Positions 1 through 64,000 of a stretch of DNA of 64,000 nucleotides are shown piece by piece. The stretch comes from an uncultured Flavobacterium sp. Its GTDB lineage: Bacteria; Bacteroidota; Bacteroidia; Flavobacteriales; Flavobacteriaceae. The DNA lies in assembly GCA_964642945.1 (NCBI GenBank), contig CAZXRX010000005.1, forward strand, positions 12,818 to 76,817, read 5' to 3'. How positions within the stretch are numbered: the stretch's first letter is position 1; every line of letters begins with the position of its first letter. The notes under the pieces are model-generated. The model saw nothing but the letters and a program-made list of their open reading frames with translations, was not told the origin of the DNA and did no database searches. The position numbers and the translations under genes were made by a program.

Positions 1-60
1 ATAATTAATAAGAAATTGATTTCTTAACGGTGCAAATGTACATATTTTCAGAATATTAAT

Positions 61-68
61 TACTTTTG
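61..68 (+). promoter_or_regulatory. Bacteroidota primary-sigma -7 box (TAnnTTTG)
   Basis: TACTTTTG about 45 nt upstream of the ATG at 114. Confidence 0.55.
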
Positions 69-113
69 GCGTGAAGTTTGTATAAAACTTGATATAAAAT
101 TAATATACGATTT

Positions 114-1217
114 ATGAAAATTTACAGAAATCTGGTCCTTTTCGTTGCTTTATTCGCAATTTTATCCGTCAAAGCACAACAAAAAAAATACATAATTCAT
201 ACAGTAGCGTTTTATAATTTTGAAAACCTATTTGATACCATCAATGGCCCGAACAATGACGAAGAGTGGTTGCCAAAGGGCACACAGAACTGGACCGGAA
301 GGAAATACAAGAAAAAACTAGAGAATCTCGCACGCGTACTTTCAGAAATCGGCACCGGCGAAAACCCCAACAATTCCCCAACTCTTATAGGGGGCTGCGA
401 AATTGAAAACAGACGCGTATTGGAAGATTTGGTCAAACAACCCAAACTGATCAATAAGGATTACGGCATCGTCCACTTTGATTCGCCAGACAAAAGGGGG
501 ATTGATGTGGCTTTTTTATACCAGAAAAAACACTTCAAGCCAACCAGTTTCATCAACGTACCTTTGTACATCTATAAAAACAATGCGGCCAAGGTCACCA
601 AGAAAGAAAAAGAAGAAATTACTGACGATAATGCCGAAGCCGCACCTGATGACCGCGTTTATACCCGTGACCAGTTGCTTGTAACCGGATTTTTGGATGG
701 TGAGGAAATCAATGTCATTGTCAATCACTGGCCATCCCGTTCAGGTGGAGAGAAAAAAAGTTCCCCATTCCGTGAAGCGGCAGGTGCACTGAACCGCAAA
801 ATCATCGATTCCATCATCAAAATCAACCCCAACGCCAAAATCATCACCATGGGTGACCTCAATGACGGATCTTATAACGTGAGTGTCAAAAAAGAACTGG
901 GTGCCAAACTCAAAAAAACCGAGTTGAAAGAACCAAGGGATATTTACAATCCTTTCGAGCAAATGGCCAAAGACGGCAATGCCTCGCTTTTTTACCGTGA
1001 TGCAGGAGATATTTTTGACCAAATCATGGTTTCTGAAGAATTGTGCAAACCCGATCACGATTCTTACCGCTATTGGAAAGCCGGCATCTGGAACAAACCC
1101 TACATGATCCAAACCACGGGGCAGTACAAAGGCTATCCGCTCCGTAATTCGCTTAACGAACCCGGGTTCAGCGACCACTTTCCCGTCTATATTTACCTGA
1201 TTAAGGAAAAGAAATAA
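114..1217 (+). CDS. Secreted endonuclease/exonuclease/phosphatase (EEP) family protein
   Basis: Signal peptide; FYNFENLFD, HWPSR, MGDLND, FDQI and SDHFPV motifs. Confidence 0.85.
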   Translation: MKIYRNLVLFVALFAILSVKAQQKKYIIHTVAFYNFENLFDTINGPNNDEEWLPKGTQNWTGRKYKKKLENLARVLSEIGTGENPNNSPTLIGGCEIENRRVLEDLVKQPKLINKDYGIVHFDSPDKRGIDVAFLYQKKHFKPTSFINVPLYIYKNNAAKVTKKEKEEITDDNAEAAPDDRVYTRDQLLVTGFLDGEEINVIVNHWPSRSGGEKKSSPFREAAGALNRKIIDSIIKINPNAKIITMGDLNDGSYNVSVKKELGAKLKKTELKEPRDIYNPFEQMAKDGNASLFYRDAGDIFDQIMVSEELCKPDHDSYRYWKAGIWNKPYMIQTTGQYKGYPLRNSLNEPGFSDHFPVYIYLIKEKK

Positions 1218-1222
1218 AATTC

Positions 1223-1257
1223 AAAAAGGTTGGCTGGTGCCGGCCTTTTTATTTTTT
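1223..1257 (+). terminator. Intrinsic terminator
   Basis: AAAAAGGTTGGC-TGGT-GCCGGCCTTTTT followed by a T-rich tail, just after the stop codon. Confidence 0.55.
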
Positions 1258-1280
1258 GTAAATTCGTAAAAATTTCCCTT

Positions 1281-1823
1281 ATGGCCATTCCAAAACCCTT
1301 CAACCTCACCCAATGGATTGCAGACAACAGGCAGCTCCTCAAACCACCGGTGGGCAACAAAAACCTCTACATCGATTCTGAAGATTATATCGTCATGGTC
1401 GTCGCCGGTCCCAATGCCCGGAAAGATTACCATTACAACGAAACCGAAGAGTTGTTTTACCAGCTCGAAGGCGACATCACCGTGTATGTGCAGGACAACG
1501 GCGAAAAGAAAGCCATGAAACTTTCGGCAGGCGATATGTACCTCCATCCGGCCAAAACCCCGCATTCCCCGAGTCGTACGGCAGGTTCCATCGGTTTGGT
1601 CATCGAAAGGAAACGCGTCGGGGCCAATGCCAAAGACGGCCTGCTCTGGTTTTGCGACAACTGCAACCACAAACTGTATGAAGTCTATTTCCCGCTCACC
1701 GATATCGAAAATGATTTCCTGCCGCATTTCAAACATTTCTACAATTCCAAGAGTCTGCGCACCTGCGACAGATGCGGTACCGTCATGGAGTCTGACCCTA
1801 AGTTTACTGACAACAAAGATTGA
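1281..1823 (+). CDS. nbaC: 3-hydroxyanthranilate 3,4-dioxygenase
   Basis: LKPPVGNK, GPNARKDYH, EELFYQLEG, PHSP and rubredoxin-like CxxC...CxxC; start placed at ATG 1281. Confidence 0.92.
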   Translation: MAIPKPFNLTQWIADNRQLLKPPVGNKNLYIDSEDYIVMVVAGPNARKDYHYNETEELFYQLEGDITVYVQDNGEKKAMKLSAGDMYLHPAKTPHSPSRTAGSIGLVIERKRVGANAKDGLLWFCDNCNHKLYEVYFPLTDIENDFLPHFKHFYNSKSLRTCDRCGTVMESDPKFTDNKD

Positions 1824-1830
1824 TTTCAGC

Positions 1831-1972
1831 AGCTATTTCCGGCTGTACTTTGCAAGCCGGCTCGTAAAAAGCTCTTTTTCCAGGCCGTAAAACGAGCTTC
1901 CGTTGGTCGCTGTTTTCCGTCGGCAAAAAGGCACTTTTTACTTCGCCGGGCTTTTCATTTCCATCCGGGCTA
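1831..1972 (+). repeat. Structured 3'-UTR repeat, long form (possibly Flavo-1-type RNA or REP-like)
   Basis: Ends AGCTATTTCCGGCTGT...TTCCATCCGGGCTA are identical to the copy at 22996-23071; interior is a long imperfect hairpin. Confidence 0.7.
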
Positions 1973-2041
1973 CACCTTGTAAATCAAAAATAAACCACTA
2001 TTTTTGCCCCAACAATTTTAAAATCAAATACCAAAAATACA

Positions 2042-3595
2042 ATGTCAACAATCGCATCACAATTCGGCATGACCGAAGCCTTGGAAATATTGGGCGTAAA
2101 AGCCATCAACGAAGGTACGTCTACCGGGCAGCACCACTTTTCAAACGGCGAAATCCTCGAAAGCCATTCGCCTGTAGACGGGCAGCTTATCGCCAAAGTA
2201 AAAACATCAACACCAGCCGATTACGAAAAAGTAATGCAGACTGCCACCGAAGCATTCAAGACCTTCCGCATGATGCCGGCTCCGAAACGCGGCGAAATCG
2301 TACGCCAGTTTGGTGAAAAACTAAGAAAATACAAAGAACCGCTGGGCAAACTCGTTTCTTACGAAATGGGAAAATCACTGCAGGAAGGTTATGGCGAAGT
2401 ACAGGAAATGATTGATATTTGTGATTTTGCAGTAGGACTTTCCCGTCAGTTGCACGGTTTGACCATGCACTCTGAGCGTCCTGGGCACCGCATGTATGAG
2501 CAATACCATCCGCTTGGGGTGGTCGGAATCATCTCGGCCTTCAACTTCCCGGTAGCCGTTTGGTCCTGGAACACGGCCTTGGCCTGGATTTGTGGCGACG
2601 TCTGCGTCTGGAAACCATCCGAAAAAACGCCATTGTGCGGTATTGCCTGCCAGAATATTATTGCTGAGGTCATTAAGGAAAACAACCTTCCTGAAGGCAT
2701 TTCCTGCCTCATCAACGGCGATTACAAAGTTGGCGAGCTGATGACGCACGACAAACGCATTCCACTCGTTTCTGCTACAGGGTCGACCCGAATGGGTAAA
2801 ATTGTGGCCCAGGCCTGCGCCGCACGTTTAGGAAACTCCTTATTGGAATTGGGCGGTAACAACGCCATCATCGTAACCCCTGATGCCGACATCAAAATGA
2901 CCGTTATCGGGGCTGTTTTTGGCGCCGTAGGAACTGCCGGACAGCGTTGCACCTCTACCAGGAGGCTGATCATCCACGAAAGCATTTATGACAAGGTAAA
3001 AGACGCCATCGTGGGTGCCTACAACCAACTCCGCATCGGAAATCCTTTGGACCAAAACAACCACGTAGGGCCGCTTATCGACAAACATGCCGTTGAAATG
3101 TACAACAAAGCCCTGCAACAAGTGGTGGCTGAAGGCGGAAAAATACTCGTGGAAGGTGGTGTTTTATCTGGCGAAGGTTACGAAAGCGGCTGCTATGTAA
3201 AACCAGCCATTGCCGAAGCTGATAATTCGTTTGAAATCGTACAGCACGAAACCTTTGCACCGGTATTGTACCTCTTGAAATATTCAGGCGATGTAACCGA
3301 TGCCATAGCCATACAGAACGGTGTGGCCCAAGGATTGTCGTCAGCCATCATGACCAACAACCTGCGCGAGGCTGAAGCCTTTTTGTCACAGGCAGGTTCA
3401 GATTGTGGTATTGCCAATGTCAACATCGGTACTTCCGGTGCTGAAATCGGTGGCGCCTTTGGCGGGGAAAAAGAAACCGGCGGCGGACGCGAATCGGGTT
3501 CTGATGCCTGGAAAGTCTACATGAGAAGACAAACCAATACCATCAACTATACCACCAGTCTGCCTTTGGCACAAGGAATCAAATTTGATTTGTAG
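2042..3595 (+). CDS. Aldehyde dehydrogenase, ALDH7 / piperideine-6-carboxylate dehydrogenase-like
   Basis: LELGGNN, GTAGQRCT and GGEKETGGGRESGSDAWK; promoter box TATTTTTG at 1999-2006. Confidence 0.88.
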   Translation: MSTIASQFGMTEALEILGVKAINEGTSTGQHHFSNGEILESHSPVDGQLIAKVKTSTPADYEKVMQTATEAFKTFRMMPAPKRGEIVRQFGEKLRKYKEPLGKLVSYEMGKSLQEGYGEVQEMIDICDFAVGLSRQLHGLTMHSERPGHRMYEQYHPLGVVGIISAFNFPVAVWSWNTALAWICGDVCVWKPSEKTPLCGIACQNIIAEVIKENNLPEGISCLINGDYKVGELMTHDKRIPLVSATGSTRMGKIVAQACAARLGNSLLELGGNNAIIVTPDADIKMTVIGAVFGAVGTAGQRCTSTRRLIIHESIYDKVKDAIVGAYNQLRIGNPLDQNNHVGPLIDKHAVEMYNKALQQVVAEGGKILVEGGVLSGEGYESGCYVKPAIAEADNSFEIVQHETFAPVLYLLKYSGDVTDAIAIQNGVAQGLSSAIMTNNLREAEAFLSQAGSDCGIANVNIGTSGAEIGGAFGGEKETGGGRESGSDAWKVYMRRQTNTINYTTSLPLAQGIKFDL

Positions 3596-3615
3596 TGTTT
3601 AAAAACAGCATAAAT

Positions 3616-3647
3616 AAAAAGCGCCCTGAATTTCAGGGCGCTTTTTT
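3616..3647 (+). terminator. Intrinsic terminator
   Basis: AAAAAGCGCCCTGAA-T-TTCAGGGCGCTTTTT followed by T run. Confidence 0.85.
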
Positions 3648-3674
3648 AGTTTAATTCTAAATTAACCCAAAAAA

Positions 3675-3704
3675 TTTGCCGGTAAACAAAAAGGGCTATT
3701 TTTG
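3675..3704 (+). promoter_or_regulatory. Promoter for the leader/PcfJ transcript
   Basis: TTTG (3675-3678), 18-nt spacer, TATTTTTG (3697-3704). Confidence 0.6.
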
Positions 3705-3727
3705 CCGCCGGATTTAAAACAAAAACC

Positions 3728-3802
3728 ATGCATTTTATCAAATCGACATATTTACAGCTTTGCGACGGAAATGATTTTCCGGGTCGTAGTTTTGGGGTTT
3801 GA
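3728..3802 (+). CDS. Putative leader peptide 1, MHFIKSTYLQLCDGNDFPGRSFGV (24 aa)
   Basis: A-rich context before ATG; 3' codons are complementary to the 5' arm of the downstream terminator. Confidence 0.6.
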   Translation: MHFIKSTYLQLCDGNDFPGRSFGV

Positions 3803-3839
3803 TAAAAAGGATTAGGAATAAACCAATCAATATAACAAC

Positions 3840-3868
3840 AACCCGAAACGAAACTTTCGGGTTTTTTT
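3840..3868 (+). terminator. Attenuator terminator 1
   Basis: AACCCGAAA-CGAAAC-TTTCGGGTT followed by T run. Confidence 0.8.
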
Positions 3869-3900
3869 ATGCCTTTATGGAACAGAAAAATTTAAACAAC

Positions 3901-3963
3901 ATGGGTGCATTATGCGTAATGCGCATCACAACAGATTATCCAGAACCGGATGGGCTGCCCTGA
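3901..3963 (+). CDS. Putative leader peptide 2, MGALCVMRITTDYPEPDGLP (20 aa)
   Basis: AAAAATTTAAACAAC before ATG (in-frame ATG also at 3877); CCAGAACCGG pairs perfectly with the terminator arm at 3991-4000. Confidence 0.6.
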   Translation: MGALCVMRITTDYPEPDGLP

Positions 3964-3988
3964 GGCAGTTGATCATGATATTTATCGT

Positions 3989-4019
3989 GCCCGGTTCTGG
4001 TTTCAGTACCGGGTTTTTT
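3989..4019 (+). terminator. Attenuator terminator 2
   Basis: GCCCGGTTCTG-GTTT-CAGTACCGGGT followed by T run, about 40 nt before the PcfJ-like start. Confidence 0.75.
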
Positions 4020-4060
4020 ATTTGGTAAAACCTAAAAAAGATAAATAAATGTAACAGAAA

Positions 4061-5476
4061 ATGAAAACGCTAGTAAACACAAACCATTTTGCCAACAAGC
4101 CAAAATCTGCCTTTACACTCATGGTAGAAAGCCTCTATGTGGCAAATACGACAAAAATCGGTAATCAAGGGACTTTGGCCTCTGTGATAGGGACCTGTTT
4201 TGCCTCAATGAGCCAAACCCAACATACCTGGAAAAGGGAAACCTTCCGCGATTTGTTGTTGCATCTCGAGGCCCAGGGCTGTTATGGTTTGTTGAAGGAT
4301 GAATTGTTTATCAATGCCTTGGCCAATATGGCGTCTTTTGGAAACAAACTGGTGCGTGAAATCGGTACTTGGGAAAAAAACTCCTGGGTAGCCGAAAACC
4401 AAATGAGTTCCCTTATCAGGCACTGTTTTGCAACCTATGGAGTGCCGGAATTCCTGGAAAGTGTTTTCTTCGAAGAAAGCAAGATACACATGTTTTGGTA
4501 TGTGCAGTTGGGTAGGGGTGAAAGTGTTTTGGCCCTGCGTGCCTTTCCGGTAAAATTTACCAAGAAAATGGCACACGCATTCAAGAATGCCAAAGCCAAC
4601 TACACCTTGGCACAAGCCATCAGATGGGCCCAGGCCAAAGGTTACGGTGCTTCTGAAACAATGGCCGAAACCCTGGCATGGAGCAGTTTGCCTGAGCATT
4701 TTGAAGCGGAAGCCTTTTGGGAAACAGTTATCGTCTTTTTTTCAAGATACGAAGAATTGCATTTTGGCAAAGTACAGGAAGCCATTTTTTACATACGCGA
4801 ACAAATCCGGGCAGACCAGAATTTCAGCATGAAAGGAAGAACCTGGGAAGCCCTAACCAGGCAATCTGATGCATGGCACCTGGCTTACCATAAAAGGATG
4901 GAAGCCCAGAACAGGGCCGAGTGGGCTGTGAGCGATATCAATGGTTTGAGCAAGGCCGTCCTGAACGGCAACCAGCTCACCCATTATGAGCTCGTCGAAT
5001 TGCTTACTTCTGAAGCCTTGTATGAAGAAGGTGAGGCCATGAGCCACTGTGTTGCCGAGTACGAGTACGACTGTATCGAAGGCAAATCTGCGATATTTTC
5101 CCTGCGAAAAAGGTCAGGCGGTACGGAAACCATTTTGGCGACCCTCGAAGTGGCTTTGTACTACAGGGCAGTGGTACAGGCCAAGGCCCAATACAATGAA
5201 CCTATTTCTGCGGAGGCTGAAGAAATCCTTTTTGCCTGGGCCAGCAAGGAAAAATTGGACTTGGATTATGAGGAATATGAGGCAGCCGGAGACCAGGCCC
5301 AGCTACCCGCTCCTGTTGCGGAAAGGGTGTTGGCATCTCAGGGTCAAGGCGTGGTGTATAACCCGCCACAAAACAACTACAGGGCTACCCGGAATACAGA
5401 TTCCAACATTAATTGGAGGTATGTATTTTACTTGTTAATCCTGTTGGCCAAGACCTGTGCAATCTCCCGGATGTAA
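4061..5476 (+). CDS. PcfJ-like domain protein
   Basis: C-terminal L..EG..MSHCV..Y...C..G.SAIFSLR...TLEV...VQ pattern; FSMKGRT motif; hydrophobic extreme C-terminus. Confidence 0.7.
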   Translation: MKTLVNTNHFANKPKSAFTLMVESLYVANTTKIGNQGTLASVIGTCFASMSQTQHTWKRETFRDLLLHLEAQGCYGLLKDELFINALANMASFGNKLVREIGTWEKNSWVAENQMSSLIRHCFATYGVPEFLESVFFEESKIHMFWYVQLGRGESVLALRAFPVKFTKKMAHAFKNAKANYTLAQAIRWAQAKGYGASETMAETLAWSSLPEHFEAEAFWETVIVFFSRYEELHFGKVQEAIFYIREQIRADQNFSMKGRTWEALTRQSDAWHLAYHKRMEAQNRAEWAVSDINGLSKAVLNGNQLTHYELVELLTSEALYEEGEAMSHCVAEYEYDCIEGKSAIFSLRKRSGGTETILATLEVALYYRAVVQAKAQYNEPISAEAEEILFAWASKEKLDLDYEEYEAAGDQAQLPAPVAERVLASQGQGVVYNPPQNNYRATRNTDSNINWRYVFYLLILLAKTCAISRM

Positions 5477-5478
5477 AA

Positions 5479-5508
5479 AGAGCCCCTGAAATGGGGCTCT
5501 TAGTTTTT
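5479..5508. terminator. Bidirectional terminator
   Basis: AAGAGCCCC-TGAAAT-GGGGCTCTT between convergent genes. Confidence 0.75.
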
Positions 5509-6080
5509 TACTTCGTTTTCTTTACATATTGTGTCAAAATCACGATGTGCTGTCCTTCTACGCGGCCTTCAATCTGTTCGGCATTGTCCCAGACTACTTT
5601 GATGTTGTGTACGGCGGCACCGCGTTTGGCGGTAAAATTGGCGCCTTTTACGTCAAGGTCTTTAATCAGAACGACTGAATCACCATCTTTCAGAATGTTG
5701 CCATTGCTGTCTTTGTGGATGATTTTTCCGTCATCATCATCGCCTTCACCTGTAGCTTTGGCCCATTCAAGAGCTTCTTCATCCAGATACATCATTTCGA
5801 GCAGGTCGTTGTTTTTCAAACGGGCATGCATCCGCCAGGAAACAATCTGCACGGGTAAATTTTCATTCCACATGCTGTCGCTCAGGCCACGCCAATCGTT
5901 CGGGTTGGTGGTTTCAGGGTTCTCAATCTGGTCTTTGAGGTGTTGGGCAATCAGAATGCTGTTTTCGAGACTTTGCTCTGTTTTTGGCGCAACGGTGTAA
6001 ACGACGAGGTTATCGGTATTTCCGCTGATTTCACAAGCCGAATGGCTTCGTTCGTGTAGTTTTTTTTCAGTTACAGTCAT
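5508..6080 (-). CDS. PhnA-domain protein
   Basis: C-terminal DSNGNILKDGDSVVLIKDLDVKG...GAAVHNI PhnA motif. Confidence 0.85.
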   Translation of the reverse strand: MTVTEKKLHERSHSACEISGNTDNLVVYTVAPKTEQSLENSILIAQHLKDQIENPETTNPNDWRGLSDSMWNENLPVQIVSWRMHARLKNNDLLEMMYLDEEALEWAKATGEGDDDDGKIIHKDSNGNILKDGDSVVLIKDLDVKGANFTAKRGAAVHNIKVVWDNAEQIEGRVEGQHIVILTQYVKKTK

Positions 6081-6083
6081 GGA

Positions 6084-6641
6084 TTATAAGTTAAATGAAG
6101 CGCCTATCGCGAAAGTAAATTGATTGTTGAATTTGTCAAAACCCTTGATGTGTTGGTCATATTTGGCTATCGGAAAACCTGTTTCTGAATATACGCCGAA
6201 ACCATTGGTAAAGAAATAACGGAAACCCACATGGCCCCCTAAATTCCGAAGGCCTAAACTAAGTCCGGGATACAAATCCATTTTTTTATTGAAACCAAAT
6301 ACATTTCCCAGATTGGCATTGAAACGCGCTTTGAGGTCAACCCGGTCAAAAAACCGTGCCTTTTCACTCGGATATGTGCCTTGTATCAAAGGGTCATAGG
6401 CAGCATAATCAACTCCTTCAACCTCATAAATATTCTGTGTACTCAATAAATAAGAAGTAACAAATCCGGCAGAAAAATTTTCTCCCAACCCAAAATCTGC
6501 AGAACCCGAAATCCCGCTGGCACCAGACTGGACCAAAGCGCCTACCTGGATTTTTTTGTCGCCTTTTCCTTTATAGGCTTGGGCATTGGCCAAACCAACA
6601 GTAAGAACACAAAAAAGGACAATCATTTTTTTCATCATCAT
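6084..6641 (-). CDS. Outer-membrane beta-barrel protein (DUF6646-like)
   Basis: Signal peptide, AQAYKGKGD start, alternating beta strands, C-terminal GASFNL. Confidence 0.65.
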   Translation of the reverse strand: MMMKKMIVLFCVLTVGLANAQAYKGKGDKKIQVGALVQSGASGISGSADFGLGENFSAGFVTSYLLSTQNIYEVEGVDYAAYDPLIQGTYPSEKARFFDRVDLKARFNANLGNVFGFNKKMDLYPGLSLGLRNLGGHVGFRYFFTNGFGVYSETGFPIAKYDQHIKGFDKFNNQFTFAIGASFNL

Positions 6642-6678
6642 TAATATTTAAAATTTTTGCAAATATAGCAGTTCAGAA

Positions 6679-7416
6679 TCAATTCCTTCCTTTTTCGTTG
6701 GGGTATAATTGAGGCAAGGGTTCGCTTTGCCAAAAGGCTTTGGAATTTATATCCAGAATGGTCAAAGGGCCTTTGAAGGCGGCACCGGTATCGATGTTCC
6801 AAACATTGGCTTTGTGCACCGGAACGGTTTGCCCGATGCGGGTAACAGGGGTGTGTCCGATATAGATTTCGTCATATAAAGTGAACCTTTTCGGATAGAC
6901 TGGGCTTGTTTTTTCTACAGAGGGGTCTAAAGCAAGAGCCGTTTCCCAGAGGGTACGGTCCCAATAGAACAATTTCGGGAAATATTCATATTGGATGCCG
7001 TTCATGTTGGTAAAACCGGCATGGATGAACAGCCTGTTCTGCGCATCGAGGTAGTAATCCTGCAATGATTCCAGGAATTCAATGTGTTTTTTCCGGTGGA
7101 GTTCCGGCAGGTCTGCATAGGCGGTAATGGTAGCCTCACCGCCGTGTTTGAACCACATTTCCTCATCGATGTTTTGGGTATTGCATTTCAACCAATCGAG
7201 TAGTAATTCGTCATGGTTGCCCCTGATGAAAATGCAGTTTTGCCGTTCTTTGAGTTCGAGCAGCAAATCAATAACCTGTGGCGACTGGCTCCAGCCATCA
7301 ACATAATCGCCCAGAAATATCAACGTGTCTTCAGGCGATGTTTGGGCGCGTTCAAAAACCTGGTGTAAGGCCCTTAAACCGCCGTGTATGTCGCCAATGA
7401 CCAATGTTCTTTTCAT
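6679..7416 (-). CDS. Metallophosphoesterase (PPP Ser/Thr phosphatase-like)
   Basis: GDIHG, GDYVD, GNHD, HAG, GHTP and IDTG motifs. Confidence 0.9.
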   Translation of the reverse strand: MKRTLVIGDIHGGLRALHQVFERAQTSPEDTLIFLGDYVDGWSQSPQVIDLLLELKERQNCIFIRGNHDELLLDWLKCNTQNIDEEMWFKHGGEATITAYADLPELHRKKHIEFLESLQDYYLDAQNRLFIHAGFTNMNGIQYEYFPKLFYWDRTLWETALALDPSVEKTSPVYPKRFTLYDEIYIGHTPVTRIGQTVPVHKANVWNIDTGAAFKGPLTILDINSKAFWQSEPLPQLYPNEKGRN

Positions 7417-7493
7417 AAAAACAGATACTTGTAAAAATAACAGCAATCTACGTATTTAATTGCCTTGAAAATGATGAAAGAAAAGACTTTTTA

Positions 7494-8351
7494 TTAGGTG
7501 TTTTTCAATTGTAAAACAGCTTGTTTTCCGGCCTCATTTTTATTCATTCCATATAAAAAATAAAACAGTTTATGGATAGCCACAGCAGGCAACAGGGCAC
7601 ACAGCATCTGGGCCAGGAGGTACGCATAATCCATAAAAGTGAAATGCATCTTTTTGTGGTTTTTCCACTTCAGTTTAATGGTGTTGATTAAATAAGGTTT
7701 GATTCTCTTGATTCTTATCGAATAGGGTGCGTAATAATCATAAAGGATTTCCTGAAGGTTATGTAAAACGACGCCTTGGCTGTACCACCGCATCCACAAG
7801 TCATAATCTTCCGCCAAGCGTTCCTTGTAAGAGCCATGTTTTAAAAATATTTCCTTTCGTATCAATACCGATCCGGCACCCACAGGACAAACCCGGTTGA
7901 TTTCTTTGCCGACCACCGCTTGGTATTTCATCTCAAATTTAAAATCAGATTCATTGTCAATGAACAGTAACAAGGTTCCCAAAACACCTACTTCCGGATT
8001 GGCCAACAGATAAGCATACTGGCGTTCGAATCTGTCCGGACGTGAAAAATCATCTGCATCCTGCCGGGCAATAAATGCACCACGCGCCCGGTTGATGCCT
8101 TTGTTCAAACTTTCAGTAATGCCCAGATTGGTTTCATTGATTATATACACGAACCGCGAATCAGTTACGGCATATTCCTTAAGTAAATTGATGGATGCGT
8201 TGTTTTGCGGATTGTCTAAGATTACTATCAGTTCCAGGCTTTTAAAGGTTTGATTTAAAATAGAATCTATGGCATTTTTCAATACGGCTACAGGTTCTTT
8301 ATAAGTAGGCAATACCACTGAAATAACAGGAAAATGGTCTTCGACAGTCAT
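7494..8351 (-). CDS. Glycosyltransferase family 2
   Basis: ISVVLPTY, SILNQT, QDADD and EDYDLW motifs; AT-rich. Confidence 0.9.
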   Translation of the reverse strand: MTVEDHFPVISVVLPTYKEPVAVLKNAIDSILNQTFKSLELIVILDNPQNNASINLLKEYAVTDSRFVYIINETNLGITESLNKGINRARGAFIARQDADDFSRPDRFERQYAYLLANPEVGVLGTLLLFIDNESDFKFEMKYQAVVGKEINRVCPVGAGSVLIRKEIFLKHGSYKERLAEDYDLWMRWYSQGVVLHNLQEILYDYYAPYSIRIKRIKPYLINTIKLKWKNHKKMHFTFMDYAYLLAQMLCALLPAVAIHKLFYFLYGMNKNEAGKQAVLQLKNT

Positions 8352-8449
8352 GAATCGGAATATTTTTTATAAAAATAAGTGAAATCATTTTAACCTAGTA
8401 TTTTTCCTGGAAATTTATTTACATTTGGAAACCATCAAAGCCAATATCC

Positions 8450-9622
8450 ATGAAGAAAATCATTACCCTTAGCTTACTTTTACTCTTTCATTTCTCTTTT
8501 TCCCAAACCACCATTACCGGCACCATCAAAGACATGACTACCTCCTTGCCGGTAGAAAGCGTTTCGGTGGGTATTCAAGGCTCAAATGTGGGCACCATTT
8601 CGAACGAAGAAGGAAAATTCCGCATCACCCTTCCCGGAAAAACAAGCAGCATTACTTTCAGCCACCTTTACTACCAACCCGAAAATTATACCATCAAAAG
8701 CAACGAAACCGAAATTGAAATTTACCTGCAGCCCAAATCCTTTGTGCTGGACGAAGTCGTCATCGACCACAAACCCGGAAAAACACTATTGACCGATGCG
8801 GTTGCGGCCTCGAAAGCCAAACTCGAAAAATCGTTGTTGCTCAACACCTACTACCGTGAATTCGTAAAAGTCGACGGCAAATACACCTCGTATGCCGATG
8901 GGTTGGTAGATTATTACGTCAAACGCAAAAGCGGGGCTTCAGACCTTCAAGTCAAACAGAGCCGGGCTTTTGATATGAAAGACGAAAATGCCTCCGAACG
9001 GGAGAAAGCCATCCAGTCGGTCAACCTGAACGACGTACGCGAAGCTGTCACCCATGCCTACAACTTCAAAGGCGTTACCGAATTGTTGAAAAGCGATTAT
9101 TATTATTTCAATGTCGATACCAAAACCGAAGCCAACGGCAACAGCATTGAAGTCATCACGGTCGAGCCCAAGGAAAACCTCGAAGAAGAAATGTTATATG
9201 AAGGAACGGTCACCTATGACGCCAAAACCAAACTGATACTCGACATTGACCTGAAATTTTCTGAAGCCCACAAAAAATACAACGTGGTGCACAACATCCT
9301 GATTGCCAAAATCAAGTTCAACGATTTCCAACGCAAATCCAGTTTCAAAATCGACGGCGACAAATACATCATGACCTACAACCGCAACAAGATGAACGTT
9401 TACATCAAGTTCGGGAAGAAAATCAACAATACGTTTGAAAGCATTTGCGATGTTACGATGCTCGACTACAAAGAAGGCGAATACAAAATCGACAAGGAAA
9501 AAAGATACCGCGACAACAGCCTCTTTACCAACGGCAATCAATACACAGAAGAGTTCTGGAAAAAATATGATGTGAGGCTGCTCAGCGACTCCGAAGAAAA
9601 AATCATCAAAAACCTGAAATAA
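8450..9622 (+). CDS. Carboxypeptidase-like regulatory domain protein, secreted
   Basis: Signal peptide, G.IKD...P...VSV...GTISNEEGKF, LDEVVI; promoter box TACATTTG at 8420-8427. Confidence 0.75.
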   Translation: MKKIITLSLLLLFHFSFSQTTITGTIKDMTTSLPVESVSVGIQGSNVGTISNEEGKFRITLPGKTSSITFSHLYYQPENYTIKSNETEIEIYLQPKSFVLDEVVIDHKPGKTLLTDAVAASKAKLEKSLLLNTYYREFVKVDGKYTSYADGLVDYYVKRKSGASDLQVKQSRAFDMKDENASEREKAIQSVNLNDVREAVTHAYNFKGVTELLKSDYYYFNVDTKTEANGNSIEVITVEPKENLEEEMLYEGTVTYDAKTKLILDIDLKFSEAHKKYNVVHNILIAKIKFNDFQRKSSFKIDGDKYIMTYNRNKMNVYIKFGKKINNTFESICDVTMLDYKEGEYKIDKEKRYRDNSLFTNGNQYTEEFWKKYDVRLLSDSEEKIIKNLK

Positions 9623-10777
9623 TCAGTTTTTGGTTTCGGCACTGTATTTCATTTTCCTCAAAATCCGCATCACTTCCTTGAAATTAATGTAGGCTTCGGG
9701 TTGGGCGTATTGCTTGAGCAAGGGCTTGGTGTCAATAAGGTGCTGCTTGGCCTCCTCAAAACCGTTGAGGTAGCAAATCATCAGCGTAGACGGCAGGTTT
9801 TCAAGGTCTTTTTCCTCGCGTTCATTCAGTGCCAATCCTTTCTGCATTTTGGCAATCAACGACAAATTCGAGTTGTAAATGTGGAACATCATCTTGCGGT
9901 TGTACTGCGGCGGATCAAACAACATTTCCGTTTCAATTTTGTAATAGCCATTGTCAAAAAAGGTGATTTTCTGTTGCTCCAGCGGATAGTAACTCGTTTT
10001 GTCGTTCAACCCCAAAGGGACGTGCTCGGTAATGGTAAACGAATTGGCATCACGGTCAATGGTTACGACATCCTGGGCCGAATAAAATAACTTGATCTGT
10101 TCGTTGATCAGTTCAATGTCTACCCTTGACAAATAGGTCGTATCGCGTATTTTTTTCGGGATGCCCGCCCAGCAAATCACAAACAACTCCTTGAAAACCT
10201 GGTATTGCGAGGGCAGGTCTTTGTGGCGGTGGTTCACAAAATCCATCACGCCGTCGAGCGTATAGGCGATGCTGTTGCGCGAACTGTTCTCAATGCTCAG
10301 CACCGTTTCGAGGTTTTGCTTCGAATACGGGATTTTTTCTTCCGTCGGCATCGAATTGCTCCCCCTGCGCACAAAAGCGGTGTTGGCCAGAATGGTATGG
10401 ATGTTTTTCTTAAAATACGAAGTTTTTGACTTGGGCTTGATGGTCACTAACCCGACTACTTTCCCTTTCGGAAGGTTCGGGAACGGCACATTTTCATATT
10501 GTATTTTCGGCGGATTTTCCAGAAAGGCATTCACCAGGTTCTGGATGCGGCTGTCATCAAAAAAATCATCGCCGGTAATGTGGTTGTCCTGGTCTTCAAC
10601 GCCCACCACGATATACGAATTGTTCGAGGGGTTCGAATTCGACAAGGCACAGATGTGTTTGAGGAACTTGGCTTTGCCCTCCTTGGTGTGCAGGTTGAGC
10701 TGGCGTTTCTTGTCATAAAAACTGCTCTCATCGTTGTGAGCCAGTAAGTTTTTGATAAGCAGCCGTTTGTTGATCAT
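9623..10777 (-). CDS. Schlafen/AlbA_2-domain protein (DUF5929-like)
   Basis: N-terminal E...DKK...KHICALSN...YIVVGVED and FVRRGS pattern. Confidence 0.7.
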   Translation of the reverse strand: MINKRLLIKNLLAHNDESSFYDKKRQLNLHTKEGKAKFLKHICALSNSNPSNNSYIVVGVEDQDNHITGDDFFDDSRIQNLVNAFLENPPKIQYENVPFPNLPKGKVVGLVTIKPKSKTSYFKKNIHTILANTAFVRRGSNSMPTEEKIPYSKQNLETVLSIENSSRNSIAYTLDGVMDFVNHRHKDLPSQYQVFKELFVICWAGIPKKIRDTTYLSRVDIELINEQIKLFYSAQDVVTIDRDANSFTITEHVPLGLNDKTSYYPLEQQKITFFDNGYYKIETEMLFDPPQYNRKMMFHIYNSNLSLIAKMQKGLALNEREEKDLENLPSTLMICYLNGFEEAKQHLIDTKPLLKQYAQPEAYINFKEVMRILRKMKYSAETKN

Positions 10778-10782
10778 TTTTT

Positions 10783-10861
10783 GGTTGTCGGTTATCGGTT
10801 GTTGGTTGCCGGTAGCTAGTATATGAAAAATCCATCAACCGTCAACCATCAACCATCAACT
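10783..10861. repeat. 4x7-mer inverted-repeat element, family B (empty)
   Basis: GGTTGTC GGTTATC GGTTGTT GGTTGCC ... ATCAACC GTCAACC ATCAACC ATCAACT. Confidence 0.85.
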
Positions 10862-10865
10862 TTTT

Positions 10866-11735
10866 TCACGGTACCTTGTTGCCCATGCTTTCACTCCAGA
10901 GGGCAAACCAATCCAAGGTGTCCAAATCCAAAGTAACCGCCTTGTTGAGGGCCTGTATCCTGGCCGTATTAACGGTTCCTGCCACAGGGATGATGTTGGC
11001 CGGATGTTTCAGTATCCAGGCCAATAAAATCGTGTCTGAACCCACCCCGTATTTTTCTACCAATTGCACCAACAATTTTTTGAGTCGACGTGTTTGTTCG
11101 TTGTCTTCGCGGAACACATTCCCGAGCGGATTCCATGACATCGGCCTGATGCGGTGCAACTGCATATAATCGAGACTGCCGTCGGTCATGGCCTGGTGCT
11201 GGGTAGCCGAAAACTGGATTTGGTTGAAACTGATGTCTGTTTGTTGTCGCAGCAATTCCGTTTGGGAAGGGGTGAAATTCGACACCCCAAAATCGCGTAT
11301 TTTTCCTTTCGATTTCAAAAGTGAAACGGCTTCGGCTATTTCATCGGCCACCATAAGCGGGCTCGGACGGTGCAACAACAAAATATCGAGGTAGTCTGTT
11401 TGTAGGTTTTTGAGGGAATGGTCCACCGACCACAAAAGGTATTCCTTACTGTAATCGTAGTATTTGATTTTGTTGTTTCGGCCTTGGGTGTGCTGGATGC
11501 CGCATTTGGAGATGAACTGCACGTTTTCGCGGGCTGAGTTGCTTTGCGCAAAGGCTTTCCCGAATTCGGCTTCAGTGGTGTAACCGCCATAAATATCAGC
11601 ATGGTCAAACGATGAAATGCCGTTTTCGACACATAACCTGATGAGGTGTGTCATTTCGGTTGTGGAAAGGTTTTTTCCGGCCGCCCCCCAATTCATCGTT
11701 CCGGCAATTATGGGCGAAAGTAGCGTTTTTGTCAT
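10866..11735 (-). CDS. Aldo/keto reductase (YdhF-like)
   Basis: FDHADIYG, SKCGI, LLLHRP and GVSNF motifs. Confidence 0.9.
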   Translation of the reverse strand: MTKTLLSPIIAGTMNWGAAGKNLSTTEMTHLIRLCVENGISSFDHADIYGGYTTEAEFGKAFAQSNSARENVQFISKCGIQHTQGRNNKIKYYDYSKEYLLWSVDHSLKNLQTDYLDILLLHRPSPLMVADEIAEAVSLLKSKGKIRDFGVSNFTPSQTELLRQQTDISFNQIQFSATQHQAMTDGSLDYMQLHRIRPMSWNPLGNVFREDNEQTRRLKKLLVQLVEKYGVGSDTILLAWILKHPANIIPVAGTVNTARIQALNKAVTLDLDTLDWFALWSESMGNKVP

Positions 11736-11902
11736 GATTGTATTAAAAAACCTAAAATTACTAAAACAAAATCATAAATCATCCTTAAAAAGGCAGGGCC
11801 TATGTAAGTTTTAACGCATTATTAACATTCCAATCCTAATAAAATTTTCACTTTTGAAATGTTAAAATTCAGAACCTAACAAATACTGTAAAAATAGAAT
11901 TT

Positions 11903-12907
11903 ATGGAAGAAAATGTTGCTGCTTTAGACATCCGGGCAATCAATGAAAAAATAGAGCGTGAAAGTGCTTTTATTGACCTGCTGATGATGGAAATGAACAA
12001 AGTCATTGTGGGCCAGAAACACATGGTCGAACGTTTGCTTATCGGACTTTTGGGACAAGGGCACATTTTACTCGAAGGCGTTCCCGGCCTTGCAAAAACG
12101 CTGGCCATCAACACGCTGTCACAAGCCATCCACGGCAGTTTCAGCCGCATCCAGTTTACGCCCGATTTATTGCCTGCAGATGTCATCGGAACCATGATTT
12201 ACAACATCAAGGCCAATGAATTCTCCATCAAGAAAGGGCCGGTTTTTGCCAATTTCGTATTGGCAGACGAAATCAACCGTGCCCCGGCCAAAGTACAATC
12301 GGCTTTGTTGGAGGCTATGCAGGAAAAACAAGTCACCATTGGCGACACCACCTTCAAACTCGACAAGCCTTTTTTGGTATTGGCCACGCAAAACCCGATT
12401 GAGCAGGAAGGAACCTATCCGTTACCGGAAGCACAGGTTGACCGTTTCATGCTCAAAACCGTGATTGAATACCCGAAAATGGATGAAGAGCGGCTCGTTA
12501 TCCGACAGAACCTGGCCGGAGGCTATGAAAAAGTAAACCAGGTGGTTTCGGTCGATCAGATTCTCAGGGCCCAGGAAGCCATCCGCGAAGTATACATGGA
12601 CGAAAAAATCGAGAAGTACATCCTCGACATCATTTTTGCCACCCGTTACCCTGAAAAATACAAACTCGAAAACCTCAAACCGCTAATCACTTTTGGAGCC
12701 TCACCACGTGGAAGCATCAACCTGGCCACAGCCGCCAAATGTTATGCCTTCATCAAACGCCGTGGTTATGTAATTCCGGAAGACGTGCGCGCCGTAGTAC
12801 ACGATGTATTGCGCCACAGGATTGGTATTTCGTATGAAGCCGAGGCAGAAAACATCACTTCTGTTGACATCATCAACAAAATCGTAAACGAAATCGAAGT
12901 GCCTTAA
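11903..12907 (+). CDS. moxR: MoxR-family AAA+ ATPase
   Basis: EGVPGLAKT, RIQFTPDLLPAD, DEINRAP and ATQNPIEQEGTYPLPEAQ.DRF. Confidence 0.93.
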   Translation: MEENVAALDIRAINEKIERESAFIDLLMMEMNKVIVGQKHMVERLLIGLLGQGHILLEGVPGLAKTLAINTLSQAIHGSFSRIQFTPDLLPADVIGTMIYNIKANEFSIKKGPVFANFVLADEINRAPAKVQSALLEAMQEKQVTIGDTTFKLDKPFLVLATQNPIEQEGTYPLPEAQVDRFMLKTVIEYPKMDEERLVIRQNLAGGYEKVNQVVSVDQILRAQEAIREVYMDEKIEKYILDIIFATRYPEKYKLENLKPLITFGASPRGSINLATAAKCYAFIKRRGYVIPEDVRAVVHDVLRHRIGISYEAEAENITSVDIINKIVNEIEVP

Positions 12908-12908
12908 T

Positions 12909-12974
12909 AGTTGATAGTTGATGGTTTATGATTGATGAATTTCCCCAGCAACCAACAACCAGCAACCGACAACC
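12909..12974. repeat. 4x7-mer inverted-repeat element, family B (empty)
   Basis: AGTTGAT AGTTGAT GGTTTAT GATTGAT ... AGCAACC AACAACC AGCAACC GACAACC. Confidence 0.85.
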
Positions 12975-12983
12975 AACTTAAAA

Positions 12984-13850
12984 ATGGAAACCAAAGACCT
13001 ACTCAAAAAAGTCCGTAAAATCGAAATCAAGACCCGAAGGTTGAGCGATCATATCTTTTCGGGCGAATACCATACGTCGTTCAAAGGGCGTGGTATGACT
13101 TTTTCGGAAGTGCGGCAGTACCAGTACGGCGATGACATCCGGGCGATTGACTGGAATGTCACGGCACGTTACAATGAGCCATACATCAAGGTTTTTGAGG
13201 AAGAACGTGAACTGACGATGATGCTGATGGTAGACATTTCGGGTTCGGAAAGTTTCGGGACCAAAAACCAGCTGAAAAGCGAAATCGTGACTGAAATTGC
13301 CGCGACCATGGCGTTTTCGGCTACCCAGAACAATGACAAAATCGGGTTGATTTTGTTCTCTGACCAGATTGAATTGTACATTCCGCCCAAAAAAGGAAAA
13401 TCGCATGTGTTGCGCATCATCCGAGAACTGATAGAATTTGAGCCCAAAAGCAAAAAAACCGATTTGTCGCAGGCCCTTAAATTTTTGTCGGCCACCCAAA
13501 AAAAGAAAGCCATTGTTTTTGTGATTTCTGATTTCATGGTCGAAGAAGATTACGAGAAAACCCTCAAAATTGCCGGGAAGAAGCACGACATCACCGGTGT
13601 GCGCGTCTATGACCTCCGCGAAGAAAAAATGCCGAATATCGGGATGGTTGAAATGGAAGATGCCGAAACAGGCGAAATCATGGTGGTCGATACCGGCTCC
13701 AAAACCATCCGCTTCAATTACGAAAAAAACTATCAGGAAAAAGTCGCCTATTTCAAGGATATTTTTTCCAGATGTGGCTCCGGCACAGTCAACACCAGGG
13801 TGGATGAAAGCTATGTCACCAAACTGCTGGGCTATTTTAAATCGCGATAA
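12984..13850 (+). CDS. DUF58 / VWA-like protein
   Basis: F.EVRQYQYGDDIRAIDWNVTAR, DISGS and ISDF; follows moxR. Confidence 0.9.
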   Translation: METKDLLKKVRKIEIKTRRLSDHIFSGEYHTSFKGRGMTFSEVRQYQYGDDIRAIDWNVTARYNEPYIKVFEEERELTMMLMVDISGSESFGTKNQLKSEIVTEIAATMAFSATQNNDKIGLILFSDQIELYIPPKKGKSHVLRIIRELIEFEPKSKKTDLSQALKFLSATQKKKAIVFVISDFMVEEDYEKTLKIAGKKHDITGVRVYDLREEKMPNIGMVEMEDAETGEIMVVDTGSKTIRFNYEKNYQEKVAYFKDIFSRCGSGTVNTRVDESYVTKLLGYFKSR

Positions 13851-13864
13851 CGCCCCAAAAACGA

Positions 13865-15496
13865 ATGAAACTCAAATTCCACATCCTCATTTATCTTTTT
13901 ACTGCGTCGATTTTTGCCCAAAAAGTCACGACCTCGGTAGACACGCCCAAAAACAAGATTGGGGCCGAGTTCAAACTGACGGTAAAAGCCACGGTGGGTG
14001 CGAAAGACAAAGTAGTTTTTCCGAAAGCCAAATCGATGGGAGCCCTTGAAGTGATTGAATCTTACAAAGTAGACACCATAAAAAACGGCAACAGTTACGA
14101 GCTAATCAAAAAATACGGCCTTACCCAATTTGATGCCGGAAAATATACCATCCCGAAGGTGCCCGTGCTAATCAATGGTAAACCGGTGTTTTCAGACAGC
14201 CTCAACATAGAGGTCAACGAAGTGAAAGTCGATACCTTGAAACAAAGGATGTATGACATCAAAAACATAGCCACAGCACAAAGCGACAGCAATTGGTGGA
14301 AATACCTCCTCGGCTTATTGTTGTTGGCTGCGTTGGCTGCGTTGGGCTATTGGTGGTACAAAAAGCGTCCGAAAAAAGAGAAACCACAGGAAATTGTTTT
14401 CACTTCCCCCATCGAAAAAGCCACGACTTTGTTGCAGCAGCTCGAATCAAAAGGACTTTGGCAGAAAGGTGAGGTCAAATCCTATTATTCAGAATTGACC
14501 GATATTGCGCGAACCTACATTGAGGAAGAAATCAAAATTCCGGCCATGGAAAGTACGACTTCAGAACTTATTGTGAGCCTACGGAATACCGCCAAAAATA
14601 AAAAACTGAAGCTGTCAAAAGAGACCCTTGAAAATCTGGAGAAGGTTTTGATGCAGGCCGATTTGGTGAAATTCGCCAAGGTAAAACCACTTGATTACGA
14701 AATTGAGGAAGACAAAAAACGCATTTCCAGCTCGATTGTAACCATCCACAACTCCATTCCGGTAGTGGTAGATACTACTGACGAACTTGAGCAGTGGAAC
14801 GAAACACAAAAAGAACTTGCCCGTCTCAAAAAACTCAAAAAACAAAAACAAAAACGTTTGTTTACAGGTGTGGGTATTGCCCTCGGACTGATAGTAGGAA
14901 CTTTGGCTATTGCCATTGCCATCAAGGGCTGGCCTTTCGTCAAAGACAATCTATTTGGCAATCCGACCAAGGAATTGCTCGAAGGCGAATGGATTTACAG
15001 CGAATACGGCAATCCGGGCGTGAAAATCGAAACGCCGCAGGTGCTCAAAAGAATCGATGCCAATACTGTCATGCCCAAAAACACCCTGGCGCTCATGAAA
15101 GAAATGCAAATCTTCAGTTACGGCTCGATGTATGGCGATTTCTTTATTCAGGTGAGTACCCTCAAATATAAAAAAGAAACAGACATTGACCTGGAGAAAG
15201 CCATCGATGTAGCCATCACCCATTTCGAACAGGAAGGCGCGGCCAACATCATTGTCAAATCTGAAGAATTTGATACCCAGAAAGGCGTAAAAGGTAAGAA
15301 AGCCTATGGCACCCTGACCTCCTTTGACGCCTCAAAAACCAAGTCACAAAAAATGTATTATGAAGTGGCCTTGTTTGCCCAGGATGGCGGTTTGCAGCAA
15401 ATTGTCATCATGCACAAAGAAGAAGACGACTATGGTAAACAAGTCATGGAACGTGTATTGAACTCCATCGAACTCTTACAAGCAGAACAACCATGA
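13865..15496 (+). CDS. BatD-related membrane protein of the bat operon
   Basis: Signal peptide, TM helices, YYSELTDIARTYIE...AMESTT and ADLVKFAK; operon context. Confidence 0.65.
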   Translation: MKLKFHILIYLFTASIFAQKVTTSVDTPKNKIGAEFKLTVKATVGAKDKVVFPKAKSMGALEVIESYKVDTIKNGNSYELIKKYGLTQFDAGKYTIPKVPVLINGKPVFSDSLNIEVNEVKVDTLKQRMYDIKNIATAQSDSNWWKYLLGLLLLAALAALGYWWYKKRPKKEKPQEIVFTSPIEKATTLLQQLESKGLWQKGEVKSYYSELTDIARTYIEEEIKIPAMESTTSELIVSLRNTAKNKKLKLSKETLENLEKVLMQADLVKFAKVKPLDYEIEEDKKRISSSIVTIHNSIPVVVDTTDELEQWNETQKELARLKKLKKQKQKRLFTGVGIALGLIVGTLAIAIAIKGWPFVKDNLFGNPTKELLEGEWIYSEYGNPGVKIETPQVLKRIDANTVMPKNTLALMKEMQIFSYGSMYGDFFIQVSTLKYKKETDIDLEKAIDVAITHFEQEGAANIIVKSEEFDTQKGVKGKKAYGTLTSFDASKTKSQKMYYEVALFAQDGGLQQIVIMHKEEDDYGKQVMERVLNSIELLQAEQP

Positions 15497-16497
15497 TGAA
15501 CGGTATAACCTTTTTGAACCCTGAATTTTTCTGGCTGTTTTTACTGCTGCCCTTGGTCGTGGTATGGCAAATCTGGAAACGCCGCCAGTTATCGCCCACG
15601 CTTAAAATCAGTTCGTTATCCGGATTCAGGAAAAACACCTCTTGGCTGGCCCGGTTGAAACCCTACCTTTTCGTATTGCGTTTGCTCGCCCTGGCTTCAC
15701 TGATTGTTGCAATGGCGCGTCCGAGAACTGTTGACATCAGCAACCAGACCAAAACCACCAAGGGGATTGACATCGTCATGGCCATCGACGTTTCCGGGAG
15801 TATGCTCGCCAAAGATTTGAAACCCAACCGGATGGAAGCCCTGAAAGAAGTGGCAGTCAATTTTGTCGAAGGACGCCCGAACGACCGCATCGGGCTTGTG
15901 GTTTATGCAGCAGAAGCCTACACCAAAACACCTGTAACCAGTGACAAGGCCATTATTGAAGAAGCCATCAAAGGCATCAAATACGACAACGTCATCCAAG
16001 ACGGAACGGGCATCGGTATGGGGCTGACCACCGCCGTCAACCGCCTCAAAGACAGCAAGGCCAAAAGCAAGGTCATTATTTTATTGACAGATGGGGTAAA
16101 CAATGCCGGATTCATAGAACCCGAAACCGCTTCCCAGATTGCCCATGAATATGGCATCAAGGTCTACACTATTGGTATCGGAACCAACGGAATGGCTGAA
16201 TTTCCGTATGCCTATGCCCCCAACGGTGGCTTTTTGTTCAAGATGATGCCGGTGGAAATCGATGTTGATTTGCTCAAAACGATTTCAAGAAATACCGGCG
16301 GAAAATATTTCAGGGCCAACAGCAACAGCAAACTGGAATCCATCTATAACGAAATCAACAAACTCGAAACCACTGAAATAGAAGAGCTGAAGTTTTACGA
16401 TTATGATGAAAAATTCCGTCCGTTTGTCTGGATAGCGGGTATTTTATTGCTGGTGGAAATCGGAGCACGGAATACGGTTTTCAGAAGTTTTATATAA
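15493..16497 (+). CDS. batA: BatA VWA protein
   Basis: N-terminal TM helices, DVSGSM MIDAS, LLTDGVNN, KVYTIG. Confidence 0.88.
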   Translation: MMNGITFLNPEFFWLFLLLPLVVVWQIWKRRQLSPTLKISSLSGFRKNTSWLARLKPYLFVLRLLALASLIVAMARPRTVDISNQTKTTKGIDIVMAIDVSGSMLAKDLKPNRMEALKEVAVNFVEGRPNDRIGLVVYAAEAYTKTPVTSDKAIIEEAIKGIKYDNVIQDGTGIGMGLTTAVNRLKDSKAKSKVIILLTDGVNNAGFIEPETASQIAHEYGIKVYTIGIGTNGMAEFPYAYAPNGGFLFKMMPVEIDVDLLKTISRNTGGKYFRANSNSKLESIYNEINKLETTEIEELKFYDYDEKFRPFVWIAGILLLVEIGARNTVFRSFI

Positions 16498-16503
16498 AAG
16501 AAT

Positions 16504-17544
16504 ATGTACGAATTAGAAGAAAAAGGGTATCTGTATCTGTTGTTGGTAATTCCAATTCTGGTTTTGCTGTTCCTGTACGTGCAGTATTGGAAACGGAAAA
16601 AGCAACAGGCATTCGGCGACTTGGAACTGATTAAAAAACTCAGTCCGGAGCGTTCGTTCTTCAAACCTGTACTGAAAATCATCGTACTCCTTTTGGCGCT
16701 GGCCTGCCTCATCATGGGCTTGGTCAACCCGAAAATGGGCACGAAAATTGAAACCGTCAAACGCGAAGGCATCGATATTGTTTTTGCCATAGACGTTTCC
16801 AAAAGTATGTTGGCCGAAGACGTGGCACCGAACCGCCTGGAGAAGAGTAAGCAATTGGTTTCCCAACTCATCAACCAATTGGGCAGCGACCGCATCGGCA
16901 TCATAGCCTATTCGGGCAGTGCTTTTCCGGTTTTGCCGATTACCACCGATTACAGTGTAGCCAAGATGTTCCTGCAGGGCATGAACCCGAACATGATTTC
17001 AGCCCAGGGCACTTCTTTGGATGAAGCCATCAATATGGCGTCGACCACTTTCTTTGACAAAAAAGACAAAACCAATAAACTGCTCATTTTGATTTCGGAT
17101 GGCGAAGACCATTCCGAGAATGCCGAAGATGCGGCAGAAGAAGCCCAGAAAGCAGGACTTAAAATCATCACCATAGGCGTCGGAAGCGAAAAAGGCGGCC
17201 CCATTCCGCTCAAAAGGAACGGCATTGTAGAAAGTTTCCAGAAAGACCAGAATGGCGAAGTGGTCATCACCAAACGCAATGCTGAAATACTGCGCAACAT
17301 CGGTAAAAATTCAAAAGGTTATGTAGACGGAAACAATACCAAAAACGTGATTGATTTTGTCAAAAGCGCACTCGATAACATCCAGAAAACCGAATTTGAA
17401 GGCACCCAGACGGCCAATTTCCAATCGCAATTCCAATGGTTTTTGGGCTTTGGTTTTTTCCTGTTGCTGCTCGATGTATTCCTGTTGGAAAAACGCACCA
17501 AATGGGTACGGCAAATGAATTTATTTAATGAAAAAGACGAATGA
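16504..17544 (+). CDS. batB: BatB VWA protein
   Basis: DVSKSMLAED..PNRL, LPITTD and ISDGEDH; follows batA. Confidence 0.88.
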   Translation: MYELEEKGYLYLLLVIPILVLLFLYVQYWKRKKQQAFGDLELIKKLSPERSFFKPVLKIIVLLLALACLIMGLVNPKMGTKIETVKREGIDIVFAIDVSKSMLAEDVAPNRLEKSKQLVSQLINQLGSDRIGIIAYSGSAFPVLPITTDYSVAKMFLQGMNPNMISAQGTSLDEAINMASTTFFDKKDKTNKLLILISDGEDHSENAEDAAEEAQKAGLKIITIGVGSEKGGPIPLKRNGIVESFQKDQNGEVVITKRNAEILRNIGKNSKGYVDGNNTKNVIDFVKSALDNIQKTEFEGTQTANFQSQFQWFLGFGFFLLLLDVFLLEKRTKWVRQMNLFNEKDE

Positions 17545-18347
17545 AAAAGATACTCCTGTTTAGCGTATTTTTCTTTTACCTGGCCACTTTTGCCCAGGAT
17601 TCCGCTGTTGGGGGCAAAAAAGCGGTCAAAGACCAAACCCTGCCCAGAGGTAACGCGGCCTTTGAAGAAAAAAATTATGCCGAAGCCGAAGCCGATTACC
17701 GTATTTCGCAATCTAAATTTTCAAAAAACGCCAAGCCGTCCTACAATCTGGGTAATGCCATTTACAGGCAAAAACAGCCAGCCGAAGCCAAGTACCAGTT
17801 TGCCAAAGCCATCCGGAATGCCAAAACAAAACCCGAAAAACACCAGGCTTTCCATAACCTGGGCAACTGCCTGATGACTGAAAAAGATTATCAGGGCGCC
17901 GTGGATGCCTACAAAAATGCCTTGCGCAACAATCCGCAAGACGAGGAAACCCGCTACAATTATGCCCTGGCCAAATTGTACCTCAAAAACCATCCACCAA
18001 AAAAAGACGGTAAAAACAAAGACAAGGACAAAAAAGACGACAAAAAAGACGACAAAGACAAGGATAAGAACAAAGACAACCAAAACGATAAGGACAAAGA
18101 CAAGGATAAGAACAAAGACAAAAAAGACGACAAAGGCCAACCCGACAAAAACAAGGAAGGCGACAACGATAAAAACAAAAAAGACGACAAAGGGCAGGGA
18201 CAACCCAAGGAGAATCCGGGAGGGATGTCGAAACAGCGACTGGAAAGCCTGCTCGATGCCGTAAACAACGAAGAGAAAAAAGTACAGGACAAGGTCAATT
18301 TACAAAAAGTGAAGGCCAATCCGAAAAAAACAGACAAAGACTGGTAA
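17541..18347 (+). CDS. batC: BatC TPR protein with a Lys/Asp-rich linker
   Basis: YNLGNA and HNLGN TPR repeats, YKNALRNNP.D.ETRYN, C-terminal KDW. Confidence 0.85.
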   Translation: MKKILLFSVFFFYLATFAQDSAVGGKKAVKDQTLPRGNAAFEEKNYAEAEADYRISQSKFSKNAKPSYNLGNAIYRQKQPAEAKYQFAKAIRNAKTKPEKHQAFHNLGNCLMTEKDYQGAVDAYKNALRNNPQDEETRYNYALAKLYLKNHPPKKDGKNKDKDKKDDKKDDKDKDKNKDNQNDKDKDKDKNKDKKDDKGQPDKNKEGDNDKNKKDDKGQGQPKENPGGMSKQRLESLLDAVNNEEKKVQDKVNLQKVKANPKKTDKDW

Positions 18348-18363
18348 TCAAGTACAATTGAAA

Positions 18364-20124
18364 ATGAAAAGACTATTGCTATTGCTGGTGTTGCTCAACC
18401 AATCGCTTTTCGCGCAAGTACAATTTGACGCCAAAGTGAGCAAGAATTCCATGGCCCTCAATGAGCGCCTGCGGATCGATTTTTCGATGAATGCCGACGG
18501 CGACAATTTCAACCCGCCCAATTTTGAAGCTTCGGGTTTCAAGGTGGTTTCGGGCCCAAGCCAAATGGTCAGCCAATCCTGGATCAACGGCCGGAGTACC
18601 TTCAACAAAGCGTATTCCTACACCCTCATGCCGATGCGCAAAGGCACCCTGACCATCCGTCAGGCCAGCATCGAAATCAACGGACAAACCTATAAAACCA
18701 CCCCCATCCAGGTCAATGTAACCAACGCCATCGACCTGCCCAAAGACCCGAACCAGGAACCTACAGTAAGAGCCGACAACAATTTATACCTGGTGGCCGA
18801 TATTTCCAAAGGCAACCCCTATGTGAACGAACCGATTACCGTGGTATACAAACTGTATTTCAGTTACAATATCGGTATTTCCAACTGGCGCGAACTCAAC
18901 AAGCCGAAATACAATGATTTCTGGAGCCAGAACATCGACATCAAACAACTGGTGGCCGAAGAAGGCCAATTCAAGGGCGAGCGCTATCGTTATGTAGTGC
19001 TCCGTAAAACCGTGCTGTATCCGCAAAAATCAGGCAAACTCGAAATCGAGCCACTCACCCTCGATATCGATTGTGAAGTGCCCACAGGCAGAAGGAACAT
19101 CTGGGGACAGCAACTCCTTATGCAAGACAACAAAAGGGTTTCGGCCGGAAGCAAGATCATCACTGTCAAAGCCCTGCCGGAAGCCGGAAAGCCAGCTGAT
19201 TTTTCTGGCGCTGTAGGTAAATTGGATTTCAAGGTAACGCCATCAAGAACCACTTTACAGAATGGAGAATCACTCGAACTGAAATTAAGCGTTACCGGAA
19301 CCGGAAACCTCAAATTGTTCCAATTGCCCAAACCCGTGGTGCCGCCTGCCCTCGAAATGTATGACCCGGAACATACCGAAAACGTTTCGACCCCACTCTC
19401 CGGGATGACTGGCAGTATTACCGACAATTACACGATTATTCCGCAATACAAAGGCAATTACGCCATCAAACCAATGCGGTTTACCTATTTTGATTTGGGT
19501 TCTGGCAGTTATAAAACCATCACTTCTTCTGAAATCAGGATCAATGTGTTGGATGGGCCGGGCATCGCCGCAAGCCCATCTGCTGCAAAAGGCAACGCAA
19601 AAGTCGCCGTCACAGCCAGCAAGGCCTTTGCCTATATCAAGCAAAAAACAAGCCTGGTAAGCCAGCAACAGGACGACTTCCTGGGCTCCGGATTGTTTTA
19701 TTCGATGGTGTTTTTACCCTTTTTGGCCATTCCGTTGTTGGTGGTCATCCGGAAGAAAAAAGAAGCCAAAGAAGGCGATGTCATAGGCAATAAAGTCAGG
19801 AAATCGAATGCCATGGCCCGGAAATACCTCTCAGAAGCCAAAATCCACCTGGGCAACAAAGAACCGTTTTATATCGCCCTGGAAAAATCGATGCACAACT
19901 TCCTGAAAGCCAAACTGCGCATCGAAACTTCTGAAATGAGCAAAGAAAAAATCACGGCACTTCTGTTGTCGCGCAATGCCAACAGCGAAACGGTTGCCGG
20001 TTTTATCGCACTGACCGAAAATTGCGAGTTCGCCCGTTATGCACCTTCCACCACCGGAAGCATGCAGCAGGATTATGAAAAAGCAGTCGAAATCATTTCA
20101 AGCCTTGAAAAACAAATCGCCTAA
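18364..20124 (+). CDS. batD: BatD protein
   Basis: Signal peptide, P..FSGAVG motif, C-terminal TM helix and ARYAP. Confidence 0.85.
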   Translation: MKRLLLLLVLLNQSLFAQVQFDAKVSKNSMALNERLRIDFSMNADGDNFNPPNFEASGFKVVSGPSQMVSQSWINGRSTFNKAYSYTLMPMRKGTLTIRQASIEINGQTYKTTPIQVNVTNAIDLPKDPNQEPTVRADNNLYLVADISKGNPYVNEPITVVYKLYFSYNIGISNWRELNKPKYNDFWSQNIDIKQLVAEEGQFKGERYRYVVLRKTVLYPQKSGKLEIEPLTLDIDCEVPTGRRNIWGQQLLMQDNKRVSAGSKIITVKALPEAGKPADFSGAVGKLDFKVTPSRTTLQNGESLELKLSVTGTGNLKLFQLPKPVVPPALEMYDPEHTENVSTPLSGMTGSITDNYTIIPQYKGNYAIKPMRFTYFDLGSGSYKTITSSEIRINVLDGPGIAASPSAAKGNAKVAVTASKAFAYIKQKTSLVSQQQDDFLGSGLFYSMVFLPFLAIPLLVVIRKKKEAKEGDVIGNKVRKSNAMARKYLSEAKIHLGNKEPFYIALEKSMHNFLKAKLRIETSEMSKEKITALLLSRNANSETVAGFIALTENCEFARYAPSTTGSMQQDYEKAVEIISSLEKQIA

Positions 20125-20126
20125 CC

Positions 20127-20870
20127 ATGAAAAAGATAGTCTATTTATTGCTTTTGGTTTCCCAGGTTTTTTGGGCACAGGATGCGTTTGAAAAAGGGAA
20201 CCAGTCCTATCAAAAAGAAGATTACCAAAATGCAGTGTCACAATATGAAAGCATCCTGGCTTCCGGCAAGCAATCGGCAGAAGTGTATTTTAATCTGGGC
20301 AACAGTTATTACAAGCTGCATCAGGTAGCACCGGCTGTTTACAATTATGAAAAAGCCCTGCAACTGAGTCCGAACGACCCAGAAATACAGACCAACCTCG
20401 ATTTTGCCCGTAAAATGGCCATAGACGACATCAAAATCATCCCAAAAGTCGGTTTTAAGAAACTGATTGCCGATTTCACGTCGGCCCATCATTATGACAG
20501 CTGGGCCTGGATGACTGTGGGTTTGGCATTTGTATTCTTGTTGTTTTTTGTGGGATATTATTATTCAGCAACAACTGTACGGAAGCGGATTTTCTTTTCC
20601 GGAATGTTCCTGGTACTGGTGGGCATGGGCATGACGGTTTTTGCCGCCTTGTTTGAAAAGAACAGGACCTCAAGCGAAAAACCAGCCATTATCTTTGCCG
20701 ATACGGTGTCAGTGAAAAGCGAACCAAAACCCTCGAGTCCGGATACTTTCATCCTGCACGAAGGCACCAAAGTCTACATCCTGGAAAGCATTGCTAACTG
20801 GAAAAAAATCCAACTGACCGACGAAACCACCGGCTGGATTGAAAGCGAAAGCCTCAAGGAGCTGAACTAA
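20127..20870 (+). CDS. batE: BatE TPR + SH3 protein
   Basis: YFNLGNSYYK TPR, TM helices and LHEGTKV...GWI SH3. Confidence 0.85.
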   Translation: MKKIVYLLLLVSQVFWAQDAFEKGNQSYQKEDYQNAVSQYESILASGKQSAEVYFNLGNSYYKLHQVAPAVYNYEKALQLSPNDPEIQTNLDFARKMAIDDIKIIPKVGFKKLIADFTSAHHYDSWAWMTVGLAFVFLLFFVGYYYSATTVRKRIFFSGMFLVLVGMGMTVFAALFEKNRTSSEKPAIIFADTVSVKSEPKPSSPDTFILHEGTKVYILESIANWKKIQLTDETTGWIESESLKELN

Positions 20871-21352
20871 ACTTTTTCCCTCAGGTCTTCAAACCAGTTT
20901 TGGAGCACCGGCAACAAAAAACCCGAAGTTTTGAGAATAGGGTTGAAAAACAATGATTTTTCCTGGGTATCTTTTGAAATCAGGGCGTTGTCAAAATTTA
21001 TTTTTTGCAGCAGCCCGAGCACCACACCCAATATCAGGGCCATTTTCAATCCGCCGAAAACAGCCCCGCCAATCCGGTTAAAAATTCCCAAAAACAAGGC
21101 GCTGGCTATATTGGATAATAATTTGGCCAGCAGATGGATGCCAATCACGACCAGGATAAATGTAATGACAAAGGCCAGCACTTTAGCCGATTTGGAGTCG
21201 CCAAGGCAGCTTCCGATAACCGAAGAAAATTTTACAGCCACATAAATGCCTACAAAAAAAGCAACCAAGGAGGCAAATTCAACAATGAGTCCGTTCCGGA
21301 TTCCCTTAAAAATGCCATAAGCCAATAAAACGCCTAAAAAGAGATCAATCAA
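20867..21352 (-). CDS. CvpA (colicin V production) family membrane protein
   Basis: G..KG.RNGLI.E and NRIGGAVFG motifs; probable TTG start at 21352 downstream of promoter box 21376-21383 (-). Confidence 0.8.
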   Translation of the reverse strand: MIDLFLGVLLAYGIFKGIRNGLIVEFASLVAFFVGIYVAVKFSSVIGSCLGDSKSAKVLAFVITFILVVIGIHLLAKLLSNIASALFLGIFNRIGGAVFGGLKMALILGVVLGLLQKINFDNALISKDTQEKSLFFNPILKTSGFLLPVLQNWFEDLREKV

Positions 21353-21474
21353 AACATTTGTATAAAAGTAGGCCACAAATATAAGGGAAGAAAGACGCAA
21401 CAGGCAAGGGAATGGCGTTCAAATGTGATATATTTGCAAATTGTAAACAGAAGCATCCTCTATTTCCCAACACC

Positions 21475-21831
21475 ATGTCAAGAGACGAACAATTAAAAAA
21501 CCGCTGGAACAAGGTTGTCGAAATCCTCTCGAACCAATTTGCTGATGGCGAAACGCTCGACCTCGATGCCATCATTTACCTGATTGGCGTGCAGGAACTC
21601 GGCAAATTCAAGCAGGCTTTCAAAAAAGACGAAAAAGTCAACCTGATGCACATTGCCATCTGCCGTTTGCTGGAGCCTTACGGCTATTACGAATTCGAAT
21701 TTTTCGACAAAGACGGCTGGCCACATTACAAGGTAAAGGAAGAACTGCCACCGCTTAAGGCAGGCGAACAATCCATCCTGATGAAAGATGCCATCGTGAA
21801 TTATTTCCTCGAAAGGCAATTAATTGAGTAA
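21475..21831 (+). CDS. Conserved Bacteroidota hypothetical protein
   Basis: IYLIGVQELG...K.EK..LMHIAICRLL...GYY...DGWPHY; promoter box TATATTTG at 21429-21436. Confidence 0.75.
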   Translation: MSRDEQLKNRWNKVVEILSNQFADGETLDLDAIIYLIGVQELGKFKQAFKKDEKVNLMHIAICRLLEPYGYYEFEFFDKDGWPHYKVKEELPPLKAGEQSILMKDAIVNYFLERQLIE

Positions 21832-21901
21832 TTAGTGATTAGTCTATAGTAATTGGCCTTTGTTTAAGGGACTAATTACCAATCACACTTTACTAATCAC
21901 T
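21827..21901. repeat. 4x7-mer inverted-repeat element, family A (empty)
   Basis: AGTAATT AGTGATT AGTCTAT AGTAATT GG, 15-nt spacer, CT AATTACC AATCACA CTTTACT AATCACT. Confidence 0.85.
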
Positions 21902-21966
21902 AAAAAATACCTAAATTTGCACCTTTACATCAATCCTTATCGGAAAATTGTACAAAGCAGGAAAAC

Positions 21967-22986
21967 ATGATAGACAAGATCAAACAACATATCGAAGAAG
22001 CCAAGGCCTTCAACACCAAAAACAAGGAAGCGCTCGAACAGTTCCGCATCAAGTATTTAGGAAGCAAGGGCTTGCTCAAAGAACTTTTTACCGAATTCAA
22101 GAACATTCCCAACGACCAGAAAAAAGACTTCGGACAGGTCATCAACACCCTGAAAAATGTGGCTGAAGAAAAAGTAAAAGCCATCGCCGAGGAACTCGAA
22201 AGCAAGGAAGAGGTAAAAGGCATTTACGGCGACTTGTCGCGCACAGGCGAGCCGATACAAATTGGTTCCCGTCATCCGATATCGATTGTAAAAAACCAGA
22301 TTATCGACATTTTTTCCACCATCGGTTTCAACGTATCCGAAGGCCCGGAAATTGAAGATGACTGGCACAATTTTACTGCCTTGAACCTGCCCGAATACCA
22401 TCCGGCGCGTGACATGCAGGACACTTTTTTCATCCAAACCAATCCAGACGTTTTGCTGCGCACGCACACCTCTTCGGTACAGGTGCGTTATATGGAAAAC
22501 CACAAACCGCCCATCAGAACGATTTCTCCAGGAAGGGTGTTCCGAAACGAAGCGGTTTCAAGCCGTTCACATTGCATTTTCCATCAGGTGGAAGGCTTGT
22601 ACATCGACAAAGACGTTTCGTTTGCCGACCTGAAACAAACCTTATTGTACTTCACCAAGGAAATGTTCGGAAAGTCAAAAATCCGCCTGCGTCCGTCTTA
22701 CTTCCCGTTTACCGAGCCTAGTGCTGAGGTAGACATTTACTGGGGGCTCAAAACCGAAACCGATTACCGCATCACCAAAGGTACTGGCTGGTTAGAGATT
22801 ATGGGTTGCGGGATGGTTGACCCGAACGTACTCAAAAACTGCGGCATCAACCCCAACGAATACAACGGTTTTGCCTTTGGTATGGGCATTGAGCGTATTG
22901 CGATGCTGTTGTACCAAATTGGCGACATCCGGATGTTTTATGAAAACGACGTGCGGTTTTTGGAGCAATTTAAATCGTCCATTTAA
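21967..22986 (+). CDS. pheS: Phenylalanine--tRNA ligase alpha subunit
   Basis: [33 protein letters not shown] and [11 protein letters not shown]. Confidence 0.98.
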
Positions 22987-22995
22987 TTTATTAGA

Positions 22996-23071
22996 AGCTA
23001 TTTCCGGCTGTCCGTTGTATCTTTTCCTTGCTAAAGGAGCAAGAAAAAGGATGCCACTTCCATCCGGGCTA
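22996..23071 (+). repeat. Structured 3'-UTR repeat, short form (possibly Flavo-1-type RNA or REP-like)
   Basis: Same ends as 1831-1972; inner hairpin ATCTTTTCCTTGCT-AAAGG-AGCAAGAAAAAGGAT. Confidence 0.7.
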
Positions 23072-23100
23072 AGGCGCATCCGGTTAAATTCAAGATTGCC

Positions 23101-23508
23101 ATGAAAAAAGACATCAACATCCCCACAGTAGAAAACGTTTTTCTCGCCGCCATCCAGGAATGGAGCGACGAACTCATGCAGAAAGTATGGTATGTACATT
23201 TGGTGAACGATTCTGATTATGACCTTGAAAGTGTCATGGTGGTTTCCAAAGCCTTTGGCATGCTTGAGGGGGAAATGAAGAAAACCTCCTTATTGCGCCA
23301 TGCGTTTGTGAATATCCCAGCCGTTTCGACCGTCAAAGTCGAATTGCTCGACGACAGCGTATTGCTACTCAACAACGAATTTATGGTGACCTATTTCATC
23401 GGAAGCATCTTATACGACAAGAAATTCATTTTCAGGGCGCAATCCATCACACCCGATTATGTCGAGGAAGTGCCTATTTTGTTTGTAGATGGGGTAATAG
23501 TAAGGTAA
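23101..23508 (+). CDS. Conserved hypothetical protein
   Basis: MKKDI.IP.VE...W.V.L.N...V.VVS...G...KTS.LRH pattern; follows pheS. Confidence 0.7.
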   Translation: MKKDINIPTVENVFLAAIQEWSDELMQKVWYVHLVNDSDYDLESVMVVSKAFGMLEGEMKKTSLLRHAFVNIPAVSTVKVELLDDSVLLLNNEFMVTYFIGSILYDKKFIFRAQSITPDYVEEVPILFVDGVIVR

Positions 23509-23510
23509 AA

Positions 23511-23729
23511 TCAGTTTCCTGATTGTCTTTTTACTTTGGCTTTCCAGTTGAAATAGCCCAACACAAAAATACCCAACAAAATAAAAATAATGGCCTTGAC
23601 ATAGATGCCCGGATGGGAAAGTTGTGTGGCCAAAGGTTTTTCCTGAAGTTCAAACAGCACGTTGAAAAGGGTCATGAAAACGCCCCAGAAGGTGCCGGTC
23701 TTGAATTGGTATTTCCACCTTTCACTCAT
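23511..23729 (-). CDS. Small two-TM hypothetical protein
   Basis: 72 aa with two hydrophobic segments; starts immediately after the gpsA stop. Confidence 0.6.
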   Translation of the reverse strand: MSERWKYQFKTGTFWGVFMTLFNVLFELQEKPLATQLSHPGIYVKAIIFILLGIFVLGYFNWKAKVKRQSGN

Positions 23730-23730
23730 T

Positions 23731-24726
23731 TTAATCTAATTTTTCGGTTAATTTTTTGAACACAGCCTTGGCCTCTTTTCCTTCATAAAGAATTTGGTAC
23801 ACCGCATCGATAATCGGTGTTTTGGCCTTGTATTCCTGGTTCAGTTTGTAGGCACTTTTGACGGCATAATACCCTTCGGCGACCATGCTCATTTCCATCA
23901 TCGCACTTTTGACCGTATAGCCTTTGCCAATCATGTTGCCAAACATCCGGTTGCGCGAAAAAACCGAATAACCCGTTACGAGCAAATCGCCCAGATAGGC
24001 CGAATTGTTGATGTTCCGCTTCATTTTGTGTACTTTCCGGATGAACTTTTTCATCTCCCGGATGGCGTTGCTCATGATGACCGACTGGAAGTTGTCGCCA
24101 TAACCCAAACCATGCGCTATTCCGGCAGCAATGGCATAAATGTTCTTGAGCATGGCGGCATATTCGGTACCGATGATGTCATCTGAAATCTTGGTCTTGA
24201 TGTAATTGCCAGACAATACCTTGGCTACGACCTTGGCTTTGTCGGCATCGCCACAGGCAATGGTCAGGTAGGAAAGCCTTTCGAGGGCGACTTCCTCTGC
24301 GTGACAGGGGCCGGTAATAACCCCGATGTTGTGATACGGAATGTCGTATTTTTTATGGAAATGTTCCCCGACAATCAGGAAGGTTTCCGGAACGATGCCC
24401 TTGATGGCCGAAAAAATCACTTTGTCTTTCAGGGAAACGGTCAGTTTTTCGAGCTCGGTGCTCAAAAACGCCGACGGAATGGCGAAAATAAGGTAATCGG
24501 CATAGGCCACCGCTTCGTTGATATCGGAAGTCAGTTTGAGTTTGTTGGTGTCAAATTCTACGGAACTTAAATAATTGGGGTTGTGCTTTTGTGACCTGAT
24601 GTGGTCTATGGCCGATTGGTTGCGCATGTACCAGGCAATTTCGTCTAAGTTGACACACAACATTTTTGCAATGGCTGTGGCCCAGCTTCCGCCGCCGATT
24701 ACTGCAAATTTAGGATAGGTGTTCAT
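23731..24726 (-). CDS. gpsA: NAD(P)H-dependent glycerol-3-phosphate dehydrogenase
   Basis: GGGSWATA, LKNIYAIAAG, GDLLVT and SRNR motifs. Confidence 0.95.
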   Translation of the reverse strand: MNTYPKFAVIGGGSWATAIAKMLCVNLDEIAWYMRNQSAIDHIRSQKHNPNYLSSVEFDTNKLKLTSDINEAVAYADYLIFAIPSAFLSTELEKLTVSLKDKVIFSAIKGIVPETFLIVGEHFHKKYDIPYHNIGVITGPCHAEEVALERLSYLTIACGDADKAKVVAKVLSGNYIKTKISDDIIGTEYAAMLKNIYAIAAGIAHGLGYGDNFQSVIMSNAIREMKKFIRKVHKMKRNINNSAYLGDLLVTGYSVFSRNRMFGNMIGKGYTVKSAMMEMSMVAEGYYAVKSAYKLNQEYKAKTPIIDAVYQILYEGKEAKAVFKKLTEKLD

Positions 24727-24932
24727 TGTCGTAGTATTTCTGGCCTCAAAAATAGTCTTTTTAATCGTTCTGGCAAGACCAGTAGATGGCAGCCTGGAGG
24801 CGGGTTTTCAATTTTAACGTATTTTTATGATTTACAAGGCAATAACACCAAATGTTGGTCGTTATTGATATATGGAATTTGTTAGATTAGTTTCATAACT
24901 TGAGTTAGTTAAGATTTGTTTAGGGTTTTGAG

Positions 24933-24967
24933 AAAGGCGTTCAAAAGTAAGATTTTGAACGCCTTTT
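24933..24967. terminator. Terminator, probably bidirectional
   Basis: AAAGGCGTTCAAAA-GTAAGA-TTTTGAACGCCTTT. Confidence 0.75.
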
Positions 24968-24973
24968 GATATT

Positions 24974-25420
24974 TTACAGCTTATAGCTCTGTTGAAGTCT
25001 AAAATTATATATTAAAAATCCGCAGCTTATAATTACAGGAGGTGGAAAGGCGATCAAAAATAAAGTTTTAGTTATATTACATAAGGAATAATAATAGATG
25101 TACAGACATCCGATAATCCATACCAGCGACAGTATCACTAAAAATACTCCAATCCAGTTTAACCCTCTCATCAGTCTATCAATAGCAGCATCATTTCCCT
25201 TTTTAAATTCGTCCCATAAATTTTCATCTATTCCTGAAACAATCATACCATAGGCCATATAAAAAACCGCAAATAAAAAGAGGCATAACTGCATTGCTAT
25301 TGAAAACAGCTTTAGGTTTATTGTTAGCGTAAACCATCCTGAAAAGCACATCAAAGTTATGCCCGTAAATGTCAGAATCATTACCAACCCATTTTCCTTA
25401 TCTCTGTTAACGATTTTCAC
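24974..25420 (-). CDS. AT-rich hypothetical membrane protein (about 4 TM)
   Basis: GTG start overlaps the nadD TGA; hydrophobic helices; no recognised family. Confidence 0.55.
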   Translation of the reverse strand: MKIVNRDKENGLVMILTFTGITLMCFSGWFTLTINLKLFSIAMQLCLFLFAVFYMAYGMIVSGIDENLWDEFKKGNDAAIDRLMRGLNWIGVFLVILSLVWIIGCLYIYYYSLCNITKTLFLIAFPPPVIISCGFLIYNFRLQQSYKL

Positions 25421-25998
25421 TTCTTGTAAAAATTGTTATAATCAATTTCTTCCCAAACCTTTTCGGGCAACAGCGGCCTTACATTCTTCTTGTTTTTGAG
25501 GCTTTCGCGGATGAAGGTCGATGAAATTTCAACTATGGGTGCGTCAATTTTATGCACGCGGGCTTGTTTTTCAAAAGCAGGATTTGGCGTTTCAGATGAA
25601 ATGCGCGGATACACGTAAATGTCATGGTGCTCCAGCAGGTACTCATAATTTTTCCACTTGTGCAGCGAATGTAAGTTGTCTTCGCCCATAATCAATGAAA
25701 ACTCATGCTGCGGGAATTTGTCTTTCAAATGGGCCAATGTATTGACCGTATAATTGGGTTGCGGCAACTTGAATTCGATGTCGGAAGGTTTGATTTTCGG
25801 ATAATCTTCGGTGGCCAACTGCACCATGTGGTAGCGTTGGCGGTCATCGAGCAGGGTGTTTTTCTGTTTCAGCGGATTGTGCGGCGTAACCACCATCCAG
25901 ATTTGTTCCAAATCGGAATACTCTGCCATGTGGTTGGCAATAATCAGGTGCCCTACGTGTATGGGGTTGAAGGTTCCGAAATAGAGTCCGATTTTCAT
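25417..25998 (-). CDS. nadD: Nicotinate-nucleotide adenylyltransferase
   Basis: GTFNPIHVGH, IMGEDN and ISSTFIR motifs. Confidence 0.96.
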   Translation of the reverse strand: MKIGLYFGTFNPIHVGHLIIANHMAEYSDLEQIWMVVTPHNPLKQKNTLLDDRQRYHMVQLATEDYPKIKPSDIEFKLPQPNYTVNTLAHLKDKFPQHEFSLIMGEDNLHSLHKWKNYEYLLEHHDIYVYPRISSETPNPAFEKQARVHKIDAPIVEISSTFIRESLKNKKNVRPLLPEKVWEEIDYNNFYKK

Positions 25999-26004
25999 TT
26001 TATA

Positions 26005-26034
26005 AGTGATTAGTGAAGAGTAAAGAGTAATTAG
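26005..26034. repeat. 4x7-mer arm (family A) at the 3' end of the four-helix-bundle gene
   Basis: AGTGATT AGTGAAG AGTAAAG AGTAATT AG; contains the gene's stop codon. Confidence 0.9.
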
Positions 26035-26396
26035 TCTTTGAGTTTTCTTGAAAAAGAATTGATCATTTTGGATTCTTCTTCAATTTCATTCAAAATTACA
26101 GTTAAGTCTTTTTCCCCAATAATAAATCCTAAATCGTTGGCAATTATAAGTTGTGTCTCAAGTTCGTAAAGTGATCCCCTTGCAATATCCAAAAAGTGAC
26201 CAAAGGATTTATCAGTGTTTCTGCCGAATCCTTCTGCAATGTTTGAAGGTATGGAAACAGCCGCTCTTTTTAATTGGCTACTCAAAGCATATAGTTCTTC
26301 TTTAGGAAAAGAGTCTGTTATAGTATAGACCAAACGAACAATTTTAATGCCTTTTTGCCAAATCAGTAAATCCTTATATGATTTTATTTCTCCCAT
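26031..26396 (-). CDS. Four-helix-bundle protein (23S rRNA IVS-protein / bAvd-like family)
   Basis: YKDL.IWQK, FPKEELYALSSQLKRAAVSIPSNIAEG and FL.IARGSL.ELETQL signature. Confidence 0.93.
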   Translation of the reverse strand: MGEIKSYKDLLIWQKGIKIVRLVYTITDSFPKEELYALSSQLKRAAVSIPSNIAEGFGRNTDKSFGHFLDIARGSLYELETQLIIANDLGFIIGEKDLTVILNEIEEESKMINSFSRKLKD

Positions 26397-26400
26397 CCTG

Positions 26401-26430
26401 CTAATTACTCCTCACTAATCACTCTTTACT
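26401..26430. repeat. 4x7-mer arm (family A, inverted) at the 5' end of the four-helix-bundle gene
   Basis: CT AATTACT CCTCACT AATCACT CTTTACT; contains the gmk stop codon. Confidence 0.9.
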
Positions 26431-26998
26431 GATTCACAAATTCCTTGACCAATTCATACGCTTCCTGCTTCGCGACATCGAGATCATAATTCTTGATGAC
26501 GGTATCAAATTGCGGCGCCGTGGCGAGTTCGACATGGGCTTTGGCGATGCGCATGTTGATTTTTTCGTCGGTTTCGGTGGAGCGTTCCTTTAAGCGTCGT
26601 TTGAGTTCGTCCACACTGGGCGGTTTCACGAAAACGGCCAGCGTTTCCTGCGGGAATTTGTGCTTGATTCTTAATCCGCCGGCCACATCGATATCAAAAA
26701 TAACGTTTTTGCCTTTGGCCCAAATGCGTTCGACTTCACTTTTCAGGGTGCCGTAAAAATTATCGCGGTACACTTCTTCCCATTCGATAAAATCTTCGGC
26801 CTTGATGTGTTTCTTGAAATCGGCGATGGATATAAAATAGTAGTCTTTTCCGTCCACTTCTTCGCCGCGCGGTTCCCGTGTGGCGGCCGAAATGGAAAAC
26901 TCCAAATTTAAATCGGGCTGTGCCAGCAAATGCCTTACGATAGTGGTTTTTCCGGAGCCGGAAGGGGCAGAAAATACGAGGAGTTTTCCTTTGTTCAT
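26426..26998 (-). CDS. gmk: Guanylate kinase
   Basis: APSGSGKTT, SISAATR.PR..E.DG.DYYF and YGT motifs. Confidence 0.97.
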   Translation of the reverse strand: MNKGKLLVFSAPSGSGKTTIVRHLLAQPDLNLEFSISAATREPRGEEVDGKDYYFISIADFKKHIKAEDFIEWEEVYRDNFYGTLKSEVERIWAKGKNVIFDIDVAGGLRIKHKFPQETLAVFVKPPSVDELKRRLKERSTETDEKINMRIAKAHVELATAPQFDTVIKNYDLDVAKQEAYELVKEFVNQ

Positions 26999-27005
26999 TT
27001 TGGTT

Positions 27006-27086
27006 AGTGATTAGTGAATAGTAAAGAGTAATTAGCCAGAAGCCGTTTACAACCGACTAATTACTAATCACCAATTACCAGTTACT
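27006..27086. repeat. 4x7-mer inverted-repeat element, family A (empty)
   Basis: AGTGATT AGTGAAT AGTAAAG AGTAATT AG, 21-nt spacer, CT AATTACT AATCACC AATTACC AGTTACT; left arm 29/30 identical to 26005-26034. Confidence 0.9.
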
Positions 27087-27946
27087 TATAAAACATTAAG
27101 TACTTGTTCTTTAATTTTTTCCAACTCATCCTTCATCATCACCACCAGTTTCTGCATTTCGGTGTGGTTGGATTTTGAACCCATTGTATTGATTTCGCGG
27201 CCCATTTCCTGGGTGATGAAACCGAGTTTACGGCCATTGGCCTCGGTTCCGGCAAGGGTTTCTATAAAATAGTTGAGGTGGTTTTCGAGCCGTACCTTTT
27301 CTTCGGTGATGTCATATTTTTCGAGGTAAAAAATCAGTTCGTGCTCAAAACGGTTTTCGTCTACGCTTACCTGAAGATCATCCAGGGCGGTGCGTAAACG
27401 CGTTTTTACGGTTTCGATGCGTTCGGCATCATACGACACGGCATTGTTCATGAGCGTCATGATGTTGGCAATGCGGTGCAGGAATTCTTTTTCAAGCGCC
27501 ACGCCTTCATCTTTCCGGAACTGGCAGATGTTTTCTATGGCTTGGTCAATCACCGTTTGTATCTGTTTCCATTCGTTTTCGTCAATCTCGTCGCGTTCGG
27601 TCTTGAGCGCATCGGGCATCCTGACGGCCATCTTCATGAGTTCGGTTTCGTCGGCATTCGGGATAACTGCTTTCATCTGGTTGATGTAGCCTTTGACAAT
27701 CGGCACGTTGATTTTGGAGGAAGTTTCTTCGCCCGTGATTTCCACATAGAGCGAAAAATCAATTTTTCCGCGTTCGAGGCGTTGTGACAACTGGTTGCGC
27801 AGGGTCAGTTCCATTTCCCTGAAAACCGAAGGCATGCGGGTGTTCAGATCCAATCCTTTGCTGTTTAATGATTTTAATTCTACGGTAATTTTTTTGGTCG
27901 GCAATTGGAGGGAAGCCTTTCCAAAACCAGTCATTGATTGTATCAT
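27086..27946 (-). CDS. yicC: YicC/YloC family endoribonuclease
   Basis: MIQSMTGFG, DITEE..RL..H and GRKL.F..QE..RE.NT.GSK; upstream of gmk. Confidence 0.92.
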   Translation of the reverse strand: MIQSMTGFGKASLQLPTKKITVELKSLNSKGLDLNTRMPSVFREMELTLRNQLSQRLERGKIDFSLYVEITGEETSSKINVPIVKGYINQMKAVIPNADETELMKMAVRMPDALKTERDEIDENEWKQIQTVIDQAIENICQFRKDEGVALEKEFLHRIANIMTLMNNAVSYDAERIETVKTRLRTALDDLQVSVDENRFEHELIFYLEKYDITEEKVRLENHLNYFIETLAGTEANGRKLGFITQEMGREINTMGSKSNHTEMQKLVVMMKDELEKIKEQVLNVL

Positions 27947-28015
27947 CCTGTTGTATTAATTGACTTCAAATATATAAAAAAGTGTTCAGTGTTTGGGCAT
28001 AAGTATTCCGGAAAG

Positions 28016-28903
28016 TTATGTGGTATGTTTCTTTTGGGTCACTAAGTAAACGCCGGTAAAAATCAGCACGGCCGAAACCAATTTGACCGGGCTTAACGCA
28101 TCTTTCTCGAGGTAAATGGCGATGAGCGTGGCAAAAAGCGGTTGCAAATAAATAAAAACGGCCACCGTGGTGGGTTTGAGTTCGCGCATCGAAAGCAAAT
28201 TGAGCAGGTAGGTCAGGAAGGTCGAAAAAACCACCACAAAACCGATTTTCCACCCAATATCCAACGGAAGCGCACGCCATTCCACAGCCTGAAATTCGTT
28301 CCATCCGAAAGGCAGCACCATCAAAAACCCGAAAGTGTAAATCCATTTCACAAACGTAAAGGCGTTGTATTTGTCCATCAGTTTTTTAACGATAATCAGG
28401 TAGAACCCATATGAAACGGCATTGATGAAAACGAGTAAATTTCCGAGGCTGGCATGGGGCGCATTGACCATCGATTTGCCGTATAATATCAGGGTGACGG
28501 TGCCGGCCAAACCCAAAACAATCCCCACTATTTTTGGTGTTTTCATGCGCTCTTTCATAATGATGGCCGACAGGATCAATACAATAATCGGTGTGGTCAC
28601 CATCAAAACGGCTCCCATGATGGGTGAGGTATAGCTCAATCCTTTAAAGAACGTCAGCATGTTGAGTGCTACCCCAAAAAAAGCGGCGGCTGCGATGCGC
28701 GGGAAATCGGCCAAGGCAATTTTTTCTTTGGGCACAAAAAACGAGACAAGCCAGAACAGCAATACCGAACCGCCCACACGGATGGTGATAAAACCAAAAG
28801 GCGCCACGTATTGTGGCATCACGTCTTTGGCAACGGTGAAGGTAATCCCGTAAATGAGCGAGACCAGGGTGGCGGCCAGCAAGGCCCAATTTCTTTTTGA
28901 CAT
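28016..28903 (-). CDS. DMT/EamA family transporter
   Basis: About 10 TM helices with duplicated EamA pattern; FIYLQP. Confidence 0.85.
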   Translation of the reverse strand: MSKRNWALLAATLVSLIYGITFTVAKDVMPQYVAPFGFITIRVGGSVLLFWLVSFFVPKEKIALADFPRIAAAAFFGVALNMLTFFKGLSYTSPIMGAVLMVTTPIIVLILSAIIMKERMKTPKIVGIVLGLAGTVTLILYGKSMVNAPHASLGNLLVFINAVSYGFYLIIVKKLMDKYNAFTFVKWIYTFGFLMVLPFGWNEFQAVEWRALPLDIGWKIGFVVVFSTFLTYLLNLLSMRELKPTTVAVFIYLQPLFATLIAIYLEKDALSPVKLVSAVLIFTGVYLVTQKKHTT

Positions 28904-29256
28904 CAGCTCAGGGCTTTGGTAACTTCCAGGATGTTTTTCTGGCTGTTGCCGATGAAAATTTTTCCGTCAATGATAAAAACCGGACGGCTCAGGAAGGTAT
29001 AGTGGTGCAGCAGGTATTTTTTGTAATCGGCTTCGGTGAGGTTTTGGTTTTTCAAATCCATCGATTTATAAAGTTGCGCCTTTTTACTGAAAAGTGCTTC
29101 ATAACTACCCGAAAGTTCGTGCATTTGCTCCAGTTCCTTTTCGGTTATGGGGTTTTGGCGGATGTCATGAAAGGCCAATTTATCAGGATTGGGTAACGAT
29201 TTGATGATTTTTCGGCAGGTGTCGCACGAAGCCAGGTAGTAGATTTTGTTTTCCAT
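28903..29256 (-). CDS. ArsC/Spx-family protein
   Basis: Y.LASCDTCRK (CxxC) and RPV motif. Confidence 0.85.
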   Translation of the reverse strand: MENKIYYLASCDTCRKIIKSLPNPDKLAFHDIRQNPITEKELEQMHELSGSYEALFSKKAQLYKSMDLKNQNLTEADYKKYLLHHYTFLSRPVFIIDGKIFIGNSQKNILEVTKALS

Positions 29257-29408
29257 CACGGTTGATTTTCTTCTGGGCAAAAGTACAATTTTGAATCCGG
29301 CCTGCGTTAAAATAAATCTAATTTAAAGCACCGCATTGGCCAAGATGGTTTTTCTGACTATTTTTACCAACCCGAAAGCACAAGGCTAAAAAGGGAAAAA
29401 ATTAAACG

Positions 29409-29846
29409 ATGAGCAGTTTTACGAAACCCATTTCCATCCGGTGGTCTGACCTTGACCCGAATTTTCACATGCGGCACAGTGCCTATTACGATTTTGGAGC
29501 CCAACACCGTATCGAGATATTGGCGCAGGGCGGCCTGACCATGGACGTGATGCGCGAACAGCATTTCGGTCCGGTGGCTTTTCGGGAAGAATGTGTGTTC
29601 CGTAAAGAAATCCACCTCGATGACGTGATTTTCATCTCCACCAAAATCGGCAAGATGCGGGCCGATGCCTCCCGCTGGACAATAGTACACGAACTTCATG
29701 ATACGGCAGGAACCATTTACGCCAAAATCAGTATTGACGGGGCCTGGATGGACACCCTGAAAAGGAAATTGGCGACCCCAACCCCAAAAATTGCCGTTGA
29801 GGTCATGAATGCCATCCCTAAAACAGACGATTTTATACTACTTTAA
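29409..29846 (+). CDS. Acyl-CoA thioesterase (4HBT hot-dog fold)
   Basis: IRWSDLDPNFHMRHSAY motif. Confidence 0.85.
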   Translation: MSSFTKPISIRWSDLDPNFHMRHSAYYDFGAQHRIEILAQGGLTMDVMREQHFGPVAFREECVFRKEIHLDDVIFISTKIGKMRADASRWTIVHELHDTAGTIYAKISIDGAWMDTLKRKLATPTPKIAVEVMNAIPKTDDFILL

Positions 29847-29855
29847 ACACCAATT

Positions 29856-30311
29856 ATGGAAGCAACCTTCAAAATCTGGGAAACCAACCGAAAAATTTAC
29901 GCCCGATTTCTCGAAAATTATACTTTGGAACAGCTCAATACCATTCCGCCGGGGTTCAGCAACAACCTGGCTTGGAACCTGGGGCACATCATCGTGGCAC
30001 AGCAAGGATTGGTATACCGGCTTTCCGGACTGCCGATGAACATTCCGATGGAATTGTATGACACCTATAAAAACGGTTCCAAGCCCACCGGAAATACGAC
30101 CCAGCAGGAAATTGACGAACTGAAAGTGCTGTTGTTTTCGCTTATGGATCAGACCAAGGAAGACTTCGCGGCAGGTAAATTCACCAGTTACAACGAATAT
30201 ACCACCGGAACGGGTTTCCATCTGGCTACGACCAAAGACGCTTTCGAATTCAACAATTACCACGAGGCAATGCACCTGGGCTTCATGATGAACATCAGGA
30301 AATTCATCTGA
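29856..30311 (+). CDS. DinB-superfamily protein (DinB_2)
   Basis: P.GF.NN..WNLGH and HEAMHLG metal-binding histidines. Confidence 0.85.
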   Translation: MEATFKIWETNRKIYARFLENYTLEQLNTIPPGFSNNLAWNLGHIIVAQQGLVYRLSGLPMNIPMELYDTYKNGSKPTGNTTQQEIDELKVLLFSLMDQTKEDFAAGKFTSYNEYTTGTGFHLATTKDAFEFNNYHEAMHLGFMMNIRKFI

Positions 30312-30354
30312 GAAAATAAAACAAAACCGTATCTTTGAAAAAAATAAATTCCCA

Positions 30355-31500
30355 ATGAAATTCAATACCAAAACCATACACGGTGGGCAACACCACGATC
30401 CCAGTACAGGCGCTGTAATGCCACCGGTTTACCAAACTTCTACCTTTGTTCAAAACAGTCCCGGGCAACCTGTAAACCCCGATTACGAATATTCGCGTGC
30501 TGCCAACCCAACCCGCACGGCACTCGAAAATGCACTGGCCAGTATCGAAAACGGTACGCGTGGGCTGGCTTTTTCTTCCGGATTGGCCGCTACCGATTGT
30601 TTGCTGCGTTCGCTTAAGGCAGGTGATGAAGTCATTGCGATGGACGACTTATATGGTGGAACATACAGAATGTTTACCCGTATTTACAAGGATTCCGGTA
30701 TCAAATTCCATTTTGTAGACATGAACGACCTGGATAAATTCCAATCGCTCATCAATGAAAATACCAAATTGGTCTGGGTAGAAACACCCACCAACCCCCT
30801 CATGAAACTGGCCGATATTGCTGAAATTGCCAAAATCACCAAAGCCAGGAACCTCCTTTTTGCGGTAGACAATACGTTTGCCACACCCTACCTTCAAAAA
30901 CCATTGGACTTGGGTGCAGACATTGTCATGCATTCAGCCACCAAATACCTGGGCGGACATTCAGACGTAATTGCCGGGGCACTTATCGTAAAAGATGCTG
31001 CCTTGGGCGAGCAGTTGCATTTCCAACAGTTTGCCACCGGAGCCACCTTAGGACCCATGGACAGCTTTTTGGTATTGCGCGGCATCAAGACTTTACACTT
31101 GCGTGTACAAAGGCATTGTGAGAACGGCATGAAAGTAGCTGAATTTTTGAGCAACCACCCCGAAGTGGCCAAAGTATTTTATCCGGGCCTGCCAGACCAT
31201 CCGTTCCACGATATTGCAAAAAAGCAAATGAGCGGTTTTGGCGGTATGGTCTCTTTCACGTTCCAATCAGGCAAAAAAGAGGCTGCTATTGCCTTTCTTG
31301 AAAAATTAAAGGTGTTCACCTTGGCAGAATCGTTGGGCGGTGTAGAATCTTTGGCCAACCATCCGGCCCTGATGACACACGCTTCCATCCCGGAAGACAA
31401 ACGCAAGGAAGTCGGTATTACTGATGATTTGGTCCGGTTGAGCGTGGGTGTGGAAGATATCGATGATTTGTTGGCCGATATCGAACAGGCTTTCAGATGA
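30355..31500 (+). CDS. Cystathionine gamma-synthase/lyase (PLP-dependent)
   Basis: YSR..NPT, ETPTNP, VDNTF, HSATKYLGGHSD and AESLGGVESL. Confidence 0.92.
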   Translation: MKFNTKTIHGGQHHDPSTGAVMPPVYQTSTFVQNSPGQPVNPDYEYSRAANPTRTALENALASIENGTRGLAFSSGLAATDCLLRSLKAGDEVIAMDDLYGGTYRMFTRIYKDSGIKFHFVDMNDLDKFQSLINENTKLVWVETPTNPLMKLADIAEIAKITKARNLLFAVDNTFATPYLQKPLDLGADIVMHSATKYLGGHSDVIAGALIVKDAALGEQLHFQQFATGATLGPMDSFLVLRGIKTLHLRVQRHCENGMKVAEFLSNHPEVAKVFYPGLPDHPFHDIAKKQMSGFGGMVSFTFQSGKKEAAIAFLEKLKVFTLAESLGGVESLANHPALMTHASIPEDKRKEVGITDDLVRLSVGVEDIDDLLADIEQAFR

Positions 31501-31512
31501 TAACAAACAAAT

Positions 31513-31543
31513 AAAAAACCCTCATCTTGAATGAGGGTTTTTT
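31513..31543. terminator. Bidirectional terminator
   Basis: AAAAAACCCTCAT-CTTGA-ATGAGGGTTTTTT between convergent genes. Confidence 0.85.
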
Positions 31544-31546
31544 ATT

Positions 31547-32341
31547 TTATCGTACACCAAGGTAATAAATGTAGCCTACATTGAGCCAGACGTTCCAGTC
31601 GTTGGCCCTGTTTTCAAGGTAAATTTCAGGGTTTGGGTTGAGTCCGTCCACCCAATTCGAAAAGTAATACTGCCATCTTAAATCAATCATCAAATCAGAC
31701 AAGTCGTTGAGCTTATAACGCGTTCCGATACTGGAAACGATTGACCAGGTTGTGCCGCCTTTGGTATCAAAAGCGTTGAGGTATTTAACAGGCGTTACGG
31801 TAGGCAAACTGCCGAGTCCGGGACCCAATTCGGAATAAGAGGTAGCTTTGTAAAAACAATACTGCCCACCCAAACTGATAAAAGGCCCCCAACTGCCGGG
31901 TCTGGCGGTAAAATCACGGATGCTGAAAGGGAAATACTCCAACTGCATCCCGATGTTGGTTACGGCAGTGCTACCCTTCATGGCCCTTAACTGGTTGGCG
32001 GTCAATGAGGTTCTTTCGGGCTTCACCCATTCGCCAAAATGTTCCAGGTCGGTTTTATTGTAAGAGATTTCACTACGGAGTTTAAAGTGGTCGTTAAAAT
32101 AGGTTTCTGGCGTATAACAGTTACATTCGGCTTTGTAGGAAAAATTGAGGTAGTGTATGAGGCCTATACCATAACCGGTGTTCCCGGCGTTGGTCGAAAA
32201 ATCATGCCTTTCGCCGTAATCCGACTGAAAAGCCACCGGGCCGACAATGACCCCGACTTCATGCGAAAAACCAAATTGCGCACTTACTTTGGTAACCAGT
32301 AAAAAGAAAAATAAGATTGGGGCGATATTTTTTCTTGTCAT
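31547..32341 (-). CDS. Outer-membrane beta-barrel protein (THC0290_0291-like)
   Basis: Signal peptide, HEVG...GPV.F.SDYG, DGLNP and terminal GYIYYL; adjacent to gdhA. Confidence 0.65.
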   Translation of the reverse strand: MTRKNIAPILFFFLLVTKVSAQFGFSHEVGVIVGPVAFQSDYGERHDFSTNAGNTGYGIGLIHYLNFSYKAECNCYTPETYFNDHFKLRSEISYNKTDLEHFGEWVKPERTSLTANQLRAMKGSTAVTNIGMQLEYFPFSIRDFTARPGSWGPFISLGGQYCFYKATSYSELGPGLGSLPTVTPVKYLNAFDTKGGTTWSIVSSIGTRYKLNDLSDLMIDLRWQYYFSNWVDGLNPNPEIYLENRANDWNVWLNVGYIYYLGVR

Positions 32342-32588
32342 AATGGATGTTATAAATCAATACAATTCTCAACAAATATATAAAAACGGCTGAAACATAA
32401 GAAAATAAAATATAAAATTACGTGCAAAAGGCCTTCTCGGTTTTAAATCGGTACAGGCAAACACAGATTATTTAACCTCCTCCTGCAAATCATACAGAAA
32501 CAAAAAAAAATTACGCCGTTATTGGTATAAAATGTATATTTGTCCGGATTTTATGAAAACGTTTTCTTAAACATTAATATTATATTTT

Positions 32589-33932
32589 ATGTCACAAAGT
32601 ATCAACACTTTTATTGATGCGGTTGCCAAAAGAAACCCTAACGAACCTGAATTCATGCAAGCCGTTAAGGAAGTAGCCGAAACAGTAATCCCTTTTATCG
32701 AAGAGAATAAAAAATACCAGGACAAAATGCTTTTGGAAAGAATGGTGGAGCCTGAAAGGGTAATCATGTTCCGTGTTACCTGGGTAGATGATGCCGGAAA
32801 TACACAAGTAAACAGGGGTTACCGTATCCAGATGAACTCTGCTATCGGACCTTACAAAGGCGGTATCCGTTTTCACCCTACGGTGAACTTGAGCATCCTT
32901 AAATTTTTGGCTTTCGAGCAAACTTTCAAAAACAGCCTTACCACTTTGCCAATGGGCGGAGGAAAAGGAGGTTCTGATTTTGACCCTAAAGGAAAATCAG
33001 ACAACGAAATCATGAAATTCTGCCAGAGCTTCATGACCGAATTGTCAAAACACATCGGTGCTGATACAGACGTTCCTGCCGGAGACATCGGAGTAGGCGG
33101 AAGGGAAGTAGGCTATATGTTCGGACAATACAAAAGGCTAAGAAACGAATTTACCGGGGTTTTGACCGGAAAAGGAATTTCCTTCGGAGGATCATTGATC
33201 CGTCCGGAAGCTACAGGTTACGGAGACGTTTATTTCGCACAAAGTATGTTGGCCACCAAAGGCGACAGCTTTGAAGGAAAAACCGTAGTGGTTTCAGGTT
33301 CCGGAAACGTAGCACAATATGCCTGCGAAAAAGCAACGCAATTGGGCGGAAAAGTAGTTACCCTTTCTGATTCTGCCGGTTACATCTACGATGCAGACGG
33401 AATCGATGCCGAAAAACTGGCCCATGTTATGCAAATCAAAAATGTAGATTACGCCCGTATCTCAGAATACACAAAAAAATATCCAAATGCCAAATACGTT
33501 GCCGGAAAACGCCCATGGGAAGTAAAATGCGACGTAGCCCTGCCTTGCGCCACCCAAAACGAGTTGGACGAAGCAGAAGCCAAAGCACTTGTGGCCAACG
33601 GTTGTATCTGTGTGGCTGAAGGTGCCAACATGCCTTCTACCCCAGAAGCTGTTGAGGTGTTCCTGAAAGCGAAAATATTGTTCGCCCCAGGAAAAGCATC
33701 CAATGCCGGTGGTGTGGCCACTTCAGGATTGGAAATGTCACAAAACTCACTCCGTTTGAGCTGGACTTCTGAAGAAGTAGACGAAAGACTTAAAAGAATC
33801 ATGCTTGACATCCACGCTTCGTGTGTAAAATACGGAACCGATGCTTCAGGTTATACCGATTACGTAAAAGGAGCCAATATTGCTGGTTTCGTTAAGGTGG
33901 CAGACGCCATGTTGGCACAAGGAATCGTATAA
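32589..33932 (+). CDS. gdhA: NADP-specific glutamate dehydrogenase
   Basis: GPYKGGIRFHP, GGGKGG, DVPAGDIG and RPEATG; promoter box at 32535-32542. Confidence 0.97.
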   Translation: MSQSINTFIDAVAKRNPNEPEFMQAVKEVAETVIPFIEENKKYQDKMLLERMVEPERVIMFRVTWVDDAGNTQVNRGYRIQMNSAIGPYKGGIRFHPTVNLSILKFLAFEQTFKNSLTTLPMGGGKGGSDFDPKGKSDNEIMKFCQSFMTELSKHIGADTDVPAGDIGVGGREVGYMFGQYKRLRNEFTGVLTGKGISFGGSLIRPEATGYGDVYFAQSMLATKGDSFEGKTVVVSGSGNVAQYACEKATQLGGKVVTLSDSAGYIYDADGIDAEKLAHVMQIKNVDYARISEYTKKYPNAKYVAGKRPWEVKCDVALPCATQNELDEAEAKALVANGCICVAEGANMPSTPEAVEVFLKAKILFAPGKASNAGGVATSGLEMSQNSLRLSWTSEEVDERLKRIMLDIHASCVKYGTDASGYTDYVKGANIAGFVKVADAMLAQGIV

Positions 33933-33952
33933 TCACGACTTTAAAACCATCT

Positions 33953-33983
33953 GAAATGCCTTCGTTTACGGAGGCATTTTTTT
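33953..33983 (+). terminator. Intrinsic terminator
   Basis: AAATGCCTTCG-TTTA-CGGAGGCATTT followed by T run. Confidence 0.8.
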
Positions 33984-34044
33984 GCCCTTATATTAAATGG
34001 CCAATTTTGGCGTTTATAGTATATTTGTGTTTCAAATTATCAAC

Positions 34045-36372
34045 ATGATGGTCAAGAAAATAATCCTTTGCCTTTTACTGTTCCCTTTAATTGCAATTGC
34101 CCAGAACAACCCGCAATGGCAAGGTTATTTTTCCTACAACCGCATCACTGATTTGTCACAGACAGCCAATGCAATTTTCGCCTCGTCTGAAAATGCGTAC
34201 TTTTCCAAAGGATTGGTGACCAATGATATTACCACGGTCAATTCGATCAATGGCCTGAAAGCTGACGAGATTACTGCTTTGTACCGAAGCGAAAACTACA
34301 ACATTACTTTTATAGGCAACAAAAATGGATTGCTTTTATTGGTAAAAAATGACGGTAGCATACTCCAAAAAAGAGGCATTATTGACGAAGTCCCGGTTTC
34401 GCCACTCATCAAAAAAATCAATCATTTCATGGAGAACGGAAACAAAATTTACATTTCCTGTGATTATGGGATTTCTGTTTTTGATATGGAAGCCATGGAG
34501 TTTGCCAACACCTATTATATGGGGCCGCTGGGGTCTTATGTCGCAGTACAGCAGACGGCCATCAACAATGGGTTTATTTATGCTGCTACCAAAGGAAACC
34601 CTGCCGGGAGTGGCATCCGCAAAGCCAATCTTTCCAACCCGTTTTTGGACGATTACACGCAGTGGGTAGATGTTTCCGGCAACGAATGGAATGGCGTCAT
34701 AAGCTTCGGCAATAACATTTATGCGATAACCAATGCCATAAGTCTGCTTAAATACGACGGCACTACGGCGACCTACCTGACCAACTTTCCGGAAGGTTTG
34801 ATTGATCTGCGCACCAACGGAAATTATTTTACCATTACCTCTGCGCACCACGTCTATGTTTACAACCAGGCCATACAGGTGGTAGCCCACGTGCAATCCA
34901 ACCAGGTAGCAGGAACACCGGCCACATTTACCTGCGCCACTATAATTGACGGCAAATTGTATATTGGCACCAACGAGCGGGGTGTGCTTAGTTCGTCACT
35001 CACCAATCCTACCAATTTTAATGAGATAAAACCCGACGGGCCCTTTTTGAATTATGTGTTCCGCGTAAGAAAATCATCCAGTGCACTTTGGGCCTTATAC
35101 GGAAGGTACAGCAGGACTTATAATCCTTTTAACCTTGATCCGCCATATGGTTTATTCCAATATCCCATCAGCAAATACACCTCCGGAAATGGCTGGAGCC
35201 TTATTCCTTATGCTGATTTATTGGGAGCGAATTCTTTATCCAGTATTGCCTTTAATCCATCCAACGAGAATGAATTGTATGTGAGTTCGTACCATGAGGG
35301 CGTTTTGAAAGTGGTTGCCGATGTGCCCACTACATTGTATACGCCATCCAATACCACGCCAGACGGTTTGCAGGTGGCTCTGGCACCCAATGAAGGCGTC
35401 AGGATCAACGGTCCGGTCTATGACAAAAACGGCAACCTTTGGGTAACCAACAATTACGTAAACAAGGCACTGAAAGTCAGGCGGGCCAGTGGTTCCTGGC
35501 AGTCGTATGATTTGTCGGCCCTTATACCCGAAACCAATCAGGAAAGTTATGGCATTCTGACGTTAGACAAAAACGGCACCAAATGGCTGCCCAGTTCCAG
35601 AAATGGCCTGATTGCCTACAATGACGAACAAAACCGTTCGATGGTTTTCAAGACACAAACCGAAGGCAATCTGCCGGATATTGATGTAAGATGCGTAACC
35701 GTAGACAACAGGAACCAGTTGTGGATAGGCACCGCCAAAGGACTCCGTATCATACAAAGTGTTGACCAGATTCTTTCTGAAGATGATGTCCAGACCAGGG
35801 CCATTATCATTGAAGAGGAAATCGACGGAGAAGTTTTGGCGCAGGAACTTTTTTACGATCAGTTCATCCTCGATATCACGGTAGATGGGGCCAACAGGAA
35901 ATGGGTTTCCATAGCCGATTCGGGTGTGTACCTGGTTTCCCCGAACGGACAGGAAACCGTGTACCATTTTACCAAGGAAAATTCCCCCTTGCCCAGCAAC
36001 AACATCAATGATATCGAAATTGACGGCACCAGTGGTGAAGTTTTCTTTGCCACAGACAAAGGCCTCGTATCCTTCAAAGGAATCGCTACCAAACCCAACG
36101 ATGACCTGAGCAATGTATATGTGTGGCCCAATCCGGTACGTCCTGAATTTACCGGTACGGTCAAAATCAGCGGCCTCACCGACAAAGCCAATGTAAAAAT
36201 TGCCGACATCGAAGGCAACCTGGTTTATGAAACCACTTCGGCCGGCGGAACCATTGAATGGGATACTTCTGCCTTTGGTAAATACCGTGTGGCTTCAGGG
36301 GTTTACATGATTTTTATCGCCACACAAGACGGCATGGACACCAAGGTCAAAAAAGTAATGATAGTGCGCTGA
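34045..36372 (+). CDS. porZ: PorZ-like beta-propeller protein with a T9SS C-terminal domain
   Basis: W..YFSY start, propeller repeats (D.NG.KW, NSPLPSN.I), VWPNPVRP...SGVY CTD; upstream of recO. Confidence 0.75.
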   Translation: MMVKKIILCLLLFPLIAIAQNNPQWQGYFSYNRITDLSQTANAIFASSENAYFSKGLVTNDITTVNSINGLKADEITALYRSENYNITFIGNKNGLLLLVKNDGSILQKRGIIDEVPVSPLIKKINHFMENGNKIYISCDYGISVFDMEAMEFANTYYMGPLGSYVAVQQTAINNGFIYAATKGNPAGSGIRKANLSNPFLDDYTQWVDVSGNEWNGVISFGNNIYAITNAISLLKYDGTTATYLTNFPEGLIDLRTNGNYFTITSAHHVYVYNQAIQVVAHVQSNQVAGTPATFTCATIIDGKLYIGTNERGVLSSSLTNPTNFNEIKPDGPFLNYVFRVRKSSSALWALYGRYSRTYNPFNLDPPYGLFQYPISKYTSGNGWSLIPYADLLGANSLSSIAFNPSNENELYVSSYHEGVLKVVADVPTTLYTPSNTTPDGLQVALAPNEGVRINGPVYDKNGNLWVTNNYVNKALKVRRASGSWQSYDLSALIPETNQESYGILTLDKNGTKWLPSSRNGLIAYNDEQNRSMVFKTQTEGNLPDIDVRCVTVDNRNQLWIGTAKGLRIIQSVDQILSEDDVQTRAIIIEEEIDGEVLAQELFYDQFILDITVDGANRKWVSIADSGVYLVSPNGQETVYHFTKENSPLPSNNINDIEIDGTSGEVFFATDKGLVSFKGIATKPNDDLSNVYVWPNPVRPEFTGTVKISGLTDKANVKIADIEGNLVYETTSAGGTIEWDTSAFGKYRVASGVYMIFIATQDGMDTKVKKVMIVR

Positions 36373-37085
36373 TGCTGGTCAAAACCAAAGCTATTGTCCT
36401 GTCGGCACTGAAATACCAGGAAAAAAGCCTGATTGTGAAGTGTTTCACAGAATCGGACGGACTCAAAAGTTATTTCGTTCCGAGTGCGCATTCCACCAGG
36501 AAATCAAACCAGAAAATAGCTTATTTCCAACCCCTGACCCTGCTGGAAATTGAAGCCAGCCATAAAAACAAAGGGACGCTTGAACACTTCAGGGAAATCA
36601 AACTTTCCGCCGCTTATCAAACCATCCATACCGACATCGTCAAAAGTACCATCGTGATTTTCCTGTCGGAAATGCTCCACCACAGCATCCGCGAAGAAGA
36701 GAAGAACCAAGACCTGTTTACCTTTCTCGAAACCGCCCTGCTTTGGCTCGACACGCACCAGCAAACGACCAATTTCCATTTGATTTTATTGCTTCAGGTG
36801 ACCAAATTTTTGGGTTTTTATCCCGACACCACAGAAAATGACTTACCCTATTTTGAAATGAATGAGGGCATTTTTACCCCATTACACGGCATCAGCTGTC
36901 TGTCTGACCATGAAACCCATCTTTTCAGGAAATTGCTCGGCCTCAAATTTGACAGCGAACAAAAAACTTTCTCCGGCAACGAAAGGCAAATCCTGCTCAA
37001 AATTATCCTGGACTACTACACCATCCACCTGCATGGGTTTAAAAAACCCAAATCGCTGGAGGTTTTGAAAGCCGTTTTTGCCTAA
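36372..37085 (+). CDS. recO: DNA repair protein RecO
   Basis: KTKAIVL...KY.E...I...FT...G, FQPL, LGFYP and KSLEVL. Confidence 0.9.
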   Translation: MLVKTKAIVLSALKYQEKSLIVKCFTESDGLKSYFVPSAHSTRKSNQKIAYFQPLTLLEIEASHKNKGTLEHFREIKLSAAYQTIHTDIVKSTIVIFLSEMLHHSIREEEKNQDLFTFLETALLWLDTHQQTTNFHLILLLQVTKFLGFYPDTTENDLPYFEMNEGIFTPLHGISCLSDHETHLFRKLLGLKFDSEQKTFSGNERQILLKIILDYYTIHLHGFKKPKSLEVLKAVFA

Positions 37086-37205
37086 AAAGCAAAAAAACAT
37101 TCCCCTTGCTGTAATTTCGGCAAAAGTCCATTCTCTTTTTGCTATTTTCTATTCTCTTTTCCCAAAATTCCTTACTTTCGCAGACTGATTTAAGCATCCG
37201 ACAAA

Positions 37206-40200
37206 ATGAGTACAAAATTTACTGAATATAAAGGACTTGACCTGCCCACGGTAGCGTCTGAAGTACTTGATTTCTGGAAAAAAAACCACATATTCGAACA
37301 AAGCGTCACCTCGCGTGAAGGCAATACCCCATTCGTGTTTTTTGAAGGTCCGCCTTCTGCCAACGGATTGCCGGGCATCCACCACGTGATGGCGCGTGCC
37401 ATCAAGGATATTTTTTGTCGCTATAAAACCCAGAAAGGCTTCCAGGTTAAACGTAAAGCGGGCTGGGATACCCACGGCCTACCTGTAGAATTAGGTACCG
37501 AAGCCGCTTTGGGCATTACCAAAGAAGACATCGGGAAAACCATTTCGGTAGAAGAATACAACGAAGCGTGTAAAAAAACCGTCATGCGCTACACCGACGT
37601 CTGGAATGACCTGACCGAAAAAATGGGTTATTGGGTCGATATGGAAGACCCTTACGTTACCTACAAATCCAAATATATGGAAAGCGTGTGGTGGCTCCTC
37701 AAACAAATCTATGACAAAGGCCTGATGTACAAAGGCTACACCATACAGCCTTATTCGCCGAAGTCAGGAACCGGCTTGTCTTCGCATGAAGTCAACCAGC
37801 CGGGTGCTTACCGCGAAGTGACCGACACCACGATTGTGGCACAGTTTAAAGCGCTAAATGAAACCCTGCCTGCCTTTTTGCAAGGTTTTGGCGACATCCA
37901 TTTCCTGGCCTGGACAACCACTCCCTGGACATTGCCTTCCAACACCGCTTTGACGGTAGGACCTAAAATTGACTATGTGTTGGTGAAAACCTTCAATCCT
38001 TATACTTTTGAACCCATCAAGGTCATTCTGGCCAAAAACCTGGTCGGAAAGCAATTCGGTAAAGGATTTTTCGCCAGTGAAGCTGAAGAAGATTTTGCCA
38101 ATTTCAAGGCCGGCGACAAAAACATCCCTTTCACGGTTTTAACCGAAGCCAAAGGGAAAGATTTGGTCGGAATCCGGTATGAGCAATTGCTGCCTTATGT
38201 GCTTCCGTACCAAAACCCGGAAAACGCCTTCCGCGTGATTTCAGGCGATTTTGTGACGACAGAAGACGGAACCGGAATCGTTCACACTGCGCCGACTTTT
38301 GGGGCTGACGATGCCAAAGTAGCCAAGGAAGCCAAGCCCGAAGTACCGCCGATGTTGGTATTGGACGAAAATGAAGTGCCGGTACCGCTCGTCGATTTAC
38401 AAGGTAAATTCACCTCGCATATGGGCGAATTTGCCGGAAAATATGTTAAAAACGAATATTACGATGCCGGAACCGCACCTGAAAAATCAGTCGATGTGGA
38501 AATCGCCATCCGTTTGAAAGAAGAAAACAAGGCCTTCAAGGTCGAAAAATACGTGCACAGTTATCCGCACAGTTGGAGAACTGACGAACCTTTGTTGTAT
38601 TACCCGCTTGATTCGTGGTTCATCAGGATTACTGAGGTCCGTGACCGGATGTTTGACCTGAACGAAACCATCAACTGGAAGCCCAAAGCCACCGGGGAAG
38701 GCCGTTTTGGCAACTGGCTTAAAAATGCCAATGACTGGAATTTATCCCGTTCGCGCTATTGGGGCATCCCTTTGCCAATCTGGCGTACCGAAGACAAAAC
38801 CGAAGAAATCTGTATAGGTTCGGTAGCCAAATTGTATGCAGAAACCGAAAAAGCAATCGCTGCCGGTTTACAGAAGGAAAACCCTTTCAAAGGCTTTGAA
38901 GCCGGAAACATGGACGAATCCAATTATGACCTGGTTGACCTGCACAAAAATGTGGTCGACAACATCATCTTGGTTTCGCCTTCCGGAAAACCGATGACCC
39001 GTGAAACCGACCTGATTGACGTTTGGTTTGACAGTGGTTCGATGCCCTATGCCCAGTGGCATTATCCGTTTGAAAACAAAGACAAAATAGACCAGAACAA
39101 GGACTTCCCTGCCGATTTTATTGCGGAAGGCGTAGACCAGACCCGCGGTTGGTTTTATACCCTGCACGCTATCGCTACCTTGGTTTTTGACAAGGTCGCC
39201 TATAAAAACGTCGTTTCCAATGGTTTGGTGCTCGACAAAAACGGACAGAAAATGTCCAAGCGCCTCGGGAATGCGACCGATCCGTTCGAAACCATCGCCA
39301 ATCACGGCCCGGATGCGACGCGTTGGTACATGATATCGAATGCCAACCCTTGGGACAACCTGAAGTTTGACATTGAAGGCATTGCTGAGGTAAAAAGGAA
39401 GTTTTTCGGGACTTTATACAACACCTATTCGTTCTTTTCCCTCTATGCCAACATTGATGGTTTTACCTATGCTGAAGCCGAAATCCCTTTGGCCGACAGG
39501 CCTGAAATCGACCGTTGGATATTGTCTGAGCTCCACACACTCATCAAGGAAGTAGACGGTTTTTATGCCGATTACGAACCGACCAAGGCTGCCCGTGCCA
39601 TTTCAGATTTTGTACAGGAAAACCTGAGCAACTGGTATGTGCGTTTGTGCCGCAGGAGGTTCTGGAAAGGCGAATACGGCACCGACAAAATTGCGGCATA
39701 CCAAACCCTTTATACCTGCTTGCTGAATGTGGCCAAATTGTCCGCACCTATTGCGCCATTTTTCATGGATAAATTGTATACTGATTTGGTCAATGCCACC
39801 AATAGCGAGCCTTTCAGCAGTGTCCACCTGGCCCAATTCCCGGTTTCGGTTGAAAACTTTGTTGATAAATCGTTGGAAGACAAAATGATGAAAGCCCAGA
39901 CGGTTTCATCCCTCGTTTTGTCGCTCCGGAAAAAGGAAATGATCAAGGTACGCCAACCCCTGCAAAAGGTTATCATTCCTGTGCTCGACACCAAACAACG
40001 TACTGAAATCGAGGCGGTTTCAGACCTCATAAAGGCAGAAGTAAATGTTAAGGAAATTGAGTTACTCGACGATGCTTCAGGCGTATTGGTCAAGCAAATC
40101 AAACCCAATTTCAAGACTTTGGGGCCGCGTTTCGGAAAGGATATGGGCTTGATAGCCAAAGAGATACAATCGTTTGCGCCGGAACAGATCAACGAGATGG

Positions 40201-40607
40201 AAACTAAAGGTACTTTAACGCTTGATATATCAGGAAAAAGTATAATTTTATCATCAGAAGATGTTGAAATAACGTCCCAGGACATCCCCGGATGGCTCGT
40301 GGCCAGTGCCAACGGCATTACGGTAGCCCTTGACATTACTTTGACACCCGAACTGAAAAGCGAAGGCATTGCCCGTGAACTGGTCAACAGGATACAAAAC
40401 ATCAGGAAAGACAGTGGTTTTGAAGTGACCGACAAAATCAAGGTAGTACTTCAAAAAAATGAATTGTTGGAAAACGCCGTTTTGGCGAACCTCGATTACA
40501 TCAAGTCCGAAACGCTGACCGACCAGTTGGAATTTGAGGAAAGCGTGACCGATGGAACCGAAATAGAATTTGACGACATCAAAACAAAAATACTAATATC
40601 AAAATAG
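37206..40607 (+). CDS. ileS: Isoleucine--tRNA ligase
   Basis: EGPPSANG, GWDTHGLP, WTTTPWTLP, SRSRYWG and KMSKR. Confidence 0.98.
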   Translation: MSTKFTEYKGLDLPTVASEVLDFWKKNHIFEQSVTSREGNTPFVFFEGPPSANGLPGIHHVMARAIKDIFCRYKTQKGFQVKRKAGWDTHGLPVELGTEAALGITKEDIGKTISVEEYNEACKKTVMRYTDVWNDLTEKMGYWVDMEDPYVTYKSKYMESVWWLLKQIYDKGLMYKGYTIQPYSPKSGTGLSSHEVNQPGAYREVTDTTIVAQFKALNETLPAFLQGFGDIHFLAWTTTPWTLPSNTALTVGPKIDYVLVKTFNPYTFEPIKVILAKNLVGKQFGKGFFASEAEEDFANFKAGDKNIPFTVLTEAKGKDLVGIRYEQLLPYVLPYQNPENAFRVISGDFVTTEDGTGIVHTAPTFGADDAKVAKEAKPEVPPMLVLDENEVPVPLVDLQGKFTSHMGEFAGKYVKNEYYDAGTAPEKSVDVEIAIRLKEENKAFKVEKYVHSYPHSWRTDEPLLYYPLDSWFIRITEVRDRMFDLNETINWKPKATGEGRFGNWLKNANDWNLSRSRYWGIPLPIWRTEDKTEEICIGSVAKLYAETEKAIAAGLQKENPFKGFEAGNMDESNYDLVDLHKNVVDNIILVSPSGKPMTRETDLIDVWFDSGSMPYAQWHYPFENKDKIDQNKDFPADFIAEGVDQTRGWFYTLHAIATLVFDKVAYKNVVSNGLVLDKNGQKMSKRLGNATDPFETIANHGPDATRWYMISNANPWDNLKFDIEGIAEVKRKFFGTLYNTYSFFSLYANIDGFTYAEAEIPLADRPEIDRWILSELHTLIKEVDGFYADYEPTKAARAISDFVQENLSNWYVRLCRRRFWKGEYGTDKIAAYQTLYTCLLNVAKLSAPIAPFFMDKLYTDLVNATNSEPFSSVHLAQFPVSVENFVDKSLEDKMMKAQTVSSLVLSLRKKEMIKVRQPLQKVIIPVLDTKQRTEIEAVSDLIKAEVNVKEIELLDDASGVLVKQIKPNFKTLGPRFGKDMGLIAKEIQSFAPEQINEMETKGTLTLDISGKSIILSSEDVEITSQDIPGWLVASANGITVALDITLTPELKSEGIARELVNRIQNIRKDSGFEVTDKIKVVLQKNELLENAVLANLDYIKSETLTDQLEFEESVTDGTEIEFDDIKTKILISK

Positions 40608-40614
40608 AGAAAAG

Positions 40615-40995
40615 ATGGTAGAAGAAAAAACAAGATACTCAGACGCCGATTTGGCAGAGTTCAAGGAAATTATATTAAGCAAAATAGAAAAAGCACAGGT
40701 CGATCTAGAATTGATCAAAAGTGCCTATATGAATGACTTAAACAACGGAACGGACGATACTTCACCTACGTTCAAGGCTTTCGAGGAAGGCAGCGAAACG
40801 ATGAGCAAGGAGGCGAATTCGCAATTGGCCATCCGTCAGGAAAAATTCATCCGCGACCTTAAAAATGCCCTTTTCCGTGTAGAAAACAAAACCTATGGCG
40901 TGTGCAAAGTGACCGGAAAACTCATCAGCAAGGAAAGGTTGAAAATTGTTCCGCATGCCACGATGAGCATTGAGGCCAAAAACATGCAGCGATAA
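40615..40995 (+). CDS. TraR/DksA-family transcription factor
   Basis: Coiled coil followed by AL.R....YG.C..TG..I..ERL..VPHA. Confidence 0.85.
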   Translation: MVEEKTRYSDADLAEFKEIILSKIEKAQVDLELIKSAYMNDLNNGTDDTSPTFKAFEEGSETMSKEANSQLAIRQEKFIRDLKNALFRVENKTYGVCKVTGKLISKERLKIVPHATMSIEAKNMQR

Positions 40996-41017
40996 TATTG
41001 CTCAAACACTATAATTT

Positions 41018-41042
41018 ACGCTCCTTTTGGAGCGTTTTTTTT
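41018..41042 (+). terminator. Intrinsic terminator
   Basis: ACGCTCC-TTTT-GGAGCGT followed by T run. Confidence 0.8.
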
Positions 41043-41109
41043 AAAATAATACTATTTTTGCACCGCACTTGGGCCCAAGGCTTTACAGAACGCAGTTAAA
41101 CCACAGAAG

Positions 41110-41745
41110 ATGAAACTCAGGCATTCCGCTTTTTTGATATTCCTCATTTTACTTATTGACCAGTTTTCAAAAGTATATGTAAAGACCAACTTTCAATACG
41201 AAGAAGAAGTACCGGTGTTCAGTTGGTTCAAACTGCTTTTTATTGAAAACGAAGGCATGGCCTGGGGTACTGTCATTCCTGGGGAATACGGCAAGCTTAT
41301 CCTGACCGTCTTCCGGATTTTTGCCGTGTTCGGCATCGGCTACTGGCTCACAGATTCAGTACAGAAAGAGCGTTCCAACTACCTGATTACCGCCATCGCA
41401 CTGATTTTTGCCGGGGCATTGGGCAACATCATTGACTCAGTTTTTTACGGGGTGGTATTCAACGACAGCCACAACCAACTCGCTACGCTTTTTGCTGATA
41501 ACCCTTACGGAACCTGGTTTCACGGCAAAGTGGTCGACATGTTTTATTTTCCAATTTGGGAAGGTTACCTGCCCGACTGGCTGCCTATCTGGGGAGGTAA
41601 GTACTTCCGGTTTTTCAATGCCATTTTCAACATAGCCGATGTGGCGATTTCCACCGGTGTGGGCATCCTGATTGTGTTCAACAAAAAAGCCTTTACCCTT
41701 CCGAAGAACAGCATTTCAAGGGTTTTCCACGACAAATTCGATTAG
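41110..41745 (+). CDS. lspA: Lipoprotein signal peptidase II
   Basis: DQ.SK, N.GMAWG, GALGNIID, VVDM and FNIAD. Confidence 0.95.
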   Translation: MKLRHSAFLIFLILLIDQFSKVYVKTNFQYEEEVPVFSWFKLLFIENEGMAWGTVIPGEYGKLILTVFRIFAVFGIGYWLTDSVQKERSNYLITAIALIFAGALGNIIDSVFYGVVFNDSHNQLATLFADNPYGTWFHGKVVDMFYFPIWEGYLPDWLPIWGGKYFRFFNAIFNIADVAISTGVGILIVFNKKAFTLPKNSISRVFHDKFD

Positions 41746-42305
41746 AATTGATAGATTTTATCAGGGGTCACACAATAATCCAAGCGGATATCTGTGGGTA
41801 ATATTCCAGGAATTCTATCTTCAGGTTCAAAAAAAGATAATCCTATTTTTAGGGTTTCCGGCCTGCATCCGGCAAGGAAAATATCATAAAAGCCTTTGCC
41901 GTAACCCACACGGTGCCCTTTTGGGTCATAGGCGAGCAGCGGCACAAAAACCACATCGATTTGGTCAACAGGTACTTCCAAACCGTTTATGGGTTCAGGT
42001 ATTCCGTAGGCATTGACCGCCAATTTCGTGTTATCAGTAAGTAAAATGTGTGTCAGCTGACGGGTTTCGAAATCACTCCGCGCCACCACGATTTCCTTGT
42101 CTTTTCCGGCCAACACCTGAAGGACAAATTCGGTATCAATTTCCTTGTGTTTGGCGATGGTCAGGAACAGGTGGTAATAGGTGTGCTGCCAGATGTTTAA
42201 TTCGAGCAGTTTATTGGCGATGGCAAGGCTTTTTTCCTCGATTTCATTTGCTGTGAGGGCCTGCCGGAGTGCTTTGTAGTGTTGCCGTAATGCGGGTTTA
42301 TCCAT
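41742..42305 (-). CDS. 5-formyltetrahydrofolate cyclo-ligase
   Basis: K..LR, YGIPEP and VPLLAYD..GHRVGYGKGFYD. Confidence 0.93.
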   Translation of the reverse strand: MDKPALRQHYKALRQALTANEIEEKSLAIANKLLELNIWQHTYYHLFLTIAKHKEIDTEFVLQVLAGKDKEIVVARSDFETRQLTHILLTDNTKLAVNAYGIPEPINGLEVPVDQIDVVFVPLLAYDPKGHRVGYGKGFYDIFLAGCRPETLKIGLSFFEPEDRIPGILPTDIRLDYCVTPDKIYQF

Positions 42306-42377
42306 AACGTAAAAGTAGCAAAATTGCATTTGTTTTGTGTAGAATTAAGCCTTAAATTTGTTACAATCCAATCTTCC

Positions 42378-44174
42378 ATGAGCCTTCCGTCTTTAGATAT
42401 CCAGATACAAACCTTGCCCAGCAATCCGGGCGTGTACCAATATTATGACAAAGACGGCAAAATTTTGTACGTCGGAAAGGCCAAGAACCTCAAAAAACGC
42501 GTCAGTTCCTATTTCAACAAAGTCCATGACAATGCCAAAACCAATGTCATGGTCAGGAAAATAGTGACCATCAAACACATTGTGGTCGCTTCAGAACAAG
42601 ATGCTTTGCTGCTCGAAAACAACCTCATAAAAAAGCACCAGCCCCGTTACAACGTATTGCTTCGGGACGATAAAACCTACCCTTGGATCTGCATTAAAAA
42701 AGAACCCTTTTCGCGTATTTTTTCAACCCGGAAGATGATTAAGGATGGCTCAGAATATTTTGGGCCTTACACCAGTTTCAAGACGGTGCACACCATCATG
42801 GGCCTCATCAAGGAATTGTATCCGTTACGCACCTGCAATTACGACCTGAATGAGGAAAACGTGAAAAACCACAAATACAAGGTCTGTTTGGAGTACCATA
42901 TTGGCAACTGCAAAGGCCCTTGTGAAGGTCTCGAAAGCTTGGCCCATTACCAGCAGCAGGTGGACGCCATACGACAGATACTCAAAGGCAATTTCAAGGA
43001 CAGTTTGCGCGATTTCAAAAAACAGATGAACAGCCTGGCTGCCGAAATGAAGTTTGAAGCAGCCCAAAAAATCAAGGAAAAAATCGAGGTGTTGGAAAAT
43101 TACCAATCGCATTCCACCATCCTGAACCCGAAAATATCCAATATCGACGTGTTTTCGATTGTGGCTGACGAAGCCATGGCCTATGTCAATTTCCTGCAGA
43201 TTTCGCATGGGGCCATTATCCGTTCGTATACACTCGAACTCCGGAAAAAACTCGACGAAACCAACGAAGAATTACTGGAACTGGCTGTGGTCGAACTCCG
43301 CGAACGTTTCCACCTGACTTCCAAGGAAATCATTTTGCCTTTTCCACTCGATTTCGGCGACAACATCAAGGTCACTGTGCCCCAATTGGGCGACAAAAAA
43401 CAAATACTTGACTTGTCTGAGCGCAATGCCAAGTACTACCGCATGGACCAGCTCAAGCAAATCCAGATAGTCGACCCCGAACGGCATACCAACCGCATCA
43501 TGGCCCAGATGCAGAAAGACTTAAGGCTGTCTGTCGAACCACGCCACATCGAGTGTTTTGACAACTCAAACATCCAAGGGACCAACCCGGTGTCGGCCTG
43601 CGTGGTGTTCAAGGAAGGCAAGCCGTCTAAAAAGGATTACCGTCATTTCAACATCAAATCGGTCGAAGGGCCGAACGATTTTGCCTCGATGGAAGAAGTG
43701 GTCTATCGTCGTTACAAACGGCTCTTGGAGGAAGACCAACCCCTGCCGCAACTCATCATCATTGACGGTGGTAAAGGACAGCTTTCGTCGGCCTTGAAGA
43801 GTCTGGAAATGTTGGGACTTCGCGGCAAAATTGCCATTATCGGCATCGCCAAACGTTTGGAGGAATTGTTTTACCCAGACGATCCGGTGCCGTTGTACCT
43901 AGACAAAAAATCAGAAACACTCAAAATCATCCAACAACTGCGCAACGAGGCACACCGTTTCGGCATTACACACCACCGCGACAAACGCAGCAAATCGGCC
44001 CTGAATTCCTCTATGGAAACCATTCCGGGAATTGGAGAAAAAACCATGCTCACGCTCATCAAACACTTCAAAAGTGTCAAAAGATTGAAATTGGCCACAG
44101 AAAAAGAAATTTCTGACGTTATTGGTGTATCAAAAGCCAAAAAAATTTCCGACTTTTACAAAAAAGAACCATAA
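42378..44174 (+). CDS. uvrC: Excinuclease ABC subunit C
   Basis: GIY-YIG PGVY...YVGKAKNL, IECFDNSN, IDGGKGQL and HhH IPGIG. Confidence 0.97.
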   Translation: MSLPSLDIQIQTLPSNPGVYQYYDKDGKILYVGKAKNLKKRVSSYFNKVHDNAKTNVMVRKIVTIKHIVVASEQDALLLENNLIKKHQPRYNVLLRDDKTYPWICIKKEPFSRIFSTRKMIKDGSEYFGPYTSFKTVHTIMGLIKELYPLRTCNYDLNEENVKNHKYKVCLEYHIGNCKGPCEGLESLAHYQQQVDAIRQILKGNFKDSLRDFKKQMNSLAAEMKFEAAQKIKEKIEVLENYQSHSTILNPKISNIDVFSIVADEAMAYVNFLQISHGAIIRSYTLELRKKLDETNEELLELAVVELRERFHLTSKEIILPFPLDFGDNIKVTVPQLGDKKQILDLSERNAKYYRMDQLKQIQIVDPERHTNRIMAQMQKDLRLSVEPRHIECFDNSNIQGTNPVSACVVFKEGKPSKKDYRHFNIKSVEGPNDFASMEEVVYRRYKRLLEEDQPLPQLIIIDGGKGQLSSALKSLEMLGLRGKIAIIGIAKRLEELFYPDDPVPLYLDKKSETLKIIQQLRNEAHRFGITHHRDKRSKSALNSSMETIPGIGEKTMLTLIKHFKSVKRLKLATEKEISDVIGVSKAKKISDFYKKEP

Positions 44175-46429
44175 TGCACAAACAGCCATCAGCGGGAAAC
44201 AGCTTTGTTCACAGGATTTTTCCTGTGGTATTGTTCTTCCTGTTGTCCCTTTCTTTTTTTCTTTCTTCATCGGCTTATTCACAAGACAATCCAAAACGCC
44301 AAAAAATCGGATTGGTGCTGAGTGGCGGTGGGGCCAAGGGATTTGCCCATATCGGCGTGCTGAAAGTACTGGAGCAGGCCGGCATCAAAATCGATTATAT
44401 CGGCGGAACCAGCATGGGTGCGGTTGTGGGCGGATTGTATGCGTCTGGGTATAGCGCCAACCAAATTGACTCCATCTTTACCCATACCAATTTTGACGAA
44501 TTGCTTAGTGACTATATCCCGAGAACTACCAAAAGTTTTTACGAAAAACGCAATGACGAATTGTATGCGCTTTCCCTTCCCTTCAACAAGTTCAGTATCG
44601 GCATCCCGATAGCGCTTTCCAAAGGGATGTACAACTATAATTTACTCACTAAACTGACCCATGATGTGCGTCATGTGCGGGATTTCAGCAAACTGCCCAT
44701 TCCATTTGTCTGTATTGCTACCGACATCGAAAAAGGCCAGGAAGTAGTGTTGAAAGGTGGCTGCCTGCCCCAGGCTTTGGCGGCGAGTTCGGCCTTCCCG
44801 ACACTTTTTTCGCCAGTCGAAATTGACGGCAAACTGCTTATTGACGGAGGGGTTTCAAACAATTATCCGGTGGAGGAAGTGCGTAAAATGGGTGCTGATT
44901 TCATCATTGGTGTGGATGTGCAGGACGACCTGAAAGACCGCAAATCACTTCAGGGTGCTACCAAAATCCTGGTTCAGATTTCCAACCTGCAGATGATTGA
45001 AAGCATGAAGGAAAAAGTGACCAAAACCGACATTTACCTGAAGCCCGATATTGACGGTTACAGCGTGATTTCGTTTGACCAGGGCAAGGACATCATCCGT
45101 AAAGGGGAAGAAGCTGCTTTTGCTGTATATGAAAAATTGAAACAACTGGGCACGATCGAACCGAACACCACCCAACACAAAAAATGTATTACTGATACGC
45201 TTCAAATCAGGAATATCTGGGTCAATGAGGTGAAAGATTATACGGCTTCGTACGTAATAGGAAAATTGAATTTCAAGGAAGGTTCTACCATTACCTATGA
45301 AGATTTGAAAAACGGCATCAACAACCTCAATGCGACGCAAAACTTCAGTGCCATTGCTTTTTCATTGGAAGAAAACAACGGCAAGGACGATCTTGTGGTC
45401 AACCTGACAGAAAATGCGAACCGTACCTACCTTAAATTCGGGCTGCATTACGATGGACTATACAAAAGTGCCATCTTGGTCAACCTCACCCAAAAGAAAT
45501 CGCTTTTCCGGAACGATGTGTTGTCATTGGATGTGGGCCTCGGCGACAATTTCAGGTACAACCTCGATTATTATGTAGACAACGGCTTTCATTTCAGTTA
45601 TGGTTTCAAATCGCGATACAACCAGTTCAACAGGAATGTCCTGACTGATTTCAGTGATGGTAACCTGTTTTCCCAGCTCAACATCAACAGCCTGAATATT
45701 GACTTTTCCGATTTTACGAACCAAGCCTATGCCCAGACCATTTTTGTGCAGAAATTCCTGATTGGCGCTGGAGTGGAGCTGAAACATTTGAAGATACGGT
45801 CCAAAACCATCGAAAACAACAACCCTGTTTTTGAAAACAGCGATTATGCGAGTGTTTTCGGCTATTTGAAATATGACTCTTACGACAACAAGTACTTCCC
45901 TAAAAAAGGCTGGTCTTTCAATGGCGATGTACAGTCTTTCCTGTATTCAACCGATTACACGGAGGAATTCAACCGTTTCACCATCGTGAAATTTGACGCT
46001 GGGGTCACCCGTACTTTCTTCAAAAGGCTCAACTTTAAGTTGCAGGCTGAAGCAGGTGCCGCCATTGGTGAACAAAGCGTCCACTTCATGGATTTTGTGT
46101 TGGGCGGTTACGGCTATAACACCATTAACAACTTCAAGCATTTTTATGGCTATGATTTTGTGAGTATTGCTGCCGACAGCTACATCAAGACTTTGGCTAC
46201 CGTCGATGTGGAGTTTTACAAAAAACACCACCTGAATTTTTCGGCCAACTACGCCAATGCCGAAAACAAATTGTTCAGTACAGGCAATTGGCTTTCTGCA
46301 CCCACTTATACGGGTTATGCAGCCGGCTATGGTTTCGAGACCATATTGGGCCCGATAGAAATCAAATATTCGTGGTCGCCCGAACTGCCAAAAGGCTTTT
46401 TTTGGTTCAGTTTTGGCTTTTGGTTTTGA
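44174..46429 (+). CDS. Patatin-like phospholipase with C-terminal POTRA/beta-barrel (PlpD-like)
   Basis: LSGGGAKG, GTSMG and DGG motifs; C-terminal barrel ending FGFWF. Confidence 0.85.
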   Translation: MHKQPSAGNSFVHRIFPVVLFFLLSLSFFLSSSAYSQDNPKRQKIGLVLSGGGAKGFAHIGVLKVLEQAGIKIDYIGGTSMGAVVGGLYASGYSANQIDSIFTHTNFDELLSDYIPRTTKSFYEKRNDELYALSLPFNKFSIGIPIALSKGMYNYNLLTKLTHDVRHVRDFSKLPIPFVCIATDIEKGQEVVLKGGCLPQALAASSAFPTLFSPVEIDGKLLIDGGVSNNYPVEEVRKMGADFIIGVDVQDDLKDRKSLQGATKILVQISNLQMIESMKEKVTKTDIYLKPDIDGYSVISFDQGKDIIRKGEEAAFAVYEKLKQLGTIEPNTTQHKKCITDTLQIRNIWVNEVKDYTASYVIGKLNFKEGSTITYEDLKNGINNLNATQNFSAIAFSLEENNGKDDLVVNLTENANRTYLKFGLHYDGLYKSAILVNLTQKKSLFRNDVLSLDVGLGDNFRYNLDYYVDNGFHFSYGFKSRYNQFNRNVLTDFSDGNLFSQLNINSLNIDFSDFTNQAYAQTIFVQKFLIGAGVELKHLKIRSKTIENNNPVFENSDYASVFGYLKYDSYDNKYFPKKGWSFNGDVQSFLYSTDYTEEFNRFTIVKFDAGVTRTFFKRLNFKLQAEAGAAIGEQSVHFMDFVLGGYGYNTINNFKHFYGYDFVSIAADSYIKTLATVDVEFYKKHHLNFSANYANAENKLFSTGNWLSAPTYTGYAAGYGFETILGPIEIKYSWSPELPKGFFWFSFGFWF

Positions 46430-46628
46430 TTATTGTTCAACTTTTTTTCCGATATTTGTGTAATGAATCATTGGAATGGATTATTGGGCCACTTAAAATT
46501 CCTTATCAAGAGAAATCCTGAATGAGGCAATCCTCTTGGGCAGTAACTACGCAGTAAGCCCAGACTTCGCTTTTTGACTTAAAACAGCCTGTCTTTATCA
46601 GGTTATTATCAACAAAACAAAAAGAAAA

Positions 46629-47786
46629 ATGCCAATATATCACAAACTGGGAAATTTTCCGCAAAAGCGGCATATCCTGTTCGAAAAACCCAACGGCGGA
46701 TTGTACTACGAGCAACTCTTCGGAACTGAAGGCTTCAGCGGACATTCCTCCTTACTATACCACGTGCACCGTCCGACCCAGGTGAAGGAAATTACGAAAT
46801 CCTACTCGGTCGAACCCAAAATTGCCATCGACAAGAACATCAAATCACTTTTGCTTAAAGGCTTTGAAGTGCAGCCGGCAGCTGACTTCCTCGAAAGCCG
46901 CAAAGCGATGCTGCTCAACCGCGACTGCATTATCGGCCTGGCTGCCCCCAAACAATCACTCCGTTCTTATTTCTACAAAAATGCCGATGCCGATGAAATG
47001 CTTTTCATCCACAAAGGTTCCGGAAAACTGAGAACCATGATGGGCAACATCGATTTTGAATACGGCGATTACCTGATTATTCCGCGTGGGATGATTTACC
47101 AAATTGATTTTGACAGTACAGACAACCGTATTTTTTATGTAGAATCATACACGCCGTTTTATACGCCCAAACGATACAAAAATGAGTCAGGGCAGCACCT
47201 CGAGCATGCCCCGTTTTGCGAAAGGGATTTTAAATTGCCAACGGAACTCGAAACCTTTGACGAAAAAGGCGATTTCCTCATTAAGGTGAAAAAAGAAGGT
47301 ATGATGCATGAAATAATCTATGCCACGCATCCTTTTGACGTCGTAGGCTGGGACGGTTATAACTTCCCGTACGGATTCTCCATCCACAACTTCGAACCGA
47401 TTACCGGCCGCGTACACCAACCGCCACCGGTACACCAAACTTTTGAAACCGCTGCCTTTGTGGTTTGTTCGTTCTGTCCGCGGTTGTACGATTACCATCC
47501 GAAAGCCATTCCGGCACCTTACAACCACAGCAATATCGATTCTGATGAGGTGTTGTATTATGTGGATGGCGATTTCATGAGCCGCAACAACATCGAACAA
47601 GGGCATATTACCCTGCATCCGAAAGGCATTCCGCATGGTCCTGCACCAGGCGCCATGGAACGCAGCATCGGCCAAACCGAAACACAGGAACTGGCGGTGA
47701 TGGTAGATACCTTCAGGCCATTGATGGTGACCGAAGAAGCCATGGCCATCGATGACGGAAAATATTATAAATCCTGGGTAGAATAA
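46629..47786 (+). CDS. hmgA: Homogentisate 1,2-dioxygenase
   Basis: NADADE, HPFDVVGWDG, HQPPPVH, H.NIDSDE and GIPHGP; near hppD. Confidence 0.9.
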   Translation: MPIYHKLGNFPQKRHILFEKPNGGLYYEQLFGTEGFSGHSSLLYHVHRPTQVKEITKSYSVEPKIAIDKNIKSLLLKGFEVQPAADFLESRKAMLLNRDCIIGLAAPKQSLRSYFYKNADADEMLFIHKGSGKLRTMMGNIDFEYGDYLIIPRGMIYQIDFDSTDNRIFYVESYTPFYTPKRYKNESGQHLEHAPFCERDFKLPTELETFDEKGDFLIKVKKEGMMHEIIYATHPFDVVGWDGYNFPYGFSIHNFEPITGRVHQPPPVHQTFETAAFVVCSFCPRLYDYHPKAIPAPYNHSNIDSDEVLYYVDGDFMSRNNIEQGHITLHPKGIPHGPAPGAMERSIGQTETQELAVMVDTFRPLMVTEEAMAIDDGKYYKSWVE

Positions 47787-47799
47787 AAAACTAAAACAA

Positions 47800-48261
47800 A
47801 TGAAGAATAAATTACCAGCCGATCCGGTATCACTTATTTTGGGCATAGTCAGCCTGGTTATCGTCTTTTTCGGATGCTGTTGCGGAATTTTTCCGTTTGT
47901 ATCCTTAGGACTGTCCATAGGAGGACTTGTCATGGCCAACAAAAGCCTGAAAGAATACTACAGTTTTCCTGAAAATTATCCGCACACCACCAGGAGCAAT
48001 GTACAGGCCGGAAGAATTGTTTGTATCATCGGAACGGTGGTGAGTTCGCTTTTCATTTTACTTTTTTTAGTCTTTTTCTTCGTTTATGGAAGCCTGATGT
48101 CGAAAGAAATTTTTCAGGACATCTATAAAAACAACGGGAAATATACCATTGAAGAAACGACTGAAGACAGCCTTCACGACTACAACAATTACAAAATAAC
48201 CAAAGAAGGCGACTCCTTATATCTTGATTCGACCAAGGTGGATTCGCTTGAAATAAAATAA
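47800..48261 (+). CDS. CCC-motif membrane protein (DUF4190-like)
   Basis: LILGIVS...GCCCG and AG....IIG pattern. Confidence 0.7.
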   Translation: MKNKLPADPVSLILGIVSLVIVFFGCCCGIFPFVSLGLSIGGLVMANKSLKEYYSFPENYPHTTRSNVQAGRIVCIIGTVVSSLFILLFLVFFFVYGSLMSKEIFQDIYKNNGKYTIEETTEDSLHDYNNYKITKEGDSLYLDSTKVDSLEIK

Positions 48262-48268
48262 ACAAATC

Positions 48269-49429
48269 ATGTCAAAAGAAATAAAATCCGTTGAATACGG
48301 ACTCGAAAAAATATTTGAAGGCGCCCAGGATTTTCTTCCGCTTTTGGGTACCGACTATGTGGAATTTTATGTGGGTAATGCCAAACAGGCAGCCCATTTT
48401 TACAAAACCGCTTTTGGTTTTCAGTCGCATGCCTATGCGGGGTTGGAAACCGGTATCCGTGACAAGGCTTCGTATGTGCTGAAGCAGGATAAAATCCGTT
48501 TGGTGCTGACGACTGCCTTAAACAGTGATTCGCCCATAGGGGAGCATGTCAAAAAACACGGAGATGGGGTTAAAATAGTAGCGCTTTGGGTAGAAGATGC
48601 CCGTTCTGCCTATGAAGAAACCATCAAACGCGGCGCCAGGTCTTTTATGGAACCCACGGTTGAAACCGATGAACAGGGCGAAGTGGTGCGTGCCGGAATT
48701 TATACCTATGGCGAAACCGTTCATATGTTTGTGGAACGCAAAAACTACCACGGAGCCTTTCTGCCAGGCTACAAAGAATGGAAATCAGATTACAACCCAA
48801 CTTCGGTTGGCCTGAAATATATCGACCACATGGTGGGCAATGTGGGCTGGAATGAGATGAACACCTGGGTAAAATGGTATGAAGATGTGATGGGATTCGT
48901 TAATTTCCTTTCCTTTGATGACAAACAGATTACCACCGAGTATTCAGCACTGATGTCAAAAGTAATGTCCAACGGAAACGGCCGTATCAAATTCCCGATT
49001 AACGAGCCGGCCGAAGGAAAGAAAAAATCACAAATTGAAGAATACCTCGATTTCTACGAAAGTCCGGGTGTGCAGCACATCGCAGTGGCAACTGATGACA
49101 TCCTGAGCACCGTTGCCCAAATGCGGGAAAGAGGCATTGAGTTCCTGAGTACGCCGCCACAGGCCTATTATGACGCCATTCCGGAACGCTTGAAAGACCA
49201 CATGTCGAAATTCAAGGAAGACATCAATGAGTTACAGAAACTGGGGATTATGATTGATGCAGATGAGGAAGGTTACCTGTTGCAAATTTTCACCAAACCC
49301 TTGGAAGACCGCCCGACCTTGTTCTTTGAAATCATCCAACGGATGGGTGCGAGGGGTTTTGGTGCCGGGAACTTCAAGGCACTTTTTGAATCCATAGAAA
49401 GGGAACAAGCTTTGAGGGGAACGCTGTAA
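48269..49429 (+). CDS. hppD: 4-hydroxyphenylpyruvate dioxygenase
   Basis: HGDGV, IDH.VGN, SQIEEYL, GVQHIA and FFEIIQR...FGAGNFKALFE. Confidence 0.97.
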   Translation: MSKEIKSVEYGLEKIFEGAQDFLPLLGTDYVEFYVGNAKQAAHFYKTAFGFQSHAYAGLETGIRDKASYVLKQDKIRLVLTTALNSDSPIGEHVKKHGDGVKIVALWVEDARSAYEETIKRGARSFMEPTVETDEQGEVVRAGIYTYGETVHMFVERKNYHGAFLPGYKEWKSDYNPTSVGLKYIDHMVGNVGWNEMNTWVKWYEDVMGFVNFLSFDDKQITTEYSALMSKVMSNGNGRIKFPINEPAEGKKKSQIEEYLDFYESPGVQHIAVATDDILSTVAQMRERGIEFLSTPPQAYYDAIPERLKDHMSKFKEDINELQKLGIMIDADEEGYLLQIFTKPLEDRPTLFFEIIQRMGARGFGAGNFKALFESIEREQALRGTL

Positions 49430-49435
49430 AAACGC

Positions 49436-49473
49436 AAAAAAGGGCACTTGATTTCAAGTGCCCTTTTTTTTTT
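49436..49473 (+). terminator. Intrinsic terminator
   Basis: AAAAAGGGCACTTGA-TT-TCAAGTGCCCTTTTT followed by long T run. Confidence 0.85.
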
Positions 49474-49558
49474 GAGTAAATTTTTGTGCATTTTGACAAT
49501 AAAAAATAAATTTTTGTAGGTTTTTTTTTAGATTTGTTAAAACGAACCATAATTAACT

Positions 49559-50563
49559 ATGAAACAATTATTTACAATTCTGCTCGCTTTGTCACTCCAT
49601 GTTGCCTTTTCCCAACAAAAACTGATTGCTGTAAAGGGCAGTGTGACTGATGCCATTGCTACTACTTTATCGCAAGCCATTGGTCTGGCACAGCCGGGCG
49701 ACATTATTTACCTGCCTGGTGGTCATTTCGAATTTACCGGAACCATAGACAAACCGGTACACATTATCGGGACAGGTTTTCAGGACGGAATGAACGTGAT
49801 GGGCAGGACCACCATCAACAACAATCTTAATCTGGGCAGTTTGGCCTCTGGTTCGATTTTCGAAGGTTTTTACCTTACGGGATGGTTTACCCAAACCGGC
49901 TACAGTACGATAGTAAATAACCTGGTATTCAAACGGTGTAATTTTGAAGGAATCGGAATTGATTTTTACTCGAGTTACAATGATTGTTCTTTTATCAATT
50001 GCGTAGTCAGGGATACCTTGCATTTTGGAGAAGCTTCCACCAGTTTTGGGGTCAACAATACCGTTTCAAATTCTTTTGTGGGGAATATCCATAAGGCGCA
50101 ACATTCCACGGTTAAAAACTGCATTCTCCAAAGCAAAATTATTTCTTCAGACAATGTCACCATTAAGAATACGGTTTATGGAAGTTCTTTTGACTGTAAC
50201 TTACACGTTAATTGCAGCAATATAAGGCTGAACAACAACACCATCGCCAGTGGCTGTGTCGAAAATAACGGCCAAGGCATTATTGAATATACCCATACCA
50301 TAGCGTTTAACAGCATCAGCGAGATTTTTGTGAGTGCAGAAAGTTTTGCCTTCAACCCCACCGCAGATTTTCGCCTTTCACCCACTTCATTGTCACAGCT
50401 GGCAGGTGACGATGGCACTGACATTGGTATTTTTGGCGGGAGTTACCCATGGAAAACCGGTTCCCTGCCGCAATTGCCCAACATCGAAAAAAACAACAGT
50501 TACCTTGACGTGCCATCCGAAACCTTCAAATTAAATGTGAAAGTTGTACCGCAAACCCATTAA
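49559..50563 (+). CDS. Secreted right-handed beta-helix (pectate-lyase-like fold) protein
   Basis: Signal peptide, TLSQAI..A.PGD.IYL.GG cap, N/C ladders and DFRL...S...G.DG.DIG.FGG end. Confidence 0.65.
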   Translation: MKQLFTILLALSLHVAFSQQKLIAVKGSVTDAIATTLSQAIGLAQPGDIIYLPGGHFEFTGTIDKPVHIIGTGFQDGMNVMGRTTINNNLNLGSLASGSIFEGFYLTGWFTQTGYSTIVNNLVFKRCNFEGIGIDFYSSYNDCSFINCVVRDTLHFGEASTSFGVNNTVSNSFVGNIHKAQHSTVKNCILQSKIISSDNVTIKNTVYGSSFDCNLHVNCSNIRLNNNTIASGCVENNGQGIIEYTHTIAFNSISEIFVSAESFAFNPTADFRLSPTSLSQLAGDDGTDIGIFGGSYPWKTGSLPQLPNIEKNNSYLDVPSETFKLNVKVVPQTH

Positions 50564-50565
50564 AC

Positions 50566-53559
50566 ATGAAAAAGCAGCTTCTTTTGGTGTTTTTTTTCCT
50601 TTGTCAACTGGGTTTTTCACAACAAGTAACGCACGTGCAATATTGGTTTGGCGATAATTTTTCAAGCCGGATTTTGCAATCTGTTACGTCCAATACCAAT
50701 AATGAAATCCAAGCAGACATACCTTTCCCGGATGATATAACCCATTTGTCCGGAGCCATTTTACATTACCGTTTTTTGGACAGTCTCGGCAATTGGAGTG
50801 TCATTCATTCCACACAGATGGACACCACTCCAATCAATGGAAACCAATTGACCCAGGTAGAATATTGGTTTGATGAGGATTTTGCCAACCGGATTTTGCA
50901 GCCCATTACGACCAGCGGGAACGATGACATCCTTTTGGACATCCCTTATCCGGACAATGGCACCAACCGGGCCGATGCAGTTATACACTACCGTTTTCAG
51001 GATGGCGCAGGCAATTGGAGCGCAGTAATTTCCCGGCAAATGAATACACTTTTAAGTCCAGGCAATCAAAACGTGAGTGTAGAATATTGGTTTGATACCG
51101 CTTTTGAAAGCAGGATGCTTAGCCCTTTAAATACGGCGTCCGGAAGCCTACAAAACATTGATATCACTTGGCCATCGGAGGCCAAAACCATCAATTACCG
51201 TTTTAAGGGAAGTTATAACCAATGGTCAGCCATCCAATCTTCAGCGCTTGACATGATGGAAAACCGTGACAATAAGATAGTGGCTGTCGAATATTGGCAG
51301 AATGATGGTTTTGACCTGCGGGAGACCCTCGATATAAGCCAGAACGATACCATTTATTTAGATCAGCGTGATTTGGATGTTGATTTGTCAGCCTGCGAAA
51401 AAGGAACACTCCATTTGCGTTACAAAGACCAGATGGGGCGTTGGAGCTGCATCTATCCAGTAAACATAGATTATGTGGGGAACAATCCGGGCGTTACGGT
51501 TTTGGTTCATGGGTTCCAGGCATTTGGCGAACAAACCCAATCCCTTTCAGATTTTGAAAAAATGGGAGCCGCAATACTCAATAGGGCCAAAGGTGGTGCC
51601 ATGTTTAAAAACAATCCGGCAACAGGACAGTGGGAATTGGTAGTCAATATAGGAGACAATTATTATCCGTTGGATTTCAACAAGGAGATAGTTTTAGTAT
51701 ATGATTGGCGGGATTTGTCAAACAACAACACCCTCAATCTTGATTTTGGCGGCAATGGCTATCTTGAGGCTGCAGCCGACAATCTTTTTGCATCATTTAT
51801 CAATCCTCCTGAAATCCTGGCGGTTACCAAAGAACAAATGTTGAACAAACCCAAACATTTTATTGCCCACAGTCGCGGGAACATTCTGACTTTGCAGTTT
51901 TTACACCGGATGGCCACCTATTTTCCCGATGTAACAATAGACCAATTCACCTTGCTCGACCCCCATCCGGCCACTACTTTTGGCGACATGAACGCAAGTT
52001 TGCCCTTATCACCCCCCAACCTGCCCTGTGTGTATGGCTCAGCGACCACTTGTGGGTTCAGTACGGGTTGTTACAATGCCGGAGATTCCTATTTAAAAAT
52101 TCCCTATAATGTAATAAGGGCCGACAATTATTTCAGGAGGGACTCCCAATTTGAAGGCATCACCGATTTGGGGTCCTTTGACGGACTGCCTGTTTACGGA
52201 TTGGACAACTACAACAGGGAACTCAACAATACCGTGCTTTCCTTTGGTGCCCCTATTTTTGGAGCGGAACATTCTGCAGTGCATTTATGGTATCGCGGAA
52301 CCATTGATACTACAGAAAACGTAGCCAATCTGACCCTTATTCCGCCCTTGTCATCTGAAGCCGTTACTGCTTATTGGTATGCTAATGGGAGCAACAATAT
52401 GGCAAACGATTTTTTGCAACAGGAATGCAGGCAGTCTTCGGGTTTTAAACATTCAAGAATAGGTGGCGGACAATTGATTCCTGAGTTGGCAGAAAATAAA
52501 AAAGAAAGCAAGTTGGCCATGGACATGAAAATGAGGGACCGTTACGGCCTGTCGGCATTTGAATATCCGCTGGGTGTTTCTCCGCACTCAGTCAATGGCG
52601 GTTACTTTGACAACAGCAACGATGCGGGATGGAACAAAAACGGAGGCTTTTCTACAGCGGCCATCACCAATGGAAAGGCACAGCTTACACCCACTACCTC
52701 TTTAAAACATAGTTTGATGTACTTTGGGCCACAGTTCCGTTACCTGAAAATGGTGGTGTCTGATGTGAATCCGGCAAGCGGCAATCCGGCCATAGGAGTT
52801 ACCTTTTTTGACCATACCGATGCCGCATTGTCTTATTTTCCTACCCAGCAAGGATTGGATAGCACACAAACGGAATTTTATTTCCTGATTCCCGAAGCAT
52901 TGAGGGGTGAAGTAGGGAGTTTCAGGATTGAAACCAACACCGAATTGCAAGTGGACAACATTCAATTGGTGGAAACTACAAGGTCCCTGAGCATTACCCT
53001 GAAATTATACCTTGAAGGATATTATGATCCTGGCATCCATCAAATGCGACCGGTGCAAGTGAACCAGGGAATTGGCACTGATACTGCAATTGCAGACCAA
53101 ATCACAGTTGAATTAATGCATCCGGATACTTTGGTAAACGTAGTCGCCATCGACACCGCACTCCAAACAGACGGTGCTGCTGTCTGCCGTTTTCCTTCGT
53201 TGCAGGAAGGTGCTTATTATATTGTCATCAAGCACCGCAATGCCCTACAAACCTGGAGTGCGTTACCGGTATATATTGGTTTGGAAGGCAACACCTATGA
53301 TTTTTCAACTGCCACTTCCAAAGCCTATGGCGATACTATGGCAACATTGGAAACAGGCGTATACGGGCTGTTTTCCGGAGACATAAACCAAGACGGTTTT
53401 ATTGATGCCGCAGATTATTCCTTGTGGGAAACAGAGGCCAACCAGTTTTTCTATGGCGTATCGGCAACAGATCTTAACGGTGACGGACTGGCGGATCCTA
53501 CTGATTACAGTATTTGGGAAAGTAACAACAATGCTTTTATCTATTCATCACATCCATAA
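50566..53559 (+). CDS. Secreted multidomain protein: four EYWFD-type repeats, alpha/beta hydrolase, dockerin-like C-terminus
   Basis: Repeats V(E/Q)YWF...YRF.D..G.WS; LVHGF, IAHSRG and LLDPHP; GDINQDG..D..D and DLNGDG..D..D. Confidence 0.65.
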   Translation: MKKQLLLVFFFLCQLGFSQQVTHVQYWFGDNFSSRILQSVTSNTNNEIQADIPFPDDITHLSGAILHYRFLDSLGNWSVIHSTQMDTTPINGNQLTQVEYWFDEDFANRILQPITTSGNDDILLDIPYPDNGTNRADAVIHYRFQDGAGNWSAVISRQMNTLLSPGNQNVSVEYWFDTAFESRMLSPLNTASGSLQNIDITWPSEAKTINYRFKGSYNQWSAIQSSALDMMENRDNKIVAVEYWQNDGFDLRETLDISQNDTIYLDQRDLDVDLSACEKGTLHLRYKDQMGRWSCIYPVNIDYVGNNPGVTVLVHGFQAFGEQTQSLSDFEKMGAAILNRAKGGAMFKNNPATGQWELVVNIGDNYYPLDFNKEIVLVYDWRDLSNNNTLNLDFGGNGYLEAAADNLFASFINPPEILAVTKEQMLNKPKHFIAHSRGNILTLQFLHRMATYFPDVTIDQFTLLDPHPATTFGDMNASLPLSPPNLPCVYGSATTCGFSTGCYNAGDSYLKIPYNVIRADNYFRRDSQFEGITDLGSFDGLPVYGLDNYNRELNNTVLSFGAPIFGAEHSAVHLWYRGTIDTTENVANLTLIPPLSSEAVTAYWYANGSNNMANDFLQQECRQSSGFKHSRIGGGQLIPELAENKKESKLAMDMKMRDRYGLSAFEYPLGVSPHSVNGGYFDNSNDAGWNKNGGFSTAAITNGKAQLTPTTSLKHSLMYFGPQFRYLKMVVSDVNPASGNPAIGVTFFDHTDAALSYFPTQQGLDSTQTEFYFLIPEALRGEVGSFRIETNTELQVDNIQLVETTRSLSITLKLYLEGYYDPGIHQMRPVQVNQGIGTDTAIADQITVELMHPDTLVNVVAIDTALQTDGAAVCRFPSLQEGAYYIVIKHRNALQTWSALPVYIGLEGNTYDFSTATSKAYGDTMATLETGVYGLFSGDINQDGFIDAADYSLWETEANQFFYGVSATDLNGDGLADPTDYSIWESNNNAFIYSSHP

Positions 53560-53691
53560 ATGTAGCAAAAAATGCAAAATCACTAAATTATATTCATTCA
53601 ATCCCGACATAATGATGATGTTTTTAATAAAAATATGTTAAAGTCGATTTTTTGATAAGAATAATTCAAAAACAAGTGTACCTTTGTGCCA

Positions 53692-53805
53692 ACAAAAACG
53701 AAAAGGAGTGGTTTCCTTTAATTTTTATATAAGTTAATCTTAATTTATAGTTTTTTGGTTGGTTAATAGCATAAAAACCCGGTCATTTTTTGACTGGGTT
53801 TTTTT
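53692..53805 (+). ncRNA. Candidate stand-alone sRNA (about 115 nt)
   Basis: Promoter box TACCTTTG 53679-53686, no ATG, terminator 53773-53805, then a new promoter box TACATTTG 53813-53820 for the next gene. Confidence 0.5.
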
Positions 53806-53863
53806 GTTTTTATACATTTGGAACAGAAATTGCATTATGATTGGTATTCAACAAAAAAAAACT

Positions 53864-54637
53864 ATGAAAAAAGTAATTATAATAGCAATGATGTTCGCGC
53901 TCCTGAGTTTTGATACCCAAAGGGAAGATGCGTTCGGGGTGGGGGAATGGTTCAAGTTCAGGATTCATTATGGCTTCGTGACGGCGGGTTACGCCACACT
54001 CGAAGTAAAGGAAGCTGTCCGGAACAATAAAAAAATATTTCATGCCGTAGGCCGCGGCTATACCACCGGTATGTCTAAGCTGTTTTTCAAGGTAGAAGAC
54101 ACCTATGAAAGCTATTTTGACAAATTGACAGGAAAACCTTATCAGTTCGTCAGGAAAATCGATGAAGGGGGCTATACAAAAAACCAGGAAGGCTTTTTTA
54201 ATCAGGATAAAAATACTATCTTGGTAAAGGATTACAAAAACAAAACCGAAAACACTTTTTCAACACCGGAACAGGTGCAGGACATTGTTTCGACCTTTTA
54301 TTACCTTCGGAACCACCCCAACATTGACAAACTTAAAGTAGGCGAATCCATTACAGTGGATATGTTTTTTGATGATGAAACTACCAAGTTCAAACTGAAA
54401 TACATCGGAAATGAAGATTTGGATACCAAATTCGGGGTGGTACCTACCATGATATTCCGTCCATTGGTGCAATCAGGAAGGGTTTTCAAGGAAGAAGAAA
54501 GCCTTACTGTCTGGATTTCTGATGACGACAACAAGCTGCCCATCAGGATCAAAGCCAGCCTGGCCGTAGGTTCGCTCAAGGCAGACCTGGAGTCATTTAA
54601 AGGATTAAAGAATTCTTTTAAAATTAAAGTAAAATAA
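53864..54637 (+). CDS. DUF3108-domain protein
   Basis: F..GE...FRIHYGFV.AG.ATL, FFKV.D.Y.S and W.SDD.N..P. Confidence 0.8.
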   Translation: MKKVIIIAMMFALLSFDTQREDAFGVGEWFKFRIHYGFVTAGYATLEVKEAVRNNKKIFHAVGRGYTTGMSKLFFKVEDTYESYFDKLTGKPYQFVRKIDEGGYTKNQEGFFNQDKNTILVKDYKNKTENTFSTPEQVQDIVSTFYYLRNHPNIDKLKVGESITVDMFFDDETTKFKLKYIGNEDLDTKFGVVPTMIFRPLVQSGRVFKEEESLTVWISDDDNKLPIRIKASLAVGSLKADLESFKGLKNSFKIKVK

Positions 54638-55566
54638 TGAATGCTGAAACCAACCAACTCTTATCAGAATTAGACCAGAAATTTAAAAAAATAGACCAAA
54701 AAACCGAAACCCATTTAGAAGGGTTACTGTGGTCAAAACCAATTACCTACTGGGATTACATCCAGACTGATGCCCTGTTGAACTTACAAACCCAAAGAAC
54801 CATTTTGCCCGACGAAATGGTTTTTATTATGTACCACCAGGTCAACGAATTGTTGTTCAAGATGATCCTTTGGGAGATGAACCAACTCTGTCACAACCCT
54901 AAACCCGAAACGGCTTTTTTTACCAGCAAACTCGATCGTATCAGCCGTTATTTTGACATGCTCACGACCTCTTTTGACATTATGGGCGACGGCATGGAAG
55001 TAGAACAGTACATGAAATTCCGCAACACGCTCACCCCCGCCAGTGGTTTCCAGAGCGCACAATACCGTCTGATTGAATTTTGCTCCACCGATCTGATTAA
55101 CCTGATTGATTACCGTTTCAGGGCCACCATCGACCGCAATACGCCCTACGAACACGCCTTGGAGCATTTGTATTGGCAGGCTGCAGGTAAAGACCATGTA
55201 ACAGGTAAAAAATCTTACCTGATTATGGAATTCGAAAGAAAATACAAAGGCCTCTTCCTGCGTCACATGGAAGAATACAACACCATCAACGTCTGGCAAA
55301 AATTCAAACAATTGCCCGAGGCCGACCAGAAAGATCCGGAACTCGTGGCAGCCATGCGCCATTATGATTATACCGTGAATGTGAAATGGGTAATGGGGCA
55401 CCTGAACGCCGCCAAAAAATACATTGAAGGCAGCGGCGTAGGCAACGGGGAAGCCACCGGTGGCAGTGATTGGAAAAAATACATGCACCCCAAATACCAA
55501 AGACGTATCTTTTTTCCCGAACTTTGGAGTGAAGAAGAATTGAAAAATTGGGGTGAAAACTGTTAA
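54637..55566 (+). CDS. kynA: Tryptophan 2,3-dioxygenase
   Basis: YWDYI..D.LL.LQ, F..YHQ..EL.FK, PASGFQS.Q.R and ATGGS. Confidence 0.9.
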   Translation: MNAETNQLLSELDQKFKKIDQKTETHLEGLLWSKPITYWDYIQTDALLNLQTQRTILPDEMVFIMYHQVNELLFKMILWEMNQLCHNPKPETAFFTSKLDRISRYFDMLTTSFDIMGDGMEVEQYMKFRNTLTPASGFQSAQYRLIEFCSTDLINLIDYRFRATIDRNTPYEHALEHLYWQAAGKDHVTGKKSYLIMEFERKYKGLFLRHMEEYNTINVWQKFKQLPEADQKDPELVAAMRHYDYTVNVKWVMGHLNAAKKYIEGSGVGNGEATGGSDWKKYMHPKYQRRIFFPELWSEEELKNWGENC

Positions 55567-55589
55567 TTTGCAAAAACCAATCCGACCGT

Positions 55590-56813
55590 TTGAAGAAAGC
55601 AATCTTACTCATATCGCTGCTGCTCACGCTGTATTCCTGTAAAAAGGCAGAGGAAGAAGTATGGATAGTCGATGCCGAACCGCCTGCCCGGCCTATCGTT
55701 GATTACGGCTTGAAGTTTGACGAATTCAATGTGCATTTCGATACCATCGGACGGCAGGACACCTTTGAGAAAATACTCAGTAAGCAGAACCTCAATGGCA
55801 AAAAAGCCACCGATATTATTAAGGTGGTACGGGATTCCTTTCCGGTTTCGGTACGCTACAGAAGGCCTTATGTGTGTCTCCGTTCCAAAGACCGTTACAA
55901 CAAACTGCAATACCTCATTTACCAGCCCGACCGCCTCAATTATTACCTGATTGACCTTACAGATTCTGTCGTCGGATACAAAAAAGCCCGGCCGCTTACT
56001 TTCAGGACCAAAACTGTGGCCGGAAAACTTACCGGCTCGCTGACCCAAACCCTGCGCGGCATGAAAATCGAGCCCACGCTCTCCGGCAGGCTGACCAAAA
56101 TGTATGCCTGGTCGATTGACTTCTTCAAGTCTAAAAAAGGCGACAAATTTGCCATCAGTTTTGTCGAGCGGTACATCAACGATACAGTTTATGACGGCGT
56201 AGACAGCATCAGGGCCGCTTATTTTGAATACAAAGGCAAAAAGATATATGCTTTTCCGTTTTCGCAGGATAAGAACGGCAAAAAAGACTATTATGACGAA
56301 GAAGGAAAGGCCCTCAAGAATTTCTTCCTGAAAGCCCCGTTGAAATTCGTCAACATTACGTCGAAGTTTTCCAAAAACCGCTTCCATCCGGTACAATTGC
56401 GTTGGAAAGCCCACAACGGCACAGATTATGCAGCGCCCACCGGCACCCCCATCATGAGTACGGCAGCAGGTGTAGTCGAACAGGCTGGTTATACTGCCGG
56501 AAATGGTAACTTCGTAAAAGTCAAACACGACAAAACCTATTCCACCCAATACCTACACATGTCAAAAATACTGGTGAGGCGTGGTCAACGCATCACCCAA
56601 GGACAAATTATCGGAAAGGTAGGAAGTACCGGTTTGGCATCGGGGCCGCATGTATGTTACCGTTTCTGGAAAAATGGCGTGCAGGTCGATGCGCTCAAAC
56701 TCAAACTGCCCAATTCGCAACCCATGGACAAGAGAAACTTGCCGAGATACCTGAGTTACATGAAACCGCTCAAGAAGGAACTCGACAGCGTGTCTGCCAT
56801 ACAATTCAAATAA
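55590..56813 (+). CDS. M23 peptidoglycan endopeptidase lipoprotein
   Basis: Lipobox YSC; H.GTDYAAP.GTP, YLHMS and GSTG..SGPH. Confidence 0.9.
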   Translation: MKKAILLISLLLTLYSCKKAEEEVWIVDAEPPARPIVDYGLKFDEFNVHFDTIGRQDTFEKILSKQNLNGKKATDIIKVVRDSFPVSVRYRRPYVCLRSKDRYNKLQYLIYQPDRLNYYLIDLTDSVVGYKKARPLTFRTKTVAGKLTGSLTQTLRGMKIEPTLSGRLTKMYAWSIDFFKSKKGDKFAISFVERYINDTVYDGVDSIRAAYFEYKGKKIYAFPFSQDKNGKKDYYDEEGKALKNFFLKAPLKFVNITSKFSKNRFHPVQLRWKAHNGTDYAAPTGTPIMSTAAGVVEQAGYTAGNGNFVKVKHDKTYSTQYLHMSKILVRRGQRITQGQIIGKVGSTGLASGPHVCYRFWKNGVQVDALKLKLPNSQPMDKRNLPRYLSYMKPLKKELDSVSAIQFK

Positions 56814-56818
56814 ACCCA

Positions 56819-58471
56819 ATGGCACTCCAGAAAATAAACCCAACGACAACCAAGGCCTGGAAGCTACTTCAGGAACACCATCAGCAGCTCAGCCAAACCT
56901 CCATCAAGGGAATGTTTGACGCCGATGGCCAACGGGCGCGAAAATTCCACCTGCAATGGAACCAATTTTTGTTGGATTATTCCAAAAACCATATCAACCA
57001 AGAAACCCTGTCGTTGCTTTTGGAACTGGCAGAAGAAGTGCAACTCAAAGACGCCATCTCTAAATATTTCAGCGGTGACCTGATCAATCAAACCGAAAAC
57101 AGGGCCGTACTGCACACTGCTTTGCGGTTGCCCGAAAATGCCAGTGTATGGGTGGAGGGGCAAAACATCGTTCCGGAAATACAGGCAGTCAAACAAAAAG
57201 TAAAAGCTTTTTCCGGGCAAGTCATCAATGGGGAAAGAAAAGGATTTACCGGTAAACCCTTTACTGATGTTGTCAATGTCGGCATCGGCGGTTCAGATTT
57301 GGGTCCGGCCATGGTGGTGGAAGCCTTGCAGTATTACAAAAACCACCTGAACGTCCACTTCATTTCGAATATTGACGGCGACCAAGTCAGCGGACTGCTC
57401 GAAAAACTAAAGCCCGAAACCACTCTTTTTGTGGTAGTTTCCAAAACCTTCACTACCCAGGAAACGCTCACCAACGCCGAAACCATAAAAAAATGGTTCC
57501 TGAAAAACGCAGACGAAACTGCCATCGGAAAGCATTTTGCGGCGGTTTCTACCAATGTTACAAAAGCCAACGAGTTTGGCATCCTTTCCGAAAATATTTT
57601 CCCCATGTGGGATTGGGTAGGCGGCCGTTTTTCGCTTTGGAGTGCCGTGGGATTGTCGATAAGCCTGGGCATTGGTTACGACCATTTTGACGAATTGTTG
57701 TCGGGCGCGCGCCAAATGGATGACCATTTCAAAACCGCCCCGTTTGATCAAAACATGCCTGTCATTATGGCTTTGCTTGGTGTTTGGTACAACAACTTTT
57801 TTGGGGCGGAAACCGAAGCCATTATCCCGTATTCACAATATTTAAGGCAATTGGCCCCTTACCTGCAACAGGGCATTATGGAAAGCAACGGAAAAAGTAT
57901 AGGACGTGACGGAAAACCCGTAAACTATCAAACCGGAACCATCATCTGGGGAGAGCCGGGAAGCAATGCCCAGCATGCTTTTTTTCAGTTGATACACCAA
58001 GGCACGAAATTGATTCCTTGTGATTTTATTGGTTTTGTACAACCGTTGCACGGCAATACAGAACACCATGACAAACTGATGTCGAATTTCTTTGCTCAAA
58101 CTGAAGCGTTGCTCAACGGCAAAACGCCTGACCAAGTAAAAGCAGAACTGATGGGTGAAGGCTTGTCTGAAGCGGCTATTGAGGCACTGCTTCCTTTCAA
58201 GGTTTTTACCGGAAACAAACCCACCAATACCTTACTGATTGACCAATTGACTCCTGCCACTTTGGGGTCATTGATTGCCCTGTACGAGCATAAAATATTG
58301 GTTCAGGGCGTCATCTGGAATATTTTCAGTTATGACCAATGGGGTGTGGAATTGGGCAAGCAGTTGGCCCATTCCATACTGGATGAAATCGAGGCCAATC
58401 AGGTCAAACCCCACGACGGTTCTACCTCTTTCCTGCTGGATTATTTCCTGAAAAAGAAAAGCGCCCGATAA
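56819..58471 (+). CDS. pgi: Glucose-6-phosphate isomerase
   Basis: GIGGSDLG, SKTFTTQET, VGGRFS and DQWGVELGK; start placed at ATG 56819. Confidence 0.97.
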   Translation: MALQKINPTTTKAWKLLQEHHQQLSQTSIKGMFDADGQRARKFHLQWNQFLLDYSKNHINQETLSLLLELAEEVQLKDAISKYFSGDLINQTENRAVLHTALRLPENASVWVEGQNIVPEIQAVKQKVKAFSGQVINGERKGFTGKPFTDVVNVGIGGSDLGPAMVVEALQYYKNHLNVHFISNIDGDQVSGLLEKLKPETTLFVVVSKTFTTQETLTNAETIKKWFLKNADETAIGKHFAAVSTNVTKANEFGILSENIFPMWDWVGGRFSLWSAVGLSISLGIGYDHFDELLSGARQMDDHFKTAPFDQNMPVIMALLGVWYNNFFGAETEAIIPYSQYLRQLAPYLQQGIMESNGKSIGRDGKPVNYQTGTIIWGEPGSNAQHAFFQLIHQGTKLIPCDFIGFVQPLHGNTEHHDKLMSNFFAQTEALLNGKTPDQVKAELMGEGLSEAAIEALLPFKVFTGNKPTNTLLIDQLTPATLGSLIALYEHKILVQGVIWNIFSYDQWGVELGKQLAHSILDEIEANQVKPHDGSTSFLLDYFLKKKSAR

Positions 58472-58547
58472 AACCCACCTTTCTGAAAAAGCGGTCTTGA
58501 AATGAATGCTTTTTTTTCTATATTTGTTAAAATAAAACACCAAAACC

Positions 58548-58973
58548 ATGTATACCTTTATTCAGAAATTCCATTCAGGCTGGGCCTATTTAGTTCTCAT
58601 ACTGCTGCTTGTAGCGGCCCTTAACGCGCTTTTGGGTTATGTTATGAAGAAAGAATTCACGCCCAAAGACCGCATGCTGTCATTGTTTGCGCTGATTGCC
58701 GTTCACCTTCAATTGGTGATTGGCCTCATTTTATATTTTGTTTCCCCTTTAGGAAAAGCCAGCTTGGGTCAAATGAAAGATCCTGCCCTGCGTCTTACCT
58801 CCCTTGAGCACCCGTTACTCAACCTCATTGCCATTGCCCTGATTACCATTGGTTGGTCCCGCCACAAAAAAGCCGGTACCAGTGAATTGAAATTCAAGGG
58901 TATCAGCTTATTTTATGGCCTCGGATTGGTTTTGATATTGATCAGGATTCCTTGGGCTTCTTGGCTGAATTAA
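58548..58973 (+). CDS. Conserved four-TM membrane protein with conserved histidines
   Basis: HSGWAY, H.QL..G..LY, EHP and RIPW. Confidence 0.65.
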   Translation: MYTFIQKFHSGWAYLVLILLLVAALNALLGYVMKKEFTPKDRMLSLFALIAVHLQLVIGLILYFVSPLGKASLGQMKDPALRLTSLEHPLLNLIAIALITIGWSRHKKAGTSELKFKGISLFYGLGLVLILIRIPWASWLN

Positions 58974-59044
58974 TCCGGCCCGGATCTATACAAACCTGCC
59001 GGAATAAATTGAAAAACATCAGTTAATGCTGTAATCTTACCAAC

Positions 59045-59581
59045 ATGCCAAAACCGAAATTATCATTTCTTTATACTCTCCTCTGCGCTTTTCTGATCAG
59101 TGGATTTGCTGTTGTTCAGGCACAACAGGAGTCCAAAAAGAAAACCTTCCAGAAAAAGGAAATCAGGAAAGACAAAGAGCCCATCGTCAAGGAACTGCTC
59201 GATACGGTCAAAAAAGACAATACCAAATTGGTGCAACGCGAGCCCGTTGTTGATACCTTACTCATTGAAAAGGGCGATTTCAAATGGTATAAAGACCATG
59301 CCCACGTGTCGTATTATGCCGATCGGTTTCACGGAAAAAGAACGGCCAGCGGAAAAATTTTCGATATGAACAAAATGACGGCCGCCCACAAAAAACTGCC
59401 TTTCGGTACCAAGGTGCGGGTGACCAATGAAGCCAACGGGAAATCTGTGGTTGTGGAAGTCATTGACCGTGGACCTTTCGTCAAAGGTCGGGAAATCGAT
59501 TTGTCTAAGAAAGCATTCCAGGCCATCTCTTCCGGAAGGGGCGGTTATGTGATTGCCAAAATTGAGGTACTGAAGCAGTAA
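59045..59581 (+). CDS. rlpA: RlpA-family lytic transglycosylase (DPBB fold)
   Basis: SYY...FHG..TASG, TAAHK.LPFGT and DRGPF...R.IDLS. Confidence 0.85.
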   Translation: MPKPKLSFLYTLLCAFLISGFAVVQAQQESKKKTFQKKEIRKDKEPIVKELLDTVKKDNTKLVQREPVVDTLLIEKGDFKWYKDHAHVSYYADRFHGKRTASGKIFDMNKMTAAHKKLPFGTKVRVTNEANGKSVVVEVIDRGPFVKGREIDLSKKAFQAISSGRGGYVIAKIEVLKQ

Positions 59582-60049
59582 TTACCAGTTTTTGAACGGA
59601 TTTTGGCTTAAAAAGGCATTGTAATAGTTTTCTTTTCCCGTCACTTCTTCACCGAGCCAGTTCGGCTTATCAAAAGATTCATTTTCTTCAGCCAGTTCGA
59701 TTTCGGCCATGACCAATCCTTCATTTTCCGCGTGAAAAACATCCACTTCAAAGGTATGCAGGCCTTTGCTTACCAGGTAGCGTGTTTTTTGGATGGTACC
59801 TTTTTCGCATAAGGCCAACAGCTGTTTTCCTTCTTCAAGCGGAATTTCCTTTTCCCATTCAAAACGCGTCGTGCCACTTTCATTGCCTATCCCTTTGATG
59901 GTCAGGTAACTTTTTTCTCCTTTGATCCGGATTCTTACGTTCCTTTCAGGAGAAGTATTTAAATAGCCTTGGGCAATTTCAAAATGTGCGTGCGATTCGT
60001 TCAGGAAATCGTTGGAAACCACCAAAAACTTGCGTTCAATTTCTGTCAT
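59582..60049 (-). CDS. CYTH-domain protein
   Basis: EIERKFLV, QGYL, RIRI, K.RY, EVD.F and AEIEL. Confidence 0.92.
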   Translation of the reverse strand: MTEIERKFLVVSNDFLNESHAHFEIAQGYLNTSPERNVRIRIKGEKSYLTIKGIGNESGTTRFEWEKEIPLEEGKQLLALCEKGTIQKTRYLVSKGLHTFEVDVFHAENEGLVMAEIELAEENESFDKPNWLGEEVTGKENYYNAFLSQNPFKNW

Positions 60050-60142
60050 CTGAATAGTTGGGTTTTACAAATACCATTTGGTACCAAAAGTACAAATTCT
60101 GTTTTTAGTGCAGCCCAATCAAATAAAAACTAAATTTGTATT

Positions 60143-61225
60143 GTGTCTGACGAAATCAAATACCGCAAGATCATCCATGTGGATATGGATGCTTTTTATG
60201 CTTCTGTCGAGCAGATGGACCACCCTGAATTGAAGGGAAAACCATTGGCTGTGGGCGGAAGTGAAGCGCGTGGCGTGGTTTCGGCTGCGAGCTATGAAGC
60301 CCGTAAATTTGGTGTGCGCAGTGCGATGAGCGGGGCACAGGCCAAGCGAAACTGTCCGGAACTTATTTTTGTAAAACCACGTTTTGACCGCTACAAGGAA
60401 ATTTCGAAAAAAATCCGAGCCATTTTCCATGATTATACTGATTTGGTCGAGCCCTTGTCGCTTGATGAGGCTTATCTTGATGTTACCCAAAATAAAAAAG
60501 GGAACCCAAGTGCCTCGTTGATTGCCCAGGAAATCCGGAAACGCATTTTTGAGGAAGTCGGGCTGACGGCATCGGCAGGCATTTCTGTCAACAAATTTGT
60601 GGCGAAAATTGCCAGTGACTACAACAAACCAAACGGGCAGAAAACCGTCAATCCGGATGAGGTGGTTGACTTCCTTGAAAAACTCGACATCAAGAAGTTT
60701 TACGGCATCGGCAAGGTAACAGCCGAACGGATGTACCAACAGGGCATTTTTACGGGCCTGGACCTCAAATCAAAGTCACGGGAATACTTGGAGGAGCATT
60801 TCGGAAAAAGCGGCGGTTTTTATTACAATATCGTGCGTGGCATCCACAACAGTGAGGTCAAACCCAACCGCATTGCCAAATCTGTAGCGGCCGAGCACAC
60901 TTTTTATGAAAACCTGACTTCCGAAATTTTTATGCTCGAACAACTGGAACGCATTGCAGCCGAACTCGAAAGACGTTTGAAAAAACACCAGGTTTCAGGC
61001 AAAACGGTGACGCTGAAAATCAAATACAGCGATTTTTCCACCCAAACGAGAAGCAAAACGCTGCCGTATTTCATTTCAGACAAAGGCATTCTTTTTGAAA
61101 CCGTCAAGGAGTTGCTCTATCAGGAAAAACCCAAAGAATCGGTACGGCTTTTGGGCATTTCGCTCAACAACCTCAATACCGAAATCAAGAAAACGGTCGT
61201 GGTACAACTGAAGTTTGATTTTTGA
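60143..61225 (+). CDS. dinB: DNA polymerase IV
   Basis: HVDMDAFYASVE, YEAR.FGV, SLDEAYLD and AKIASD..KP. Confidence 0.96.
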   Translation: MSDEIKYRKIIHVDMDAFYASVEQMDHPELKGKPLAVGGSEARGVVSAASYEARKFGVRSAMSGAQAKRNCPELIFVKPRFDRYKEISKKIRAIFHDYTDLVEPLSLDEAYLDVTQNKKGNPSASLIAQEIRKRIFEEVGLTASAGISVNKFVAKIASDYNKPNGQKTVNPDEVVDFLEKLDIKKFYGIGKVTAERMYQQGIFTGLDLKSKSREYLEEHFGKSGGFYYNIVRGIHNSEVKPNRIAKSVAAEHTFYENLTSEIFMLEQLERIAAELERRLKKHQVSGKTVTLKIKYSDFSTQTRSKTLPYFISDKGILFETVKELLYQEKPKESVRLLGISLNNLNTEIKKTVVVQLKFDF

Positions 61226-61247
61226 TTGCTTTGTCAGGAAATACCAT

Positions 61248-61283
61248 AAAAAAAGCCGCTTTCTGGGTTGAAAACGGCTTTTT
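61248..61283. terminator. Bidirectional terminator
   Basis: AAAAAGCCG.TTTC...GAAA.CGGCTTTTT between convergent genes. Confidence 0.7.
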
Positions 61284-61300
61284 AATGTATTTTATGGGAT

Positions 61301-62080
61301 TTAATTCCTGCTCGAAATCTTGGAAAGCAAACGCAAAAATTCTACATACAGCCAAACCAAAGTGACCATAAGGCCCATGGCTCCAAACCATTCCATGTGT
61401 TTGGGCAACTGATTGGCGACACCTTTTTCAATCTGGTCAAAATCCAGGAAGAGGTTCAGGGCTGCAATTACAATTACAAACACGCTTATCCCGATGCTCA
61501 TGAGTGAGTTCCCATAGTGTACGGGCTGGAAACTGGTAAATAAGGTGAGCAGCCAGGAAATCAGGTAAAATGTCGCGATGGCCAACGTAGCCGCTACCAC
61601 TACCGAACGGAAGGTTTCGGTTACTTTCACGATTTGATATTTGTACAATCCGAAGCAGATCATAAAAGTGACCAAGGTCGCGCCTACTGCCTGCATCACA
61701 ATGCCTGCATAGGAAGTGAGTTCGAAAATGGCAGAAATCCCACCAAGGAACAAACCTTCAAAAATGGCATAACCCGGCGCGAGGTACCTGGAATATTGTG
61801 GTTTAAAAGCAGAAATAAGTACCAAAATCAGGGCCACTACAGCACCACCGATGGTAAGCACCATAGGATTGTATCCGCTGAATGTGAGATACCAGGTGAT
61901 GCAGGCTGCACCGATAATCATCAACAGCAACAATACACTTTTGTTGATGGTTCCGGATACGGTCATGACATCGTTGTAATCAATAACCTGGGCCTGGTTT
62001 TCTGCAGAGACTTCGTAAGTGGCTGCTTTGCTCGTGTTTTGGAACGATTTATTTTTAAAAAACGGATTGTTTGAATTCAT
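61301..62080 (-). CDS. Bax inhibitor-1/YccA family membrane protein
   Basis: MTVSGTINK, about 7 TM helices, LDFD.IE and TLVWLY.E.LRLL. Confidence 0.85.
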   Translation of the reverse strand: MNSNNPFFKNKSFQNTSKAATYEVSAENQAQVIDYNDVMTVSGTINKSVLLLLMIIGAACITWYLTFSGYNPMVLTIGGAVVALILVLISAFKPQYSRYLAPGYAIFEGLFLGGISAIFELTSYAGIVMQAVGATLVTFMICFGLYKYQIVKVTETFRSVVVAATLAIATFYLISWLLTLFTSFQPVHYGNSLMSIGISVFVIVIAALNLFLDFDQIEKGVANQLPKHMEWFGAMGLMVTLVWLYVEFLRLLSKISSRN

Positions 62081-62114
62081 GTTTTTTGATTTTAGTTATT
62101 CAAATATAAAAAAA

Positions 62115-63545
62115 TTATTCAATTTCTGAAATCCTCATGGTGTTGACCATTCCTTTGTCTACCACAGGCATCGCGGCCAGGTTAATGAGCATGTCGCCTT
62201 TTTTTACGAAATCATTTTCCTTGGCAATGCGGTTGATGTCTTCTACGGTATCATCAGTACTCACGAATTTATCGTAGAAAAAAGCGTTCACGCCCCAAAG
62301 CAGGTTGAGTTGGGTCAAAATGCGTCTGTTGGAGGTGTAGACCAAAATATGCGCTTTCGGACGCCAGGCAGAAATCTGGAAAGCCGTATAGCCACTGTTG
62401 GTGAGGGTTGAAATGGCTTTGGCATGAATTTCATTGGCCATGGTGGCAGCATGGTAACAAATCGATTTGGTGATGAAGCGTTTGGTCCTGACATAAGGTG
62501 GGTTTTGTGGCACCTGAATCAATGGGGAATCTTCAACGGCTTCGATAATTTGCGTCATTTTTTCAATGACCTGTACCGGATAATTCCCTACTGAGGTTTC
62601 CCCCGAAAGCATCACGGCATCGGCTCCGTCCATGACCGAATTGGCCACATCGTTCACCTCGGCCCTTGTCGGGGTAAGGCTGGTAATCATCGTTTCCATC
62701 ATTTGCGTGGCCACTATCACCGGGATACGGGCTGTTTTGGCGCGGAGGATGAGTTTCTTCTGGATAAGTGGTACTTCATGCGCCGGGATTTCTACACCCA
62801 AATCACCACGGGCTACCATCAACCCATCACAGAAAGCGACGATTTTGTCGATGTTTTCTACGGCTTCGGGCTTTTCGATTTTGGCAATGATGGGTATTTT
62901 ATGGTCGGAATTCTGGGCAATCAAATCTTGTAATTCTTCCAGGTCGGCCGGTGTCCTTACAAAGGAAAGGGCAATCCAGTCTACTTTTTGTTCGATGGCA
63001 AACAGCGCATCCCTGATGTCCTTTTGGGTCAATGCAGGCAAGGATACCTTAGTATTGGGTAGGTTGACCCCTTTTTTTGATTTCAACGGGCCGCCGTAAA
63101 TGACCTTACAGATGACTTCGGTAGTACCATTGGTTTCCAGTGCTTCAAAGGTGAGTTTTCCGTCGTCAAGCAAAATCCGTTCACCGGGTTTTACATCCTG
63201 TGGGAAAGCCGTATAATTCATGTATACACGGTCAGCAGTACCCGGTACGTCTTCGGCAGTCTGGAAGGTGATAAGGTCTCCAGGTGCTACCACAACGTCT
63301 TCCTTCATGGTGCCTACCCGGAGTTTTGGGCCTTGGAGGTCGGCCAATATGGCGGTGGTGTATCCGAATTCTTCATTCAATTCCCTGATGATGTCCATGC
63401 GTGCCTTGACATCGTCATAATCTGCATGTGAAAAATTGATCCGGAACACATTGACACCGGCATCAATCATGTCTTTTATAATCTCTTTCGTACTGCATGC
63501 AGGACCTAATGTGGCTACAATTTTAGTCTTCTTTCTTGTTGACAT
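62115..63545 (-). CDS. pyk: Pyruvate kinase
   Basis: KTKIVATLGP, DLQGPK, IIAKIE, MVARGDLGVE and MLSGET. Confidence 0.98.
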   Translation of the reverse strand: MSTRKKTKIVATLGPACSTKEIIKDMIDAGVNVFRINFSHADYDDVKARMDIIRELNEEFGYTTAILADLQGPKLRVGTMKEDVVVAPGDLITFQTAEDVPGTADRVYMNYTAFPQDVKPGERILLDDGKLTFEALETNGTTEVICKVIYGGPLKSKKGVNLPNTKVSLPALTQKDIRDALFAIEQKVDWIALSFVRTPADLEELQDLIAQNSDHKIPIIAKIEKPEAVENIDKIVAFCDGLMVARGDLGVEIPAHEVPLIQKKLILRAKTARIPVIVATQMMETMITSLTPTRAEVNDVANSVMDGADAVMLSGETSVGNYPVQVIEKMTQIIEAVEDSPLIQVPQNPPYVRTKRFITKSICYHAATMANEIHAKAISTLTNSGYTAFQISAWRPKAHILVYTSNRRILTQLNLLWGVNAFFYDKFVSTDDTVEDINRIAKENDFVKKGDMLINLAAMPVVDKGMVNTMRISEIE

Positions 63546-63551
63546 GTATAT

Positions 63552-64000
63552 TTAAAAAATTAGATTGTTCTTTGATTTCAGGCCGTCCGGATTAATGAAA
63601 TAAGCTGTCGAAACCCAACGGATTGACTTTACCTGTGTAAGAATTTGAGTGGTGTTGAAATGTTCGTTGCCCGAGTCGATTTTGAGCAGGAAGTTGACTT
63701 TCTTGAATTCCGGAAGCAAAAAATCTTTGGTAACGAAGGCATTCTTGCTTTCTGTAAACAGTCCTTGGTTGGCATTGGTCTGTTTAAGTGTAATTTCATT
63801 TTCGTTTTCGATGAGGTTCCAGAGCACGTCGTTTTTGACATCTTCGAAAGTAAAGCGCGAAAAAAAAGTGTGGGCTTCCTTGTTCCTGATCTTGATTTCT
63901 TCTGGATTTTTACTCAAATTAAGCTGTAGTTTTTGGTTCAAAAAGTAAGCCAGCCTGAAATCTTCGAGGGAAGTATGGATGGCCAGCACCTGAAAATCCA
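63552..64000 (-). CDS. IPExxxVDY-family protein (5' end beyond the window)
   Basis: AIH.SLEDFRLAYFLN and LLPEFKKVNF variant motif; upstream of pyk. Confidence 0.75.
   Translation of the reverse strand, partial: DFQVLAIHTSLEDFRLAYFLNQKLQLNLSKNPEEIKIRNKEAHTFFSRFTFEDVKNDVLWNLIENENEITLKQTNANQGLFTESKNAFVTKDFLLPEFKKVNFLLKIDSGNEHFNTTQILTQVKSIRWVSTAYFINPDGLKSKNNLIF

Follow-up and report, generated by a model that had tools for sequence, protein, structure and literature searches.

Known systems and the present locus

One of the closest described systems is the S23p intervening sequence (IVS) in the 23S rRNA of Coxiella burnetii. In the available part of that study (PMC4990558), the IVS carries a PF05635 ORF and tandem heptamers (GACAGAT) in its 5' arm; the copy number of the heptamers varies between strains, and the 28-bp stem was cut by RNase III in vitro. 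The authors of the Coxiella study left the origin of IVSs open and also cited an ORF-bearing IVS for Leptospira.

MITEs and REP/RAYT elements are short intergenic inverted-repeat elements, which occur in gene-bearing and gene-less forms. They are named in the introduction of a paper whose main text describes intergenic arrays of the heptamer GGGAATC in Xanthomonas and Nostoc, with inverted pairs in Xanthomonas (PMC4692102). Intergenic arrays of TAACTGA are described for Beggiatoaceae and five Bacteroidetes in the main text of another paper, in which MacGregor proposed a translational role for them (PMC4679880). The main texts of these two papers do not link the arrays to four-helix-bundle genes (the term "four helix" has no match), nor do they report swapping of repeat families at one junction.

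As for the proteins, Xanthomonas XCC0516 (PDB 2GSC) and bAvd, the accessory protein of a diversity-generating retroelement (DGR), are both described as pentamers. In the available part of PMC6182149, bAvd is a highly positively charged barrel that works together with a reverse transcriptase. Genes of PF05635 are found within cas loci too, according to the available part of PMC3936711. The protein family, the IVS layout and the intergenic heptamer arrays are each already known from separate publications. No paper tying four-helix-bundle genes to inverted heptamer arms in operons was found in a literature search that covered few subscription journals and no supplements. Same-site exchange, repeat-family swapping and the absence of an RNA-strand bias were tested here.

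The cassette described below was found in an uncultured Flavobacterium sp., in a window of 64,000 nt (the whole stretch of DNA that was analysed). It is a member of PF05635 and IVS-like in its layout, but it does not qualify as an rRNA IVS, as a DGR Avd or as any known insertion sequence. As in the rRNA IVS of the available text, an ORF of this family lies in the loop between complementary arms. However, the cassette lies between two protein genes of an operon and not in an rRNA gene, has gene-less versions and undergoes same-site swapping. Compared with the Coxiella IVS as described in the available text, heptamer arrays are present in both arms, and the ORF is under purifying selection rather than decaying. 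Its arrays resemble those described in the main texts on Xanthomonas, Nostoc, Beggiatoaceae and Bacteroidetes in lying between co-oriented genes, G-rich after stops and C-rich before starts; the spread of those arrays is left unexplained there.

The cassette has terminal inverted repeats like an insertion sequence or a MITE, but the protein it carries is no transposase and no target-site duplication was seen. It shares gene-bearing and gene-less forms with MITEs and REP/RAYT elements, although its ends are tandem 7-mer arrays and, unlike the case of REP/RAYT, no Y1 (PF01797) transposase was matched in its own genome (91% complete). Its relation to DGR Avd is that of a remote homolog, below both cut-offs; the neighbouring genes are gmk and nadD, with no adjacent reverse transcriptase.

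Organization of the cassette

The features of the window are listed in Table 1. The TAA of gmk lies inside the 5' arm, which ends 4 nt before the ATG of the ORF. In the same manner, the ORF's own TAA lies inside the 3' arm, which ends 6 nt before the ATG of nadD. The preliminary description had given a 121-aa ORF between inverted 30-nt arms of four AGTRAnn units each, and every sequence detail of it was exact. The ORF is also AT-richer than its neighbours, as stated there: its GC content is 0.325, compared with 0.475 in gmk and 0.443 in nadD, and its GC3 is 0.26, compared with 0.57-0.58 in these two genes.

Table 1. Cassette, neighbouring genes and gene-less hairpins in the window
Feature	Position	Strand	Description
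5' arm	26401..26430	-	four AGTRAnn heptamers + AG; AGTAAAG AGTGATT AGTGAGG AGTAATT AG (26430-26401)
3' arm	26005..26034	-	inverted array (nnTYACT)x4; CTAATTACT CTTTACT CTTCACT AATCACT (26034-26005)
Four-helix-bundle gene	26031..26396	-	121 aa, TIGR02436 / PF05635, AT-rich; ORF list and profile searches
gmk	26426..26998	-	guanylate kinase, upstream host gene; ORF list and profile search
nadD	25417..25998	-	nicotinate-nucleotide adenylyltransferase, downstream host gene; ORF list and profile search
Gene-less AGTRAnn hairpin, yicC–gmk	27006..27086	-	from the yicC stop to 7 nt before the gmk ATG
Second gene-less AGTRAnn hairpin	21827..21901	+	between a 139-aa ORF and a 339-aa ORF, presumably pheS-like
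Gene-less hairpin, other heptamer family	10783..10861	-	GGTTGTC / AGTTGAT; the same family brackets the paralog on contig C3
Gene-less GGTTGTC-family hairpin	12909..12974	+	between a 334-aa ORF and a 288-aa ORF

The two arms are complementary at 76% over 33 nt, and two sub-registers reach 95% (19 nt) and 94% (17 nt). The inverted-repeat score of the cassette flanks was 39, against a shuffled 99th percentile of 34. The folding z value of the cassette region was -2.74, and none of 100 shuffles equalled it. An Rfam search gave no match over the gmk–nadD locus and none across 10 loci.

Encoded protein

The ORF scored 128 bits against TIGR02436 (curated cut-off 24) and 130 bits against PF05635 (curated cut-off 33.8). 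Its nearest solved relative is XCC0516 (E 4e-23), the PDB entry of which contains five chains, and a single-sequence structure model of low confidence (mean pLDDT 48) showed four long helices. The product would likely form a five-subunit ring. The kinship to bAvd proposed in the preliminary description proved genuine yet distant, since the scores against the DGR Avd profiles (20.6 bits for NF033474, cut-off 80; 27.8 bits for PF22296, cut-off 40) were under both curated cut-offs. In profile searches the ORF matched helix-bundle families only, and the cassette encodes no transposase or other recognisable catalytic protein.

Exchange at the gmk–nadD junction

Filled, gene-less and absent states of the junction were all present among Flavobacterium genomes. 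The gmk–nadD junction could be resolved in 34 of 36 same-genus genomes, and the cassette was present in 10 of these 34. Two others had a gene-less AGT-type hairpin, and the remainder had unrelated repeats, another gene or a short spacer. In other families, where the two genes mostly abut, none of the nine resolvable loci (12 examined) had the cassette. A strict DNA search matched 43 of 301 genomes of the genus, 41 of them over most of the query, which means that at least 41 of the 301 carry it. Named isolates with the cassette, among loci L052-L075, include F. reichenbachii DSM 21791 and F. aquicola DSM 100880.

Two types of arm, AGTRA and AGTCC, occur at this junction. The arm type is tied to the lineage of the ORF and not to the flanking genes: for 55 cassettes (a set without L063), the arm type changed once on the ORF tree, whereas the gmk+nadD tree required 12 changes (mean of 17.8 and minimum of 12 in shuffles). 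Co-inheritance alone suffices to explain this match of arm and ORF. Loci L153 and L163 illustrate the exchange; their flanks are 91.5% identical, whereas their ORFs are 72.6% identical and their arms are of different type. Furthermore, a contig from run X19 has 18 differences from L163 in 807 letters towards gmk and 38 in 741 letters towards nadD, but 114 other letters stand in it at the position of the 453-nt cassette.

The ORF is conserved. The median dN/dS was 0.083 (352 pairs), indicating purifying selection, and in-frame stops were found in 4 of the 55 cassette ORFs. Within an arm type, flank identity correlated with ORF identity (Spearman 0.37), and the ORF tree partly mirrors the hosts. 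This is as expected if old alleles pass among relatives through ordinary homologous recombination. No excess of flank identity beside same-family alleles was detected at atpA–atpG, the hbd junction or the nadD 5' end, a comparison of low power.

Second locus and other junctions

In L066/L131, the cassette is located at an unrelated junction, after a GATase gene. The AGTRA arms are retained there, the proteins are 75-76% identical, and in a quick protein tree the two ORFs nest inside the gmk–nadD clade (SH-aLRT 90). Among the 30 best-scoring loci of the GATase-gene junction, one was filled, two had gene-less AGTRA hairpins, nine had other inserts (mostly other hairpins), two had another gene and 16 were plain spacers of at most 33 nt. 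Comparison by eye of filled and plain alleles at this junction gave no evident target-site duplication; the insertions are old.

Taken together, the site survey, the trees and the second locus argue for a unit that is swapped within a single site, also arrives at others and probably degenerates into hairpins. Gene and arms are swapped, missing or relocated as a whole among Flavobacterium genomes, and from these sequence comparisons the unit is likely to be a mobile cassette. The mobile module without a transposase that the preliminary description had proposed is supported by a patchy distribution at gmk–nadD, exchange independent of the flanks, the second locus, armed paralogs and a conserved ORF. 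That account had named a fixed locus, armless relatives and armless paralogs as findings that would speak against it, and at the level of sequence none of these was found.

It should be mentioned that sister proteins of 55-62% identity, with related AGT-core arms, occur at a different junction in L082, L084, L087 and L088. This junction, which we take to be sdhA–sdhB, suggests an older move.

Arms across the protein family

Arms are not confined to the gmk–nadD site. The shuffled-flank 99th percentile was exceeded in 79 of 109 relatives with full flanks, which belong to several phyla and of which 40 are at the gmk–nadD site; most relatives have inverted rather than direct arms. Of 32 paralogs scored in five Flavobacterium genomes that are complete or nearly so, 23 passed, compared with 14 of 285 control ORFs; this census missed two loci, included one broken gene twice and contained three other genes that were truncated. 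All ten scored paralogs of genome G273 had arms, each of a different unit.

Similarity of the arms showed no overall correlation with similarity of the proteins among 45 distinct loci (Mantel p=0.30) and followed it only between closely related proteins; the arm cosine was 0.34 for the seven pairs above 70% protein identity, compared with 0.05-0.06 for pairs below 50%. In three of four families, the highest counts of array matches came from genomes with the corresponding cassette. The AAAGTC matches numbered 9, 6 and 9 with a matching cassette and 0 and 2 without one, and the AGTCC matches 5 and 15 with and 0, 0 and 0 without. For AGTRA, 72 matches were found with a matching cassette and 24 with a related one, compared with 12, 3 and 0 without; the genome with 12 is G273. 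The exception is GGTTGTC, with 98 matches in G100 and 24 in G273, neither of which has a matching cassette among its PF05635 genes. For this family at least, hairpins do not depend on the genome holding a matching cassette. Arrays also grow, to at least 11 units in L131 and to long GACAACC runs in G100.

Gene-less hairpins and paralogs in the same genome

AGTRAnn arms with no gene between them form five hairpins in the genome: at yicC–gmk, before the putative pheS-like gene, at atpA–atpG and at two further junctions. The hairpin at yicC–gmk, which was absent from the preliminary description, has a folding z value of -5.35. A strict tandem AGTRA pattern gave 12 matches in the 2.84-Mb genome, 11 of which are within the cassette or these five hairpins. 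The strict pattern was adopted because a loose three-unit scan was no better than chance (23 matches, compared with 17 and 14 after shuffling).

The genome has three PF05635 genes, and both of the others also lie between inverted tandem arrays, made of GGTTGTC heptamers for one and of a 16-nt unit for the other. The paralog with GGTTGTC arms (L222, G000:C3:93741-94206) lies between the apparent halves of one split gene, presumably methionine synthase. The other (L223, G000:C107:78-590) lies within inverted arrays of the 16-nt unit instead of a heptamer, and gene-less copies of these arrays are present on C4, C36, C95 and C118.

Genome-wide, 33 GGTTGTC and 12 AGTGTTC arrays were found, compared with none in two shuffles; a cassette matching the 12 AGTGTTC arrays was absent from the genome's own assembly. 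With respect to the genes, 27 of 57 arrays of this genome have the C-rich form before an ATG and 16 have the G-rich form after a stop; the opposite arrangements occur 3 and 6 times. The sole PF00078 match in the genome is a 509-aa reverse transcriptase on contig C52 (L221, G000:C52:14703-15356; PF00078 only). It has no visible link to the cassettes, and no reverse transcriptase lies beside the ORF.

Repeat-family swapping at atpA–atpG

The atpA–atpG junction (own copy G000:C7:53508-53568; loci L224-L253) allowed the hairpins themselves to be compared. Of the 30 loci, which are the best-scoring matches at each junction and not a random draw, 29 have an inverted heptamer hairpin that begins near the stop and ends near the ATG. 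About 12 repeat families, labelled by eye, are represented. Only 3 of the 30 loci have the same family as the nearest neighbour by flanking DNA, and the family differs even where flanks are nearly identical, as between L235 and L251 (96%) and between L227 and L232 (97%). The hbd junction showed the same swapping behaviour, with families again labelled by eye.

No cassette-sized insert was found at atpA–atpG in 81 of the 84 other matched genomes, the remaining three being interrupted by contig ends. The idea that every gene-less hairpin is a cassette decayed at its own site has no support at this junction (0 cassette-sized inserts in these 81 of 84).

Strand preference of the arms

The preliminary description had regarded the arms as an IVS-like stem selected for processing of the mRNA. 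According to this explanation, the arms are kept for pairing, RNase III cuts the stem, the ORF is released and the gmk–nadD transcript is split. The Coxiella 23S IVS, as described in the available part of PMC4990558, offers a precedent in its family ORF, 5'-arm heptamers and RNase III-cut 28-bp stem. In addition, the arms of most relatives are inverted rather than direct. The gmk–nadD copy of the window itself can form a 19-bp uninterrupted helix on the mRNA strand, which is also present in the minimum-energy fold, and its duplex is stronger on that strand (-29.5 kcal/mol, compared with -25.0 kcal/mol antisense).

A stem kept as RNA would be expected to tolerate G·U pairs over A·C mismatches on the mRNA strand, a criterion of our own. 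After strand-neutral alignment, in which 175 of 210 elements were kept above the score cut-off, the G·U to A·C ratios in six sets, which overlap and contain kin that are not independent, were 45:39, 30:37, 86:89, 115:113, 55:57 and 20:28, a total of 351:363. The arms thus differ from an RNA helix in showing no tolerance of G·U over A·C. The controls, which were tRNA stems (31:2) and terminator-like hairpins (10:2), showed a clear excess. Register-free duplex energies gave the same picture: the sense duplex was stronger in 74 and the antisense in 69 of 147 elements, whereas 27 tRNA acceptor stems gave 14:1 for sense. The atpA–atpG set leans to the sense duplex (17:10, p=0.08). The longest helices at gmk–nadD measured 9-29 bp on the sense and 8-23 bp on the antisense strand.

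In 43 AGTRA elements, 8.93 of 12 variable positions were matched between arms, compared with 8.87 when the units were permuted (p=0.41); the match within an element was slightly better than across elements (8.93 and 8.36, p=0.012). The AGTRA core is kept in both arms, whereas the variable positions are out of register. Given the absence of a wobble bias and this lack of register, the arms resemble a pair of inverted arrays that share a motif and are conserved independently of each other, in the manner expected of binding sites.

Finally, RNA-library contigs from four runs of three studies crossed the L163 cassette whole, with no joint skipping it; such contigs are blind to unligated cleavage and may include DNA, so that they speak, weakly, only against abundant re-ligation. 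With neither a G·U excess nor a sense-strand energy advantage across the sets, and with the variable positions out of register, selection of the stem for mRNA processing is not borne out, and this explanation is considered unlikely. The arms may nevertheless be cut incidentally by RNase III in mRNA, because the 19-bp helix can form in the window's own copy.

Proposed mode of spread

The reading that we prefer, to which we would give about an even chance, is that the cassette has no transposase and that its protein recognises the arrays of its own unit as strand-symmetric sites, likely in DNA, and favours copying into stop–start junctions by host enzymes. Such symmetric binding of its own heptamer arrays is predicted for the helix-bundle protein, a putative ring, and the bound protein would likely assist the insertion of copies at these junctions. 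The cassette encodes no recognisable catalytic protein, and we therefore assume that cutting and joining are done by host recombination or repair. The 5' arm provides the upstream stop or starts at it, and only a few bases separate the end of the 3' arm from the following ATG, so that the operon likely continues to function after an insertion. Should the ORF be lost from between the arms, gene-less hairpins would likely remain, and at favoured junctions such hairpins appear to displace each other repeatedly.

Several observations stand against this cassette reading. No Y1 transposase was found, the reverse transcriptase is on another contig, and no target-site duplication is evident. The ORF tree partly mirrors the hosts, and GGTTGTC, AGTRA (in G273) and AGTGTTC arrays occur with no matching cassette. 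Moreover, protein and arm similarity show no overall correlation, and both the atpA–atpG set and the window's own copy lean to the mRNA strand.

TRAP binds spaced repeats in RNA, and the ring protein might likewise bind the heptamers in mRNA and regulate downstream translation, the gene-less hairpins being operators whose alleles are kept by selection. The placement of the C-rich form before ATGs and of the G-rich form after stops (27 and 16 of 57, the reverse 3 and 6) fits such a regulator, as does the retention of an atpA–atpG hairpin in 29 of 30 loci. Units made of a constant core and a 2-nt variable tail would also suit the binding of one repeat by each subunit, and a translational role is what MacGregor proposed for the TAACTGA arrays in the main text of PMC4679880. 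However, the two arms present AGTRA on different strands, one on that of the mRNA and the other on its complement, and a reader of single-stranded RNA would therefore recognise just one of them. In 27 of 30 atpA–atpG loci the repeat family differs from that of the nearest neighbour, which is hard to reconcile with a stable regulon, and gmk–nadD is empty in many genomes. We regard regulation of this kind as quite improbable.

Very doubtful, too, is the explanation that slippage-grown repeats are tolerated at junctions together with a passenger gene, alleles being exchanged only by ordinary homologous recombination among related strains: free expansion of the arrays, the lack of an enzyme or target duplication, an ORF tree that partly follows the hosts and the acceptance of unrelated hairpins and genes by the junctions agree with it, but it leaves unexplained the same motif at both ends in inverted orientation, the arms of 10 out of 10 scored G273 paralogs with a different unit each, the conserved ORF and the arms kept at a new locus, and same-family alleles showed no excess flank identity (low power).

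Extending the reading of a transposase-less cassette, an Avd-like ring protein that reads its own arrays might drive cassettes and hairpins to stop–start junctions, with rival families displacing each other there. That would amount to a new class of mobile element, a proposal that we put forward tentatively and regard as somewhat unlikely. If it were true, the long-noted excess of bacterial heptamer repeats would be explained, and ORF-bearing rRNA IVSs would be copies that landed in rRNA. The cassette brings together three subjects that the cited papers treat apart: the function of PF05635, a conserved family named after rRNA IVSs; the intergenic heptamer arrays; and the origin of ORF-bearing IVSs. 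That one repeat family can wholly replace another at a given operon junction in closely related species points to turnover at the junctions of core genes, and if the protein drives this turnover, it would represent a mode of DNA mobility with no known transposase. The function of the protein is directly testable, because each paralog comes with a candidate ligand; G273 alone provides ten protein–array pairs.

Other features around the junction

In other species, at gmk–nadD in L011, L012, L025, L027-L029 and L033, and also in L267, a different repeat type with CACAGAG/CTCTGTG and CGCAAAG/CTTTGCG units was observed. Such repeats can adjoin GxxExxY-family genes. In L163, a short stretch just 3' of nadD (L163:2778-2812) is matched by many unrelated contigs, which suggests a dispersed repeat family at this position. 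Directly 3' of nadD in the window lies an AT-rich, membrane-protein-like ORF of 148 aa (24974-25420) with no NCBIfam match. The gene upstream of both operon hairpins (27086-27946) encodes a YicC/YloC family endoribonuclease. In this yicC-gmk-nadD region, four arms of one family lie within 1.1 kb and could pair in alternative ways.
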